A program made the translations under genes and the position numbers. Shown here piece by piece: positions 1 to 64,000 of a stretch of 64,000 nucleotides of DNA. The notes under the pieces are model-generated. The model saw nothing but the letters and a program-made list of their open reading frames with translations. It was not told where the DNA came from and searched no databases. How positions within the stretch are numbered: the stretch's first letter is position 1; each line of letters opens with the position of its first letter. Location of the stretch: the NCBI GenBank assembly GCA_964016885.1, contig OZ024754.1, positions 11,470,001 to 11,534,000 on the forward strand, given 5' to 3'. This stretch comes from Eledone cirrhosa. Lineage: Eukaryota.

Positions 1-95
1 CTGTCTTCTCCGCTGTCCTCCTGGTAACTCATACGACTACTACAGCGATTTCCAGCCTTTTCTTCTAATTCATCATATTCTTTAGTGAGTGCAGC
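1..95 (-). CDS. PKD2: Polycystin-2 exon 12, partial (AALTKEYDELEEKAGNRCSSRMSYQEDSGED...)
   Basis: CAG acceptor at 96-98; open frame to the window edge; resembles the PC2 acidic linker. Confidence 0.8.
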
Positions 96-123
96 CTGTC
101 AATGAATCAATGGCTTCATTTAA

Positions 124-312
124 TAATTGTTTCTACTTTAGGCACAAGGCCAGCAATTACCCTGTGCATTACTGGTACTTTATTTTATCGACCCCGTAAG
201 GATGAAAGGCAAAGTCAACCTCAGCGGGATTTGAACTCAGATCGTAAAGGGACGTAACTATGCTGGAAAGCATGGCGTCCGACCCTCTACCGATACTGCC
301 AATCCACCGCCT
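124..312 (-). mobile_element. tRNA-derived Deu/Nin-domain SINE family 1
   Basis: A box TGGCAGTATCGG, B box GAGTTCAAATC, core GCCTTTCATCCTTACGGGGTCGATAAAATAAAGTACCAG. About 25 copies in the window. Confidence 0.85.
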
Positions 313-966
313 GCTTCATTTAATAATGAATAATAATAATGAAATTATTGTGTACAGTGCTCGTGTACAGTGTTCAGGTGCACTACAACTCGTCAAAGGT
401 GCATGTATAGTACATAGAATAATGTATAAATGTCAGGAAAGTGAACAGTGTATGAGTCATGATATACATGTGTGCATGTGTATGGAAGAGGGGGATCTCA
501 GGTATAGTGTTGGCGAATAACAGGAAGTATGGAGGTTTTAAAGGATGCAGTGTCTCAGCGGCTAACAACAGATGCAGGTAGTTTGTTCCATGCTTCAGCA
601 ACGCTGAACGTGAAAAAATGTTTCCGAAAGTCATTACATTAAATATCGATTAAATTGCTCCCAGTATGATACTGGTATTTTATTTTATTGACCTTGTAAG
701 GATAGACAAAGCTAACCTCGGCAGGTTTTGAAATTAGAACATAAAGGACTGTAACTATGTATATACTGCAAAGTATGTTGTCTGTTGCCCTACTGATACT
801 GCCAATCCACTGCCCTTAAAACACCAACTTAATAATGAGGAAGTCATATTTTAAAATCCCTCCAAATTTTTTTTATTATTTTCGAAATTATTTGAAAACC
901 ATAGGCAGTGTTTATTATTAGAAATACGTTGACTAAAGAATTAAATGTGATATTCAGTAGTCTTAC

Positions 967-1084
967 CTTCTGTTCAGATAAATCAGCTTGCATTCTCCTC
1001 TGTTCATTTTCATCAAGAACTCTATCACCATCAAGATCATATTTAGCAAACATTACTTCAATTTCTTCATCAGCATAACCACGC
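967..1084 (-). CDS. PKD2: Polycystin-2 exon 11, EF-hand 2 (RGYADEEIEVMFAKYDLDGDRVLDENE...QK)
   Basis: AAG acceptor, GTAAG donor; 118 nt; matches the PC2 EF-hand F.KYD.DGD..L...E. Confidence 0.94.
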
Positions 1085-1998
1085 CTTTTGAATAGAAATC
1101 AATGTAAATGAGCTGTGATACCGGTCTTTTATTAACTCGTGGCTAAATGAAGGTAACTAGAGAAAATTCTTTGTTTTGTCCACCTTTTTAATACAAAACT
1201 AACCAAAATGAACTCTGGCTCTATGATACAAAACATTCATTTTAAAATGTTTATATTTATCTAAAAAAATTTTCCATCAAAATTTTTATGTAAGAACCTT
1301 TATTAGGTTATGTTCCAATCACAAGCTTATATTATTATTTCTATAGAGAGAAAGAGAAAAAGAAATAGACTGAGGATGTGGAACTCTTTTATTTGTTAGT
1401 CTAAAAAAAGGACAAGAGTCGTTGTCTTTTTAGTCCTCACCCTTATTCTGAGAGATAGGATTAAGTAACTGAATTGAAACTTATTCAGGTTTTAATAATT
1501 TTGATGCAGAGCCCTCATGACACTTTCTTTGAGCAAGGCAGTTCATTTCATGCTGCTTCAGATTATCATCACCACTAATACTGCCACACTATCACCCATC
1601 ATCATCACCAACATCATTATTTTATGTTCATTTTCCATGTTGGCATGGGTTGGTTGGTTGGATTGGTTGTCACAATTTGATCAGAGAACCATATCTTGCT
1701 CATACACTCCATATCTGGCTTGCTTTCTACAGCTGGATGCCCTTCCTAATGCCAAAGTCCTGCCTAACATCAAATGGATGTCATTCCTAATACTGAAAAC
1801 TAATACCAGCAACAGTTGGGAGTTAACCTTGCCACAGACTGGTGTCTTATCGAAAGGGCAGTCTTGTATTCTCAAAGGTTTAATGCCACATGGAAATGCG
1901 GTAAGCTCCCCCCCCCCCCCCCTGCTTGTCTATTCTGTGCTAACATGGAAAAACAGGTGAAAAATTTGATTTGTAAATAATGGCTCAACGGTACTTAC

Positions 1999-2132
1999 GA
2001 TTTCATGTCCTGACGCCATTCATCAAAATCAAGCTGTTTATCATTGTTAATATCAGCAGATTGTAGAGCCTTTTGGATATCAACAATCTTATCTCTTTTG
2101 AAGTTCAATTTGTCAACCATTCTTTGATAACC
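1999..2132 (-). CDS. PKD2: Polycystin-2 exon 10, EF-hand 1 (GYQRMVDKL...ADINNDKQLDFDEWRQDMK)
   Basis: CAG/GTAAGT; 134 nt; frame-consistent; not in the ORF track. Confidence 0.92.
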
Positions 2133-2619
2133 CTGGAAAAAAAGATTCAAGAAAAAATAAAATCCATGTGAAAAGCAAATTATTTCAGTTTAACCGATAC
2201 GAATCAGCTAAAAAATGATGCCACTCCGTCGGTTATATTTTTTTCTTTTATTATCGCAGCACTTTGATGTAACATTTATATATATTATGTAGTAATTATT
2301 TAACTTAACCCTTTAGCATTTACATTATTCTATATTTATTTTTATATTTTCATGGTAAAGGCTTTATTTTACATAATTATCTCACATAATATCGAATCTA
2401 TGAGATTTTGATATTATTTATTTTGAAAACAATACCTTAATATCAGTATGAGTGGCCAGTTACAGCCAGTTTGAATAGAAAGAGGTGAGAAAATTATAAA
2501 TTTGTCAAAAATATCTCTGCTTCTATAAAACAGGGTGGACTGGGTGTTTTTTGTCGTAGTACCAATGCAACTATCTTATAGGGTGGACAGGGTGCTTTTC
2601 ATCATAGTATAAACACTAC

Positions 2620-2915
2620 CACCTCCAGGATAGACTAGGTGCTTTTTGTTGTGGTAGCAGCACTACCACCTTCCCGGGTAGACTGGGTGCTTTTTGTTGT
2701 GGTAGCAGCCTTACCACCTTCCCGGGTAGATTGGGTGCTTTTTGTTGTGGTAGCAGCCTTACCACCTTCCCGGGTAGACTGGGTGCTTTTTGTTGTGGTA
2801 GCAGCCTTACCACCTTCCCGGGTAGACTGGGTGCTTTTTGTTATGGTAGCAGCCTTACCACCTTCCCGGGTAGACTGGGTGCTTTTTGTCATGGCACCAA
2901 CACTACCACCTTCCA
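2620..2915. repeat. 48-bp minisatellite (~6 copies)
   Basis: Unit gggtagactgggtgctttttgttgtggtagcagccttaccaccttccc. Confidence 0.9.
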
Positions 2916-2986
2916 GTATATAAATGGTAAATAAAGGGTGTTTGTCTGTGTATGAGGCTGTTTTAATACAAAACCCTACGACTTAC

Positions 2987-3206
2987 CCTCTTAAAGTAGT
3001 CAGTCATCTCAAATTCACTCTTCTGGTTTGCGATATCACCTTTTACTTCCGAATAGGTGTCATTAATAATAGCCAGGAACATATTGAGAAGGATGAAGAA
3101 TACAAAGAAGACATAGAGGATAAAGAAAAGTGGTCCTAATACTCTGTTGGCAGATTCTAACTGGTGGAAGTCAAAGTCACCCAAAATAATTCGGAACAAA
3201 GTGTAG
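2987..3206 (-). CDS. PKD2: Polycystin-2 exon 9, pore and S6 ([12 protein letters not shown]...[17 protein letters not shown])
   Basis: Filter LGD and S6 [11 protein letters not shown]; CAG/GTAAGT; 220 nt. Confidence 0.98.
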
Positions 3207-3908
3207 CTGGAACACAACAGAAGACAGGGTATGACAACAGAAACAACTTAATTTACTTCTGTCTCAGAAATAAAATACATGACAGCATTAACAACAACAA
3301 CAACAAGAACAAGAGTTTAAGGGCACGGCTGTTTTCCCTGCTAATGTCTTGCGGGCCACATGAAAAAGCTTCTTAATTTTACCAAATCATCTGCTTCCCA
3401 TCACACCAACCCACAACTTTTAATTCCTCTTCAATCATCTTGGTTTTTCCTCTTTTATAAGATAGCCAGATGTGATTTGAGGGAAATGTGGCTGCCATTT
3501 CTAGCTGAACTGCAAGTTAATTACATCCTAATGATGATGATGGTGATTATTTTCATCATCATTGCCATTTTACATGTGTTTTTCGTGTTTGCTATGGTTA
3601 GGCAGATTATCATGTTCTGAAGCAAGACAAGTCAGAAGCCAGTGACATGCTCATACACTCTTTTACTTGGTTCTGAGGTGAGACAGGTCAGATGACAAAA
3701 TTTTGCTTAGTTTCTATGGCTGGATGTCCTTCCAAATATCAATCACATCGTGATGTGTACCAGGTGTGTTTTATCACAGCACTACCACTGCCACAAATAA
3801 TGGCCGGATGCCCTTCCAAATATCAATTACCTCGTGATGTGTACCAGGTGTGTTTTATCACAGCACTACCACAAATAAATAAATAAATAAATAAAAGTGT
3901 AATCTTAC

Positions 3909-4090
3909 AAAGCACTTTCGAAGCTGCTAAATTCTTTTACTTGAGTTCCGAAGATGAGATAACCAAGTTGTGTGAAAGCCAGGAAAATAATAAAGAACAT
4001 CACAGCAAATCCAGCCAGATCTTTGGCACATTTACCAAGAGTTGAGGACAGTTGTGTCATGGTTTTGTTAAAGCTAATGTATTTGAAGAT
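3909..4090 (-). CDS. PKD2: Polycystin-2 exon 8 ([18 protein letters not shown]...S5...GTQV)
   Basis: Highly conserved S4-S5 linker and S5; CAG/GTAAG; 182 nt. Confidence 0.97.
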
Positions 4091-4289
4091 CTGAAATATA
4101 GTTGAAAGAGAGCATTTCATCATCATCATCAACATCATTGTTATTTAGTGTCTGTTATCCCTATTAGCAAGGATTTTTTTTTATTAATTAAAAACATGTA
4201 TGTATGTATATATATGTATGTATGTATATATATATATTAATAAAATACAATTGCCAGAAAAAGTAATAAAACACTGTTTATCACTTGGG

Positions 4290-4672
4290 CCACTAGATAT
4301 ATATAGTAACTCTTATATATATACTGGATATATAGTAACCTTTATATATACTAGATATATAGTAACTCTTATATATATACTGGATATATAGTAACCTTTA
4401 TATATACTAGATATATAGTAACTCTTATATATATACTGGATATATAGTAACCTTTATATATACTAGATATATAGTAACTCTTATATATATACTGGATATA
4501 TAGTAACCTTTATATATACTAGATATATAGTAACTCTTATATATATACTGGATATATAGTAACCTTTGTATATACTAGATATATAGTAACCATTATATAT
4601 ACTAGATATATAGTAACATTTATATATACTAGATATATAGTAACTCTTATATATATATACTGGATATATAGT
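4290..4672. repeat. 56-bp dimeric AT-rich minisatellite adjacent to the exon 7 donor
   Basis: Alternating actagatatatagtaactctt / actggatatatagtaaccttt subunits. Confidence 0.9.
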
Positions 4673-4682
4673 ATCTTCTTAC

Positions 4683-4919
4683 CTTGATCCATGCCATAAA
4701 AACTGTGACAGCAATTGCATTATTGAAATGTGTTTGACAAACTGCAAGAAATTGGAAGTCTGAATATGTTTCACTAGAAGTCAATAATTGGTTAAGTTTA
4801 TCACCCACAGCGCTGGTTCTGTAGACATTGAATGCAATACATAATACAGATATGAAAATCACCAACATATCCAGAATGTTCCAGAAGCATTTGAAATATT
4901 TTAGTTTGTGTTTCTTGAT
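4683..4919 (-). CDS. PKD2: Polycystin-2 exon 7 (IKKHKLKYFKCFWNILD...S3-S4...FMAWIK)
   Basis: Conserved YFxxFWNxLD and AVTVFxAWIK; TAG/GTAAG; 237 nt. Confidence 0.96.
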
Positions 4920-5679
4920 CTACAAAATCAAAGGTAGAAAAAAAAAGAAAAAAGAAAAGAATACAGCAATGATGAAAATGGTTAATATAGATAAATATAA
5001 ACACTTGCTTTTGTGGGTTTCTGTGATAAACACATTAACCCTTTAACAATAACATTACTCTATATATACTATTATATTTTCACAGTAAAGGCTTTACCTT
5101 ACATAATTATCTCATATAATATTGAATCTATGAGATTTTGATATTATTTATTTTGAGAACAATACCTTAACATCAGTATAAGTGGCCAGTTACGGCCAGT
5201 TTGAAAGGAAAGAGGTGAGACAATTCTGGCCAGATATGGCCTGTTTAAATGTTGAATTAAATATACATATACTGTAAAGAGGGTCAGTATAATATGTATC
5301 TTTTATACTTCAATGTTTGGCAGACATTACCAACTTACAATAACAGTGAAACTTTGAAATAAACACCAAAAATATTATAAAATATATACAAGATGTCTAA
5401 ATATGCTAGAGGTGTGTACATGACGGTATATATAAATATATATGCAATATGTTTATATATAATAAATATGCATGGATCTCACTATGAATGTTTTAAGCTG
5501 TAATCTTGTCACAAATGTCTCAACAGCTGTGTGAGATAGCCATTTTTATTTTATACTAGCAGAATGGCCCGGTGTTGCTCGGGATTTGCTCTAGGGTTCT
5601 TATATATTTGATATATATTTATCCTTATCCTGTTTATATTTTGTTATTGTGAATGCAAAAATATCTGTACATGAACATA

Positions 5680-5747
<68 letters not shown>

Positions 5748-5804
5748 TAACAGATTAAAGTTTAAGCAAAGAATTGCTGCTTTAGACATTTTTATTTTAT
5801 ATAA

Positions 5805-5852
5805 CAGGCTGAATGAGTTGGGGTGTATAACCCAACGAAACTTAAATACCCG
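5805..5852 (+). ncRNA. Degenerate hammerhead motif
   Basis: cagg CTGAATGA gttggg-gtgtataa-cccaac GAAA cttaaa TA cccg. Confidence 0.45.
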
Positions 5853-5974
5853 TATATGTCACTGTTGTAACTAATTATATATATTTATATGTGTGTCTGT
5901 GTTTACAAAAAGTAAACAGAAACACCAAAGCAAATTACACAGTACAATGAAGAAATATATTAGTTCAACGCTTG

Positions 5975-6340
5975 ATATCATCATCGTCCGGTGGCCTCAG
6001 CCGAAATCGACTCAACAATTGATCTCCACGTGGGTCTGTCATCCATTGCCGTTGCCAAGTCCTGGATTTCAATACCAGAATCTCTGGAGATGACATCGGG
6101 ATAGGAGAGCTTGCACCCCCTGTTATTAGTGACTGCTTGTGGTTCCCAAAGCACTAATAGGGACACAGCCTCATAGGAGGCACGATGGTAGTGGCCAGCA
6201 AATCTTACTCTCCTTTTACGTACGACAGATATGCATGGGAGGCTGACACATATATCTCTCTCAAAGTCAGATGTCGCCAGCTTATGTTCTGAATGCACTG
6301 AAGCAGGCGAGTGTTGGTGTCAAGGTGCTTTTGTTGCTTG
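5975..6340 (-). mobile_element. LINE 3' fragment
   Basis: RRVRFAGHYHR..LVLWEP..AMDDRPTWR. Confidence 0.75.
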
Positions 6341-6362
6341 GATGATATATTAGGAAAAGAGT

Positions 6363-6397
6363 CTGAACGTTTCAGTCACTAGTCCTTCATCAGAAAA
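6363..6397 (-). ncRNA. Degenerate family A hammerhead; host element split by a SINE
   Basis: Reverse complement: CTGATGA aggactagtgact GAAA cg TT caga. The element tail resumes at about 6757. Confidence 0.45.
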
Positions 6398-6839
6398 TAG
6401 AATCATCATTCATCATCATTTCATTTTACGTCCGCTTTTCCCTGCTTGCAAGGGTGGGACGGGAACTGATTCTGGCTTGATTTCTACAGCTGGATGCCCT
6501 TCCTAACACCAACCTCATTTACAGTGAGTGCTGGGTGCTTTTTTGCCATGGCACCTCCACGACCACTTTGCAGTGGAATGATATGGACCCCAGTCCCTAT
6601 CATCTCATTTCTACAGCTGAGTAAACTGGAGCAATGTGAAATAAAGTGTCTTGCTCAAGGAAACAACACATCACCCGGCCTGAGAATTGAACTCACAACC
6701 TTTCGATTGCAAGGCCAATGCTCTAACCACTAAGCCATGTGCCTCCATTATATAATTAGAATGAGAAATAAAAGATGAGCTAGAAAGATAGAGTGAGAAG
6801 AGGAAGGAAGGAAGGAAGGAAATATTTAAATATATATAC

Positions 6840-7002
6840 CTCAATTGTTTCTTCAATGATGTAATAGAGTATAAAGAGTACGAAAATTGCCTCACAGGCC
6901 ATCACAAAATAATCTAAGCTGTTCACATATCGAATAAGTTTGACACTAGCAATTCTCCAGGTTGTGAGGGCGCCACCAGTTGCTGGGAACTCAACAACCA
7001 GC
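6840..7002 (-). CDS. PKD2: Polycystin-2 exon 6 (LVVEFPATGG...S2...EETIE)
   Basis: Conserved EFPATGG; CAG acceptor, GTATAT donor; 163 nt. Confidence 0.95.
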
Positions 7003-7113
7003 CTGGAAATTAAAATTAAAAAACCAAAAAAAAACCATTGCATTAAACCTTTTGCCACCACTTTTCTAATAATTTACACTGTATTTTAATTAATTAACCC
7101 TTAATGTACTGAA

Positions 7114-7313
7114 CGAGGGACGGTTGAAAAGTTCATGGACTGACTAAGAAGGAGTGATGTTTGAGCTGTGAAATCTTGCATGCATTAATTTTAACTCCTC
7201 TTATTAATAACTGTATTTTTTTTCTTTCCAGGGACTATGTTGAAAAATAGACCTCATTTGGTCATTCCATGAGAGTATCTTGATCAGCCTATGAACTTTT
7301 CAGCTGACCCTTG
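7114..7313. mobile_element. Mariner-type MITE (related copy at about 35393-35580)
   Basis: TIR cgaggg..tgaaaagttcat / atgaacttttcag..cccttg. Confidence 0.7.
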
Positions 7314-7357
7314 TAACATACAAAACTCTATTAGCAAGACATTATTAAAAAGTAGAA

Positions 7358-7773
7358 AGGCGGTGGATGGGCAGTATCGGTAGAGGGTCGGACGCCATGC
7401 GTTGAAGCATAGAGTTACCTCCCTTTATGATCTGAGTTCAAATCTCGCCGAGGTTGACTTTGCCTTTCATCCTTACGGAGTCGATAAAATAAAGTACCAG
7501 TAATACACTGGGTGATTGCTGGCCTTGTGCCAAAAGTAGAAACAATTATTAAAAAGTAGAAAAAAGCATTACGATAACATCCCATTATAATTGGCAATAT
7601 TGGTAGAAGGTCGGACGCCATGCTTCGCAGCATAGAGTTGCAGTCTTTTGCAGTCTGAGTTCAAACCATGCCAGGGTAACTTTTATCTTTCATCCTTACG
7701 AGGTTGATAGAATAAAGTACCAGTAACGTACTAAGATAATTGCTGGCCTTGTGCCAAAAGTAGAAACAATTAT
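7358..7773 (+). mobile_element. Two tandem family 1 SINEs
   Basis: Same A/B boxes and core. Confidence 0.8.
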
Positions 7774-7847
7774 TTTGACAATGATGTTGACCATGATGAA
7801 GATAATGATGATGATGATGATGATACAAACGTACTGTTGAAACTTAC

Positions 7848-8072
7848 CTCATGACACAGAAAAGATTTATGTTGGCATTGTAAACTGTAAAGTCAATGAA
7901 GAGGACTCTGGTTCCACGGTCAATCCACAGATTATCAAAAAGAGCATTTACTATTTTCATTGAGTCATTCTTGGTCTTGGTTAAATCTTGTATGAAACCA
8001 CCAGTACTGTACGTCTCCAACTGTCCCCAGTGTGTTGTCCCTTCCAGTTCGTCTTTGGTGCGGAAGATGAAT
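7848..8072 (-). CDS. PKD2: Polycystin-2 exon 5 (HWGQLETYSTGG...WIDRGTRVLFIDFTVYNANINLFC)
   Basis: Polycystin motif WIDRGTR..FTVYNANINLFC; TAG/GTAAG; 225 nt. Confidence 0.97.
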
Positions 8073-8104
8073 CTAGCAAAAGAAATATTATGAGACAATG
8101 TATG

Positions 8105-8930
8105 TCTAAGTTTAAAGTCTGTCTTAAGTTTAAAGTCTGTCTTAAGTTTAAAGTCTGTCTTAAGTTTAAAGTCTGTCTTAAGTTTAAAGTCTGTCTTAAG
8201 TTTAAAGTCTGTCTTAAGTTTAAAGTCTGTCTTATGTTTAAAGTCTGTCTTATGTTTAAAGTCTGTCTTATGTTTAAAGTCTGTCTTATGTTTAAAGTCT
8301 GTCTTATGTTTAAAGTCTGTCTTAAGTTTAAAGTCTGTCTTAAGTTTAAAGTCTGTCTTAAGTTTAAAGTCTGTCTTAAGTTTAAAGTCTGTCTTAAGTT
8401 TAAAGTCTGTCTTAAGTTTAAAGTCTGTCTTATGTTTAAAGTCTGTCTTATGTTTAAAGTCTGTCTTATGTTTAAAGTCTGTCTTAAGTTTAAAGTCTGT
8501 CTTAAGTTTAAAGTCTGTCTTAAGTTTAAAGTCTGTCTTAAGTTTAAAGTCTGTCTTATGTTTAAAGCCTGTCTTATGTTTAAAGTCTGTCTTATGTTTA
8601 AAGTCTGTCTTAAGTTTAAAGTCTGTCTTAAGTTTAAAGTCTGTCTTATGTTTAAAGTCTGTCTTATGTTTAAAGTCTGTCTTATGTTTAAAGCCTGTCT
8701 TATGTTTAAAGTCTGTCTTATGTTTAAAGTCTGTCTTAAGTTTAAAGTCTGTCTTAAGTTTAAAGTCTGTCTTATGTTTAAAGTCTGTCTTATGTTTAAA
8801 GTCTGTCTTATGTTTAAAGTCTGTCTTATGTTTAAAGTCTGTCTTATGTTTAAAGCCTGTCTTATGTTTAAAGTCTGTCTTATGTTTAAAGTCTGTCTTA
8901 TGTTTAAAGTCTGTCTTAAGTTTAAAGCCT
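8105..8930. repeat. 18-bp minisatellite (~45 copies)
   Basis: Unit gtttaaagtctgtctta[a/t]. Confidence 0.97.
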
Positions 8931-9869
8931 GGAGGCTCATCAGACCAGTGCTTATCCTGGTTTCTGTGGCATTAAACAACTAAGCATAGAAGATTCCCCT
9001 CTGGACAGGACGCCAATCTATTGCAGGGTTAAACCTCCAGCTATTACTGGAGCAACGTGAAATGAATTGTTTTGCTCAAGAACACAACACACAACCCAGT
9101 CCGGGAATTGAACCCATGACATTATAAGCTTAAGTCCAACACACTTACCACTAGGTCATGTACCTCCACAGACAATGTATGTAGAGGTACATGACCTAAA
9201 TCTTGATGATGGAGTGATCCAGTTTGATAAACGGAACTGCTGGTAGGGAGCTGAGCATTGCATGACTCTTGGGGGTGATTCAGTGTGTGACAAGACTGGC
9301 TCTTTGAATTATTAGTACAGTTCATCTTGTATTATAGTTCAAAAGCAAAGTTAACCTTCAAATCCTGCTACGGTTAACTTTGATTTCATCCTTACAGGGT
9401 CAATAAAATAAAGCACCAGTAATGCACTGGGGTAATTGCTGGCCTTGTGCCAAAAGTAGAAACAATTATAGTTCAAAGGGATGAACATTCCAGACAGTCA
9501 TACCTTTAATATAATTCTCAGAATGAATCAGCTTGACACAGTATGTGAGGGGAATAGCTCTTTTAATTATTGTCTATCTGACAAGCTTCCACCCTACAAA
9601 ATTTCAATTCACCATGGTCGCAATGATGATGAGTGAACAATTACCAAGAAGTACACCTTCACCCTTTTGTTACCATACTTCCAATGAAAAACATGTGTTT
9701 CAATTATTTTTGAAAATAATCCAGAACTTGGAAGGATTTGGTAATGGAACTTTCCCATTATTAGACAGATGTTTGGAATATAACTTAAAAAGTGAAATTA
9801 TTTTGGAAGGTTTTTAGGTAAATATAAACATTTTTAAAATAAACAACTTAATCTCATAGAATGAGGGGT

Positions 9870-10225
9870 CTTTGGAGTAATGTTACTTGATAGAGTGTGT
9901 AGCTCGTAGATAAGAGAGTCACTCCAGGTAGAGCCGCTACTTCTCCAAATTGGGAGATCACAGCTCAAATACTTTGGGCATGTGGTTAGAATGTCTCAGG
10001 AAATAATTTTACAGGCAAAACCAACAGATTTTACGAGCAAAACCAATCGGCAGGAGACCCAGGGGTAGACCCTAAGCAAGATGGTTGGATAACATCCATG
10101 AGCTCGGCTGGTCTCACTTGGGGATCCATCTGGATCAGTTGGAGACAGTTGCTTTTGACAGGACCTGCTGCAAGGAGTGTTTGAGGACTCTTCCCCCATG
10201 ACCGCCTCAGGAATAAGTGGGCAAA
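9870..10225 (+). mobile_element. RTE-like LINE 3' fragment (related piece at 36955-37128)
   Basis: YFGHVVRM..RRPRGRP..RWLDNI. Confidence 0.65.
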
Positions 10226-10655
10226 GAAAAAGTATGTCATAAGAGGTGACTAAAACGGTTGGTGCCAGCAAGGGAGCCTAGCTGTAAAACATTGCCTCAA
10301 AAAGGACCCTGTGTTAAGCATGAACCCTACCATGGGACCTGCAAGACAGTTGTGTTGTATGTACTTTTTAAAATGTTTTGAATCATAGAACCAGGGGAAG
10401 TTTTAGGCAGGTATAAAAAGGTTTCAAGTCTATTTTATAATAAATTCAAGCGAAAGACATCATCGTTATAGTTTTTACAGCGACTTTTCCATGCTGGCAT
10501 GGGTTAAGTGAGACTTTCTGAGGCAATGTTGATGTCAGGAAGGATACCCTTCCTGGCACCAACCCTTTTAGTTGCTTCTTATGACACTCTGAAATATGGT
10601 GTACCTATTCTAAACAGGGTACATACAGTAAGTCAAAAGTCAAAACTAAACTTAC

Positions 10656-10915
10656 GCATCAGCAATCTCCGTAGGAGGTTTTTTACCAAATTCTTCGTGG
10701 TCTTCATTGTTCTCTGAATAAGCATCATAGCAAGTTTTGATGGTGCTCTTGAAGTCTGAGTGGACAATACAGGAATCATTGCGTACTCTTAATTGTCGTA
10801 GTCGGGGTAAGCCAAGTAGTTTGTTCTCGTAATAGATGAATCTTTCACCAACAATTGGTTCTTCATTGTACCATTTCTCCCAGTAAAGCGAATCCATCAA
10901 TGGGCCTTTTGTAAA
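10656..10915 (-). CDS. PKD2: Polycystin-2 exon 4, TOP domain ([12 protein letters not shown]...[22 protein letters not shown])
   Basis: Hallmark [15 protein letters not shown] motif; TAG/GTAAG boundaries; 260 nt. Confidence 0.96.
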
Positions 10916-10964
10916 CTAGAAAAATATAGAAATATATACCATCATCCTCATCATACATGTGTGT

Positions 10965-10996
<32 letters not shown>

Positions 10997-11252
10997 CTGT
11001 CTGTGCTTGTATGTATGTATATATGTCTCACAGCTCATCTAACCCATGCTTGCATGGAAAAATGGACATAAAAAGGTGATGATGATGATATATAACAAAA
11101 ACTATCATCATCATCATCATCATTTAACGTCCATCTTCCACACTAGCATGGGTTAGACGGGTTTGTCCCATTTGAGGTAAGTTTGGCTGGGTGACCGTGT
11201 CTCGCTCGTATGGGACTGTTTCATAAAAATAAAAGAGTGAAACAGACAACTA

Positions 11253-11638
11253 AATAATTGCTTCTACTTTTGGCACAAGGCCAGCAATTATCCCAGTGCA
11301 TTACTGGTACTTTATTTTATCGACCACGTAAGGATGAAAGGCAAAGTTAACCTCGGCAGGATTTGAACTCAGATCATAAAGGGCCGTAACTCTAAGCTGC
11401 AAAGCATGGCGTCCGACCCTCTACCGATACTGCCAATCCATTAAATAATTATTTCTACTTTAGGCACAAGGCCAGCAATTACCCAGTACATTACTGGTAC
11501 TTTCTATTTTTATCGACCCCATAAGGATGAAAGGCAAAGTTAACCTTGGCGGGATTTGAACTCAGACTGTAAAGGGACGTAACTATGCTAGAAAGCATGG
11601 AATCCGACCCTCTACCGATACTGCCAATTAACCGCCCT
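11253..11638 (-). mobile_element. Two tandem family 1 SINEs
   Basis: Same A/B boxes and core. Confidence 0.8.
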
Positions 11639-11708
11639 TCCATTAAATAATTCACCGCCAATCCATTAAATAATACAGACAAGAAATATGTGAGAAAAGC
11701 CCTCTTAC

Positions 11709-11836
11709 TTTCCAGACATCACTGACTGTGGTTACGGTTCTGAAGTTGCCACCACCAGAATATGTGGAATCAATGAATAAATCAGTCATAGCTTTGGTAT
11801 AGTAATACATAGATGTGCTTGTCATTCCAAATGTAA
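11709..11836 (-). CDS. PKD2: Polycystin-2 exon 3 (TFGMTSTSMYYYTKAMTDLFID...VSDVWK)
   Basis: TTCCAG acceptor, GTAAG donor; 128 nt; frame-consistent; not in the ORF track. Confidence 0.93.
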
Positions 11837-12249
11837 CTGGAAAATATAATGAAATAGATAGACTCAGTTAGTACTTTAATTTAACTCTTAACGTCCTGTT
11901 CCACATGAAACTGCATTATGTCTGCATCACATTGAAAATGTCTTCTGCTTTAATGCTGAAAATTTCCATTATGATCTATGTAGTAGTAAAGATGCTATAA
12001 ACGTTTGAATTAACAAACTGGTTTTTAGATATTTTCTGCCAATCATTATAGCTGCTGACCACTTTTTTCTGACAACAGAGGTAATTTACCTGGTTTTCTA
12101 AGCTATTATTTATGGCAATCGACTATAGCTACATATATTTTCTGCATTTGGGATTTCTACATCTGATATATATATATATCATCATCATCATCATTTTACG
12201 TCTGCTTTTCCCTGTTTATATATATGTATATATATATATATATATATTT

Positions 12250-13010
12250 AAAATTAGAATTGGTGCTATGAAATAGCGATATATATATGAATGTATATAC
12301 AGTGTATTTTGCAATACACTGTATGCTTAATTAAAAGCATTTTGAAGACCTTACGCTATTGTTTTAAAGTAGTGACTATGTCACTTCTTTTTTCAGCAAA
12401 CAAAGGGAGATAAGATGATAGATCTCTGTTTCGTACTGTTGGTACTACTTAGAGCTTAGCACTCCCTTTGCCTGCTGAAAATTATGACTGTTGGATTCTT
12501 ATAGAATTCCAGTAATAATCAGGAACTGATTATACAGAGTGGTTGCCGGTCCAGCAAAAATTTGTTTGGTGAAAAAAGAAGTAAATAACATAGTCACTAC
12601 TTTAAAACAATAGCGTAAGGTCTTCAAAATGCTTTTAATTAAGCATACAGTGTATTGTAAAATACACTGTATATACATTCATATATATATATATAGCTAT
12701 TTCAGAGCACCAATTCTAATTTTCAATTTTTGCTGGACCGGCAACCACTCTGTATAATCAGTTCCTGATTATTACTGGAATTCTATAAGAATCCAACATT
12801 CATAATTTTCAGCAGGCAAATGGAGTGGTAAGCTCTAAGTAGTACCAACAGTACGAAACAGAGATTTGTCAGCTTATCTCCCTTTGTTTGCTGAAAAAAG
12901 AAGTAAGTGACATAGTCACTACTTTAAAACAATGGCATAAGGTCTTCAAAATGCTTTTAATTAAGCATACAGTGTATTGCAAAATACACTATATATACAT
13001 TCATATATAT
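12250..13010. mobile_element. Non-autonomous PLE/retrozyme-like element: inverted copy plus partial tandem (A-B-A) of a ~330-bp unit in (TA)n
   Basis: 12250-12560 is the reverse complement of segments repeated at 12570-12725 and 12726-13010. Confidence 0.7.
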
Positions 13011-13780
13011 ATATATATATATAAACACACATATCATCATCATTCATCATTTCATTTTACGTCCGCTTTTTCCCTGCTTGCAAGGGTGGGACGGGAACTG
13101 ATTCTGGCTTGATTTCTACAGCTGGATGCCCTTCCTAACACCAACCTCATTTACAGTGAGTGCTGGGTGCTTTTTTTGCCGTGGCACCTCCACGACCACT
13201 TTGCAGTGGAATGATAGGGACACCTGCCCCTATCATCTCATTTCTACAGCTGAGTAAACTGGAGCAATGTGAAATAAAGTGTCTTGCTCAAGGAAACAAC
13301 ACAACACCCGGTCTGAGAATTGAACTCACAACCTTTCGATTGCAAGGCCAATGCTCTAACCACTAAGCCATGTGCCTCCATATATATATGTATATATATA
13401 TATATATATATGTATATACATATTTATATACATATTTACTCTTTTGGTTCGCCTGTCTGGCAATCTATACACATCGAGCACACTAACCTTCTCTCTACTG
13501 GCTTGTAATCTGCTTAACTAATCACCTATTTCTGCTCTTTGATTGCTTTGCTTGCCTTATATTTGATATATATATATCATCATCATCATTTAACATCTAT
13601 CTTCCATGCTAGCATGGGTATATATATATATATATATATATATATAACTAACTTTAATAATAATAACTGTTGTTATTATTGGGTATAGACTTTACCAGAG
13701 GGTTTGAAGCTCAATGCAGTAGGGTTCACGCAGAGCTGATATATAAAGAATAATAAACACTAAAGAGTTGATATGTTGCC

Positions 13781-13936
13781 AAACTAACGCGCTTCAACTG
13801 ATAGAGATTCATCCCGACGATATAAGGTTATAAAATCAGAAATTTTAGAATTTTCTTAAGAAGAAAAACATTTTTATCTAAAATTCCCTTACTTTGACCA
13901 TCGTGAATAGGCTCAAAATCGGTATCATCAGAGTTT
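13781..13936 (-). ncRNA. Degenerate hammerhead motif with about 130-nt domain II
   Basis: Reverse complement: aaact CTGATGA ... GAAG cgcg TT agttt. Confidence 0.45.
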
Positions 13937-15135
13937 ATTTTTATAAGATATCAGCTTATTGATAAATCAATAATAGAAGTGGTGTCAACATCAATATGTA
14001 CACAAAAAGAGTTTCAAATGAATTAACAGAAGTCCTAAAATAACAAGGTTTAACTCACTTTTATTATACTAAAAGTGTGCTTTAACAGTCTAGAGTTCAA
14101 TTTATATGTATTTGTTTTATTGTGTGGGCAAAATTGGAGTATATTATTTTAGGTGAGGTGTTTAATGGTGCGTATACATTATGAGATGAAATTAAGAGAA
14201 AAGCGTTTGAGAAAAATTAGTTCCATACTTGAAATAAATCATTGGAGGTTAAAGCCAAAAAAATGGCTCCGACTCTAAGAAGGAAATATTTGAATTACTG
14301 ATAAAAAAATATATATTTTTACACTCTGCTAATTTCATATTTCTTTGACGTCAATTCAATAATATTTCAAAGCCTCACCTCACTGATTGCCGATCAACCC
14401 AAATACTGAACATATATGTATGTTAAAAAATAACAAAAATAAAAATAAATAAATAAATAAAAGAAAAAAGAAAAAAAAAAAAAAGAAAGAAAGAAAAACA
14501 GCTGCACTGCAAATAATCAATTGATTGTGAAATCAATGTGTCATACAAGATAACTAAGCAACAAAGTAATCTATTTAATCCCATTTCTAACATTTGATTA
14601 ATTCAGCCAGCTCTTTCTGGGGAGAAAAACAAAACAAACTTTATGTGACTAAAACAAAAGGAATAATAATTTGGGGTTTTAAGGATTTCTTTAAATAAAT
14701 AAGGATTTCTAATTCAGGCGTAAGGTCAACAATTTTGTGGGGAAAGAGAAAAGTCAATTACATTAACCCTAGTATATAACTGGTACTTTATTTTATCAAC
14801 CTTGAAAAAAATGAAAAACAAAGTGGATCTCAGGAAGATTTGAACTTAGAATGTAAAGAGTAGAGACAAAGACTGCTAAGCATTTGTCAGATGCTGTAAC
14901 GACTCTGCCAACCCACCAATCTTTTATAATAACAGTTTCTAATTTAGGCACAAGACCAGCAAACTTAGGGGAAAGGGAAAAGTTGAGTTAAATCAACTGC
15001 AGCACATGACTGATACTTTATTTTATTGACCCTGAAAAACTGACATTTGCAAGATTTAAACTCAGAACATAAAAGGCTGTAACTAAATGCCAAAGGTATT
15101 TTGTCTGGCAGAAATTCCACCAACCCACCACCCTT

Positions 15136-15363
15136 TAACCTTTTAGCATTTAAGCAGGCCATATCCGGCCAGAATTTTCTCACTTTTATCTGTTCAAACT
15201 GGCTATAACTGGCTTCTCATACTGATGTTAAGATATTGTTCTCAAAATAAATATCATCAAAATCTCATTGATTCGATATTATGTGAGATAATTATGTGAG
15301 GTAAAGCCTTTGCTGTGAAAATACAATAGTAAATATAGAGTAATGTAAATACTAAAGGGTTAA
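15136..15363. mobile_element. piggyBac-like MITE (TTAA ends); other copies at about 2305-2495, 5035-5255 and 20581-20990
   Basis: ttaacc(c/t)tttagcatt ... aatactaaagggttaa; shared internal sequence. Confidence 0.7.
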
Positions 15364-16074
15364 ATAGGTAATAAGTGCAGGCATAGCTGTGTGGTTAAGG
15401 AGTTTACCTTGCAACCACATGACACATGATTCTGGCCTTAGTCTCACTGTGAGAAACTTGGTCGAATATTTTCTACTGGAGCCTCAGGTTGACCAAAGCC
15501 TTTTGAGTGAAATTTGGTTGACCAGAACTGCAGAAACTCTGATGTTTGCATTTGCTTTGTTGTTTCTGTTTACTTTTTGCATACACACTCACGCACACAT
15601 ATATATATATATATATATATATACAGAAGACCCGACCCCCCACGGATACAAGCTGAAGCATATAGACAATATGCCCCCACCCCCTCCCACTGCAAAGTGG
15701 TCATGGAGGTGCTACGGCAAAAAAAGCACCCAGCCCACACTGTAAAGAAGGATGGTGTTAGGAAAGGCATCGAGCTGTAGAAATCAAGCCAGATCAGCTC
15801 CCGTATGAGCAAGACAAGGTCAGCCGATATGAAAACTGCCCACAACAGGACAACCCGTCTAACCCATGCTAGCGTGGAAGAACGGACGTAAAACGGTGAT
15901 GATGATGAGATATATTGCCTGTATTGTTGTAATCACTAAAGAGCCCTCAATATGTCATCACAGAGGTAAATATACTATATTGTATAAAATACATAGCAAA
16001 CTGGCCTATTACCTTCTATGGTATATGCCAGTTTACCATGTATTTTATAAAATATATCATCATCCTCATCATCA

Positions 16075-16440
16075 TCGTTTTACGTCCGCTCTTCCCTGCT
16101 CGCAAGGGTGGGACGTGTCTTATTCAGCACAGCATCTCTCCACTCGTCACGGTCCTTCGTCATCTCCACCGTGAGCTTCAGCGATCTGAGGTCTGTTCTC
16201 ACCACCTCCACCCATGTTTTTCATGGTCTACCTCTACCATGTCTTACTTCAACTGGCATTTCCTGGCACTTCTTCACCCATCGGTCATCCTCCATGCGCA
16301 TCACATGTCCATACCACCTCAGTCTCCTCTCCCGTACACTACATTCTATCCCTCTCAGACACAGTTTCTCTCTCAACACATTCATGCTGGGTCGTTCACG
16401 CACATTAACATTGCACATCCAATGGGGCATGCTTGCCTCA
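16075..16440 (-). mobile_element. RTE LINE 3' end
   Basis: RERRLRWYGHVMRM..GRGRP; 3' tail ggacgtaaaacgatgatg shared with SINEs. Confidence 0.8.
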
Positions 16441-16475
16441 TATATAAGTAGTAACACAGCAGTTAGTTCACCATA

Positions 16476-16516
16476 CCGAGAACAATTATTTCACCTTATG
16501 CGGATCTTCAGCTCGG
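16476..16516 (-). ncRNA. Hammerhead ribozyme (family B)
   Basis: Reverse complement: ccgag CTGAAGA tccgcataaggt GAAA taattg TT ctcgg. Confidence 0.7.
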
Positions 16517-17134
16517 ACAAACTTGTCCCAAGGACTGAGTGCTCTACTACTACGGATATTACCCACCAGTATTCTACTATTATATATATATATATATATA
16601 TATATATTGAGTTAAAAACTCAGGGTAGTTAGTTTCTTACAATTAAATAGCTCTAAGAAAAAAGCTTTTCCGAGCTGTCTCCAATACACTCTAGTTGTTG
16701 CCAGGCATTTTGCCCAATATAGCTCTGTTATTTTTCTTTATTTTTCTTAATTTAATATTTAAAGTTAAGGATAACAAATTATAATGCTGTAGTTAGTATT
16801 TTTTCACCCTAGCAAATTTGGTCCTTATGATTCGAACACATGTATGTTTATATTAGTGTTCATCTCTCTTGTTTATTCATATATATATATATATATATAT
16901 AAACAAGGTAAACAGCAAATAAAGTAATCAAGAAGAGAGAAAGGTGATTAGTTATGCAGATTACTACCCAGTAGAGAGAGTTAGTGTGCTCAATGCATAC
17001 AGATTGTTAGACTAGCGAGCCATGTGATTAGAAGGAAAGAGAGATAGCTTCACAATCGTATAATAAGCAGAGCAAAAAATCATATCTAAATATGGTATAT
17101 ATATATATATACATACACACACACATATATATAT

Positions 17135-17323
17135 AACTGTTTCTACTTTAGGCACAAGGCCAGCAATTACCCAGTGCATTACTGGTACTTTATTTTATCG
17201 ACCTCGTAAGGATGAAAGGCTAAGTCAACCTCGGCGGGATTTGAACTCAGATCGTAAAGGGACGTAACTATGCTGGAAAGCATGGCGTCCGACTCTCTAC
17301 CGATACTGCCAATCCACCGCCCC
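17135..17323 (-). mobile_element. Family 1 SINE
   Basis: Full length. Confidence 0.8.
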
Positions 17324-17782
17324 TTACATATAGGTTTTGTTTTTAGTCCTGCAGGATGTCCAAAGTCACCCTCCTCACCAAGAAACCTTGGTGGGGTTGC
17401 CAGTTTAGTCGCCAACGACCATGGAACAGTTTGTACTGGAATACATGTTACCAGTAGCACCAACTGGTGACCTGACATATATATATATACACACATATAT
17501 ATATAACAATTGTCAGACTGTAAATAAATCCCTTTTTTGCACTGCTGACCATGTTATTCTTCACTTTTTCAATTTTATTACTCCAAGATAAACTTACATA
17601 GGAATACAAGTGAAATCATCTCGTCATCTCCGTAAACCTCTTGTTGAGTCAAACAACGCCGTACGCTAAAACTATCCATAATAAGAAGTATTCACAACCT
17701 CTAACTGGATTACCTATTACGATATTTTGTTATCCATTATATATATACACATATATTTATACACCCACACACATATATATAT

Positions 17783-18385
17783 GGTGGCTGCCAAGTCGTT
17801 TTCGAGTACGGCCACTACTTTATATCCATGTAGGAGAACCCCTACCGATGCGCTGAACGAGTGTGACTTTTTAGTCCAGCCAGCCACTTGAAAACTCTGG
17901 TACAAACACTACACCTGTGACAATTATTGACACATAGTGCTGGGCCCATGGTACCATGTGACGACAAGTGCAGAGAGATCTCCAGATATAAAGCAATGCC
18001 TGTGCCGTGAAGCTTTTATAGTGAGCAAAGGTACTGCACAAAGCCAGTCCCACTCTCTTAACCAAGATGATATTTACCAAAAAGAAGAACAAGTCAACAT
18101 CATTGGATACCATCAGGGTTGCAGGTGTTATATCAGAGTTTTCCTTCTCCTAGAATTCTGCCTTGACAAAGGCTAAGGGGTCATCTCTCCCAGTGATTTT
18201 GGATGGCCATTGACTCTTAAGAGCTCCTTTGCCCTTTGACAGGTTTTGTTTTTAGTCCTGCAGGATGTCCAAAGTCACCCTCCTCACCAAGAAACCTTGG
18301 TACGGTTGCCAGTTTAGTCGCCAACGACCATGGAACAGTTTGTACTGGAATACATGTTACCAGTAACACCAACTGGTGACCTGAC
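17783..18385. repeat. Unclassified ~550-600 bp interspersed repeat; near-identical copy at 50764-51325, partial copies at 17331-17476 and 35795-36145
   Basis: Direct sequence identity between copies. Confidence 0.75.
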
Positions 18386-18479
18386 ATATATATATATACA
18401 CACATATATATAGACACATATATTTACACACACACACACATACATATATACACACACCCACACACATTATATATATATA

Positions 18480-18519
<40 letters not shown>

Positions 18520-20750
18520 CACATATATATATACACATATATTTATACACACACAGATACACATACACACATACATATATATGTGTGTGTGTATGTATCA
18601 GGAGGTGTCATAGTTACCAACTGCTAGTCAATTAACAATGATTGTCCTTATTAAGCAAACACAGTTGGACCATTCGTACGCAGTGAAGTGATGTGAAATT
18701 TCACAAAGGACAGCAACACAACAATCTATGAGATTAGTGTAGCAGAGTTTTTACCTGTGTGTTTGTATCTCTCAAATATATACAAGTCAAAACATGTCTT
18801 TCCTTGATGTGTTTTTAGATTCTACATTTATGGTCAAAATAAGAGATCCATAGAGAACAACAGCAGGCAAAAATTTATATCAATAAATTACCTTTTGTCA
18901 TTCTATTTATATTTAACTACTTCATAGCCATATGTATAATTTTGAATGTAATCAAAAGTTTGGAAAGATTTAGATGATGTCCATGAGTGTGATTGGTAAT
19001 TCCAGCACCATAGCCATGCTATCACCCACAGCAATGCTGCATGTGAGCTTGCCTAAAAAGTTACTAGAGGAAGAGTCCATCAGCTCTTGTCGTGGTATAT
19101 GACAACGTGTGGATATTCTTCCACTTCGTTTTTTTTTAAATATAAATTGTGTTTATATATTAATATATAAACAAGATATTATATATATGAAATACTGTCT
19201 ACCTACATCAGATACATAATATATATTGTGTTCATATGTAAATCATAGTCATAATGAATTGGCAGTATTGGTAGAGCGTCGATCAACATGCTTTGCGGCA
19301 TATAGTTATGGTTTTTTTATGTTCTGAGTTCAAATCCTGCCAAGGTTAGCTTTGTCTTTCATCCTTACGGGGTCAATAAAATAAAGAATATATATTGTTT
19401 TTATATGTAAATAAAATCTATCACTAGCTTTCTCACCATCTCCCTGACTTTCATTTCCTCCTCCATCATCTTAGCCATGTCTTTCTTGGTCCTGCCCTTC
19501 CTCTAAATCCTTCTACATTCACCTCCATCTCACCTCTCACCCAGTCACAATCACCCTTCCTCAACACATGACCCAGACATCTCACAAAATCTCTTCACAA
19601 CATTCATCACTGGTTCTATTCCACTCAACCACTACTATTCCTGATGAGTATAGTCACATCATAGGACTTCATATAGAGTTTATTTACATGAAGAACAGGT
19701 CACATATAGAATATGATGATGGCACTATGTAAGACCCAAAACACTGTAGACTATTTAGCTGTAGTAGTAACATATAGCTTACACTATATGCAAATGAGCT
19801 CCAGTAGATGTTTTATTTGTAAAAAAGTATATAAGCTACAGCTTATTCTTGTCTCAGTAGATTGAGTAAATGTCACTGATGATGGATAAAAAATCCTGAA
19901 AGATATGTCTGGCATTCTCACATGGCTACTGAGATAGCGATAACATGATCACAGCTTGAAATACCTATAACAAGACCTATATATGTTTATTATAAATATA
20001 AATATTGTATACGCCTTCATATACACCTCAATGTCAGGTCACTCTCAAGTGATACTGGTAACTTGTTGCATGATCAGGTCATTGGCAACAAAATTGGCAA
20101 CCCCATCAAGCCTGGTTGATGAGCTGAATGATTGGTGGAGACCCTGAGTGATGAAAAAAAGAACAGTCAAAAGGCTGAAGAACTCATGAGAATCAATGGC
20201 CATCCAACAATGTATAAATATGTTTGTACATATATGATTTAATACCTTGTTGTGGTGGAGTGACATATGTGCTGTTTTGATCCAGAGGGTTATACTAGCA
20301 GGAAACAAACTCCTGGTAAGTCCAACTATGCTAGACAAGGCTGAAGGTTAGGCGCTGGACTAAACCTTAATCGTTAGAGGAGTAAACCTCAACAACAACA
20401 AAATCCCACCATGAACAACATTTAGGTCAATGGTGATTCATATTGATGTTGAGTGGAAGAATGTTATGTCACTGGTCAGGATCAAAAGATTTCATTAAGT
20501 GAAAAACTGCAGCATGCATTGGTGGGTAGCACTGGATGCATGTTTCATGGTACAATTGAAACTCATTATGCTGGAACATATTAACCCTTTAGCATTTAAA
20601 TAGGCTAGAACTCTCTCATCTCTTTCTGTTCAAACTGGCTCTAACTGGCCACTCATGCTTATGTTAAGGTATTGTTCTTGAAATAAATAATATCAAAATA
20701 TCATAGATTTGATATTATGTAAGGTGAAGCCTTTACCATGAAAATATAAT

Positions 20751-20936
20751 TGTTTCGATTCTTGGCACAAGGCCAGCAATTTCCCAGTACATTACTGGTA
20801 CTTTATTTTATCGACCCCCGTAAGGATGAAAGGCAAAGTTAACCTCAGCGGGATTTGAACTCAGATCATAAAGGGACGTAACTCTGTGCTTCAAAGCATG
20901 GTGTCCGACTCTCTACCGATACTGCCAATCCACCGC
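20751..20936 (-). mobile_element. Family 1 SINE inserted into a MITE with a 21-bp TSD
   Basis: cctttaccatgaaaatataat at 20730-20750 and 20937-20957. Confidence 0.85.
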
Positions 20937-21127
20937 CCTTTACCATGAAAATATAATAGTATATAGAGAGTAATGTAAATGTTAAAGAATAGAGTGATTT
21001 TGAAAAATATGTGTATAGACAGATCGGTGAACTAACAGTCAGCATAGAAAGAAGATAAACATCTACTAATAAACTAACTATATCTAGATAAGAAAAAATG
21101 TCAACAATTGGTAAGTGTTGTACTTAC

Positions 21128-21241
21128 TGACACAGAGTACAGCGAGGAAAATAATATAGATGATGAGTTCTCTAAGTGTGGTCTTCACGTGAAGTTCTCG
21201 GTCACCTTTTGTCTCTTCTGTATCACGGGTAGCCCACAGAG
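21128..21241 (-). CDS. PKD2: Polycystin-2 exon 2 (LWATRDTEETKGDRELHVKTTLRELIIYIIFLAVLCV, S1 start)
   Basis: Polypyrimidine/CAG acceptor and GTAAGT donor; 114 nt; conserved TTLREL motif. Confidence 0.95.
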
Positions 21242-21279
21242 CTGTGAAGAAAAAAGAGATAGGGATCAGTTGGTAATAA

Positions 21280-22100
21280 TGATTTCTCATCTTGAGGCCT
21301 GCAATTGGTGGAGAGGAGAGGAGAAAATCAATTAAATAAACCTCAGTAGATAACTGGTACTTATTGACCCTGTAAGGATGAAAAGCCAAATTGACCTTGG
21401 TGGGATTCAAACTCAGAACGCAAAGAGCCAGAACAAATAATTGTTTCTACTTTTGGCACAAGGCCAGCAATTACCCAGTACATTACTGGTACTTTATTTT
21501 ATCGACCCCGTAAGGATGAAAGGCGAAGTTAACCTCGGCGGGATTTGAACTCAGACCGTAAAGGGCTGTAACTCTTTGTTGCAAAGCATGGTGTCAGACC
21601 CTCTACCGATTCTGCCAATTCAGCAGCCAGAACAAATAATTGTTTCTACTTTAGGCACAAGGCCAGAAATTATCCCAGTACATTACTGGTACTTTATTTT
21701 ATCGATCCCGTAAGGATGAAAGGCAAAGTTAACCTCGGCGGGATTTGAACTCAGATCATAAAGGGACGTAAGTCTATGCTTCAAAGCATGGTGTCCGACT
21801 CTCTATTGATACTGCCAATCCACCAATGACAAATGGACAGTATTGATTGAAACTGGGTTGCCAGATCCATATAAAAAGTGAAATGTTGGAATCCAAACAC
21901 CGAATTGCTATGAATGATAATTGTTTCTACTTTTGGCACAAGGCCAGCAATTATCCCAGTACATTACTGGTACTTTATTTTATCAACCCCGTAAGGATGA
22001 AAGGCAAAGTCAACCTCGGCGGGATTTGAACTCAGATCATAAAGGGACGTAACTATGCTGGAAAGCATGGCGTCCAACCCTCTACCGATACTGCCAATTC
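21280..22100 (-). mobile_element. Cluster of four family 1 SINEs
   Basis: Copies at about 21280-21430, 21437-21620, 21636-21824 and 21918-22100. Confidence 0.8.
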
Positions 22101-22577
22101 AATGCAAGGTATTTATCCAATGTTGTAATCCACCCCCTATCAGTTGATAATAATCAAGGGCAGTGGACTGGCAGAATTGGTAAACATTGGATAAAATGCC
22201 ATTGTGGTAATTGTTCTGTCTCTTTAGGTTCTGAGTTCAAATCCTGCTGAAGTCAATTTTGCTTTTAATCTCCCCAAGGGTCAATATGACGGTTGTCTGC
22301 TCAACATGAAACTTGACCACCTCAATGTACATGGAGCTCAGTTCTGGCATGAAAACCCATGTGGCTTTTTAGACCAGACATACTTTTAAAAAGTCGTCCA
22401 CATAAATTGCACCTTAGATTCGGAGTAACTTCACCTGCCTGAGTTCTCTGATCTTGATGAACCCTGAAATGTCTCTTTAGACCTCCTACATATGTGTGTG
22501 TGTGTATATATACACATATGTTATATATATATATATATATACATATATGGAGGCACATGGCTTAGTGGTTAGAGCAA

Positions 22578-22925
22578 TGGAGGCACATGGCTTAGTGGTT
22601 AGAGCATTGGCCTTGCAATCGAAAGGTTGTGAGTTCAATTCTCAGACCAGGCGATGTGTTTTTTCCTTGAGCAAGGCACTTTATTTCACATTGCTCCAGT
22701 TTACTCAGCTGTAGAAATGAGATGATAGGGACTGGGGTCCATATCATTCCACTGCAAAGTGGTCGTGGAGGTGCCACGGCAAAAAAGCACCCAGCACTCA
22801 CTGTAAATGAGGTTGGTGTTAGGAAGGGCATCCAGCTGTAGAAATCAAGCCAGCATCAGTTCCCGTCCCACCCTTGCAAGCAGGGAAAAAGCGGACGTAA
22901 AATGAAATGATGATGAAATGATGAT
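22578..22925 (+). mobile_element. tRNA-derived SINE family 2 with RTE-like tail (30-bp head duplication at 22548)
   Basis: A box TGGCTTAGTGG, B box GAGTTCAATTC, TCCTTGAGCAAG core, (GAT)n tail. Near-identical copies at 6415-6747(-), 13040-13380(-), 23768-24110(+) and 40155-40495(-). Confidence 0.85.
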
Positions 22926-22930
22926 GATTT

Positions 22931-23630
22931 ACAGGGTTGCTCAGTTATTTGAGGATAAGTCTTTTAATAGATCTAACATTTTTCTAACTTGTTCTGATTA
23001 TCATTTTTTTTTCTTTTTAGATAAACAATGACAAAACACCAAGCTAACTCAGCAAATGGAAAAGCACACTGTAATTGTTGCCTTAAAGGCAAGAACATAG
23101 TGATCTAGAGATTGCTTTCTTCCTGCAAATTGCAGGATCATCTTTTGTCAAAGTTCGCAGAAAACTGGAAGCCGCTGATTGTGATTAGGAGTGTTGGAGA
23201 GGGTTGTGAGGCCTTGGATAGAGAGCATAGCCAAAGGAAGACTGTACACCTACCAACAATACTCTATGACATCTCAAGAATGGATGAGTTACAATCATCA
23301 TCATCACATCAACCCAAACATATGGCCTCTTAGCTCTCCAGACTTGAATCCATAGGTCTACTACATAAGGGGTGTAGTAGAAAGAGATGTCAATCAATGC
23401 CCCCATAACACTATAAAATCTCTGAAGTCTGCCATAACTAGCATGATGTCCAAAATAGATTAAAATATCCCCTGATTCGGACATGTCAATGTTTCAGACC
23501 TCGTATTGAAGTCATTGATGCTAACAGCAGAGTCATTGAGTATATGATGTGTCAAGAAGAGTCCCAAAATCATTCATGCCAATTCTTTTACTAAATTCAT
23601 GCAAATGTCCTCAAAGAACTGAGTAACTCT
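22931..23630 (+). mobile_element. Tc1/mariner internally deleted copy
   Basis: TIRs cagggttgctcagttatttgagga / tcctcaaagaactgagtaactct; remnant WPLSSPDLNP. Confidence 0.75.
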
Positions 23631-23635
23631 CTCTC

Positions 23636-23673
<38 letters not shown>

Positions 23674-23734
23674 TATATATATGTCCCACCCTTGCAAGCA
23701 GGGAAAAGCGGACGTAAAATGATGATATATATAT

Positions 23735-23765
<31 letters not shown>

Positions 23766-24158
23766 ATGGAGGCACATGGCTTAGTGGTTAGAGCATTGGG
23801 CTTGCAATCGAAAGGTTGTGAGTTCAATTCTCAGATCGAGTGATGTGTTGTTTCCTTGAGCAAGACACTTTATTTCACATTGCTCCAGTTTACTCAGCTG
23901 TAGAAATGAGATGATAGGGACTGGGGCCCATATCATTCCACTGCAAAGTGGTCGTGGAGGTGCCACGGCAAAAAAGCACGCAGCACTCACTGTAAATGAG
24001 GTTGGTGTTAGGAAGGGCATCCAGCTGTAGAAATTAAGCCAGAATCAGTTCCCGTCCCACCCTTGCAAGCAGGGAAAAGTGGACGTAAAATGATAATGAT
24101 AAAATGATAGTGATATGTAAAGTGACAATAAGAATTGCAGCTTTCTGTAAACTTTATT

Positions 24159-24246
24159 TCATATTACAATTGTTTCCATATCAATCAGCTCGGGTTTGAT
24201 CTTGCGATCGGATCCCGACTCTTAATCGACACTTCTTCAGATATGA
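24159..24246 (-). ncRNA. Hammerhead ribozyme with extended stem II capped by GCAA
   Basis: Reverse complement: tcatat CTGAAGA [gtgtcgatt..tcggg..gatc-gcaa-gatc..cccga..gattgatat] GAAA caattg TA atatga. Confidence 0.78.
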
Positions 24247-24421
24247 GTTTACACGAGTATATATATATATATATATATATATAATGTGCGTGTATGATTG
24301 TATGTATATATATATATCATCATCATCATCCCATCATCGTTTAATGTCTATTTTCCACGCTAGCATGGGTTAGGCGGGCTTGCCCTATTAGAGGCAAGTT
24401 GGATCGAGTGACCGTGTCTCG

Positions 24422-24485
<64 letters not shown>

Positions 24486-24487
<2 letters not shown>

Positions 24488-24879
24488 AGGGTAATCCCAA
24501 AAGTAAGGTCTCCAAAGCGATGGGGGACGCAGAGAAACTGTTCGTACGGCTGTTGGCAACACTGTTGTGATTGGTGCTTCCTTCACTCCCAAACAAGCAT
24601 GCGTGTGCCTCGCTGGGATGCTCAATCTTGGCTTGGCAGCCATTGAGAATGGAGCTCCCGTTGAACGCTACCACCAAGTGCGAATTTCGCGCAGTTATTA
24701 TATAGAGGGCAATCCCAAAAGTAAGGTCTCCTTCCGAGGAAAACATGCGTAAAGATCGGCGGATCACTCTGGATGCTCTCTGCATTTTGGTTCCTGAGGT
24801 TTCCCAAAGCACCATCCACAGGATTTTAATGGAAAAGTTGCAATATCGGAAGGAGACCTTACTTTTGGGATTGCCCTCG
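24486..24879 (+). mobile_element. Mariner-derived MITE with an extra internal TIR (24704-24732)
   Basis: TIR C[AG]AGGG[CT]AATCCCAAAAGTAAGGTCTCC with TA flanks; HTH remnant DRRITLD..VSQSTIHRIL. Confidence 0.8.
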
Positions 24880-24883
24880 TATA

Positions 24884-24935
<52 letters not shown>

Positions 24936-25239
24936 GTCTGCATGATTGTATGTTTGTATATTCACACACACACATTCACACAACCACACACACATTCACA
25001 CAACCACACACATTCACACAACCACACACACATTCACACAACCACACACACATTCACACAACCACACACACACACTGAAGACTCCTTCAAAGTTGGGTAA
25101 CTTTGTCAGTTTGGGATGGGCGGTGGTGATGATGATGATGATGATGATGAGAAGAAAGTGGAGGAAGTTGGAGATAATAGGTAGGTGTTTTTAGTGATGA
25201 TTATGAGTGTTATCATCGTTTTCTACCTCCAACTCCTCA

Positions 25240-25772
25240 TCATCACCACCACCACCACCCCATCACCACCACCACATCACTAGCATCACCACCACCACAT
25301 CACCACATCACCACAACCCCATCACTAGCATCACCACCACCGCCAACCCCATCACTACGAAAACCACCACCACCACCACCAAAACTATCCTCCTCACCAC
25401 CACCACCACCACCACCCCATCACCACCACCACATCACCACCACCACATCACTAGCATCACCACCACCCCATCACCACATCACCACAACCCCATCACTAGC
25501 ATCACCACCACCGTCAACCCCATCACTACGAAAACCACCACCACCACCACCAAAACTATCCTCCTCACCACCACCACCACCACCACCCCATCACCACCAC
25601 CACATCACTAGCATCACCACCACCACATCACTAGCATCACCACCACCCCATCACCACATCACCACAACCCCATCACTAGCATCACCACCACCATCAATCC
25701 CATCACTACGAAACCACCACCACCACCACCACCACCAAAACCATCAACACCACCACCACCACCACCATCATC
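25240..25772. repeat. (CAC/CAT)-rich compound repeat
   Basis: Direct inspection. Confidence 0.9.
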
Positions 25773-25903
25773 ATCTCTTGTTATTGCTACCCTCCTCCAC
25801 CTATTACGTAGATAGAAACAAAAAGCATGTCTGGACAAATCCATTTCCAGATCATCGGATTCACCAATATACATGACACTGTATACTTTTATATATATAA
25901 GTG

Positions 25904-25955
<52 letters not shown>

Positions 25956-26056
25956 TATATAAATATACATATATATATAAGTGTATATATATATATATAT
26001 ATATATATAAATATCCATATATATATATATACATACATATATATATATAAATATCC

Positions 26057-26088
<32 letters not shown>

Positions 26089-26289
26089 ATATATATATAC
26101 ATATATATATATATACACACATATATATACACACACATATCATCATCGTTTAACATCTATCTTCCACGATAGCATCTATCTTCCACGCTAGACGGGAAAT
26201 GTCCCAATTGATGCAGGTTTTCTATGGCTGCATGCCCTTCCTAACACCAACCACGTTTACAGTGTGGACTGGGAGGTTTTTACCATGTT

Positions 26290-26928
26290 ACCTACACGGC
26301 CATATTACAGCGTGGACTGTGTGTTTTTTGTCGTGACACCTACACGGCCACATTACAGCGTGGACTGTGTGTTTTTTGTCGTGACACCTACACGGCCACA
26401 TTACAGCGTGGACTGTGTGTTTTTTGTCGTGACACCTACACGGCCACATTACAGCGTGGACTGTGTGTTTTTTGTCGTGACACCTACACGGCCACATTAC
26501 AGCGTGGACTGTGTGTTTTTTGTCGTGACACCTACACGACCTCATTACAGCGTGGACTGTGTGTTTTTTGTCGTGACACCTACACGGCCACATTACAGCG
26601 TGGACGGTGTGTTTTTTGTCGTGACACCTACACGGCCACATTACAGCGTGGACTGTGTGTTTTTTGTCGTGACACCTACACGGCCACATTACAGCGTGGA
26701 CTGTGTGTTTTTTGTCGTGACACCTACACGGCCACATTACAGCGTGGACTGTGTGTTTTTTGTCGTGACACCTACACGGCCACATTACAGCGTGGATGGT
26801 GTGTTTTTTGTCGTGACACCTACACGGCCACATTACAGCGTGGACTGTGTGTTTTTTGTCGTGACACCTACACGGCCACATTACAGCGTGGACTGTGTGT
26901 TTTTTGTCGTGTCACCTACACGACCTCA
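26290..26928. repeat. 48-bp minisatellite (~13 copies) amplified from a SINE internal segment
   Basis: Unit acctacacggccacattacagcgtggactgtgtgttttttgtcgtgac; an unamplified form is at 47955-48018. Confidence 0.95.
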
Positions 26929-27152
26929 TTAGTTTGGACTGGATGTTGTGGTACCAACATAACTTTGCAGAGAAAGGGTCTAGTTGGTGAGAGTGGGGCG
27001 ATGGAGTAGGGCTAGTAGGTTGGGGTGTATATTTGGTTAAGAAGTGTCTACTGACTGTAGGTTTCACTTTGTACTTAGGCAAGGCAGGTCTTCTGTATTA
27101 CTGCGTGGCACCAAAGATCTCGGTCCAGTGACATTGTCTTAGAGAGGTGCAA

Positions 27153-27192
<40 letters not shown>

Positions 27193-27451
27193 ATATATAT
27201 ATAAACATATATAAACATGTATATATATATATAAACATATATATATATAAACATATATATATAAACATATATATATATATACATATAAACATATATATAA
27301 ATATATATATATAAATATATATATAAACATATATATATATATGTGTGTATATATATACCCACTTGCATCTCTCTAAGACAATGTCACTGGACCGAGATAT
27401 ATATATATATATCTCGGTCCAGTGACATTTTCTTAGAGAGGTGCAAGTGTG

Positions 27452-27505
<54 letters not shown>

Positions 27506-27517
27506 TGTTTATATATA

Positions 27518-27589
<72 letters not shown>

Positions 27590-27599
27590 TGTTTATATA

Positions 27600-27631
<32 letters not shown>

Positions 27632-27665
27632 AAGACATATATGTTTATATATATATGTGTGTATA

Positions 27666-27723
<58 letters not shown>

Positions 27724-27928
27724 TATGTATATATATATATGTATATGTATATATATGTATATATATATATGTATATATATATGTCTATATATATGTATAT
27801 ATATATGTGTATATATATACACACTTGCACCTCTCTAAGAGAATGTCACTGGACCGAGAGATATATATATATATATATATACATATATATATGTTTATAT
27901 ATATATATATGTTTATATATATATATAT

Positions 27929-27975
<47 letters not shown>

Positions 27976-28238
27976 GGTCCAGTGACATTGTCTTAGAGAG
28001 GTGCAAGTGTATATATATATACACATATATATATACATATATATATGCAGTTCCACACTGTAAATGTGGTTGGTGTTAGGAAGGGCATCCAGCTGTAGAA
28101 AACCTGCCAGATAGTCCTATATGAGCGAGATACGGTCACCCGACCAACCTTGCCTCAAGTGGGACAACTCCCGTCTAACCCATGCTAGCATGGAAGATAG
28201 ACGTTAAACGAAGATGATGATGATATATACATATATAT

Positions 28239-28269
<31 letters not shown>

Positions 28270-28500
28270 TACACATATATATATATATATATACACATAT
28301 ATATATATATACACATATATATATATATAAACATATATATATGTATATGTATATATATATACACACACATATATATATAAACATATATATATTTAAATAT
28401 ATATATAAATACACACATATATATCTAAATATATATATATATATATATATACATATATACACACACACACATATATATCTAAATATATATATATATATAT

Positions 28501-28808
28501 TAGAAAGTGAGGTTTTTTTTACAAATTGAAAAATAACCGAGGTGTCCTACACGAGTGAAAGTATAAAGAAAAAGAGATGAAATCGAAAATGCAACTGGAG
28601 TCTTATTTTTAAAAAATATATATATATTTATTTGGTTCCTTTACCGGTTTCGCAGTTCTTCTGCTTTTCAAAGGTAGAGTTGAGATGGAGGGTCTGTGGT
28701 TTTTCTCACATCAGAAGAACTGCGAAACCGGTAAAGGAACCAAATAAATATATATATTTTTTTAAAAAATAAGACTCCAGTTGCATTTTCGATTTCCTCT
28801 CTTTTTCT
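28501..28808. mobile_element. Family F fold-back element in (TA)n; second copy at 48152-48398 with the interior inverted
   Basis: Shared 5' end TAGAAAGTGAGGTTTTTTTTACAAA; internal inverted repeats. Confidence 0.75.
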
Positions 28809-28832
28809 ATATATATATATATACATATATAT

Positions 28833-28921
<89 letters not shown>

Positions 28922-29319
28922 CATATACATGTGTGTGTGTATATATGTATACACACATACATATATATATATATACGCATACATATATATATACATCATC
29001 ATCACCATTTTACATCCATTCTTCCCCGCTAGCATGAGTTAGACGGATTGTCCTGCCGTGAGCAGTGTCCGGTCGGCTGACCTTGTCTTTCTCATACGGG
29101 AACTGATTCTGGCTTCATTTCTACAGCTGGATGCCCTTCCTAACACCAACCTCATTTACAGTGAGTGCTGGGTACTTTTTTCCGTGGCGCCTACACGTCC
29201 ACTTTACAGTGTGGGCTGGACGCTTTTTTGCCATGGCACCTCCACGACCACTTTGCAGTGGGAGGGTGTGGGGCATATTGTCTATATGCTTCAGCTTCAG
29301 CTTGTACCCGTGAGGGGTC

Positions 29320-30750
29320 AAGTCTTCTGTATTACGGCATGACGCCAGATGTCATAGTCGTGTGTCATCGCCTTTGAGAGGTATAATTGGGTAAGGTCGG
29401 CTTTTATCACATCATCCCAGGTCTTCTTGGGTCTCCCTACTCTGCGGTTTCCATTGACTTCTAGTGCTCTGCACCTTTTTATGCAGCTGTCATCCTTCAT
29501 ACGCATCACATGTCCATACCAACGCAACCGCCTCTCCTGCACACAGCATTTGATTCCTCTTATGCTCAGTCTCTCTCTCAATTCATTTATGCTTTGCCGT
29601 TCGCGTATATTACTATTACACATCCATCGGAGCATGCAGGCTTTGTTTCTTTCTAATCTACGCAAATCTTCCACAGACAGCGCCCGGGTCTCACTACCAT
29701 GTAACATTGCTGTTCGTATACACGCATCATACAGACTGCCTTTCATTTTGAGGGAAAAGCCTTTTGCAGCTAGCAGTGGCTCCCTGAACTTCTTCCATCC
29801 CGTTCTTACCCTAGTTATTGTACTTTCCGAACACTCACCTCTGCTGCTAATTCGGTCATCTAGGTAGCAGAAGCTGTCTACTGTTTCTACAGAGCCCTCC
29901 CAGAGATTGGTGGTACTTGTTTCCTGCTTGCTGTCCCAGCTCAGCTGCTACATGTGAAGCCTACATTCTTAGTTAAGCTTCCTGAGATCCCGCTACATCT
30001 CTTGTGTACCCATTGTTTGCATTTGGAGCAGAGAATGGATTTCCTACCTACACCTTTCCTACATATTGAGCAAGGCCATTTCCCTGAGGGAATCTGGGTT
30101 CTGTTTTCTCGTCTACTTACAAGGATCTTAGTCTTTGTCAGGTTGACTTTGAGACCCTTTCTTTCTAGTCCCTGCTTCCAAGTTTGGAATTTCTTCTCTA
30201 GTTCTACCATAGATTCAGCTATAAGTACGAGGTCATCAGCATACAGGAGTTCCCATGGGCATCCGGTCTTAAACTCCTCCGTTATTGCCTGCAGGACTAT
30301 GATGAACAGGAGAGGGCTAAGAACAGAGCCCTGGTGGACACCGACCTGTACGCTAAATTCCTCGCTATACTCATTGCTAATCCTAACTTTGCTGACTGCT
30401 CCCCTATACATAGCTTGTATAACTTTCACAAGCCATTCATCTACTCCTAGTTTTTTCTAAGAGCCCACCAGATTATAGCACGGGGAACTCTGTCAAAGGC
30501 TTTCTCAAGATCGACGAATGCCAGGTAGAGTGGCTTACTTTTAGCTAGGTACTTTTCCTGTAACTGCCTCACAAGGAAGAGAGCATCAGTGGTGCCTCTT
30601 CCTGGCACAAACCCAAATTGCATCTCATCCAGTTTCACTCGGTCCCTAATCAACTGTGCTATAACTCTCTCTGTTACTTTCATGATCTGGTCCATCAACC
30701 TTATACCTCTATAGTTTCTTCTGTCTAGTGCATCACCTTTACCTTTGTAT
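29320..30750 (-). mobile_element. RTE-clade LINE, truncated and degenerate RT
   Basis: QFGFVPGRGTTDA, AFVDLEKAFDRV, GVHQGSVLSPLLF, LLYADD, RRLRWYGHV; frameshifts. Confidence 0.92.
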
Positions 30751-30760
30751 GCATCACCTT

Positions 30761-30820
<60 letters not shown>

Positions 30821-31290
30821 GTGTGTGTGTGTCTGTATCATCATCATCATCATTTAATGTCTATCTTCCACGCTAGCATGGGTTAGACGGGAATTAACCC
30901 ACTTGAGGCAAGATTGGTCAAGTGACCATGTCTCGCTCGTATAGGACTATATCTGGCAGGCTTTCTACGGATGGATGCCCTTCCTAACACCAACCACATT
31001 TACAGTGTGGACTGGGAGCCTTTTTACCGTCTCTCCTACATGACCACTTTACAGCGTGGACTGGGTGCTTTTTGTTGTGACACCTACATGACCACTTTAG
31101 TGTGGACTGTATATATAAATATATATATATATATATATCATCATCTTAAGTCCGCTTTACCCTGCTTGCAAGGGTTGGACGGGTCCTATTCAGCACAGCA
31201 TCTCTCTCCACTTGTCACAGTCCTTCGTCGTCTCCACCTTGAGTTTCAGCGATCTGAGGGCTGCTTTCACTACCTCCGCCCATGTTTTAA

Positions 31291-31321
<31 letters not shown>

Positions 31322-31337
31322 TATGTATATATATATT

Positions 31338-31860
31338 AGCAGCAGAGGTGGGTGTTCTAGAAATACAGTAGCCACAGTCAGAACAGAATGGAAGAAGTTC
31401 AGGGAGCTACTACCACTGCTTGCTACAAAAGGCTTTTCCTTCAAAATGAAAGGTAGACTGTACGATGCATGCATACAAACAGCAATGTTGCATGGTAGTG
31501 CATCTACTTCTGTATATTAGAAAGAAATAAAGCTTGCATGTTCTGATGGATGCGTAATAATAATATAAGTGAATGGCAAAGCAAAAACGAACTGAGAGAG
31601 AAACTAGGCATAATAGGAATCTGATGTAGGGTGCAGGAGAGGAGACTGCGTTGGTATGGACATGTGATGCATATGAAGGATGACAGCTGTATAAAAATTG
31701 TGGAGAGCGTTTAAAGTTGATGAAAGCCATGGAGTGGGGAGACCCAGGAAGACTTGGGATGAAGTGATAAAAGCTGACCTTGCTCAACTGCACCTCTCAA
31801 AGATGATGATAGAGCACCAAGGTCTCTGGCGCGTTATGCAGTAATATAGAAGAGCTGCCT
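31338..31860 (+). mobile_element. RTE LINE 3' fragment (same family as 29320-30750)
   Basis: WKKFRELLPLL, KGRLYDACI, RRLRWYGHV. Confidence 0.8.
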
Positions 31861-32800
31861 TCCCATGAGCACAGGCCGAAGCATATATATGGTATGCACC
31901 ATTTTCACCTCACCCCACCACACCCTTCCATACATCTCCCATGTGGACAAGCTGAAGCATACATCTAGTGAAGCCTGCAGCCCACACTGTATTGTGGTTG
32001 TGATGGCGACACAGCAAAAAGCGCCCAGCCCATACTGTAAAGCGGTCCTGATGGCGACACAGCAAAAAGCATCCAGGTCACACTGTAAAGTGGTCAAGTA
32101 GGTGTCACGATAAAATGTAGTTGGCATTAGGAATGACATCCAGCTGTAGAAACCAAGCCAAAATCAGAGAAAAAAAACCTTCTACTGAAACAATTGCAAG
32201 AATTAAACTATATAAAAACATATTCCCACCATCTTTATTGCGTGCGTCTGTGTGTGTGTTTCTAACTATTGTGACCCTCAAATGATTTCGTTTCCATATA
32301 ACTTTCTCAATAAAGCATTTTTTGCAGAGATATATTTTCGTAATCGTAGATTACGCTTATGTTTATCAATAGTCATTTTTATCACTCACGGAAATTACCG
32401 AAAGTTTTCTGTGCTCATAAAACGAAGGAATTACTTCGTTAGGTAATAAAATAAGAATCTAGTGATGAACAGATTACTAATGTGAATGGGTGTGTCTTTA
32501 TTTACTAACCATTATCTATAGAACAAAAAACTTGTCCATTTTGTAAATAAGTGTTTAAACATTAAAGGAAGTACTTAGACAAAACTGTTTTTCTTTACAA
32601 AAAGATGTCTACAGCCGCCACATATCCTGCTTCATGTCTTAATAAATAGCTTTAAATAAAATTCCCATAGCTAGAAGTTACTTCTGTAATAATTTTTCGT
32701 ATTATTGTTTGAATATAATATAACATACATACATATTAAGACTGTTCAGACATTGTTTTTTTTTTTGTCATATTTATCTACTTAGTTAATATATTTCGTA

Positions 32801-32855
<55 letters not shown>

Positions 32856-32989
32856 TCCTGTGTTTTGTTCGTTCATTTTCAACTATATATATATATATAA
32901 ACACACACTTACATATACAACTTGTGTGTGTGTATGTATGTACAAATATATGTCTTCCTCAGTTGTTGGGAATATGCCACATTTCCTTC

Positions 32990-34065
32990 AGACCTCCGAG
33001 ATGCAATCATCATTACCGATTATAAGAACAAAGGCAGACTGCTCCAACTATAGAGGCATCACCCTGCCCTCCACCGCAGGAAATATCCTGGCCCCAATAC
33101 TGCTCAACAGTCTGACATCTATCATTGCTGAGGACCATTTTCCTGAGAGCCAGTGCGGCTTTAGAGCAAACCAAGGCACCATGGACATGGTGTTTGCCTT
33201 GAGGCAGCTCCAGGAGAAATGTCGTAAACAAAAAAGAGGTATGTTTATTACCTTCATTGACCTGACGAAAGTTACTGACACCGTGAGCAGAAAAGGACTG
33301 TGGAAAATTCTGAAAAAGCTGGGCTGCCCACCAAAGTTCCTCATCATGATAGCCCAGATCCATGACAGACAGCTTGGTAGCGTCAGACTTAATAGCGTGA
33401 AACAGGGTTGCGTTCTCGTTCCAACTCTGTTCTCCTTATTTTTCAGCCCGATGCTGAAACAAGCCATGAAAGTTCTGCATGGGGACGAGAGGTTTTTCAT
33501 TAGATTTTGCACTGATAGAAGCCTCTTCAACCTGCGGCGGTTGCAGGCACATACCAAGACCACTGAAAACTAATCCGAGAGTTCCTGTTTGCTGACGATG
33601 CTGCACTTGTTGAGCACAATGAAAGAGCCATGCAACGCCGAACCTCATGCTCTGCAGGCACTTCTGATCTCTTTAGCCTGGAGGTCAGCTTGAAGAATAC
33701 TGAAGTCTTCTACTAACCTGCTCCCCAAGTTATATACCATCCACCAAACATTTCCATCAAGCAGGCAAAGCTGAATGCTGTGCAACAATTTTGGTATCTT
33801 GGAAGTGTCATTTCTGTCGACACTAGAATTGATAAGGAATTGGACAACAGACTAACCAAAGACAGCAGAGCCTTCGGGAGATTAAACAAGATGGTGTGGA
33901 GAAACAATAACCTCAAAACAGAGACAAAACTCGGAGTCTACAGGGCCGTAGTTCTTACCATCCTCTTATATGGCTCTGAGAGATGGGTCTTGTATCACTG
34001 TCGTACCCGTCACTTGGAGAGATTTCATCAACGCCGTCTGCGTAGCATACTAAACTATCAGAAGA
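32990..34065 (+). mobile_element. RTE/BovB-like LINE RT fragment
   Basis: NYRGITL, PESQCGFR, VKQGCVLVPTLF, FADD, YLGS; stops and frameshifts. Confidence 0.9.
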
Positions 34066-34556
34066 TAGAATGAGAAATAAAAGATAAAATAGAAAGAAAG
34101 ATAGAAGAGGAAGGAACGGGAAATAATCTTTGAGAAAAACACGTTTGGATTCAGTTATCTATTTTTGAGAAATGTATATATATCCGTCGGTAATTTTTTA
34201 TAATTTTCACACACAAACATACACACAATACATTCCCTGCATCAATCATGTTTCTATAATAACATGTTCACTTTCCAGTCACAAGTTCATGGATTCTATT
34301 CTTACATTTATCCATGTAAATAGTTATTTCTTCAAAGTTTCTCATACATTTAATCCTGTATGTCAAATGCTTTGAACATTTATCTAATTATATTCTAGAA
34401 ATAGATTATCAAAATATAATTCTCATCATTAATCATTTCCACATGTCAGTAACTGACATAAACTAAAGGGTTTCTCTTATGCAAAACACAAATTTCCCAG
34501 TTTGTATGATTGTTTATATATCCAAATATCCTGGTATATATGGCATAGCAATTAAC

Positions 34557-34593
<37 letters not shown>

Positions 34594-34674
34594 GGTAAAC
34601 AGAAATAACAATACAATCGGTACAGTATATGGAAGGTATATATTAGGTTAACGCTTGGTATAGCAGGAAGAGGA

Positions 34675-34710
34675 TTTTAACGTTTCGGACGTTAGTGCTT
34701 CATCAGAAGA
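34675..34710 (-). ncRNA. Minimal hammerhead ribozyme (family A, degenerate)
   Basis: Reverse complement: CTGATGA agcactaacgtcc GAAA cg TT. Confidence 0.55.
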
Positions 34711-36604
34711 AAGAATGAGAAATAAAATTGATTAAGGGGATGGGCGGGATGGAATTGGAAAAAATGTCTTTAGATGAAAAATAACAGGTCCAATCATATA
34801 TATATATATATATATATATATGCATTTCGGTGAGTAGAAAAGGCGAAACGAAACGCAAAAATCAGAATTATGCTGGCAAGCGCTCCATAGTTTTAAAAAA
34901 CCAGAGCTAAACAATATGTTAAAACGCCATACACACTGAAAAATGGTCAAGAAAGCATTAACCACCTAAGCCAAAAAGCAAATCAAGCTAAACAGGTCAA
35001 AACAAAATAAATGATTAAAAAAAAACAGACCTGGACCCATTGGAATTGATGGTAAAATCCAAATGCAGGGTTTCTATGACACCTAAATCAATAATACTGT
35101 CTGCTTAAATATTTGAAAAAAAAACCCGAAAAGAATGACTTCACTTGTAGTTCTAAACAATTTAATGTTATAACATTACAATTTTACTTTGTAGATCTAC
35201 AAAGCAAAATTTTTAAATTGTAATATTATAAAATTAAATTGTTTAGAACTACAAGTGAAGTCATTCTTTTCCTTTTTTTTTACAAATATACGTAACTGTA
35301 CCAAGGATATCACATTTTCCTATATATATATTGGCTTCTTGCTACAATACTTTCTATACCTTTCATTTATATATATGTGTGTGTGTGTGTACACGAGAGT
35401 CGACTGAAAAGTTCATAGGCTGACTATGAAGGAGTGATGCTAGAGCTGTGTAATCTTGCATACATTAATACATTAATTTCAACTCTTCTTATTAATAACT
35501 GCATTGTTTCTTTCCAGGAACTATGTTGAAAAATAAACCCTATTTGGTCATTCCATGAAAGTATGTTGGTTGCCCCTTCGTTATTGAATATGGCAATTGC
35601 ACGATATAACATTATTAATAATTATCAATTAATGCTATCGTGCAATGCCTGTGCGTGAAGATTTTTTTTTTTAAGTGAGGAAAGACTGTGCACTGAGCCA
35701 ATCCCACTGTCTGAGCGACAGTAGCTATAACCCGAAAAGAAGAAAAGATCGTCATCAACGGTAACAACTGAGCCACAGGTTTTATGTCGGAGTTATCCCA
35801 GATCCTGAGTTGCCTTCTCCTAGAAGAATGCCCTGACAAAGGCTAGGGGTCCTTCACTCCCAGTGGTTTAACCGTGCGATCGGGGTATCCAGCCCGATTA
35901 TTTCTATGTCCCTGCGCATATATACATACGTATATACATAATTATACATTTTTGGATGGCCATTGACTCTTATGAATTCTTCCGCCCTTTGTCAGGTTTT
36001 GTGTTTTGTCCTACAGAGTGTCCAAAATCACCTCCCTCGCCAACTAAACTTGGTGGGGCTGCCGGTTTAGTCGTCGGCGACCCGACCATACGACAGGTTG
36101 CACTGGGTTACATATTACCAGTAGCACCCGAGAGTGACCCGACATAAGGGGGTTACGTTCCTTGAGTACCTGCGAATATTGGACGTGGTCCATAAAAATG
36201 CCTATAAACGTCAAAATATAAAGTAAAATATGATAATAAAAAAGGGAGCGTCGAATAGGCCGGCAAATACGCTATATTGTTATTAATAATTTAGCGTTAA
36301 AAATATATATATTGCCACGAAAGAAGCCATTAAAAAAATCGGGGAAGATTATACGATCCCGCGAATATGCGGTGGTTTCCACGAACAATTATTAGTTAGG
36401 TTCTAAGGTAAATTCCGCGAATGCCGGGGGTACACTGTGTATATAGACATGTGTGTGTTGGTGTATTTTCATCTCGTCTCTCACACTGCCTTGAATAGCA
36501 CACAATGACTAACATATATACGTATGTGTATATGTAACAAAACAGACATTATCACTGGCAACTGTTCACAGGAAACTAGTTAGTTAATAGTTACAACGAC
36601 CATT

Positions 36605-36846
36605 GCTAACTTTATACTTCCTCTAAGTCACTGTCCTAACTAAATCTTATAAAGGCGGTTTTTAATAATTGTTTCCACTTTTGGCACAAGGCCAGCAATT
36701 ACCCAGTGCATTACTTGTACTTTATTTTATCGACCCCGTAAGGATGAAAGGCAAAGTCAACCTCGGCGGGATTTGAACTCAGACCGTAAAGGGACGTAAC
36801 TATGCTGGAAAGCATGGCGTCCGACCCTCTACCGATACTGCCAATT
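36605..36846 (-). mobile_element. Family 1 SINE
   Basis: Same core. Confidence 0.8.
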
Positions 36847-37427
36847 AATAATGTTATTTTAAACATACGCGGTCGTAAAATATTTTGTTTTTGAATTTTA
36901 AAAAATTTACTATCTTAACTCTCTCTCATTACAATATTTCATACGAAAGACATTAAAGACCCAGGGGTAGACCCTGAGCAAGATGGCTAGATAACATCCA
37001 CGAGCTCAACTAGTCTCGCTTGTGGATCCAACTGGATCAATTGGAGACAGTTGCTTCTGACGGGACTTGCTGGAAGGAGTGTTTGAGGACTCCTGCCCCC
37101 ACGACCCTGTCAGGAATAAGTGGACGAAGAAGATCTCATTATTGTGAATATAAATTACAGGTTCTTACAAATCATCCTCATGAAAGGTTTTAAAAATAAA
37201 TCTGTACCATTGAACTTCTTCAGCTTCCATTCTTTTACTCTTTTACCTGTTCCAGCCATCCAGCTGAGGCCATGCTGGGGCACTGCCCTTGAGTTTTACC
37301 TGAGTTTTCCTAACCTCGAGAAAATCTGGCATTATATCTCCTCCAAAACATGAACCTACGTAGGGACTTAACAGAGCAGGTACCTAATTATTTAGTGCAC
37401 TAAGTTAGTCGTGCAATGTGTCTAATT

Positions 37428-37642
37428 CTCCCAGTAATGTGTCCCATTCCTCCCAGTAATGTGTCCCATTCTCCCAGTTACATGTCCCATTTATCCCAGT
37501 TACATGTCCCATTTCTCCCAGTTACATGTCCCATTTATCCCAGTTACATTTCCCATTTATCCCAGTTACATGTCCCATTCCTCCCAGTAATGTGTCACAT
37601 TTTCCCAGTTACATGTCCAATTTCTCCCATTTATGCGTCCCA
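37428..37642. repeat. 21-bp minisatellite
   Basis: Unit tcccagttacatgtcccattt[a/c] and variants. Confidence 0.85.
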
Positions 37643-37891
37643 TTTTGTATAAAACTGTGATCCTTTAATTCACTAATTTGCCCCACTAAAGTATGTGTCA
37701 TAGGAGGCTGCCTAGTGGGCCTAAGAGTAGTGCCAACAACGTATATAGTCGTTTTATATGGAGGGAAGGTCTTCAACATAGAGTTTTTGGTTTTTGTTTG
37801 TTTATTTTTTAAATAGCATGAGAAGTTTGAGAACCACCTAACTGTATTAGATGCAGGCCCACGGCACTGATTTCTTAATACAGGTACAGAA

Positions 37892-38753
37892 CCAACAGTT
37901 TGAAGGCTGGACATAACAATTTAGTCCTTCACCCATCCATCCAACAGTTTGAAGGCTGGACATAACAATTTAGTCCTTCACCCATCCACCCAACAGTTTG
38001 AAGGCTGGACATAACAATTTAGTCCTTCACCCATCCACCCAACAGTTTGAAGGCTGGACATAACAATTTAGTCCTTCATCCATCCACCCACCCAACAGTT
38101 TGAAGGCTGGACATAACAATTTAGTCCTTCACCCATCCACCCACCCAATAGTTTGAAGGCTGGACATAACAATTTAGTCCTTCACCCATCCACCCACCCA
38201 ACAGTTTGAAGGCTGGACATAACAATTTAGTCCTTCATCTATCCACCCACCCAATAGTTTAAAGGCTGGACATAACAATTGAGTCCTTCATCCATCCATC
38301 CACCCAAAAGTTTAAAGGCTGGACATAACAATTTAGTCCTTCATCCACCCAATAGTTTGAAGGCTGGGCATAACAATTTAGTCCTTCATCCATCCATCCA
38401 CCCAATAGTTTAAAGGCTGGACATAACAATTTAGTCCTTCACCCATCCACCCACCCAACAGTTTGAAGGCTGGACATAACAATTTAGTCCTTCATCCATC
38501 CACCCACCCAATAGTTTAAAGGCTGGACATAACAATTTAGTCCTTCATCAATCCAACAGTTTAAAGGCTGGACATAACAATTTAGTCCTTCATCCATCCA
38601 ACAGTTTGAAGGCTGGGCATAACAAATTAGTCCTTCACCCATCCACCCAATAGTTTGAAGGCTGGACATAACAATTTAGTCCTTCATCCATCCATCCACC
38701 CAATAGTTTAAAGGCTGGACATAACAATTTAGTCCTTCATCCATCCACCCATC
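37892..38753. repeat. ~46-54 bp minisatellite (~17 copies)
   Basis: aacagtttgaaggctggacataacaatttagtccttca followed by variable (ccat/ccac)n. Confidence 0.95.
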
Positions 38754-39074
38754 TGAAAAACTCAACATTGTTCACTTATTTTTTTTAATACTGGTTTCTG
38801 ATTTAGACACAAGGCCAACAATTTTTTGAGGAGGGGAAAGTTGATTAAATCGACCCCAGTGGTAACTTGGTACTTTATAGACCCCGTAAGGATGAAAGGC
38901 AAAGCTAACCTCAGCAGGATTTGAAATGAGAATGTAAAAGGCCGTAATTAAATACTGCAAAGCATTTTGTTTGACGCTCTACCGATTCTGCCAATCCACC
39001 AAATAATGCACATTTTTCTCTTTCAATGAAATTTTGCAGAAATATATTTTCAAGAGAAGGGATATTTGTACTAG

Positions 39075-39300
39075 ACTAAATCTAAATCTCGATGGGCTGG
39101 CCATGTCTTTCATCTCAGAGACAACTGGTGGACTATTAGAATGACAGAGTGGACACCAAAGCAGTGGAGAAGAACTGGAGGGCAGCCAAAGGCCAGATAG
39201 TGTGAGAATTTGACCTGATGCCTTGGCCCCCACATGGTCGAGTATGGCCAGAGATAGGAAACAGTGAGGGTCAACCGGGGTCAGGCTCCTCCATCAGGAA
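39075..39300 (+). mobile_element. RTE-like LINE 3' fragment
   Basis: SRWAGHV..WTIRMTEWTP. Confidence 0.6.
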
Positions 39301-39450
39301 TGAGAAGGCTCTGGATTTAGAAATGTAAGCATGAAGAAGGAAAGGTTAGTCGATATTCCACAAACGCCAGGTATGAAGATGGATCCAGTAGAAAAGTTTG
39401 TCCAAGAATCAAAGTCCACATGGAATGAGAGGAAATATTTTAACTCCTTT

Positions 39451-39686
39451 GATACCAAACTGTCCCTGGTTCTACGATACCAACCTGCCACTGGTTCTAG
39501 GATACCAACCTGCCACTGGTACTACAATACCAAACTACCCCTGGTTCTACAATACCAAACTGTCCCTGGTTCTACAATACCAAACTGTCCCTGGTTCTAC
39601 AATACCAAACTGTCCCTGGTTCTACAATACCAAACTGTCCCTGGTTCTACAATACCAAACTGTCCCTGGTTCTATGATACCAAACT
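39451..39686. repeat. 25-bp minisatellite
   Basis: Unit taccaaactgtccctggttctacaa. Confidence 0.9.
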
Positions 39687-40505
39687 ATTTTGAAGTTTTT
39701 GTCATCATCATTTAACATTGATCCCTACTAGCAAGGGTTGGTTGGATGGGTTTGTCACAGACTGAGTCAGTACTCAAGTGGAGAAAATGAACTCTTAGAT
39801 GAGGGGTCCTGCATCATGTTTCCATACATTCTCATCTTCATCAGGTGTTATTTGCAGAATTATGTAAAAGGATTACATTAATAGAAAGTAGAAAATAGAA
39901 AATTTGATTCTGGGACATCCTGGAAATATGGTGTTATATTGGGGACCGTCTGCTATCGATATAGCAGGCTGTCTCCAAATCAAATTTTCTATATATATAT
40001 TATATATATATATATTATATATATCGACTATTGAAGTGAAATCCAAACAGGTGTATGTGTTTTTATTGGCAGCATGACCCTCCCAAAGTATGACTGTGTG
40101 TGTGTGTGGTATTTTACTGTGTGTGTGGTATTAGGAAAAATGAACCTTGATTTTACATCATCATCATCATTTTACGTCCGCTTTTTTCCTGCTTGCAAGG
40201 GTGGGACGGGAACTGATTCTGGCTTGATTTCTACAGCTGGATGCCCTTCCTAACACCAACCTCATTTACAGTGAGTGCTGGGTGCTTTTTTGCCGTGGCA
40301 CCTCCACGACCACTTTGCAGTGGAATGATAGGGACCCCAGTCCCTATCATCTCATTTCTACAGCTGAGTAAACTGGAACAATGTGAAATAAAGTGTCTTG
40401 CTCAAGGAAACAACACATCACCCGGTCTGAGAATTGAACTCACAACCTTTCGATTGCAAGACCAATGGTCTAACCACTAAGCCATGTGCCTTCATATATA
40501 TTTAC

Positions 40506-40538
<33 letters not shown>

Positions 40539-40622
40539 AAAGGTAAACAGAAATAACAACACAATCGGTACAGTATATGGAAGGTGTATATTAGGTTAAC
40601 GCTTTATATAGCAGGAAGAGGG

Positions 40623-40658
40623 TCTTAACGTTTCGGACGCCAGTCCTTCATCAGAAGA
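40623..40658 (-). ncRNA. Minimal hammerhead ribozyme (family A)
   Basis: Reverse complement: tctt CTGATGA a ggac-tggc-gtcc GAAA cg TT aaga. Confidence 0.8.
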
Positions 40659-40687
40659 AAGAAAGAGAAATAAAATAGATTGAGGGG

Positions 40688-40725
<38 letters not shown>

Positions 40726-40755
40726 AGATCAAAAGATGGTTAAATGAGTTCCATG

Positions 40756-40826
40756 TATTTTATTATGCGCATTTCAAAAACAAATATCATCATGCAATAA
40801 CATTTGTGTTTTCATCAGATAAAATA
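40756..40826 (-). ncRNA. Hammerhead ribozyme, 8-bp stem I
   Basis: Reverse complement: tattttat CTGATGA aaac..long hairpin..gtttt GAAA tgcgca TA ataaaata. Confidence 0.75.
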
Positions 40827-40907
40827 TGAGGACATGATATGAAGGTTAAAAAACACTTGTGGATAGTGCAGTTTTAAATCAACATATCTATATATATATT
40901 ATATATA

Positions 40908-40968
<61 letters not shown>

Positions 40969-41183
40969 CACGCTGTAATGTGACCGTGTAGGCAACACGG
41001 TAAAAGCGTCCCAGTCCCACACTGTAAATGTGGTTGGTGTTAGGAAGGGCATCCAGCTGTAGAAAACCCGCCAGACAGTCCTATGCGAGCAAGACAACCA
41101 CTCTTGCCTCAAGTGGGAAAACTCCCGTCCAAACCCATGCAAGCATGGAACACGGACGTTAAACGATGATGATGATGATGATG

Positions 41184-41226
<43 letters not shown>

Positions 41227-41266
41227 ATATATATAGAAGTGGTAACACAACAGTTAGTTCACCATA

Positions 41267-41306
41267 CCGAGAACAATTGTTTCACCTTAGCGGATCCTCA
41301 GCTCGG
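41267..41306 (-). ncRNA. Hammerhead ribozyme (family B)
   Basis: Reverse complement: ccgag CTGAGGA tccgctaaggt GAAA caattg TT ctcgg. Confidence 0.75.
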
Positions 41307-41562
41307 ACCGCTACGGTGTAATAATTGTTCTCGGTAAGGTGATCTACCTGTTGTGTTACCACTTCTACCTAACTCATCCCATGGACTGAGTGCTCTACCA
41401 CTACAGATATTACCTTCCAGTGTTCTACCTCTATAATATAATATATATAATATATCTATATCTCTCTCTCTATATATATATATGATATATAATATATATA
41501 TATAATATATATATATATAATATATATATATATATATAATATTTATTAAAATAACAGATTAA

Positions 41563-41613
41563 AGTTTAAGCAATGAATCGCTGCTTTCACCCTTAACAGG
41601 ATCTTCTGAAACT
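41563..41613 (-). ncRNA. Hammerhead-like motif with CAGAAGA core (family C)
   Basis: Reverse complement: agttt CAGAAGA tcctgttaagggt GAAA gca...tgc TT aaact. Confidence 0.65.
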
Positions 41614-41642
41614 CTTTGGATTTTAGTCTTGAAATTTATTAT

Positions 41643-41682
<40 letters not shown>

Positions 41683-41772
41683 TATATATATAATATATAT
41701 ATGATATATATATATAATATATATATATGATATATATATATAATATATATATGATATATATATATAATATAT

Positions 41773-41806
<34 letters not shown>

Positions 41807-41933
41807 ATATATATATAATATAATATATGTATAATATATATATAATATAATATATGTATAATATATATATATATGATATATGTATAATATATATATATAT
41901 GATATATGTATAATATATATAATATATATATAA

Positions 41934-42004
<71 letters not shown>

Positions 42005-42143
42005 ATATAACAAAGGAATTGTGGTAAGGAACCAGATGGACCATAACGCACCAGAGTACTCAATACTTAGGGTAGTAGAGTGGGTAATAGGAAAAAGTAT
42101 GACCCCGACGGCAGAGCTCAAGCCGTTTCGACGGTTATTTCGG

Positions 42144-42193
<50 letters not shown>

Positions 42194-42227
42194 ATATATT
42201 ATGAAATGAAGAATGTGATATACTTAC

Positions 42228-42447
42228 AACGGATCCCCTTCATCACTTTCCCACAACATCCTACTGGAGGTTTAGGTGGTTCTTTCTGGTCATTGAAATT
42301 CCTGCCGTACATACTCGGTTCCATACCGTACGACTGGGAGACGATATTCGGATGTCCATTAGTATCAGTGGTGGAAACTAAACCCAGATTATCACCACCC
42401 CACGCTTTACGTGAGTGGGCACTAGCAGGCCGGCTGTTTCCAGACAT
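42228..42447 (-). CDS. PKD2: Polycystin-2 family TRPP channel, coding exon 1 (MSGNSRPASA...GCCGKVMKGIR)
   Basis: ATG at 42447 and GTAAGT donor at 42227. 220 nt, phase 1, joining the next exon to give KGIRSLWATR, like the PC2 'GLWGT' pre-S1 segment. PKD2 vs PKD2L1 orthology is not resolved. Confidence 0.8.
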
Positions 42448-42902
42448 TGTCAGTGACTTAATGTGTTGGTCGTACCAACAAAGTACACGTCCTGTGTATG
42501 TTGTTGTTGTTGCCTTTTGGCGAGGATTGTTAACTGATGTTTGGACACCTGGGTAAGTTACGATTAAGTCTCTATAATTTTTTTTGAATTATTACTGTAG
42601 ATAATATCTCTCCTCAGTCCCAATAAGCACTGTGAATGGAACTAGGGAAGCTTATGACAAATCGGTCACTAACTACCGACTATAAAAAGACTGTCTTGCT
42701 GTCATGATTTATGTTTACCAAGTTAGCAGTGAGGCCAAGTGGGAGGAGGCTAAGGTTGGATGAAAGCTTTGATTAGACAGATGTGTGTGTGTGTGTGTGT
42801 TGATTGAAATGGGTGTGTTGTTTTGATTGGAGAAGGTAGCAGCTAATCGATAAATTATACTTTCTGAAATGAAATACTTGGAGCTGTTAAATAAAATGCG
42901 AA

Positions 42903-42941
<39 letters not shown>

Positions 42942-44659
42942 TAGAGAAAGAGAGCGAGAGAGAGAGACTACAGACAGTGTCAGAGATGGATATGAAGAGA
43001 GAAAGAGTGATAGGTATTACCGAGTGTCAGAGAGAGAAAGAGAGAGAGAGGATGATACATATTTCAGAGAGGAAGAGAGATAGGATGATACATATTTTCA
43101 GAGAGCATCGGAGGGGGAGAGGCAGGGACAAAGGATGATAGATATGTCAGAGAGGGTGAGGAAGAGAGAGGAAGATAAGTTATAGAACGAGCAAATTAGT
43201 CTAAAAACAGAGAGACTGTGTTTGAACTGGATGCTAGCTATTCTTGCCTCACTAAAACTTTACTTTAATTCATTATAATGTTATTTAAGTATACAATAAA
43301 TTCAATTATCGATATTAATAACAATCTAGGTTTATAGCAGTACTAAGTTGGTTAGTTAAAGTTATTAGCATCACTAGTCTATTATTATTATTAGTTAGTT
43401 CAGCTGTTTTAGTTGGCTACAGTGAAATATTACAAATAAACAAACTAACAAAAACCAGAATTAAGTTTAACATAAACAAGATGAATAAAGATAAAGATAA
43501 ACAGGGTGGAAGGAACGTAGATAGATTAATGGTTATAACAGAGTTAAAAGTTGATTGAGAAGTTTTTGTTTGTTATAGTTGTTACTGTTGGTGTTATGAA
43601 TACTAATGTTGTTCAGTTGTTGTTTTTTTAAAAGAAAGGTATGTGAAAAGATAAAACAAAACAAAAATGTTATAAAAGATAATAATAGTAATGAAAACAA
43701 GGTTGAAGAAGTGATGGTGGAAGTAAGTAGGTGGCTTGTGATGAGACAACGAACGATGTTAATAGTGTCGGAGATGGCGATGGAGATAGGGAAAGGCTTT
43801 GGGTGACATTGATGGAAATGGTGATGATGATGATGGTAGTGGTGGTGGTAAAAATAAAATAATAATGATGTAAGTAAGATAGATAAAGAAGAAGATAAAG
43901 AAAAATAATGAAATCAATATTATAATCCTCCCATCGAGTGTGTGGCTATAGATTGATTTGAGTAGTTTGTGTTGTTATAATTGGTCAAGTAGCATATTCT
44001 TGTCTTCATTGTAGAGCTGTTGTGTTGACAGGGCGGTCTTGCTTCTTAGCAAGTCACTCCTCCCTTTCGTAATACTAATCCACGATTCATCATCAAATGA
44101 CGATTCCTGGGGAACAAACATAACATTCGCTATCGATTTACAAACTCCGCGATATTGATTTATACAGGACAGGACAAGCCTAGTCTAGTTCTCTTACTTT
44201 TTTTTTCCGTTTTGCTTGCCTTGACAGCAAATTTGAACAAGACATGTAAACGTAGCAACCGAACTGAGTCGGTTATGGCAGAAGTAAGTTCTCTAATAAC
44301 CAACAAGTGAACTTTACAGCTTCCGTCTGGCTGCCACTAAAACAAGGCATAGAATTTGCAAAGGAAACGAAACCATTCTTTTCTTCTTCCATTACTTTTC
44401 AAAACTTTTGAAGAACTTTTTTTTTTTTTGCTACTAAAACAAGGAATAGAATTTTGAAATGAAACGAAACCATTATATTTTTGCTTCCATAAATTTTTCA
44501 AAACTTTTGTTTTTTGCCACGAAAAACAAAACATAGTATTTTAAAAGGAAAAACGAAACTTTTTTTTTTTTGCTTGCTTTCAGAAACTTTTCAAGAACAA
44601 TTTTTCTATAGCTTTTGTAAATTGATATTTATTAAGAATACGGAATTACCCTCTTCCCA

Positions 44660-44990
44660 TTGAGGTAGATCCCTCCTCTGGGACGCCACATGTGAGACGT
44701 TCTCCGCCTCCAACTTAGTCGCTTCGGCCACAAACTTCAGTACTGCGGCCCGCAGTGCACAGGAAAGGAAGGCAAACAAATACCGGGGATTGTCCAGCCG
44801 CTTCCTCTTCCCCTCGGTCGCCGTCGAGACCTCAGGCGTACTTAGACCCCGTACTGCCGAGCTCCTCCGCAAGATCGGAACGTCAGTAGCCCGTTTGAGG
44901 AAGGAGCCTCGCGAGGTGGGGTGGCTGTTGCAGCGGGTGTCGCTGGCCGTTATCAGTGGAAATGCTTTTGCTGTCTTGTCAACGGGGCGC
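44660..44990 (+). mobile_element. Restriction-like endonuclease C-terminus of a CRE-type non-LTR retrotransposon (short relative at about 50465-50530)
   Basis: LWDATC, AQERKANKYRGL, VAVETSGVL, LQRVSLAVISGNA; GC-rich island. Confidence 0.8.
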
Positions 44991-45252
44991 CGCCGCACCC
45001 TAATCCTAGAGCCCATCACCCTACCCCTTCCCTCTCCATTCTTCTGCGACGCTAGAGCCCTTGCCCATTCCCTCATTTTCCGTTTTTAAATATTTGTAGT
45101 GTTGTTGTTATTTGAAATATATTTGTTTATAATTTTTTTTAACAAATGTGACAAAAATAAAGAGAAAAAGCGGGGTGAGGGAATGGAGAGGGGACCAACT
45201 CTACCTCTTGGCTACCCACCCGTCCCCTCAATCTATCTTATTTCTCATTCTT

Positions 45253-45288
45253 TCTTCTGATGAAGGACTAGCGTCCGAAACGTTAAGA
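45253..45288 (+). ncRNA. Minimal hammerhead ribozyme (family A)
   Basis: tctt CTGATGA a ggac-tagc-gtcc GAAA cg TT aaga; ACGU palindrome replaces stem III. Confidence 0.8.
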
Positions 45289-45390
45289 CCCTCTTCCTGC
45301 TATATCAAGCGTTAACCTAATATATCCCTTCCATATACTGTACCGATTGTGTTGTTATTTCTGTTTACCTTTTACATACATATATATGTA

Positions 45391-45434
<44 letters not shown>

Positions 45435-45435
45435 C

Positions 45436-45601
<166 letters not shown>

Positions 45602-45890
45602 CTCACTTTTCGTAGACTTTATGCTCTTCACTTTAGTGGTTCTCCACCCCTCGTAATTGAAAACATACGCTTTTTGTATTTTCTTCTCTATATACTTTTT
45701 TTATGAAGAGCCCGGGACTTATTCCTTGAACTCATTAAATTATTAAATTACAGGGGATTAACGCGAGTTTTTAACTCCATATTTTCATTTGATATATACA
45801 TATGTTAAAGGTAAACAAAAATAACAACACAATCGGTACAGTATATGGAAAGAATATATTAGGTTAACGCTTGAAATAGCAGGAAGAGGG

Positions 45891-45926
45891 TCTTAATGTT
45901 TCGGACGCTAATCCTTCATCAGAAGA
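45891..45926 (-). ncRNA. Minimal hammerhead ribozyme (family A, slightly degenerate)
   Basis: Reverse complement: tctt CTGATGA a ggat-tagc-gtcc GAAA ca TT aaga. Confidence 0.65.
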
Positions 45927-46019
45927 AAGAATGAGAAATTAGAAAGATTGAAGGGACGGGCGGGGCGGAATCGGAAAAAAATGTTTTTAGAGAAAAATAA
46001 CAGGTCCGTTCATCTTACC

Positions 46020-46105
<86 letters not shown>

Positions 46106-46228
46106 CGAAGGAAGTGTGGTAAGGAACCAGATGGACCATAACGCACCAGAGTACTCTATACTTAGGGTAGTAGCGTGGGTAATAGCCGTCGAAACGGCTT
46201 GAGCTCTGCCGCCGGGGTCATACTTTTT

Positions 46229-46315
<87 letters not shown>

Positions 46316-46344
46316 GTAGTACCACAACAGTTAATTCAACATTT

Positions 46345-46385
46345 CTGAGAACAATTGTTTCACCTTAGTCGGATCATCAGCTCGT
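46345..46385 (-). ncRNA. Hammerhead ribozyme (family B)
   Basis: Reverse complement: gag CTGATGA tccgactaaggt GAAA caattg TT ctc. Confidence 0.65.
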
Positions 46386-46974
46386 TTTAAATGAGATTAT
46401 ATGGAAAAGGAAAAACAATTGTACGAATGAACATGTACAGAAGAAGTCACTTTCCAAAAGGGAGGTGACGCACGTTAGATCGGTGCTAGGGAGACCACTG
46501 TGAAAACTCAGAATATAATAGATTATTCATGTTGTTCAGTCCAGAATATAATAGATTATACATGTTAGTCAGTCTGGAGCTTTGAAATTACGTAATAGGT
46601 GTTTTCAAACGTGTGGACAACGCAAGAAAAGTTCATTCCTTGATTTAGACAAGCGCTATTACGCAATCTCCTCATGATATTGCGTAATATCATGAAGAAG
46701 AAGAAGAAGAAGCTTTCTTTCCTAAAACTGAAAGACTCTCCCCATTTTCACTACACACCACACCACACACACACACACACACACACACCTGGAGCAGGTG
46801 AAAACATCATCTTCGTTTTCTTCGGGTTTATTGTAACTTCATTGTCTTCTGAATATCCTGTTCAGTGTGGGCCACAAGATCACAATTATCGAAATACAAC
46901 AGAATAACGAATTGGGTGCATGAGAGTCTTCGATTTCGTTTGGAAACGATTCAAGTTAAAGAGCCTGTAACACG

Positions 46975-47170
46975 ATAGCGGACAATATCGGTAGAGCGTC
47001 AGACACCATGCTTTGCAGCATAGAGTTATGGACCTTTACGTTCTGAGTTCAATTCTTGCCGAGGTTAACTTTACCTTTCATCCTTTCATCCTTACGGTAT
47101 CGATAAAATAAAGTACCAGTAATGTACTGGGTAATTGCTGGCCTTGTGCCAAAAGTAGAAACAATTATTA
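46975..47170 (+). mobile_element. Family 1 SINE
   Basis: Same core. Confidence 0.75.
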
Positions 47171-48289
47171 CCTGTTGCACGATAGCGGACAAAGATGATG
47201 CCTAAATCACAACTATGAAATGTATGATCGATTACTGTGACAAAATATATTGATTTCTAATTTAAGAACAAGGCCAATAAATTTCGGGGAAGGGAAAGTT
47301 GATTAAATCAACTCCAGTACTTGATTGGTACGGTACCTTATTTTATCAACCCTGGAAGGATGAAAAGCAAAGTTGACTTTGGCGCGAATTTTAACTCAGA
47401 CCCCCACCACCACCACCACCACCACCACCACCACCACCACCACAGAACACATACGATGTATGTGGCTTTGTGTTTAGAATGTTAGATTCACAACCATGAG
47501 GTTGTGAATTCGATTCCCACGCCAGGCGATGAATTGTATCATTGAGCATGACACTTTATTTCATGTTGCTCCAGTTCACCCAGTTTACTCAGCCGTAGAA
47601 ATGAGTTGCGACGTCACTGGTGCCAAGCAGGCCTTAACATTTCCCTTGGACAACATCGTTGGCTTGGGGAGGGGAGACTGCTGGTCTTCCACAAAAACTC
47701 CTTTCGTCTGCCTCGGAGGGGATGTTACTGGGTGCAAAACTCATGGTCATTCTAAACCGGTTTTTTTTTACCTCCTATATATCATCATCATCATCATCGT
47801 TTAACGTCCATCTTCCACGCTTGCATAGGTTTGGACGGGAGGTTTCCCCACTTGAGGCAAGATTTGTTGTTCTGTTCGTATAGGACTGTCTGGCGGGTTT
47901 TCTACGGCTGGATGCCCTTCCCAACACCAACCACGTGGAGGTTTTTACCGTGTTACCTACACGGCCACATTACAGCGTGGACTGTGTGTTTTTTTTGTCG
48001 TGACACCTACACGACCTCATTTGTTTCGGACTGGATGTTGTGGTACCAACATAACTTTACATTTAAGGGGGGGTAGTGGGGGGGGGGGGGGTGGGGGGGG
48101 GGGGGGGTAGTTGGGGGGGGGTATTTTGTTATATATATATATATATATATATTAGAAAGTGAGGTTTTTTTTACAAAATGAAAAATAACCGAGGTGTCCT
48201 ACACGAGTGAAAGTATAAAGAAAAAGAGATGAAATCGAAAATGCAACTGGAGTCTTATTGAAAAACCACAGACCCTCCATCTCAACTCA

Positions 48290-48327
48290 CCTTTTGAAAA
48301 GCAGAAGAACTGCGAAACCGGTAAAGG
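48290..48327 (+). ncRNA. Hammerhead ribozyme, U3-A8 core variant (family F)
   Basis: cctt TTGAAAA gcag-aagaa-ctgc GAAA ccgg TA aagg. Second copy at 28638-28674 (-) has a 1-nt deletion in stem I. Confidence 0.75.
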
Positions 48328-48483
48328 AACCAAATAAATATATATATTTTTTTAAATAAGACTCCAGTTGCATTTTCGATTTCATCTCTTTTTCTTTATA
48401 TATATATATATAGAGTTATAAACTCAAATAGAATTTTACAATTAAATAGCTACAAAGAAAGGAATATTTCTGAGCCGTGTAAT

Positions 48484-49075
48484 ACAAATGGATATATGAT
48501 AGGGATAAACACTGACACAAGTATACATGTGTTCGCATTGTAACTGACCAAGTTAGCTCGATTGAAAAATACTAATTAAAATAATACGGTTTGCCTGTCT
48601 CGATTTAAAATAATAAATCAATAAAAATAGCCGTGATACCTGGACAAATTTTTAATTTGTTTCGCAACAATTAAGTGAAAGTTCCTATTCCTGTGCTGTT
48701 CTGCAGGTATCCAGAAATTGGTATGTTTCACTTCAAAATACTTAAGAAGACTGAGAGAAATGTGTTGTTGAACGCACATATGTCACAGTATTTTGAAGTG
48801 AAGTATTTTGAAGTGAAACTTACCAATTTCTGGATACCTGCAGAAGAGCACAGGAATAGGAACTTTCACTTAATTGTTGCGAAACAAATTTAAAATTTGT
48901 CCAGGTATCACGGCTATTGCCAATATAGGTTTGTTTTTATTGATTTATTATTTTAAATCGAGACAGGCAAACCGTATTATTTTAATTAGTATTTTTCAAT
49001 CTAGCTAACTTGGTCAGTTACAATACGAACACATGTAGACTTGTATCAGTGTTTATCCCTATCATATATCCATTT

Positions 49076-49077
<2 letters not shown>
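48484..49077. mobile_element. Fold-back non-autonomous element (~260-bp inverted arms) carrying two hammerhead motifs
   Basis: Arms about 48484-48742 and 48801-49077; (TA)n flanks; related fragment at 16608-16870. Confidence 0.75.
48833..48909 (+). ncRNA. Hammerhead-like motif with CAGAAGA core (family D)
   Basis: gatacctg CAGAAGA gca...tgc GAAA caaatttaaaatttg TC caggtatc; 8-bp stem I and GUC site. The inverted copy at 48635-48711 has G8C. Confidence 0.75.
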
Positions 49078-49148
<71 letters not shown>

Positions 49149-49169
49149 TATATTAAAATAATAGATTAA

Positions 49170-49220
49170 AGTTTAAGCAAAGAATCGCTGCTTTCACCCT
49201 TAACGGGATCTTCTGAAACT
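49170..49220 (-). ncRNA. Hammerhead-like motif with CAGAAGA core (family C)
   Basis: Reverse complement: agttt CAGAAGA tcccgttaagggt GAAA gca...tgc TT aaact. Confidence 0.65.
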
Positions 49221-49389
49221 AAAAAAAGTCAATCTGTGAACGCAGAAGTAAATATTTCAAAAAACGTTGCAAATATATATATATTGGAAATGTGTGAAAT
49301 CCTTGATACAGTTAGGTATATTTTAAAAAAAAGGAAAAGAATGACTTCACTTTTGGCAATATCGGTAGAGGGTCGGACAACATGCAGAA

Positions 49390-50450
49390 CACCACCTACG
49401 ATGTCGCTATCTGCAAATTGTACCACGACTTCGATACCTTTGTGCAGCATCATTATTGCAGTCACAGTTTCTTTTGTTATACCGTATGCCAGGAGTATTT
49501 CCTCCATTTTGCCTGTGTGCTGAGTCGAAAGCCTTCGAGAAATTGACAAATAAGAGAACTGCTTCGAGATGTCTTGCTCGAAATCCTTCTAGGATTCGCT
49601 GAGGATGTGGATCTGAAATTGTGGAAGCCATTTTGGTTCTTCCTCAACACTTTTTCAACCTCAGGGTGCATGCAATTGAGTAGCATTGCATTATATTCTT
49701 CGTGACACCTTGGTTGCTTTTGTTTGGGAAGGGTGTATCCTTTTGTCCATTTCTCAATACGACTTTCAGGTTAAACACTGTTGCAGTGTCGTAGGAGGAT
49801 GTCATCAAACCTTCCTCCTCTTCTATACGGAAAGGATCGTAGGAGGATGCCATCAAACTTTCCCGTCTTCTATTTCAGCCAGTTTCCATTCTTCACTAAC
49901 TTCATAATGTTTTCAGTTCATCTTTAGAAGATGCTCCAAGCTGAATGTCCAGTTGATGGTGAATAATCTTTTCCATTAGATTAGTAGTGGTCTCTGGTGG
50001 AAATAGCGGCAAGCTCTTTCTGAGCATTAGTGAACTTCCTGGTGTTAGCTTTAGTTGGGTTGTCCCTCTTCAGTTTAGATACATTTATGAGGGCTTCCCG
50101 TTTCTCAATAACCACTTTTAGTTCTCATGGCCCTCTGTGTTTGAATTTTCGCTTGTTCGGTATGCACGTAGCAACAACTTCCTTGTGCGCATTGACAACA
50201 TTTTCGAATTCGTCACCAGGAGTAGTCATCTCTGGGAGAACTTGCAGGGCTTCAAACCTGTTTTTCAAAACGAGTGCATAATGCAGCTGTCTGGGCTTAC
50301 AAGTGATGACCAGTCATAGGTTTTGGGTTTTGTTGCTTCATAGACTGAGTAGTCTAATCTTAGCCCGGACAATTCTGGGGTCAGAAGGAACGCTGCCCAA
50401 TGTATTGAAAGTCTTGCAATCTGTGGTGCTATTTAGCCGCTTATTATTCA
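49390..50450 (-). mobile_element. Degenerate LINE (EN-RT linker and RT N-terminus)
   Basis: LRKNQNGF, LFVNFSKAFDSAHR, MEEILLAYGI. Confidence 0.8.
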
Positions 50451-51651
50451 TGACGATCACTCTCCGACAAGTTTGAGGTCCTGCCCTTGGCAGTGGAGAC
50501 TTCTGGTGTCCTTGGCCCTAGGGCTACCTCCCAACTCACCACCTTAGACGCTGAGCTCCATTCTGTCTACCGAGGTTGTGGGGCGGCCAGCACGTGGGAC
50601 CCCATTTGCTCGCCATACAGAGAGATGGGAAGGGCGAGAGAGATGGAGGCGATGACAGTGGGAGTTCGGCTCTTCCACGTTCGAACCATTTCCTTGTGGT
50701 TGTGTTCATTACCCTAGTGCATTATTGGTGCTTTGTTTTGTTTACTGCATACATACATACATAGTGGCTGCCAACTCGTTTTCGAGTACGGCCACTACTT
50801 TATATCCATGTAGGAGAACCCCTACCGATGCGCTGAACGAGTGTGACTTTTTAGTCTAGCCAGCGACTTGAAAACTCTGGTACAAACACTACACTTGTGA
50901 CAATTATTGACACATGGTGCTGGGCCCACGGTACCATGTGACGACAAGTGCAGAGAGATCTCCAGATATAAAGCAATACCTGTGCCGTGAAGCTTTTATA
51001 GTGAGCAAAGGCACTGCACAAAGCCAGTACCACTCTCTTAACCAAGATGATATTTACCAAAAAGAAGAACAAGTCAACATCATTGGATACCATCAGGGTT
51101 GCAGGTGTTATATCAGAGTTTTCCTTCTCCTAGAATTCTGCCTTGACAAAGGCTAAGGGGTCATCTCTCCCGGTGATTTTGGATGGCCATTGACTCTTTA
51201 AGAGCTCCTTTGCCCTTTGACAGGTTTTGTTTTTAGTCCTGCAGGATGTCCAAAGTCACCCTCCTCACCAAGAAACCTTGGTGGGGTTGTCAGTTTAGTC
51301 GCCAACGACCCGACCATGAGACAGGTATATACATACATACATACATACATACATACATACATACATACATACATACATACATACATACGTAAAACATTCC
51401 AAAAGTGTTGCATCTAATAACTGCATATACACATGTACAGATACAAAGCATATACACATGCACACATACAACTCAAAACATACACATGCACGCATACAAT
51501 AACATCCATATCTACACATGCATGCATGCAGACATGCATACATATCTACCTAGTTGATGTTGTGTAAATTCCAATGAGAGAGTCTTGTGTCTATGTTAGA
51601 AACCGACTCTCTCTCTATTGGCAAATATTTTTGAAATTATAAAACCAGAAC

Positions 51652-52013
51652 ATACCTACCTACCTACCCACCTACCTACCTACCCACCTACCTACCCACC
51701 TACCTACCTACCTAGCTACCCACCTACCTACCTAGCTACCTACCTACCCACCTACCTACCTAGCTACCTACCTACCTACCCACCTACCTACCTACCTACC
51801 TACCTTCTCCTACTTCCCCACCCACCTACCTACCTACCTACCTACCTACCTACCTACCTACCTACCTACCTACCCACCTATCTACCCACCTACCTAGCTA
51901 CCTACCTACCTACCTACCTACCTACCTACCTACCTACCTACCTACCTACCCACCTACCCTGCTACCTACCTACCTACCTACCCACCTACCTACCTACCTA
52001 CCTAGCTACCTAC
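51652..52013. repeat. (CCTA)n microsatellite
   Basis: Direct inspection. Confidence 0.95.
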
Positions 52014-52671
52014 TTCCGTTCTTCCGACATTTTATCATTACCCATATTTATCAGTAGGTAAATCTATTTTAATGCTATCAACTTTTCTCCGGTAGTTCAT
52101 TAAATAAACTTTTGCCTCAGCCCAGAGTCAGCCATACACAGTGCCATCCAGAAGCTGCACATCTCAAGAAAATCAAAGAAACAACTAACGCTCAATCTTC
52201 CAGATTTTTCCAAACAGTCAACATTTTTGATGAGATTTTTCCTTTTGTTGTTTTTTTTGTTTTGTTGTTGTTGTTGTTGTTTTTTGTCTAATTACGAACA
52301 AAAGACTCTTGTCTTTAGAAAGAGACCAACTCTTTGTTTTGTTAAAGTAAATGAATGAATCTAAATTCAACACATATACAACATACTCTATATATTATGC
52401 AACATACAGACATATGTATATAACACTCATTTGTGTGGGTGTAGGTGAAATAGAGGGATAAGTATTGTGTGTATATTTTATACATGTGCCTATACATGTA
52501 TGTGTCTTGCGGAAATATTTAATGTGGTATTTCAGGGTGTGGAGTGATTTCCCTTCAAAGAAAGGTCAACTAAAGTGCTGACTTCACAAACAATTACAGT
52601 GTGAAAACAGTCTTGTCTCTCTATTTTACCATCTACATCGCTTTCTCATTCTCTCTATTATTTAATATCAC

Positions 52672-53472
52672 TATTGGTAGAGGGTCGGAGTAGGGCGGTG
52701 TGTTGGCAGTATGGGTAGAGGGTCGAAGTAGGGCGGTGTGTTGGCAGTGTGGGTAGAGGGTCGGAGTAGGGCGGTGGGTTGGCAGGGTGGGTAGAGGGTC
52801 GCAGTAGGGCGGTGTGTTGGCAGTATGGGTAGAGGGTCGCAGTAGGGCGGTGGGTTGGCAGTGTGGGTAGAGGGTCGAAGTAGGGCGGTGGGTTGGCAGT
52901 GTGGGTAGAGGGTCGGAGTAGGGCGGTGGGTTGGCAGTGTGGGTAGAGGGTCGGAGTAGGGCGGTGGGTTGGTAGTGTGGGTAGAGGGTCGGAGTAGGGC
53001 GGTGGGTTGGCAGTATCGGTAGAGGGTCGGAGTAGGGCGGTGGGTTGGCAGTGTGGGTAGAGGGTCGGAGTAGGGCGGTGGGTTGGCAGTGTGGGTAGAG
53101 GGTCGGAGTAGGGCGGTGGGTTGGCAGTGTGGGTAGAGGGTCGGAGTAGGGCGGTGGGTTGGCAGTATGGGTAAAGGGTCGGAGTAGGGCGGTGGGTTGG
53201 CAGTGTGGGTAGAGGGTCGGAGTAGGGCGATGGGTTGGCAGTATGGGTAGAGGGTCGGAGTAGGGCGGTGGGTTGGCAGTGTGGGTAGAGGGTCGGAGTA
53301 GGGAGGTGGGTTGGCAGTGTGGGTAGAGGGTCGGGCGCCATGCTTTGCGGCCTGAGTTCAAATCCCGCCGAGGTTAACTTTGCCTTTCATCCTTACGGGG
53401 TCGATAAAATAAAGTACCAGTAATACACTGAGTAATTGCTGGCCTTGTGCCTAAAGTAGAAACAATTATTTA
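52672..53472 (+). repeat. 38-bp G-rich tandem array (~17 copies) of a SINE 5' head, followed by the SINE body
   Basis: Unit ggtagagggtcggagtagggcggtgggttggcagtgtg; continues into the B box and Deu core at 53340-53472. Confidence 0.92.
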
Positions 53473-53752
53473 ATATCACTTTACTCTCTCTTTCTATCCA
53501 TCTCTCTTTCTCAATATCTTTCACTCTTTCACTAACTATATTTTTCTATCGATATATCAACACCAGCTCCCAATCAATGACCTTCATTCTCTACATCTCC
53601 TTTTCTGCCTCTTTCTTTCCTTCTTTCTCATTCTCTTTTTGCTCTATATATGGACATAGTTATCTACGTCCCTAACCCCACCTCCATCCTCATTCATTTG
53701 ATTTCTCTCTTTTTCATCCATTACCCATTTTCTACCCCTGCCTCCTCTCTCT

Positions 53753-53789
<37 letters not shown>

Positions 53790-54135
53790 CTGTTTTATAA
53801 ATAATTAGTGACATACCTTTTGAGAATACAACTTCCTTTTAAAAAAGTTGATTTGAGGAAGGCATAACATATTTTTAATATGATATCCCAGAAATATATA
53901 TAACGAAATAAATATGGTTTTATAAATATAGTTTACATTTGTTTAATATCGTAAACCTACTCCAGAAATTGTCGAGTGCTTTTATATCAGTTATAAAATA
54001 TTTACTCGTTGTAACCCAACAATCTTAAATAAAACTTTTGCATATATATATATATATATATACATGTATATATATAAACATTTTTTCCTCGATTCCGCCT
54101 TGTCCGTCTCTTCAATATTTCTAATTTCTCATTCT

Positions 54136-54171
54136 TTTTCTGATGAAGGACTATCGGCCGAAACGTTAAGA
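54136..54171 (+). ncRNA. Minimal hammerhead ribozyme (family A, degenerate)
   Basis: CTGATGA aggactatcggcc GAAA cg TT aaga. Confidence 0.6.
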
Positions 54172-54261
54172 CTCTCTTCCAGCTATTTCAAGTGTTAAAC
54201 TAATATATTCCTTCCATATACTGTACCGATTGTGTTGTTATTTCTGTTTACCTTTTACATA

Positions 54262-54303
<42 letters not shown>

Positions 54304-54544
54304 CCAAAAGTTTATATGGTTCGTTGATTATTCAACGAATTCGATTTTACAATAGATTAGAAGCACTCTTTTTTTTCTCTCCGCAACTTCCCTTCTCTAT
54401 TTCTTTGTTGCTTTGTGTCTTTTTCTCTAAGTTTATCATATTATTTGTGGTATATAAATGTTGAGAGTTGGGGAAATAACTTACTACCACTACATGGATT
54501 GAAGGTTCAAAACCTTAGGGGTATGTCGTATAACCAATCTCTTA

Positions 54545-54607
54545 TATTTTATCTGATGAAAACGTACTGAAACACCATTGTACCTTTGAAATATGTATAA
54601 TAAAATA
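54545..54607 (+). ncRNA. Hammerhead motif in a solo pLTR-like element related to the adjacent PLE
   Basis: tattttat CTGATGA ... GAAA tatgta TA ataaaata; stem II degenerate. Confidence 0.6.
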
Positions 54608-54650
54608 TATACTTTGGTTATGATAATATTTCTCATTTATTAATATTTTG

Positions 54651-54707
<57 letters not shown>

Positions 54708-54894
54708 AAGTATTTCCGAAGAAAAAGCGAAAGAAAAAGAGTGTTCTATGTATAATACACATCTATTTAATTAGAAAGTAAACACTCCATTACCAAAGGT
54801 TTCAGGAAAGTGAAGCTGGAAAAAAAAAAAAAAATTTCCCGCCTCACTTTCAATTTTGATAGAATTTTATTTTCATTTCATATATTCGTAACAT

Positions 54895-54960
54895 TTCATC
54901 TGATGAGCGAACTAGACTTATGTTAATATTGTCTAGGGTCCTGAAACCTTTGGTAATGGA
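54895..54960 (+). ncRNA. Hammerhead ribozyme
   Basis: ttcat CTGATGA ..ctagac...gtctag.. GAAA cctttgg TA atgga. Its 3' half is inverted at about 54775-54806. Confidence 0.65.
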
Positions 54961-55156
54961 GTAGTTATATTGTGTTGTTCACTTTCTAATTATATATCTA
55001 TATATATATGACCAAAGATTAATATGGTTCATTGATTACTCAATGAATACAGTTTTACAATAGATTAAAAGCACTCAACAGTAAACATTTTCTTGTGTTT
55101 TTAATATTATTCAAAATATTAACAAATGAAGATATTCACATAATCAAAATATATGC

Positions 55157-55216
55157 TTTATTATATATATTTCGAAGGTACTGTATTGTTTATCCAGTTC
55201 GTCCTCGTCAGATAAA
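55157..55216 (-). ncRNA. Type I hammerhead ribozyme motif in 3' pLTR of PLE
   Basis: Reverse complement: tttat CTGACGA ggacgaactgg...cagtaccttc GAAA tatata TA ataaa. Confidence 0.75.
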
Positions 55217-55405
55217 ATATATGATTTGATATATGACATACCTCTACGGTCTTGATATTTCAATTCCAGTATTGGCAGTGATTTATTTCATCAAATCTCA
55301 ACATTTATATACCACAAATAATAATATGATAAAAATAAAGAAGAAAAGGACATGGAGCGCATTAGAGATATAAGAGAGGGTGTAAAGAGGAGGAAGGCAA
55401 GAAAC

Positions 55406-55448
<43 letters not shown>

Positions 55449-57632
55449 AAAAAGAAAAAATAAGAAAAAATAAATAAATACATACATAAATATTTAAATG
55501 AATAAAAGAAAAAGGAAGGAGAAATAACGACAAAAGAGAGGGAACATAAAATATATGTTAGGATATATAAAAAAAACCGTTGTTTAAAAATATTTGGTCA
55601 ATTGAGGCAACCAATCAATTACCACAAACCATTGAATATCTCTTGTATTTGATTATGGTTAAGCTAATTATACTTATATATTATATCAAAATTAGTCAAT
55701 ATACATTACTTTTTATAGCCGTCACATAATTGGTTTAATTAAAAATTTATATAATTTAATTTAACTCATTATAGATTATAATTTTAGTTTAAGCAATATA
55801 TTCCTTAAGTATTTTGTTACACTTTAAAAAGATTTTATCTTTAAAACAAATTTAGGTAATTATTAAACATGCATTTAAAATATATATTAAAATACATGCA
55901 TATCTCACCATCAATATATATAATATATTAAGATCATTTTTTAGCCGAATTATTTATTTAAATATGATATTTACATTATAAAATCATTTCTATTCTTTAA
56001 TTATCATATAATTACAGGATTAAATTGCTGTTATATTTAATCTCAAAAGTTTTATTCCGTTAATTTATATTTACTTCAGTAATTATACATTATTATAGTT
56101 TCCTTTAAAGATATTCTTATATTATTAAACGACATAATTCATGTCAAATATAATTTAGTAAGCTATTCAAAATGCAATTTAGCGAAATGGAAGCGTTCCG
56201 ATAGTAATTGGCATTTTTTAACCGTGTCCAAGAGATGGAGTATTTAATATTCTTGTCCTTCAAAGACCATATTAATTGTGAGAGTGAAGTTGAAAATTTT
56301 TTATCTGGATTAGAAAAATAATTTTTATAACTGTACCAACGAACCTTAAATTTAGATCAAGTGGCGCCAATATAGTTGTATATATTATTATTTGTCTTAA
56401 TGGTTCATTTATATACTAGATTCTTGTCAAGGCAATTATTTTGTAAGGGACATTCTGACTTCTTTCTACAGTTACATTTCTTCTCGATGTTACTTCTATA
56501 CCCTAAACTATTCATATTATTAAAGGTGTTCTACTATTATTCATATTTAAACTATTATTATTGTTATTCCCATAAACTAGTGTATTATTGTTATTATTGT
56601 TATTATCGCTATTTATATGCTGGTTCAAATTAAGATTTTTTACTATTTATTTTTGCTATATTTTGAGCAATATTCATAGTTGTTGAATAAGAGAGTTTAA
56701 CTGTGTGTCTATTGAAGATAGAGTAATATTTATGTGATCTAGGGAAGTATTTATCCAAGGTTTTAAAAAATAAGTGTGCTAAAGATGTTTTAATGGCTAA
56801 AGATACTGGCGGAGCATACCAAATTATAGATCTAGTTCTTATTTTTTCCTCCGATTTATTCTTCAAGTTGTTGTTTTTATAGTAAATTTTATTATTATTA
56901 ATATTATTATGAATACTGTGATTATAATTAATATTATTTTCAGTGTTTTTTTCCACATACTCAATATTATTGTTATATCCAGCTTTATGTAACGCTTCAT
57001 TATAATATACAGCCTTACTATTAAATATGGATATATTAGCAGATAGTCTGGATATTCGTTGTTGCACACTGTTGACTATTGCATTCTTAACACTTTTAGG
57101 ATGATTAGAATAAAAACTAACATAATTTAAGTTCTCATTGAGTTTATGGAAAGGATAATAAAGGCCTGAGTTCAAATTAAGAGTTACATCTAAAAAATTA
57201 ATTATTTTATTGTTATTTTCAACTTCTAATTTCAGGTCGTAATTAAAAAAAAATTCTATAATTATTTTCTTTACTCTATTTAATTCGCTATTATTATGTT
57301 TTTCTACAATAAATAATATGTCGTCTCTATATAAACCACCGGTAATCTCCGGCAGTTTTCTATATATCATGTTAAGGATGAACATTCCCACAAGATCGGT
57401 AACTTGTGCTGAATCAGACGAGCCCATAGTAATGTCAAAGTTCTTCAGCCTATCGGATCTAGTCCAAAGATCATTATTAAAATCTATCAATGTTCGCCTT
57501 GCAGTTAGAATAATGTTTATCTCGTCACTAGATAGATCCGTGTGTCTATATGCATATGATACCGCCTTATTTAGTAAGTTAGGAGTTATCCTCGATAACT
57601 CCTAACCTACTAAATAAGGCGCTATCATATAT

Positions 57633-57692
57633 TTTATCTGACGAGGACATACTGAAAAAACAACACAGTTCCTTCGAAATATATATAATAAA
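57633..57692 (+). ncRNA. Type I hammerhead ribozyme motif in PLE pLTR
   Basis: tttat CTGACGA [stem II] GAAA tatata TA ataaa. Confidence 0.75.
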
Positions 57693-57838
57693 GCATATAT
57701 TTTGATTATGTGAATATCTTCATTTGTTAATATTTTGAATAACATTAAAAACTCCAGGAAAACTTTTACTGTTGAGTGCTTTTAATCTATTGTAAAACTG
57801 TATTCATTGAGTAATCAATGAACCATATTAATTTTTGG

Positions 57839-57896
<58 letters not shown>

Positions 57897-58080
57897 CTAC
57901 CAAAAGTTTACGGTAGTGTCCAATCCGTATGAAGAACTCAATGTAATCCGGATATCATGAAAAGAAGAGATGCATTCAAAAATCACTTTCGGTGAAAGAT
58001 AAACGGAATACAGAGTCAGATAAATTATTAAAAAAATAATGAATAAACAAAGAAACAGTTCCTTATATTAAACAAAAAAA

Positions 58081-58224
58081 GTTCATTATGCTGAAGACAG
58101 CATATATATGTGAAGGTATGTATATTCTCTCTGATAGTTTGTATAATTTTGTACATAGATGTTTTGAATATGCATACCAATTCTAACACATATATGTCCT
58201 AGAAACGATCGTAAAATAATGAAC
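58081..58224 (+). ncRNA. Hammerhead motif with about 100-nt stem II
   Basis: CTGAAGA at 58091; ggtatgtatattc/gaatatgcatacc helix; GAAA cgatcg TA at 58202-58213; flanked by about 65-bp inverted arms. Confidence 0.55.
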
Positions 58225-58589
58225 TTTTTTTGTTTAATATAAGGAACTGTTTCTTTGTTTATTCATTATTTTTTTAATAATTTATATATATATATATATA
58301 TATTGAATATTAAATTAACTGGTTCAACACGATTTTGACTGGGAAATATAAACCCCTGCCTCTGGAGACGGAAAAAAGGGAGACAAATCTAAGTTACCTT
58401 AATATAGATTTTTTTTTTTACATTTTCTGACTGATTGATAAAGGCGGAAAGGAGCGGCCAGCCACACTTTGCCGTAATGGTAACACACTGTACGGTATAC
58501 GCAAGTGTGAGATTGAGTCCCACAACTGATGCTGTCAACTTTTCCCCCTTTCCACGGGCTTATGTACCCCACTTATTGGACCATCTGCG

Positions 58590-58830
58590 GTGGTGGTGAT
58601 GATGATGATGACGATGATAAGGATGATGATGATGATGATGATGATGAGGAGGAGGAGGAGAGTGATGATGATGATGATGACGATGATGATCATGACAATG
58701 GTGATGATGATGATGATGATGATGACGATGACGACAATGGTGACGATGATGATGATGATGATGATGATGACGATGACGACAATGGTGACGATGATGATGA
58801 TGATGGTGAGGAGGAGGAGGAGGAGGAGAG
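58590..58830. repeat. (GAT/GAC/GAG)n triplet repeat
   Basis: Direct inspection. Confidence 0.9.
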
Positions 58831-59424
58831 TATTGAGTCTGAATCCATCAGAAGCCAATTGTGTCTTTGATCCGTCTGGGAGGAATCGATATAACGAAAA
58901 TAGCTCCATTGCCCTCCCCCACATCAAACTGTCAGGTCTTTCTTGCGTCACTGCTAGAAATCGTTATTGTATCATTGAATTTGTTTGTGTGTATTGGTTT
59001 ACGTTGTTATAGTAATTACTTATTGCTTTTATTTGTTGTTGTTGTTGTTGTAATTTGAGTTAATCTATTAAATAGATCTTAATTTGATAGACTATTGAGT
59101 TGAAAAATTTCGATTACTGAAAATATTCATGCGGTCAGAGAAAAGAAGGAATATCTATAAAATAAAATATTTAAAAAAAATCAATCGAAAGAGGTTGTCT
59201 CCCTTGTTTTTTTTTGTTTCTATCTAATCAGGATTTGATAAACCGTTTCATTACCTTATGAGATACACTGTATTTCAACTAATTAAGGAATTAAATAACG
59301 TAACATAACTTATGGTTCTTATCATCATCATCATCACAATCACCACAATCACCACCACCACCACCATCAACATCATCATCATTATCACCATCGCCAGCAG
59401 AGCGCTGGAACAAATACTGTAAAG

Positions 59425-59680
59425 CAGGCATGTCAAACATGCGGCTTGAGGGCCTCATGCGGCCCTTTACAAGCACATCTGCGGCCCGCACAAAGGTTTT
59501 TACAGCGCGAGCATGTTTAATCTTCGTAATATAAAATTTTAAAAAAATTGTTGTAATGTGTGTGGCCCTCAGACAGCACATACGTGACCCATGTGGTCCT
59601 TATACAACACATACGTGACCCTCATACAACACATATGTGACCCATGCGGCTTTCGGGAGACCCTCAGTTTGACATGCCCA
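59425..59680. mobile_element. hAT (Charlie-like) MITE
   Basis: TIR CAGGCATGTCAAAC / GTTTGACATGCCCA; 8-bp TSD CTGTAAAG at 59417-59424 and 59681-59688. Confidence 0.85.
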
Positions 59681-60017
59681 CTGTAAAGCAGTATTTCTGA
59701 CGTTCTAAGAACTCTGCCAATTCACCATTTTTTATGGTACTGTACAAATAAACAGGGTTTGCCGAGACTGTCCTGCAGGGAACAGTACAGGGCGGGGGGA
59801 AGAGAGGCAGACAGAGATGGGAGGACAACATCCAAGAATGGACAGGTATGAGGCTGGGTGCAACCATGAGGAAGGGGGAGAGGTGAGAGGAATAGAAGGA
59901 GCTGGTTGCCAGGTCGTCTGTAACGCCGCAATGATCCACCAGACTACGGAACAGATGAGATGAGATGACAAATAGACACTACAATTAAATGAAGGGAATA
60001 ATTTCTTTAGCTGGCAT

Positions 60018-60440
60018 ATTTTATCGACCCCGTAAGGATGAAAGGAAAAGTTAACCTCGATGAGATTTGAACTCAGAGTTACGCCCCTTTACGGTCTGAG
60101 TTCAAATCCCGCCGAGGTTAACTTTGCCTTTCATCCTTTCGGGGTCGATAAAATAAAGTACCAGTAATGCACTGGGATAATTGCTGGCCTTGTGCCAAAA
60201 GTAGAAACAATTATGTTAAGTCTAAAGGGCAGCGGATTGGTAGAGCGTCGGACAACATGCTTTGCAACATAGAGTTACGAGCCTTTACGTTCTGAGTTCA
60301 AATCCCACCGAGGTTATCTTTGCATTTCATCCTTACAGGGTCGATAAAATAAAGTACCAGTAATACACTGGCGTTGATTTAATCGACTTTCCCCTCCCTT
60401 CAAATTTCTGGCCTTGTGTCTAAAATAGAAACAATTATGT
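60018..60440 (+). mobile_element. Family 1 SINE pieces (inverted fragment plus two copies)
   Basis: Head-to-head junction near 60078. Confidence 0.7.
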
Positions 60441-61640
60441 TAAGTCTAAATAATAGGTAAAACTTTACCTTAATAGCTAATATAGAGAATGGACAGAAAT
60501 AGCTCAATAAATGACCAAACTGTCATATTTATTTATCTATCAGTCAATCACCATTGTTGTATTAGTACAGTTAGAACACTAATGAAAATTAAATACAAAT
60601 AAATCAATGTTTATATGATATATATATATGCTAGTCCCGTCAACTTATTATTATTATTATTAAATAAATAAAGAAAAAATAAAGAAATCATTATTATTAT
60701 TATTATTATTGGCCTTGTGCCAAAAGTAGAAACAATTATTATCATAATTATATATATGAAAATGTTAAACCCCGACGGCAGAGCTCAAGCCGTTTCGACG
60801 GCTATTTCTGGACTAGAAATAGCCGTCGAAACGGCTTGAGCTCTGCCGTCGGGGTTAAACATTTTCCTATTACCCACTCTACTACCCTAAGTATTGAGTA
60901 CTCTGGTGTGTTATGGTCCATCTGGTTACTTACCACACTTCCTTCGTTATATATATATATATATATATAATTTTTCAATCACATATTTTTTATTTGTTTG
61001 ACCCGAATTACTTGGTCGTTTCTATGGTTATGCGGATGACGGTTTAACCATCGTCTCAGTGTGTTTAGCCTTTAACGTATGTTGTAGCTCTGGTTCGTCA
61101 GAATTATTGAGCGCTTGCCACACATCTCGGAAGTTGTTCTTCGCTAATTCCAAAGCCGAAATACGATTCTCGCTATTTTATATTTGTATATATATATATA
61201 TAATGAGTATAACGGCAATGGATTTTATATGTATGTATATTATATATATATATAATGTATATTATGTATATTATAATATAATGTATACATATATATATAT
61301 ATGTAAAGTTATATTTAAAATTGTTGGGTTACAACTAGTAAATATTTATAACTGATATAAAAGCACTCGACAAATAATTGGAGTATATTTACAATATTAA
61401 ATAAATGGAAAACTATATTTATAAAACCATATTTATTTCATTATATATATTTCGGGGATATCATATTAACAATATGCTATGCCTTCATCAGACAAAATAC
61501 AATATAAACAGTTTTATAGATAAATATATTCAACATACCGTAATAAACATCAACTTCATTGCTAGCGTAAACCTCTTCAAATGAAGTTGATGTTTATTAC
61601 GGTATGTTGAATATATTTATCTATAAAACTGTTTATATTG

Positions 61641-61706
61641 TATTTTGTCTGATGAAGGCATAGCATATTGTTAATATGATATCCCCGAAATATATATAAT
61701 GAAATA
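61641..61706 (+). ncRNA. Hammerhead ribozyme in the right arm of a perfect inverted repeat
   Basis: tattttgt CTGATGA aggcat..atatcccc GAAA tatata TA atgaaata. Mirror copy at 61434-61499 (-); degenerate relative at about 53848-53910. Confidence 0.7.
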
Positions 61707-61744
61707 AATATGGTTTTATAAATATAGTTTTCCATTTATTTAAT

Positions 61745-61783
<39 letters not shown>

Positions 61784-62037
61784 AGAGAGAGAAATTCGTT
61801 TTCAAATATAGAAACATAAACTGTTTTTCTTCAAAATGTAAACAAAACGTTCTCCAGTATGTTTTTGTCTTTAGACATGATGAACTTGCTGAGGTATTTA
61901 TATCTTGTTTAATTCTGACTAGTCCCAGGAGGGTGAAACATATGTAACTTAAATTATAATATAACTAACAGTGTTTGGTAACATATTTAATATGTATATA
62001 TATTTATTATTAATAGTAGGGCGGTGGATTGGCAGTA

Positions 62038-62235
62038 TCAGTAGAACATCGGACACTATGCTTTGTAGCATAGAGTTACTGCTCTTTACGGTCTGAGTTC
62101 AAATCCCGTTGAGGTTAACTTTGCCTTTCATCCCTACGGGGTCGATAAAATAAAGTACCAGCAACGTACTGAGGTCGATTTAATCGACTTTCCCCTCCTC
62201 CTTACTGGCTTTGTGTCTATACTAGAAATCATTAT
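62038..62235 (+). mobile_element. Family 1 SINE
   Basis: Same core. Confidence 0.75.
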
Positions 62236-62275
62236 TAATAGTAATAAATGGAAAATATCACTATAGCATCACATT

Positions 62276-62335
62276 TATTTTAATATACGTATTTCAAGGA
62301 TACCAAATTATAGTATGCTTTCATCAGATAAAATA
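62276..62335 (-). ncRNA. Hammerhead motif (slightly degenerate)
   Basis: Reverse complement: tattttat CTGATGA aagcatact..ggtatcctt GAAA tacgta TA ttaaaata. Confidence 0.6.
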
Positions 62336-63287
62336 CAATGTTTGATGTATAAGAGAGTGACATACCCGAAATATAAAGTTTCATCTTCAGCTTACAGTTG
62401 GCATGTGGAATAAAAACTTAAAATTTCACAGGACTTAACAGTGATATAATGAACAGATAAAAATACCGTTATTTTAGACGCTGGAGAATTTTGAAAAATA
62501 GTGTGTTTATATTGGTTGTGGGGCGGCCATTAAAAGGGTGGTGTATCAGTTGATTGAAGATTTATGCATAAATATTTATATTACCGCGGAAATATTCGCG
62601 TATATACGTATCATAATCTATAATATGTTATATTCGAGAATTATGAAAAATATTCTAGCTAATAGTTTAGAATCGCTAAGACTTTTCATGAGGTTTACAG
62701 TTAAACTATTAGCTAGAATCTATAAAACTCTTCATAAGGGTTATGGTTAAACTATTAGCTAGAATCTATAACTCTTCATAAGGGTTATGGTTAAACTATT
62801 AGCTAGAATCTATAAAACCCTTCATAAGGTTTACGGTTAAACTATTACCTATCACTATTATATATATAATTCACTTACTTACCATATATATAAAAATATA
62901 CAAATATAATTATACGTTCCAGTAGATAGAAGCATATATATATATTCATTCAAAGTAACAAATACCGTTATCTAAATCACATTTTGAATACGTTGATAAG
63001 AAATTCTTTATTAAACATTAGAAATAATAAGAGTTACTTCCCTGTCGATGTTTACTTATGAAATACGTATATTAAAATAAATATGATGCTATAGTGATAT
63101 TTTCCATTTATTTTGCTGGCCTTGTGCTTAAAGTAGAAACAATTATTATTATTAATAATATTATAATACTCCAGATAAAATTTTACTGTAGAGTGCTTCA
63201 TATCTGTTATGAACATAATTCTGTTGAATATTCATCCACAAAGCATATAACTCATTGTTTATATATATATATATATATATAATAATA

Positions 63288-63476
63288 ATAATTTTTCTAC
63301 TTTTGGCACAAGGCCAGCAAATACCCAGTACATTACTGGTACTTTATTTTATCGACCCCGTAAGGATGAAAGGCAAAGTTTACCTCGGCGGGATTGGAAC
63401 TCAGAATAGAAAGGGCCGTAACTCTATGCGTCAAAGCATGACGTCCGACCCTCTACTGATACTGCCAATCCACTGC
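63288..63476 (-). mobile_element. Family 1 SINE
   Basis: Same core. Confidence 0.8.
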
Positions 63477-63851
63477 TCTATAATAATAATAATAATAGGT
63501 TACAGTATCGTAAAAGTGGATAGAAAGAAGAGGTATAAAGAAGTACGATACAGAATATTACATGCCAAAAGCAGATGCATAAGTGCTCGATGCTTGGGTT
63601 AACAGGGTTAAATATTAGAGAAGGTTAATATTTGGTGTAAGGTTAAGCAGAGTGGTGAATAGCAAAATAATTAATGAGAGAGTTACAAGCCGTTAAAACA
63701 TATCTTGCACCGGTAATTACCTCCCTTAGCAAACTACACTCCTTTTCAACGTGTTTACACTTTTAACATTTAAATTTACTATGCAAGGTGATGTAAAACT
63801 TTTATTTAACCCTTTTAGGGTATGTAATTAAAAACTTTGCTTGCAATATCT

Positions 63852-63891
63852 GCCTCAGACGAGCCCCATTGGGTGAAACACGTGTAAGAGC
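63852..63891 (+). ncRNA. Hammerhead-like motif with CAGACGA core (family E)
   Basis: ct CAGACGA gccc-catt-gggt GAAA cacgtg TA ag; stem I weak. Confidence 0.55.
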
Positions 63892-64000
63892 TTTATAAAG
63901 ATATGTTTTAACGGCTTGTAACTCTTTCATTAATTATTTTGCTATATATATATATATATAAATACACACACACACATTATATATATATATGGTATGTATG

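Follow-up and report, generated by a model that had tools for sequence, protein, structure and literature searches.

Genes and elements in the window

The window, that is, the whole 64-kb stretch of DNA that was analysed, carries a polycystin-2-like (PKD2-like) gene on the minus strand (42447-3, identified with Pfam), which runs beyond its left end. Twelve exons of this gene were mapped using an Argonauta protein (exon 1, 42447-42214; exon 2, 21242-21129), and the best relative of a PKD2-like exon came from Argonauta, at 84% identity, which marks the DNA as that of an octopod. A hammerhead motif at 48290-48327 (plus strand) is found on the opposite strand, 5.8 kb ahead of the start codon of this gene, and its sister copy (28638-28674, minus strand) is found within intron 1 in the sense orientation.

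Further to the right, a broken reverse transcriptase (RT) ORF (57568-56156, minus strand), whose homologues are 29-48% identical, is flanked by hammerheads with the usual C3-G8 pair, one downstream at 55211 (minus strand) and another, in inverted orientation, at the 5' end of the ORF (57638, plus strand). The ORF itself was unmatched in Pfam, and one of three homologues gave a sub-threshold match to RVT_1. Its RT DD motif, CxC-CP-C linker and C-terminal YIG are presumably those of a Penelope-like element (PLE), and together with its flanking hammerheads it is likely to be one. A tblastn search with 27 homologues of this PLE-like RT matched 56156-57568 only, so that no RT/endonuclease ORF was found adjoining the motif at 48290-48327 or its sister.

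A type I hammerhead layout with a U3-A8 pair

The 38 nt at 48290-48327 form a complete type I minimal hammerhead layout according to sequence, descriptor scan and folding, and both the letters and their parse are exactly as an earlier sequence-only reading of this DNA had given them. Helices I, II and III surround the core and the motif ends in helix I. Stem I consists of 4 bp (CCUU/AAGG, 48290-93/48324-27) and leads into the core box UUGAAAA (U3-U4-G5-A6-A7-A8-A9, 48294-48300), which G10.1 follows directly to open a 4-bp stem II (GCAG/CUGC, 48301-04/48310-13) with a 5-nt loop, closed by G10.1-C11.1. The GAAA of the second core strand (G12-A13-A14-A15.1, 48314-17) runs into the palindrome ACCGGU (A15.1 to U16.1, 48317-22), seen in both sequence and folding, and A17 (48323) ends a GUA triplet, with cleavage predicted between 48323 and 48324. 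All of U4, G5, A6, A9, G12, A13, A14, the A15.1-U16.1 pair and H17 are in place. Positions 3 and 8 form the Watson-Crick pair U3-A8 in place of C3-G8. The motif shares a short helix I (4 bp) and a palindromic helix III (ACCGGU) with the minimal hammerheads of PLEs. The extra nucleotide between A9 and 10.1 that is usual, though not universal, in PLE hammerheads is absent from both copies.

The proposal that U3-A8 preserves the pairing of positions 3 and 8 agrees with published work, in which C3-G8 naturally covaries to U3-A8 and such natural hammerheads had already proved active in vitro (Perreault et al., 2011; PMC3088659). A U3.G8 wobble also occurs naturally, in a Saccoglossus row of the published alignments (PMC4209133).

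The sister copy and the surrounding repeat

The sequence-only reading also held that the sister copy has the same core. The letters UUGAAAA are indeed present at 28638-28674, but the motif is only 37 nt long and is not intact, its U run being one U shorter than that of the 48290 copy, with one additional base just upstream. Either the stem I of the sister is reduced to 3 bp and a spare A stands unpaired at the cleavage site, or stem I keeps its 4 bp and nucleotide 3 is missing. The descriptor scan of the window misses it, and intact geometry is found in one of the two full copies, that at 48290. A homopolymer assembly error is a possible source of the one-base-short U run. The arms that carry the two motifs are identical over 141 nt save for small indels, which points to common descent, and the U3-A8 pair in the two copies therefore counts as one observation; common descent and defective geometry together led us to reject the sister as independent support for U3-A8.

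Both motifs belong to a repeat of about 210 nt, present at each locus as two head-to-head arms flanked by (TA)n runs. At the first locus, arm A (48260-48400, plus strand) extends from the 5' boundary through the ribozyme to a short 3' terminus in (TA)n, and arm D (48152-48259, minus strand) is an inverted, 5'-truncated 3' part that reaches the long terminus ...CACTTTCTAA, again in (TA)n. At the second, arm B (28499-28705, minus strand; in PKD2-like intron 1, sense) is the longest copy, at about 207 nt, and also has the long terminus ...CACTTTCTAA, and the inverted arm C (28712-28813, plus strand), delimited by sequence and folding, begins within stem II and ends at the short terminus, making it a third, 5'-truncated copy that lacks the first box. 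Arms A and B share their 5' boundary to the base, 30 nt upstream of stem I, and the short terminus of arms A and C lies about 65 nt before the long terminus of arms B and D. None of the four arms starts at the cleavage site; three run through it, which makes uncut RNA the likely template. Neither locus shows directly repeated units in tandem with a full ribozyme in each, and a retrozyme reading was rejected for want of a tandem array.

Reads and contigs from 4 of 24 sequencing runs were compared with arm B, the comparison covering its 3' part. That 3' part is present in high copy, with 2,859 contigs in run X1 and 2,192 reads in run X22, next to 7 contigs in X4 and 29 in X7, and loose ends in (TA)n at the short terminus were seen in all four runs; the reads and contigs, too, show two termini. 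Both loci carry an inverted 5'-truncated arm, an optional 3' tail and a (TA)n target, which are traits described for PLEs (10.1101/2021.04.23.441226).

Chance matches and other hammerheads

A strict descriptor (stem I at least 4 bp, stem II at least 4 bp and palindrome at least 4 nt), the thresholds of which were chosen after the motif had been seen, gave three matches in the window, two with C3-G8 and the U3-A8 motif at 48290-48327. The same descriptor gave six matches in total in 400 dinucleotide shuffles of the window, one of them with U3-A8; an earlier set of 30 shuffles had given two matches, neither with U3-A8. With looser limits the window gave six matches, all Watson-Crick at positions 3 and 8, and the 400 shuffles gave 33, of which six were Watson-Crick. 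It is extremely improbable that the motif is a chance arrangement within an unrelated repeat: a U3-A8 match arose in only one of 400 shuffled 64-kb windows, albeit with thresholds fitted after the fact, and although the motif has neither an Rfam match nor a linked ORF, its stem I begins 30 nt in from the 5' boundary of an element whose ends are of the PLE type, much as the motif of a C3-G8 family in the same window does. Rfam gave no hammerhead match for any of the window's C3-G8 motifs either.

Other matches were set aside. An Rfam match to MALAT1 scored 16.8 bits, below the cut-off of 70 (E 2.3), and was rejected, as were Rfam miRNA matches, which fell on hairpins; a long near-perfect inverted repeat at 48689-48855, 290 bp downstream of the element, appeared as a sub-threshold miRNA match. 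Scans with ribozyme patterns found nothing in metagenomes, viral contigs and prokaryote genomes, and a tail-pattern scan of genomes likewise gave no match. Tail patterns gave four matches in metagenomes, which agree over no more than 20-25 nt and were put down to chance.

The descriptor scan found 11 further hammerhead-like motifs in the window, and all 11 have C3-G8, five of them having come from a pass restricted to C-G or U-A pairs at positions 3 and 8. Six copies form a family of C3-G8 minimal hammerheads with the palindrome ACGU (45257 and about 54140 on the plus strand; 40654, about 45920, about 34705 and about 6390 on the minus strand), the five close copies of which have a common 5' boundary, some 35-40 nt ahead of the core. 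Its core positions are unchanged and its flanks vary: the 11 core positions show no differences in 66 comparisons against 64 of 510 elsewhere, and in the five closest copies none in 55 against 31 of 425, although two of the six copies were found by demanding an intact core. To judge from these alignments, such conservation would suggest that hammerhead cores of this genome are constrained; it does not speak for the U3-A8 family.

Several of the C3-G8 motifs have settings of their own. One (ACC-UUU-GGU-A) lies in an element at 54900-54989 (plus strand) that is accompanied by an inverted piece at 54770-54807 and ends, like the U3-A8 family, in CACTTTCTAA; the two are possibly distant relatives. 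Others lie in PKD2-like introns in the sense orientation, at 41301, 40818 and 40654 in intron 1 and at 16511 in intron 2 (all minus strand); those at 41301 and 16511 belong to a single family, so that pairing within one pre-mRNA is possible in principle. Two identical motifs, at 61491 (minus strand) and 61649 (plus strand), are perfectly inverted in a 373-bp palindrome.

Predicted folding and activity

In the bare 38-mer, closing A15.1-U16.1 of helix III within the molecule costs about 5 kcal/mol (-4.7 kcal/mol with the pair open, +0.7 with it closed), and two 38-mers joined through ACCGGU reach -18.9 kcal/mol in a double-hammerhead fold, compared with a dimer minimum of -20.3 kcal/mol. Helix III of 48290-48327 is accordingly predicted to need two molecules, and the expectation that the ACCGGU palindrome serves a dimer is borne out by these energies and by the literature, in which the minimal hammerheads of PLEs are described as having no activity as monomers and low, slow activity as dimers (PMC4209133); a review presents their cleavage as dimers as likely (PMC6765202). 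When the whole 141-nt arm is considered, the double-hammerhead fold, with the flanks unpaired, lies at -21.1 kcal/mol, far above the dimer minimum of -36.0 kcal/mol, and the probability of stem I in a single-strand context is 0.02-0.08 for copy A. Arms B and C are predicted to form a hairpin of -154.6 kcal/mol that pairs across the cleavage site of the sister, and no second intact same-strand copy of the U3-A8 motif was found within the 64-kb window. Because a same-strand partner is missing, stem I is improbable, the double fold of the full arm is unfavourable and the sister is buried in a hairpin, cutting at 48290-48327 is unlikely, and the folding models suggest that the motif is most likely inactive in place.

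That the 48290 copy itself is active and cleaves host RNA in the neighbourhood of the PKD2-like gene is very improbable. Its geometry is intact, the inverted arms place it in a hairpin loop, stem II has a probability of 0.9 and the motif lies 5.8 kb upstream of the start codon; the gene is nevertheless read from the other strand, the sister on the sense strand is defective and probably sequestered according to the folding, and the missing partner in the window, the inactivity of published PLE hammerheads as monomers and their low activity as dimers (PMC4209133) also stand against it.

A 98-nt stretch at 28547-28644 (minus strand) resembles an intron, with CCG/GUAAAG at its start, a pyrimidine tract and GUGUAG/G at its end, and its first two letters are the GU of the GUA cleavage site. 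It is conceivable, though improbable, that an octopod PLE lineage passed from C3-G8 to U3-A8 independently of Schistosoma, arriving at the same UUGAAAA box by convergence, and that the GU of its GUA doubles as a 5' splice site, so that splicing would compete with dimeric self-cleavage and switch the fate of the RNA. Judged by their letters, the splice sites of the stretch appear to be look-alikes only, the GU being imposed by the ribozyme.

Origin of the U3-A8 pair

The sequence-only reading had taken U3-A8 as a double compensatory change and as strong evidence of selection for catalysis, which overstates the case, since no C3-G8 relative was found and the two copies represent one event. To establish a compensatory change, a C3-G8 relative of the U3-A8 family would have to be observed, and no C3-G8 state was seen among homologous copies of the repeat (two full copies compared); as applied here, the word compensatory would be borrowed from the literature by analogy.

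Decay followed by amplification is a possible origin of U3-A8. A non-autonomous master with a dead ribozyme may have lost C3-G8 by decay and then been amplified, leaving a coincidental and unselected U3-A8. This is unlikely, although far from negligible. The routes would be C3U with G8A, i.e. two transitions, or C3U with deletion of G8 from CUGAAGAA, and these are the commonest types of change; loss of G8 would also account for the missing extra nucleotide (consensus CUGANGAH). PLE insertion in vitro does not need cleavage (PMC11167929), three of the four arms span the cleavage site and the sister is defective. Random decay, however, would not be expected to spare the remaining core, G10.1-C11.1, both stems and the palindrome, all of which are perfect, U3-A8 is a recurrent natural variant, and the cores of another family in the window are unchanged in six of six copies. 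The intact rest of the core favours a functional master copy, in which U3-A8 was most likely present already; there it would have kept positions 3 and 8 paired and may have been under selection.

Interpretation as a probable Penelope-like element remnant

Our preferred reading, to which we give a probability of about 0.78, is that the U3-A8 motif is the pseudo-LTR ribozyme of a PLE family, carried here on a short copy that has no ORF and for which no cutting is predicted. Membership of the U3-A8 loci in the PLEs is something we infer from their architecture, by analogy with described elements. Where the parent element is transcribed in tandem, two copies of the ribozyme would join by way of ACCGGU and complete each other's helix III, and the dimerised copies would cleave slowly after GUA, probably aided by the element's protein. 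The RT/endonuclease of the element would nick (TA)n, reverse transcription would begin at one of two internal sites, giving the long and the short terminus, and the copying of mostly uncut RNA would stop at a constant 5' end some 30 nt upstream of stem I, with an inverted truncated arm being added.

Much of this scheme has a counterpart in a PLE of Anolis, in which reverse transcription starts at either of two internal sites and the tail is the stretch that separates them, most copying is from uncut RNA and the hammerhead depends on protein (PMC11167929). The arms described here fit the uncut-RNA model of that work, none of the four starting at the cleavage site and three spanning it (PMC11167929). 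Against the fit to PLEs stand the missing base after A9 and the short stem II of the U3-A8 motif, and the tail of about 65 nt compares with the 30-40 nt described for PLEs. PLEs make up 6.83% of the Octopus vulgaris genome (PMC13282606); hammerheads are unmentioned in that repeat paper, and the motif is absent from its supplement (PMC13282606).

Comparison with known systems

Our literature search found no dedicated paper on octopus or cephalopod hammerheads; Lunse et al. (2017), which lay outside the search, may cover them. The function of PLE hammerheads is still unsettled (PMC11167929; 10.1101/2021.04.23.441226). Cervera and De la Pena (2014; PMC4209133) have published minimal hammerheads with U3-A8 from PLEs of Schistosoma mansoni, with about 1,300 matches; helix III is palindromic in these. 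The row of the S. mansoni family 4 PLE carries UUGAAAAA, i.e. the box UUGAAAA plus one further A, and a similar S. japonicum row has C3-G8 with CUGAAGAA (PMC4209133).

The motif at 48290-48327 resembles the Cercyon PLE hammerheads of S. mansoni in being of type I with U3-A8, UUGAAAA, a short helix I, G10.1-C11.1 and a palindromic helix III, and copies in both hosts are mostly solitary or on opposite strands (PMC4209133). Unlike Cercyon, it comes from an octopod host, lacks a base after A9, has a stem II of 4 rather than 6 bp and no linked ORF, and uses the 6-nt palindrome ACCGGU instead of ACGU together with A17 (PMC4209133). The extra nucleotide after A9 is missing in the Marsupenaeus and Saccoglossus(2) rows as well (PMC4209133), and the Marsupenaeus japonicus PLE row (Fig. 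S3) also shares the 7-nt box, the 4-bp stem II, the 6-nt palindrome and A17, but its core pair is C3-G8 and it occurs with a partial PLE to which it is linked (PMC4209133).

The PAc (Poseidon) hammerhead of Anolis is comparable in its pseudo-LTR, two 3' termini, AT-rich targets and insertion from uncut RNA, and differs in having C3-G8, activity that was shown to be protein-assisted and an ORF that begins at stem II (PMC11167929). Non-LTR retrozymes are likewise ORF-less, of type I and related to the pseudo-LTRs of PLEs, but they are tandem direct repeats with a ribozyme in each unit, whereas the arms here are inverted (PMC7229834; 10.64898/2026.07.22.740005). The present motif would extend the published U3-A8 variant of PLE hammerheads to a cephalopod, which has little significance alone. 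A genome with young, high-copy families of both the U3-A8 and the C3-G8 kind would offer a convenient test of selection on PLE hammerhead cores.

Follow-up and report, generated by a model that had tools for sequence, protein, structure and literature searches.

Type I hammerhead ribozymes are carried by Penelope-like retroelements and by non-coding retrozymes. In the text of Cervera and de la Pena (2014), the Penelope motifs lie in the pseudo-LTRs, occur in inverted and tandem copies, have a palindromic stem III and follow the consensus CUGANGAH (PMC4209133). The Hydra-clade elements described by Craig et al. (2021) are single-ORF elements of ~3 kb with a type I motif in the 3' pseudo-LTR. 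The non-LTR retrozymes of animals are short, non-coding and arranged head to tail, with one type I hammerhead per unit of ~300 nt (PMC7229834; Li et al., bioRxiv 10.64898/2026.07.22.740005); such an arrangement is characteristic of elements that pass through self-cut circles (PMC7229834).

Within the CUGA uridine turn of the core, U4 contacts the phosphate between A6 and N7 (PMC3088659). A deep mutational scan reports low activity for all single changes in the turn (PMC9901934). Natural changes are known as rare single cases: U4C, U3-A8 and A6C (PMC3088659, PMC7151607). U4C is slow in vitro, is sufficient in vivo and supports viroid infection (PMC3088659). The hammerhead of an anole Penelope element cuts only with its protein; core mutants of this element still insert, and unprocessed RNA is the main insertion substrate (PMC11167929).

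In the genome of Eledone cirrhosa (3.0 Gb, repeat-rich), three hammerhead families, C, D and E, have A at position 4. Like the known variants, U4A is a single natural change in the CUGA turn; unlike them, it is no isolated case, since three families have it fixed and the copies number tens of thousands. The text of PMC3088659 and PMC7151607 does not mention U4A, and the text of PMC4209133, in contrast to the families described here, mentions no position-4 change. No natural A4 hammerhead was found in the published text and supplements searched. A4 is a real variant that arose convergently in a known ribozyme, carried by elements of known kinds, and it is apparently undescribed.

Hammerhead motifs in the window

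The window is the whole stretch of 64,000 nt that was analysed; its A4 features are listed in Table 1. C, D and E each have three stems in type I order around the core, and C3, G5, A6, G8, A9, G12, A13, A14, the A15.1-U16.1 pair and H17 are all kept. Only U4 of the CUGA turn departs from the hammerhead consensus, and because A is fixed in its place the families are classed as variant rather than consensus hammerheads. The sequence-only reading had reported A at position 4 in C (CAGAAGA), D and E (CAGACGA), and each site is confirmed. Its account of the D motif, with an 8-bp stem I, a 7-bp stem III and a GUC site, was also correct and refers to the plus strand. The extents it gave for the two C copies stand, but the strand was omitted; both are on the minus strand.

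Table 1. Position-4 variant hammerheads of the window and the copies that carry them
Feature	Position	Strand	Details
Family C type I hammerhead	49170..49220	-	C3 at 49215, A4 at 49214; predicted cut between 49175 and 49174
Second family C hammerhead	41563..41613	-	C3 at 41608, A4 at 41607
Family D type I hammerhead	48833..48909	+	core 48841-48847, A4 at 48842; G12-A15.1 at 48881-48884; predicted cut after 48901
Family D copy, direct arm	48801..49079	+	piece of a ~490-nt non-coding tandem unit; ends at a (TA)n tract
Inverted arm of the same D insertion	48400..48789	-	hammerhead 48635-48711, also A4
Family E type I hammerhead	63852..63891	+	C3 at 63856, A4 at 63857; predicted cut after 63886
Family E truncated copy	63670..63945	+	3' end of a Penelope-like element; ends at (TA)n

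The C motif has a CUU site and a U-U at 10.1-11.1. The E motif has a GUA site, a palindromic 6-nt stem III (as in the motifs of PMC4209133) and one bulged A in stem I. In D, stem III includes A15.1-U16.1 and is closed by a 3-nt loop, and the minimum-energy fold of the motif is the hammerhead; the copy in the inverted arm has a private G8C change. A third, shorter C fragment, without the 5' part of the core, lies at 5741-5784 (-).

By sequence and fold, the motifs of C, D and E belong to the type I hammerheads; their cleavage is predicted. The case for them is made by the fixed core, by where they lie in the element and by compensatory changes in their relatives. Within the D clade, 6 of 18 pairs have changed on both sides so that the fold is preserved; D and its closest relative, D', differ by three swapped pairs in stem I, and compensatory changes likewise keep the fold between E and its U4 sister family, E'. 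With position 4 left open, a hammerhead descriptor matched 89 sites in 864 kb of unselected genome, 13 of which begin CA, and 6 in the reversed sequence. Folding energy alone is not significant (z of -1.75 and -1.65 for D, above 0 for C and E). Among 145 Rfam matches (E<=1) in the window there is no hammerhead family, and the U4 motifs there are unlisted as well. Strict CUGANGA searches miss the variant, as the sequence-only reading had expected; such a descriptor was used by Craig et al. (PMC8557442).

Further CAGAAGA strings at 28712, 28663 and 48302 were rejected as cores, since a U4 hammerhead with U3-A8 lies there in another register. They belong to a multi-copy family with a U3-A8 core, U4 and a palindromic stem III, found at 48294-48325 (+), about 28704 (+) and 28671 (-); its loop II holds a CAGAAGA that mimics an A4 core. 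The U3-A8 covariant reported in PMC4209133 is thus also present in this genome. The window contains other hammerheads with U4. Minimal motifs with a one-pair stem III and a canonical core are found at 45257 (+), 54140 (+), 45922 (-), 40654 (-), 34706 (-) and 6393 (-), several of them in inverted pairs. A canonical U4 family with U-U at 10.1-11.1 occurs at 46380, 41301 and 16511 (all -); elsewhere (L147) a copy of it lies 208 nt past a related ORF. Two dispersed repeats are also present: a SINE-like repeat of ~200 nt (123-322, 11252-11647, 17130-17332, 20744-22117, 36662-36864, 63284-63486) and a repeat of ~330 nt with a tRNA-like head (6421, 22577, 23760, 40167).

Carrier elements

Judged by sequence, C and E are 3' repeats of Hydra-like Penelope retroelements and distant members of one clade. 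They are assigned to the Hydra clade because of the DKT, CxCX5C, CxxC and CxH motifs and the (TA)n insertion (as described in PMC8557442), the full set of which is seen in C. In C, a 708-residue ORF lies between two hammerheads 3.26 kb apart (L067), which is the length of the unit; the 3' UTR is about 940 nt. The architecture is a single ORF, with RT followed by a C-terminal GIY-YIG-type domain, between partial tandem pseudo-LTRs; the domains were assigned by eye, and the ORF has no match in Pfam. An extra letter or U-U at the base of stem II and a short stem III are common to the Hydra-clade elements and the families described here. C differs from the Hydra-clade description in having RWR rather than RWK and a longer unit, and the core differs too: 26 of 26 Hydra rows in file S2 of the same paper have CUGA.

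In the window, the C copy at 49170..49220 is the 3' end of a truncated Penelope-like element and adjoins (TA)n; the copy at 41563..41613 is very short, 5'-truncated and flanked by (TA)n tracts. Upstream of the E copies are broken pieces of a related ORF with about 40% identity to that of C; the E ORF was recovered only as such pieces. The E copy of the window has a short inverted piece at its left end. A broken piece of another Hydra-like ORF (37% to C) is found at about 56200-57595 (-), followed by a U4 hammerhead at 55211 (-). Eight of 30 near-full-length C copies (L208-L237) begin near a second (tail) 3' end point (~190-220 in the upstream reference), as if one round on a circular template, or a transcription start there, had set their length.

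D has a different kind of carrier. Its unit is 489 nt, non-coding (the longest stop-free frame is 98 codons) and holds one type I hammerhead; units occur head to tail and inverted, with two full units in tandem in one locus (L059). An ORF found beside D (L013/L162) was considered as its coding part and rejected: it belongs to a U4 family into which D has inserted. D is a non-coding tandem derivative of the retrozyme type, as judged by a unit layout that matches animal retrozymes. It is unlike the published animal non-LTR retrozymes in its longer unit, long stem III, long loop II and A4 core.

Family state and origin of A4

Copies were counted genome-wide with exact flanks required and any letter allowed at the seven core positions. 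This gave 19,573 matches for C, with A4 in 100 of the 100 listed and in about 99% overall. D has 186, with A4 in 99 of the 100 listed and U4 in one. The 61 matches of E comprise 49 A, 10 C, 1 T and 1 G at position 4 (hand count). A is thus the family-wide state in all three; a U4 consensus was not found. Decay of single copies, which the sequence-only reading had argued against, is ruled out by these counts. In C, 173 otherwise exact copies have another letter at position 4, comparable with position 6 (159 variants) and position 7 (187), and this level is that of mutation after insertion. The first 100 of the 173 are 41 G, 34 T and 25 C (hand count); there is no excess of G4 and the share of G at position 6 is similar, so A-to-I editing of copied RNA was also rejected. 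U4 revertants make up about a third of the 173 and show no expansion. A4 is common to C subfamilies that are ~85% identical over the 3' UTR. Contigs assembled from sequencing runs (kind unstated) confirm A4 in one organism; single low-depth contigs from two others are too weak to be counted. In other families, C4 cores with good stems occur as isolated cases (L161 (-) 3518; L286:2167), in addition to the C4 subgroup of E.

The three families had been described as unrelated. This is true of their stems, but C and E belong to one Penelope-like clade. It had also been claimed that the change recurs in independent scaffolds, and U4 sisters and a tree test bear this out, giving three separate origins. 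E' has a homologous hammerhead with U3-A8 and U4, the latter in 19 of 19 copies. In trees of the second half of the ORF (28 rows; 16 rows), E joins E' with support of 100/100, apart from C. A constraint that places C and E in one clade is rejected (AU p 4.2e-8), and the tree requires two state changes. It should be noted that the tree rows were pieced from single broken copies, that the trees are unrooted and that they contain only copies from the Eledone cirrhosa genome. D' is 77% identical to D with a 545-nt unit, and U4 is present in 24 of the 24 rows listed, some of which are duplicates from overlapping loci; three more distant lineages of the D clade (L216, L034, L371) also have U4. A single shared origin of A4 is ruled out for C and E by the tree test and for D by its U4 relatives; since E' and four relatives of D keep U4 and the C+E clade is rejected, the origins are independent. 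D' itself appears as a young tandem family (L160:40-330, L315-L334), and its stem III appears to be lengthened by an insertion of about 60 nt and to contain another GAAA-like run.

U4 is also the rule in a wider sample. In the 864 kb of unselected genome there are 19 multi-copy clusters, 3 with A4 and 16 with U4; about 15 U4 clusters remain after one (cluster 7), a low-complexity satellite at one locus, was dropped. Among 77 metagenome loci with related ORFs (marine relatives), a motif is present in 52 and has U4 in all 52 (hand count); the other 25 have no motif, and many of these are short. Because the sisters, the ~15 other families, the metagenome motifs and the published Hydra rows all keep U4, U4 is ancestral by parsimony on these sequences, and A4 arose three times. 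Compared with 0 of ~47 distinct marine motifs, 3 of 18 families here have A4 (p about 0.02, by hand); this value is weaker if more U4 lineages are counted and is inflated by the choice of window. For the C branch there is no close control: in the family nearest to C in the tree (L167), no hammerhead was found in 11 loci. The abundant older family closest to C in the tree (L196-L207) has no recognisable hammerhead in the 1.5 kb past its ORF; it may have a further variant or a longer 3' end.

This distribution bears on the idea that A4 is a neutral alternative turn, nearly fully active in its real setting through an element protein, a dimer, a metal ion or loop contacts. Rescue of this kind has precedents: the anole hammerhead cut only once its protein was added (PMC11167929), and a natural A6C variant was restored by Mn2+ (PMC7151607). 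The palindromic stem III of E is typical of dimer-forming motifs (PMC4209133), and stem I can be extended past an internal loop in both C and E. However, a neutral A4 should occur in other hosts, and it is found in none of the 52 metagenome motifs and in none of the 26 Hydra rows of PMC8557442 (a biased sample, collected with a CUGA descriptor). Nor is any shared compensating change visible among C, D and E, and near-full activity is improbable.

Possible cleavage by the A4 ribozymes

The reading preferred here, at a probability of about 0.5, is that C and E, in Penelope-like terminal repeats, and D each fixed A4 separately and likely still cut RNA, slowly. The sequence-only reading had argued from the recurrence for a functional core variant; function is put forward here as a candidate reading. 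The same change at the same position in three lineages, with the ten other core positions kept, argues for this and against plain loss of function. The chance of three identical first hits among ~33 substitutions is roughly 1 in 1000, a hand estimate which assumes a ribozyme released from selection and does not include mutation bias or ascertainment. U4A is a transversion; the U4 families have no T-to-A hot spot, and their rare variants at this position are C. That position 4 already has a known slow natural variant, the U4C of PMC3088659, supports a slow ribozyme by analogy.

A4 would weaken the uridine turn, so that a larger share of transcripts would be left uncut at the 3' repeat. Penelope-like reverse transcription would start just downstream of the hammerhead and copy uncut or re-ligated RNA. 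If this is the copied form, a slower ribozyme would cost little or even help. Some cutting may still be used, either for release from read-through RNA or, in D, for circle formation; the ten intact core letters suggest as much. C copies contain the intact motif and extend at least 29 nt beyond the predicted cut. Of 30 that reach the ORF start, 17 continue far enough to include an entire upstream hammerhead; the 5' ends are scattered, and no copy begins at the cut. Read-through copies fit uncut multimers and re-ligated circles equally.

Alternatively, A4 may kill catalysis. The motif would then be a folded landmark for an element protein, or would simply not have decayed yet; it would have ridden with master copies for which cutting was dispensable. 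In support, core mutants of the anole element did not impair in vitro insertion (PMC11167929): if cleavage is not needed for insertion, a dead or nearly dead ribozyme could also reach high copy number. Naiad elements thrive without canonical hammerheads (PMC8557442), the mutational scan found changes in the CUGA turn low in activity (PMC9901934), and copy ends in the genome give no trace of cutting. Against this, loss of function should hit many core positions, whereas the three lineages share one letter and keep the rest; about 15 other families here retain the full core. D has no ORF, and its head-to-tail copies are those expected of elements made through self-cut circles (PMC7229834). A dead ribozyme is unlikely on balance.

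Certain observations also run contrary to slow cutting. E has a C4 subgroup (10 of 61), so position 4 may be relaxed in this family, and the compensatory changes in the fold could predate A4. For core selection after A4, shared variants in E fall at 0 of 10 core sites and 37 of 219 others, a difference that is not significant (p ~0.16, by hand); the C sample available for such a comparison was picked by a pattern that fixes part of the core. The U4 families E' and D' have 3156 and 2527 search candidates respectively; they too spread well, so slow cutting is not needed for success.

The ends of genomic copies were examined for traces of cutting. C shows no excess of copies starting at the predicted cut (95, compared with 93 at a control position). 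In D a single copy starts there and in D' none (0); E' has 11, of which 6 are in two tandem arrays (no control position). Since the U4 families show no trace either, genomic ends are uninformative on cutting. A set of 50 loose ends at 5412 in the contigs was set aside; it reflects a mismatch in the reference copy and disappears when another copy is used.

A further proposal concerns RNA processing. U4A turns CUG into CAG and could have been selected as a 3' splice acceptor in the core; splicing would drop the 5' half of the ribozyme and leave an uncleavable message for the ORF ~200 nt downstream. No other change at position 4 creates YAG, and this would account for A rather than C or G; all three families have pyrimidine-rich sequence and a branch-point-like motif upstream. 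The Penelope intron of Drosophila virilis ends at the 5' side of helix I (PMC4209133), and an AG just upstream of stem I is present in the closest U4 relative of D but absent from D. However, U4 families also commonly have pyrimidine-rich flanks, the 20 nt upstream in C already contain two AGs, and D has no ORF. Among the best-supported contig rows listed (contig kind unstated) there is no joint or loose end at position 6, and a splicing role is very improbable.

A stronger form of the slow-cutting reading is tentative and rather doubtful. U4A would be a convergently selected governor: three lineages would have fixed a core change that lowers cutting without abolishing it, to the gain of the elements, one of which became a dominant repeat, with possible use as a splice acceptor as well.

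U4A adds to the hammerhead a natural core variant that consensus searches miss, with at least 19,573 copies in family C alone. E and D, each with a U4 sister, form matched natural pairs. These pairs bear on the role of the hammerhead in Penelope-like elements and on whether fast cutting is desirable. Should A4 hammerheads prove able to cut, a broader core consensus would be required; should they prove inactive, the great success of such a family would show that elements can do without cutting in vivo.
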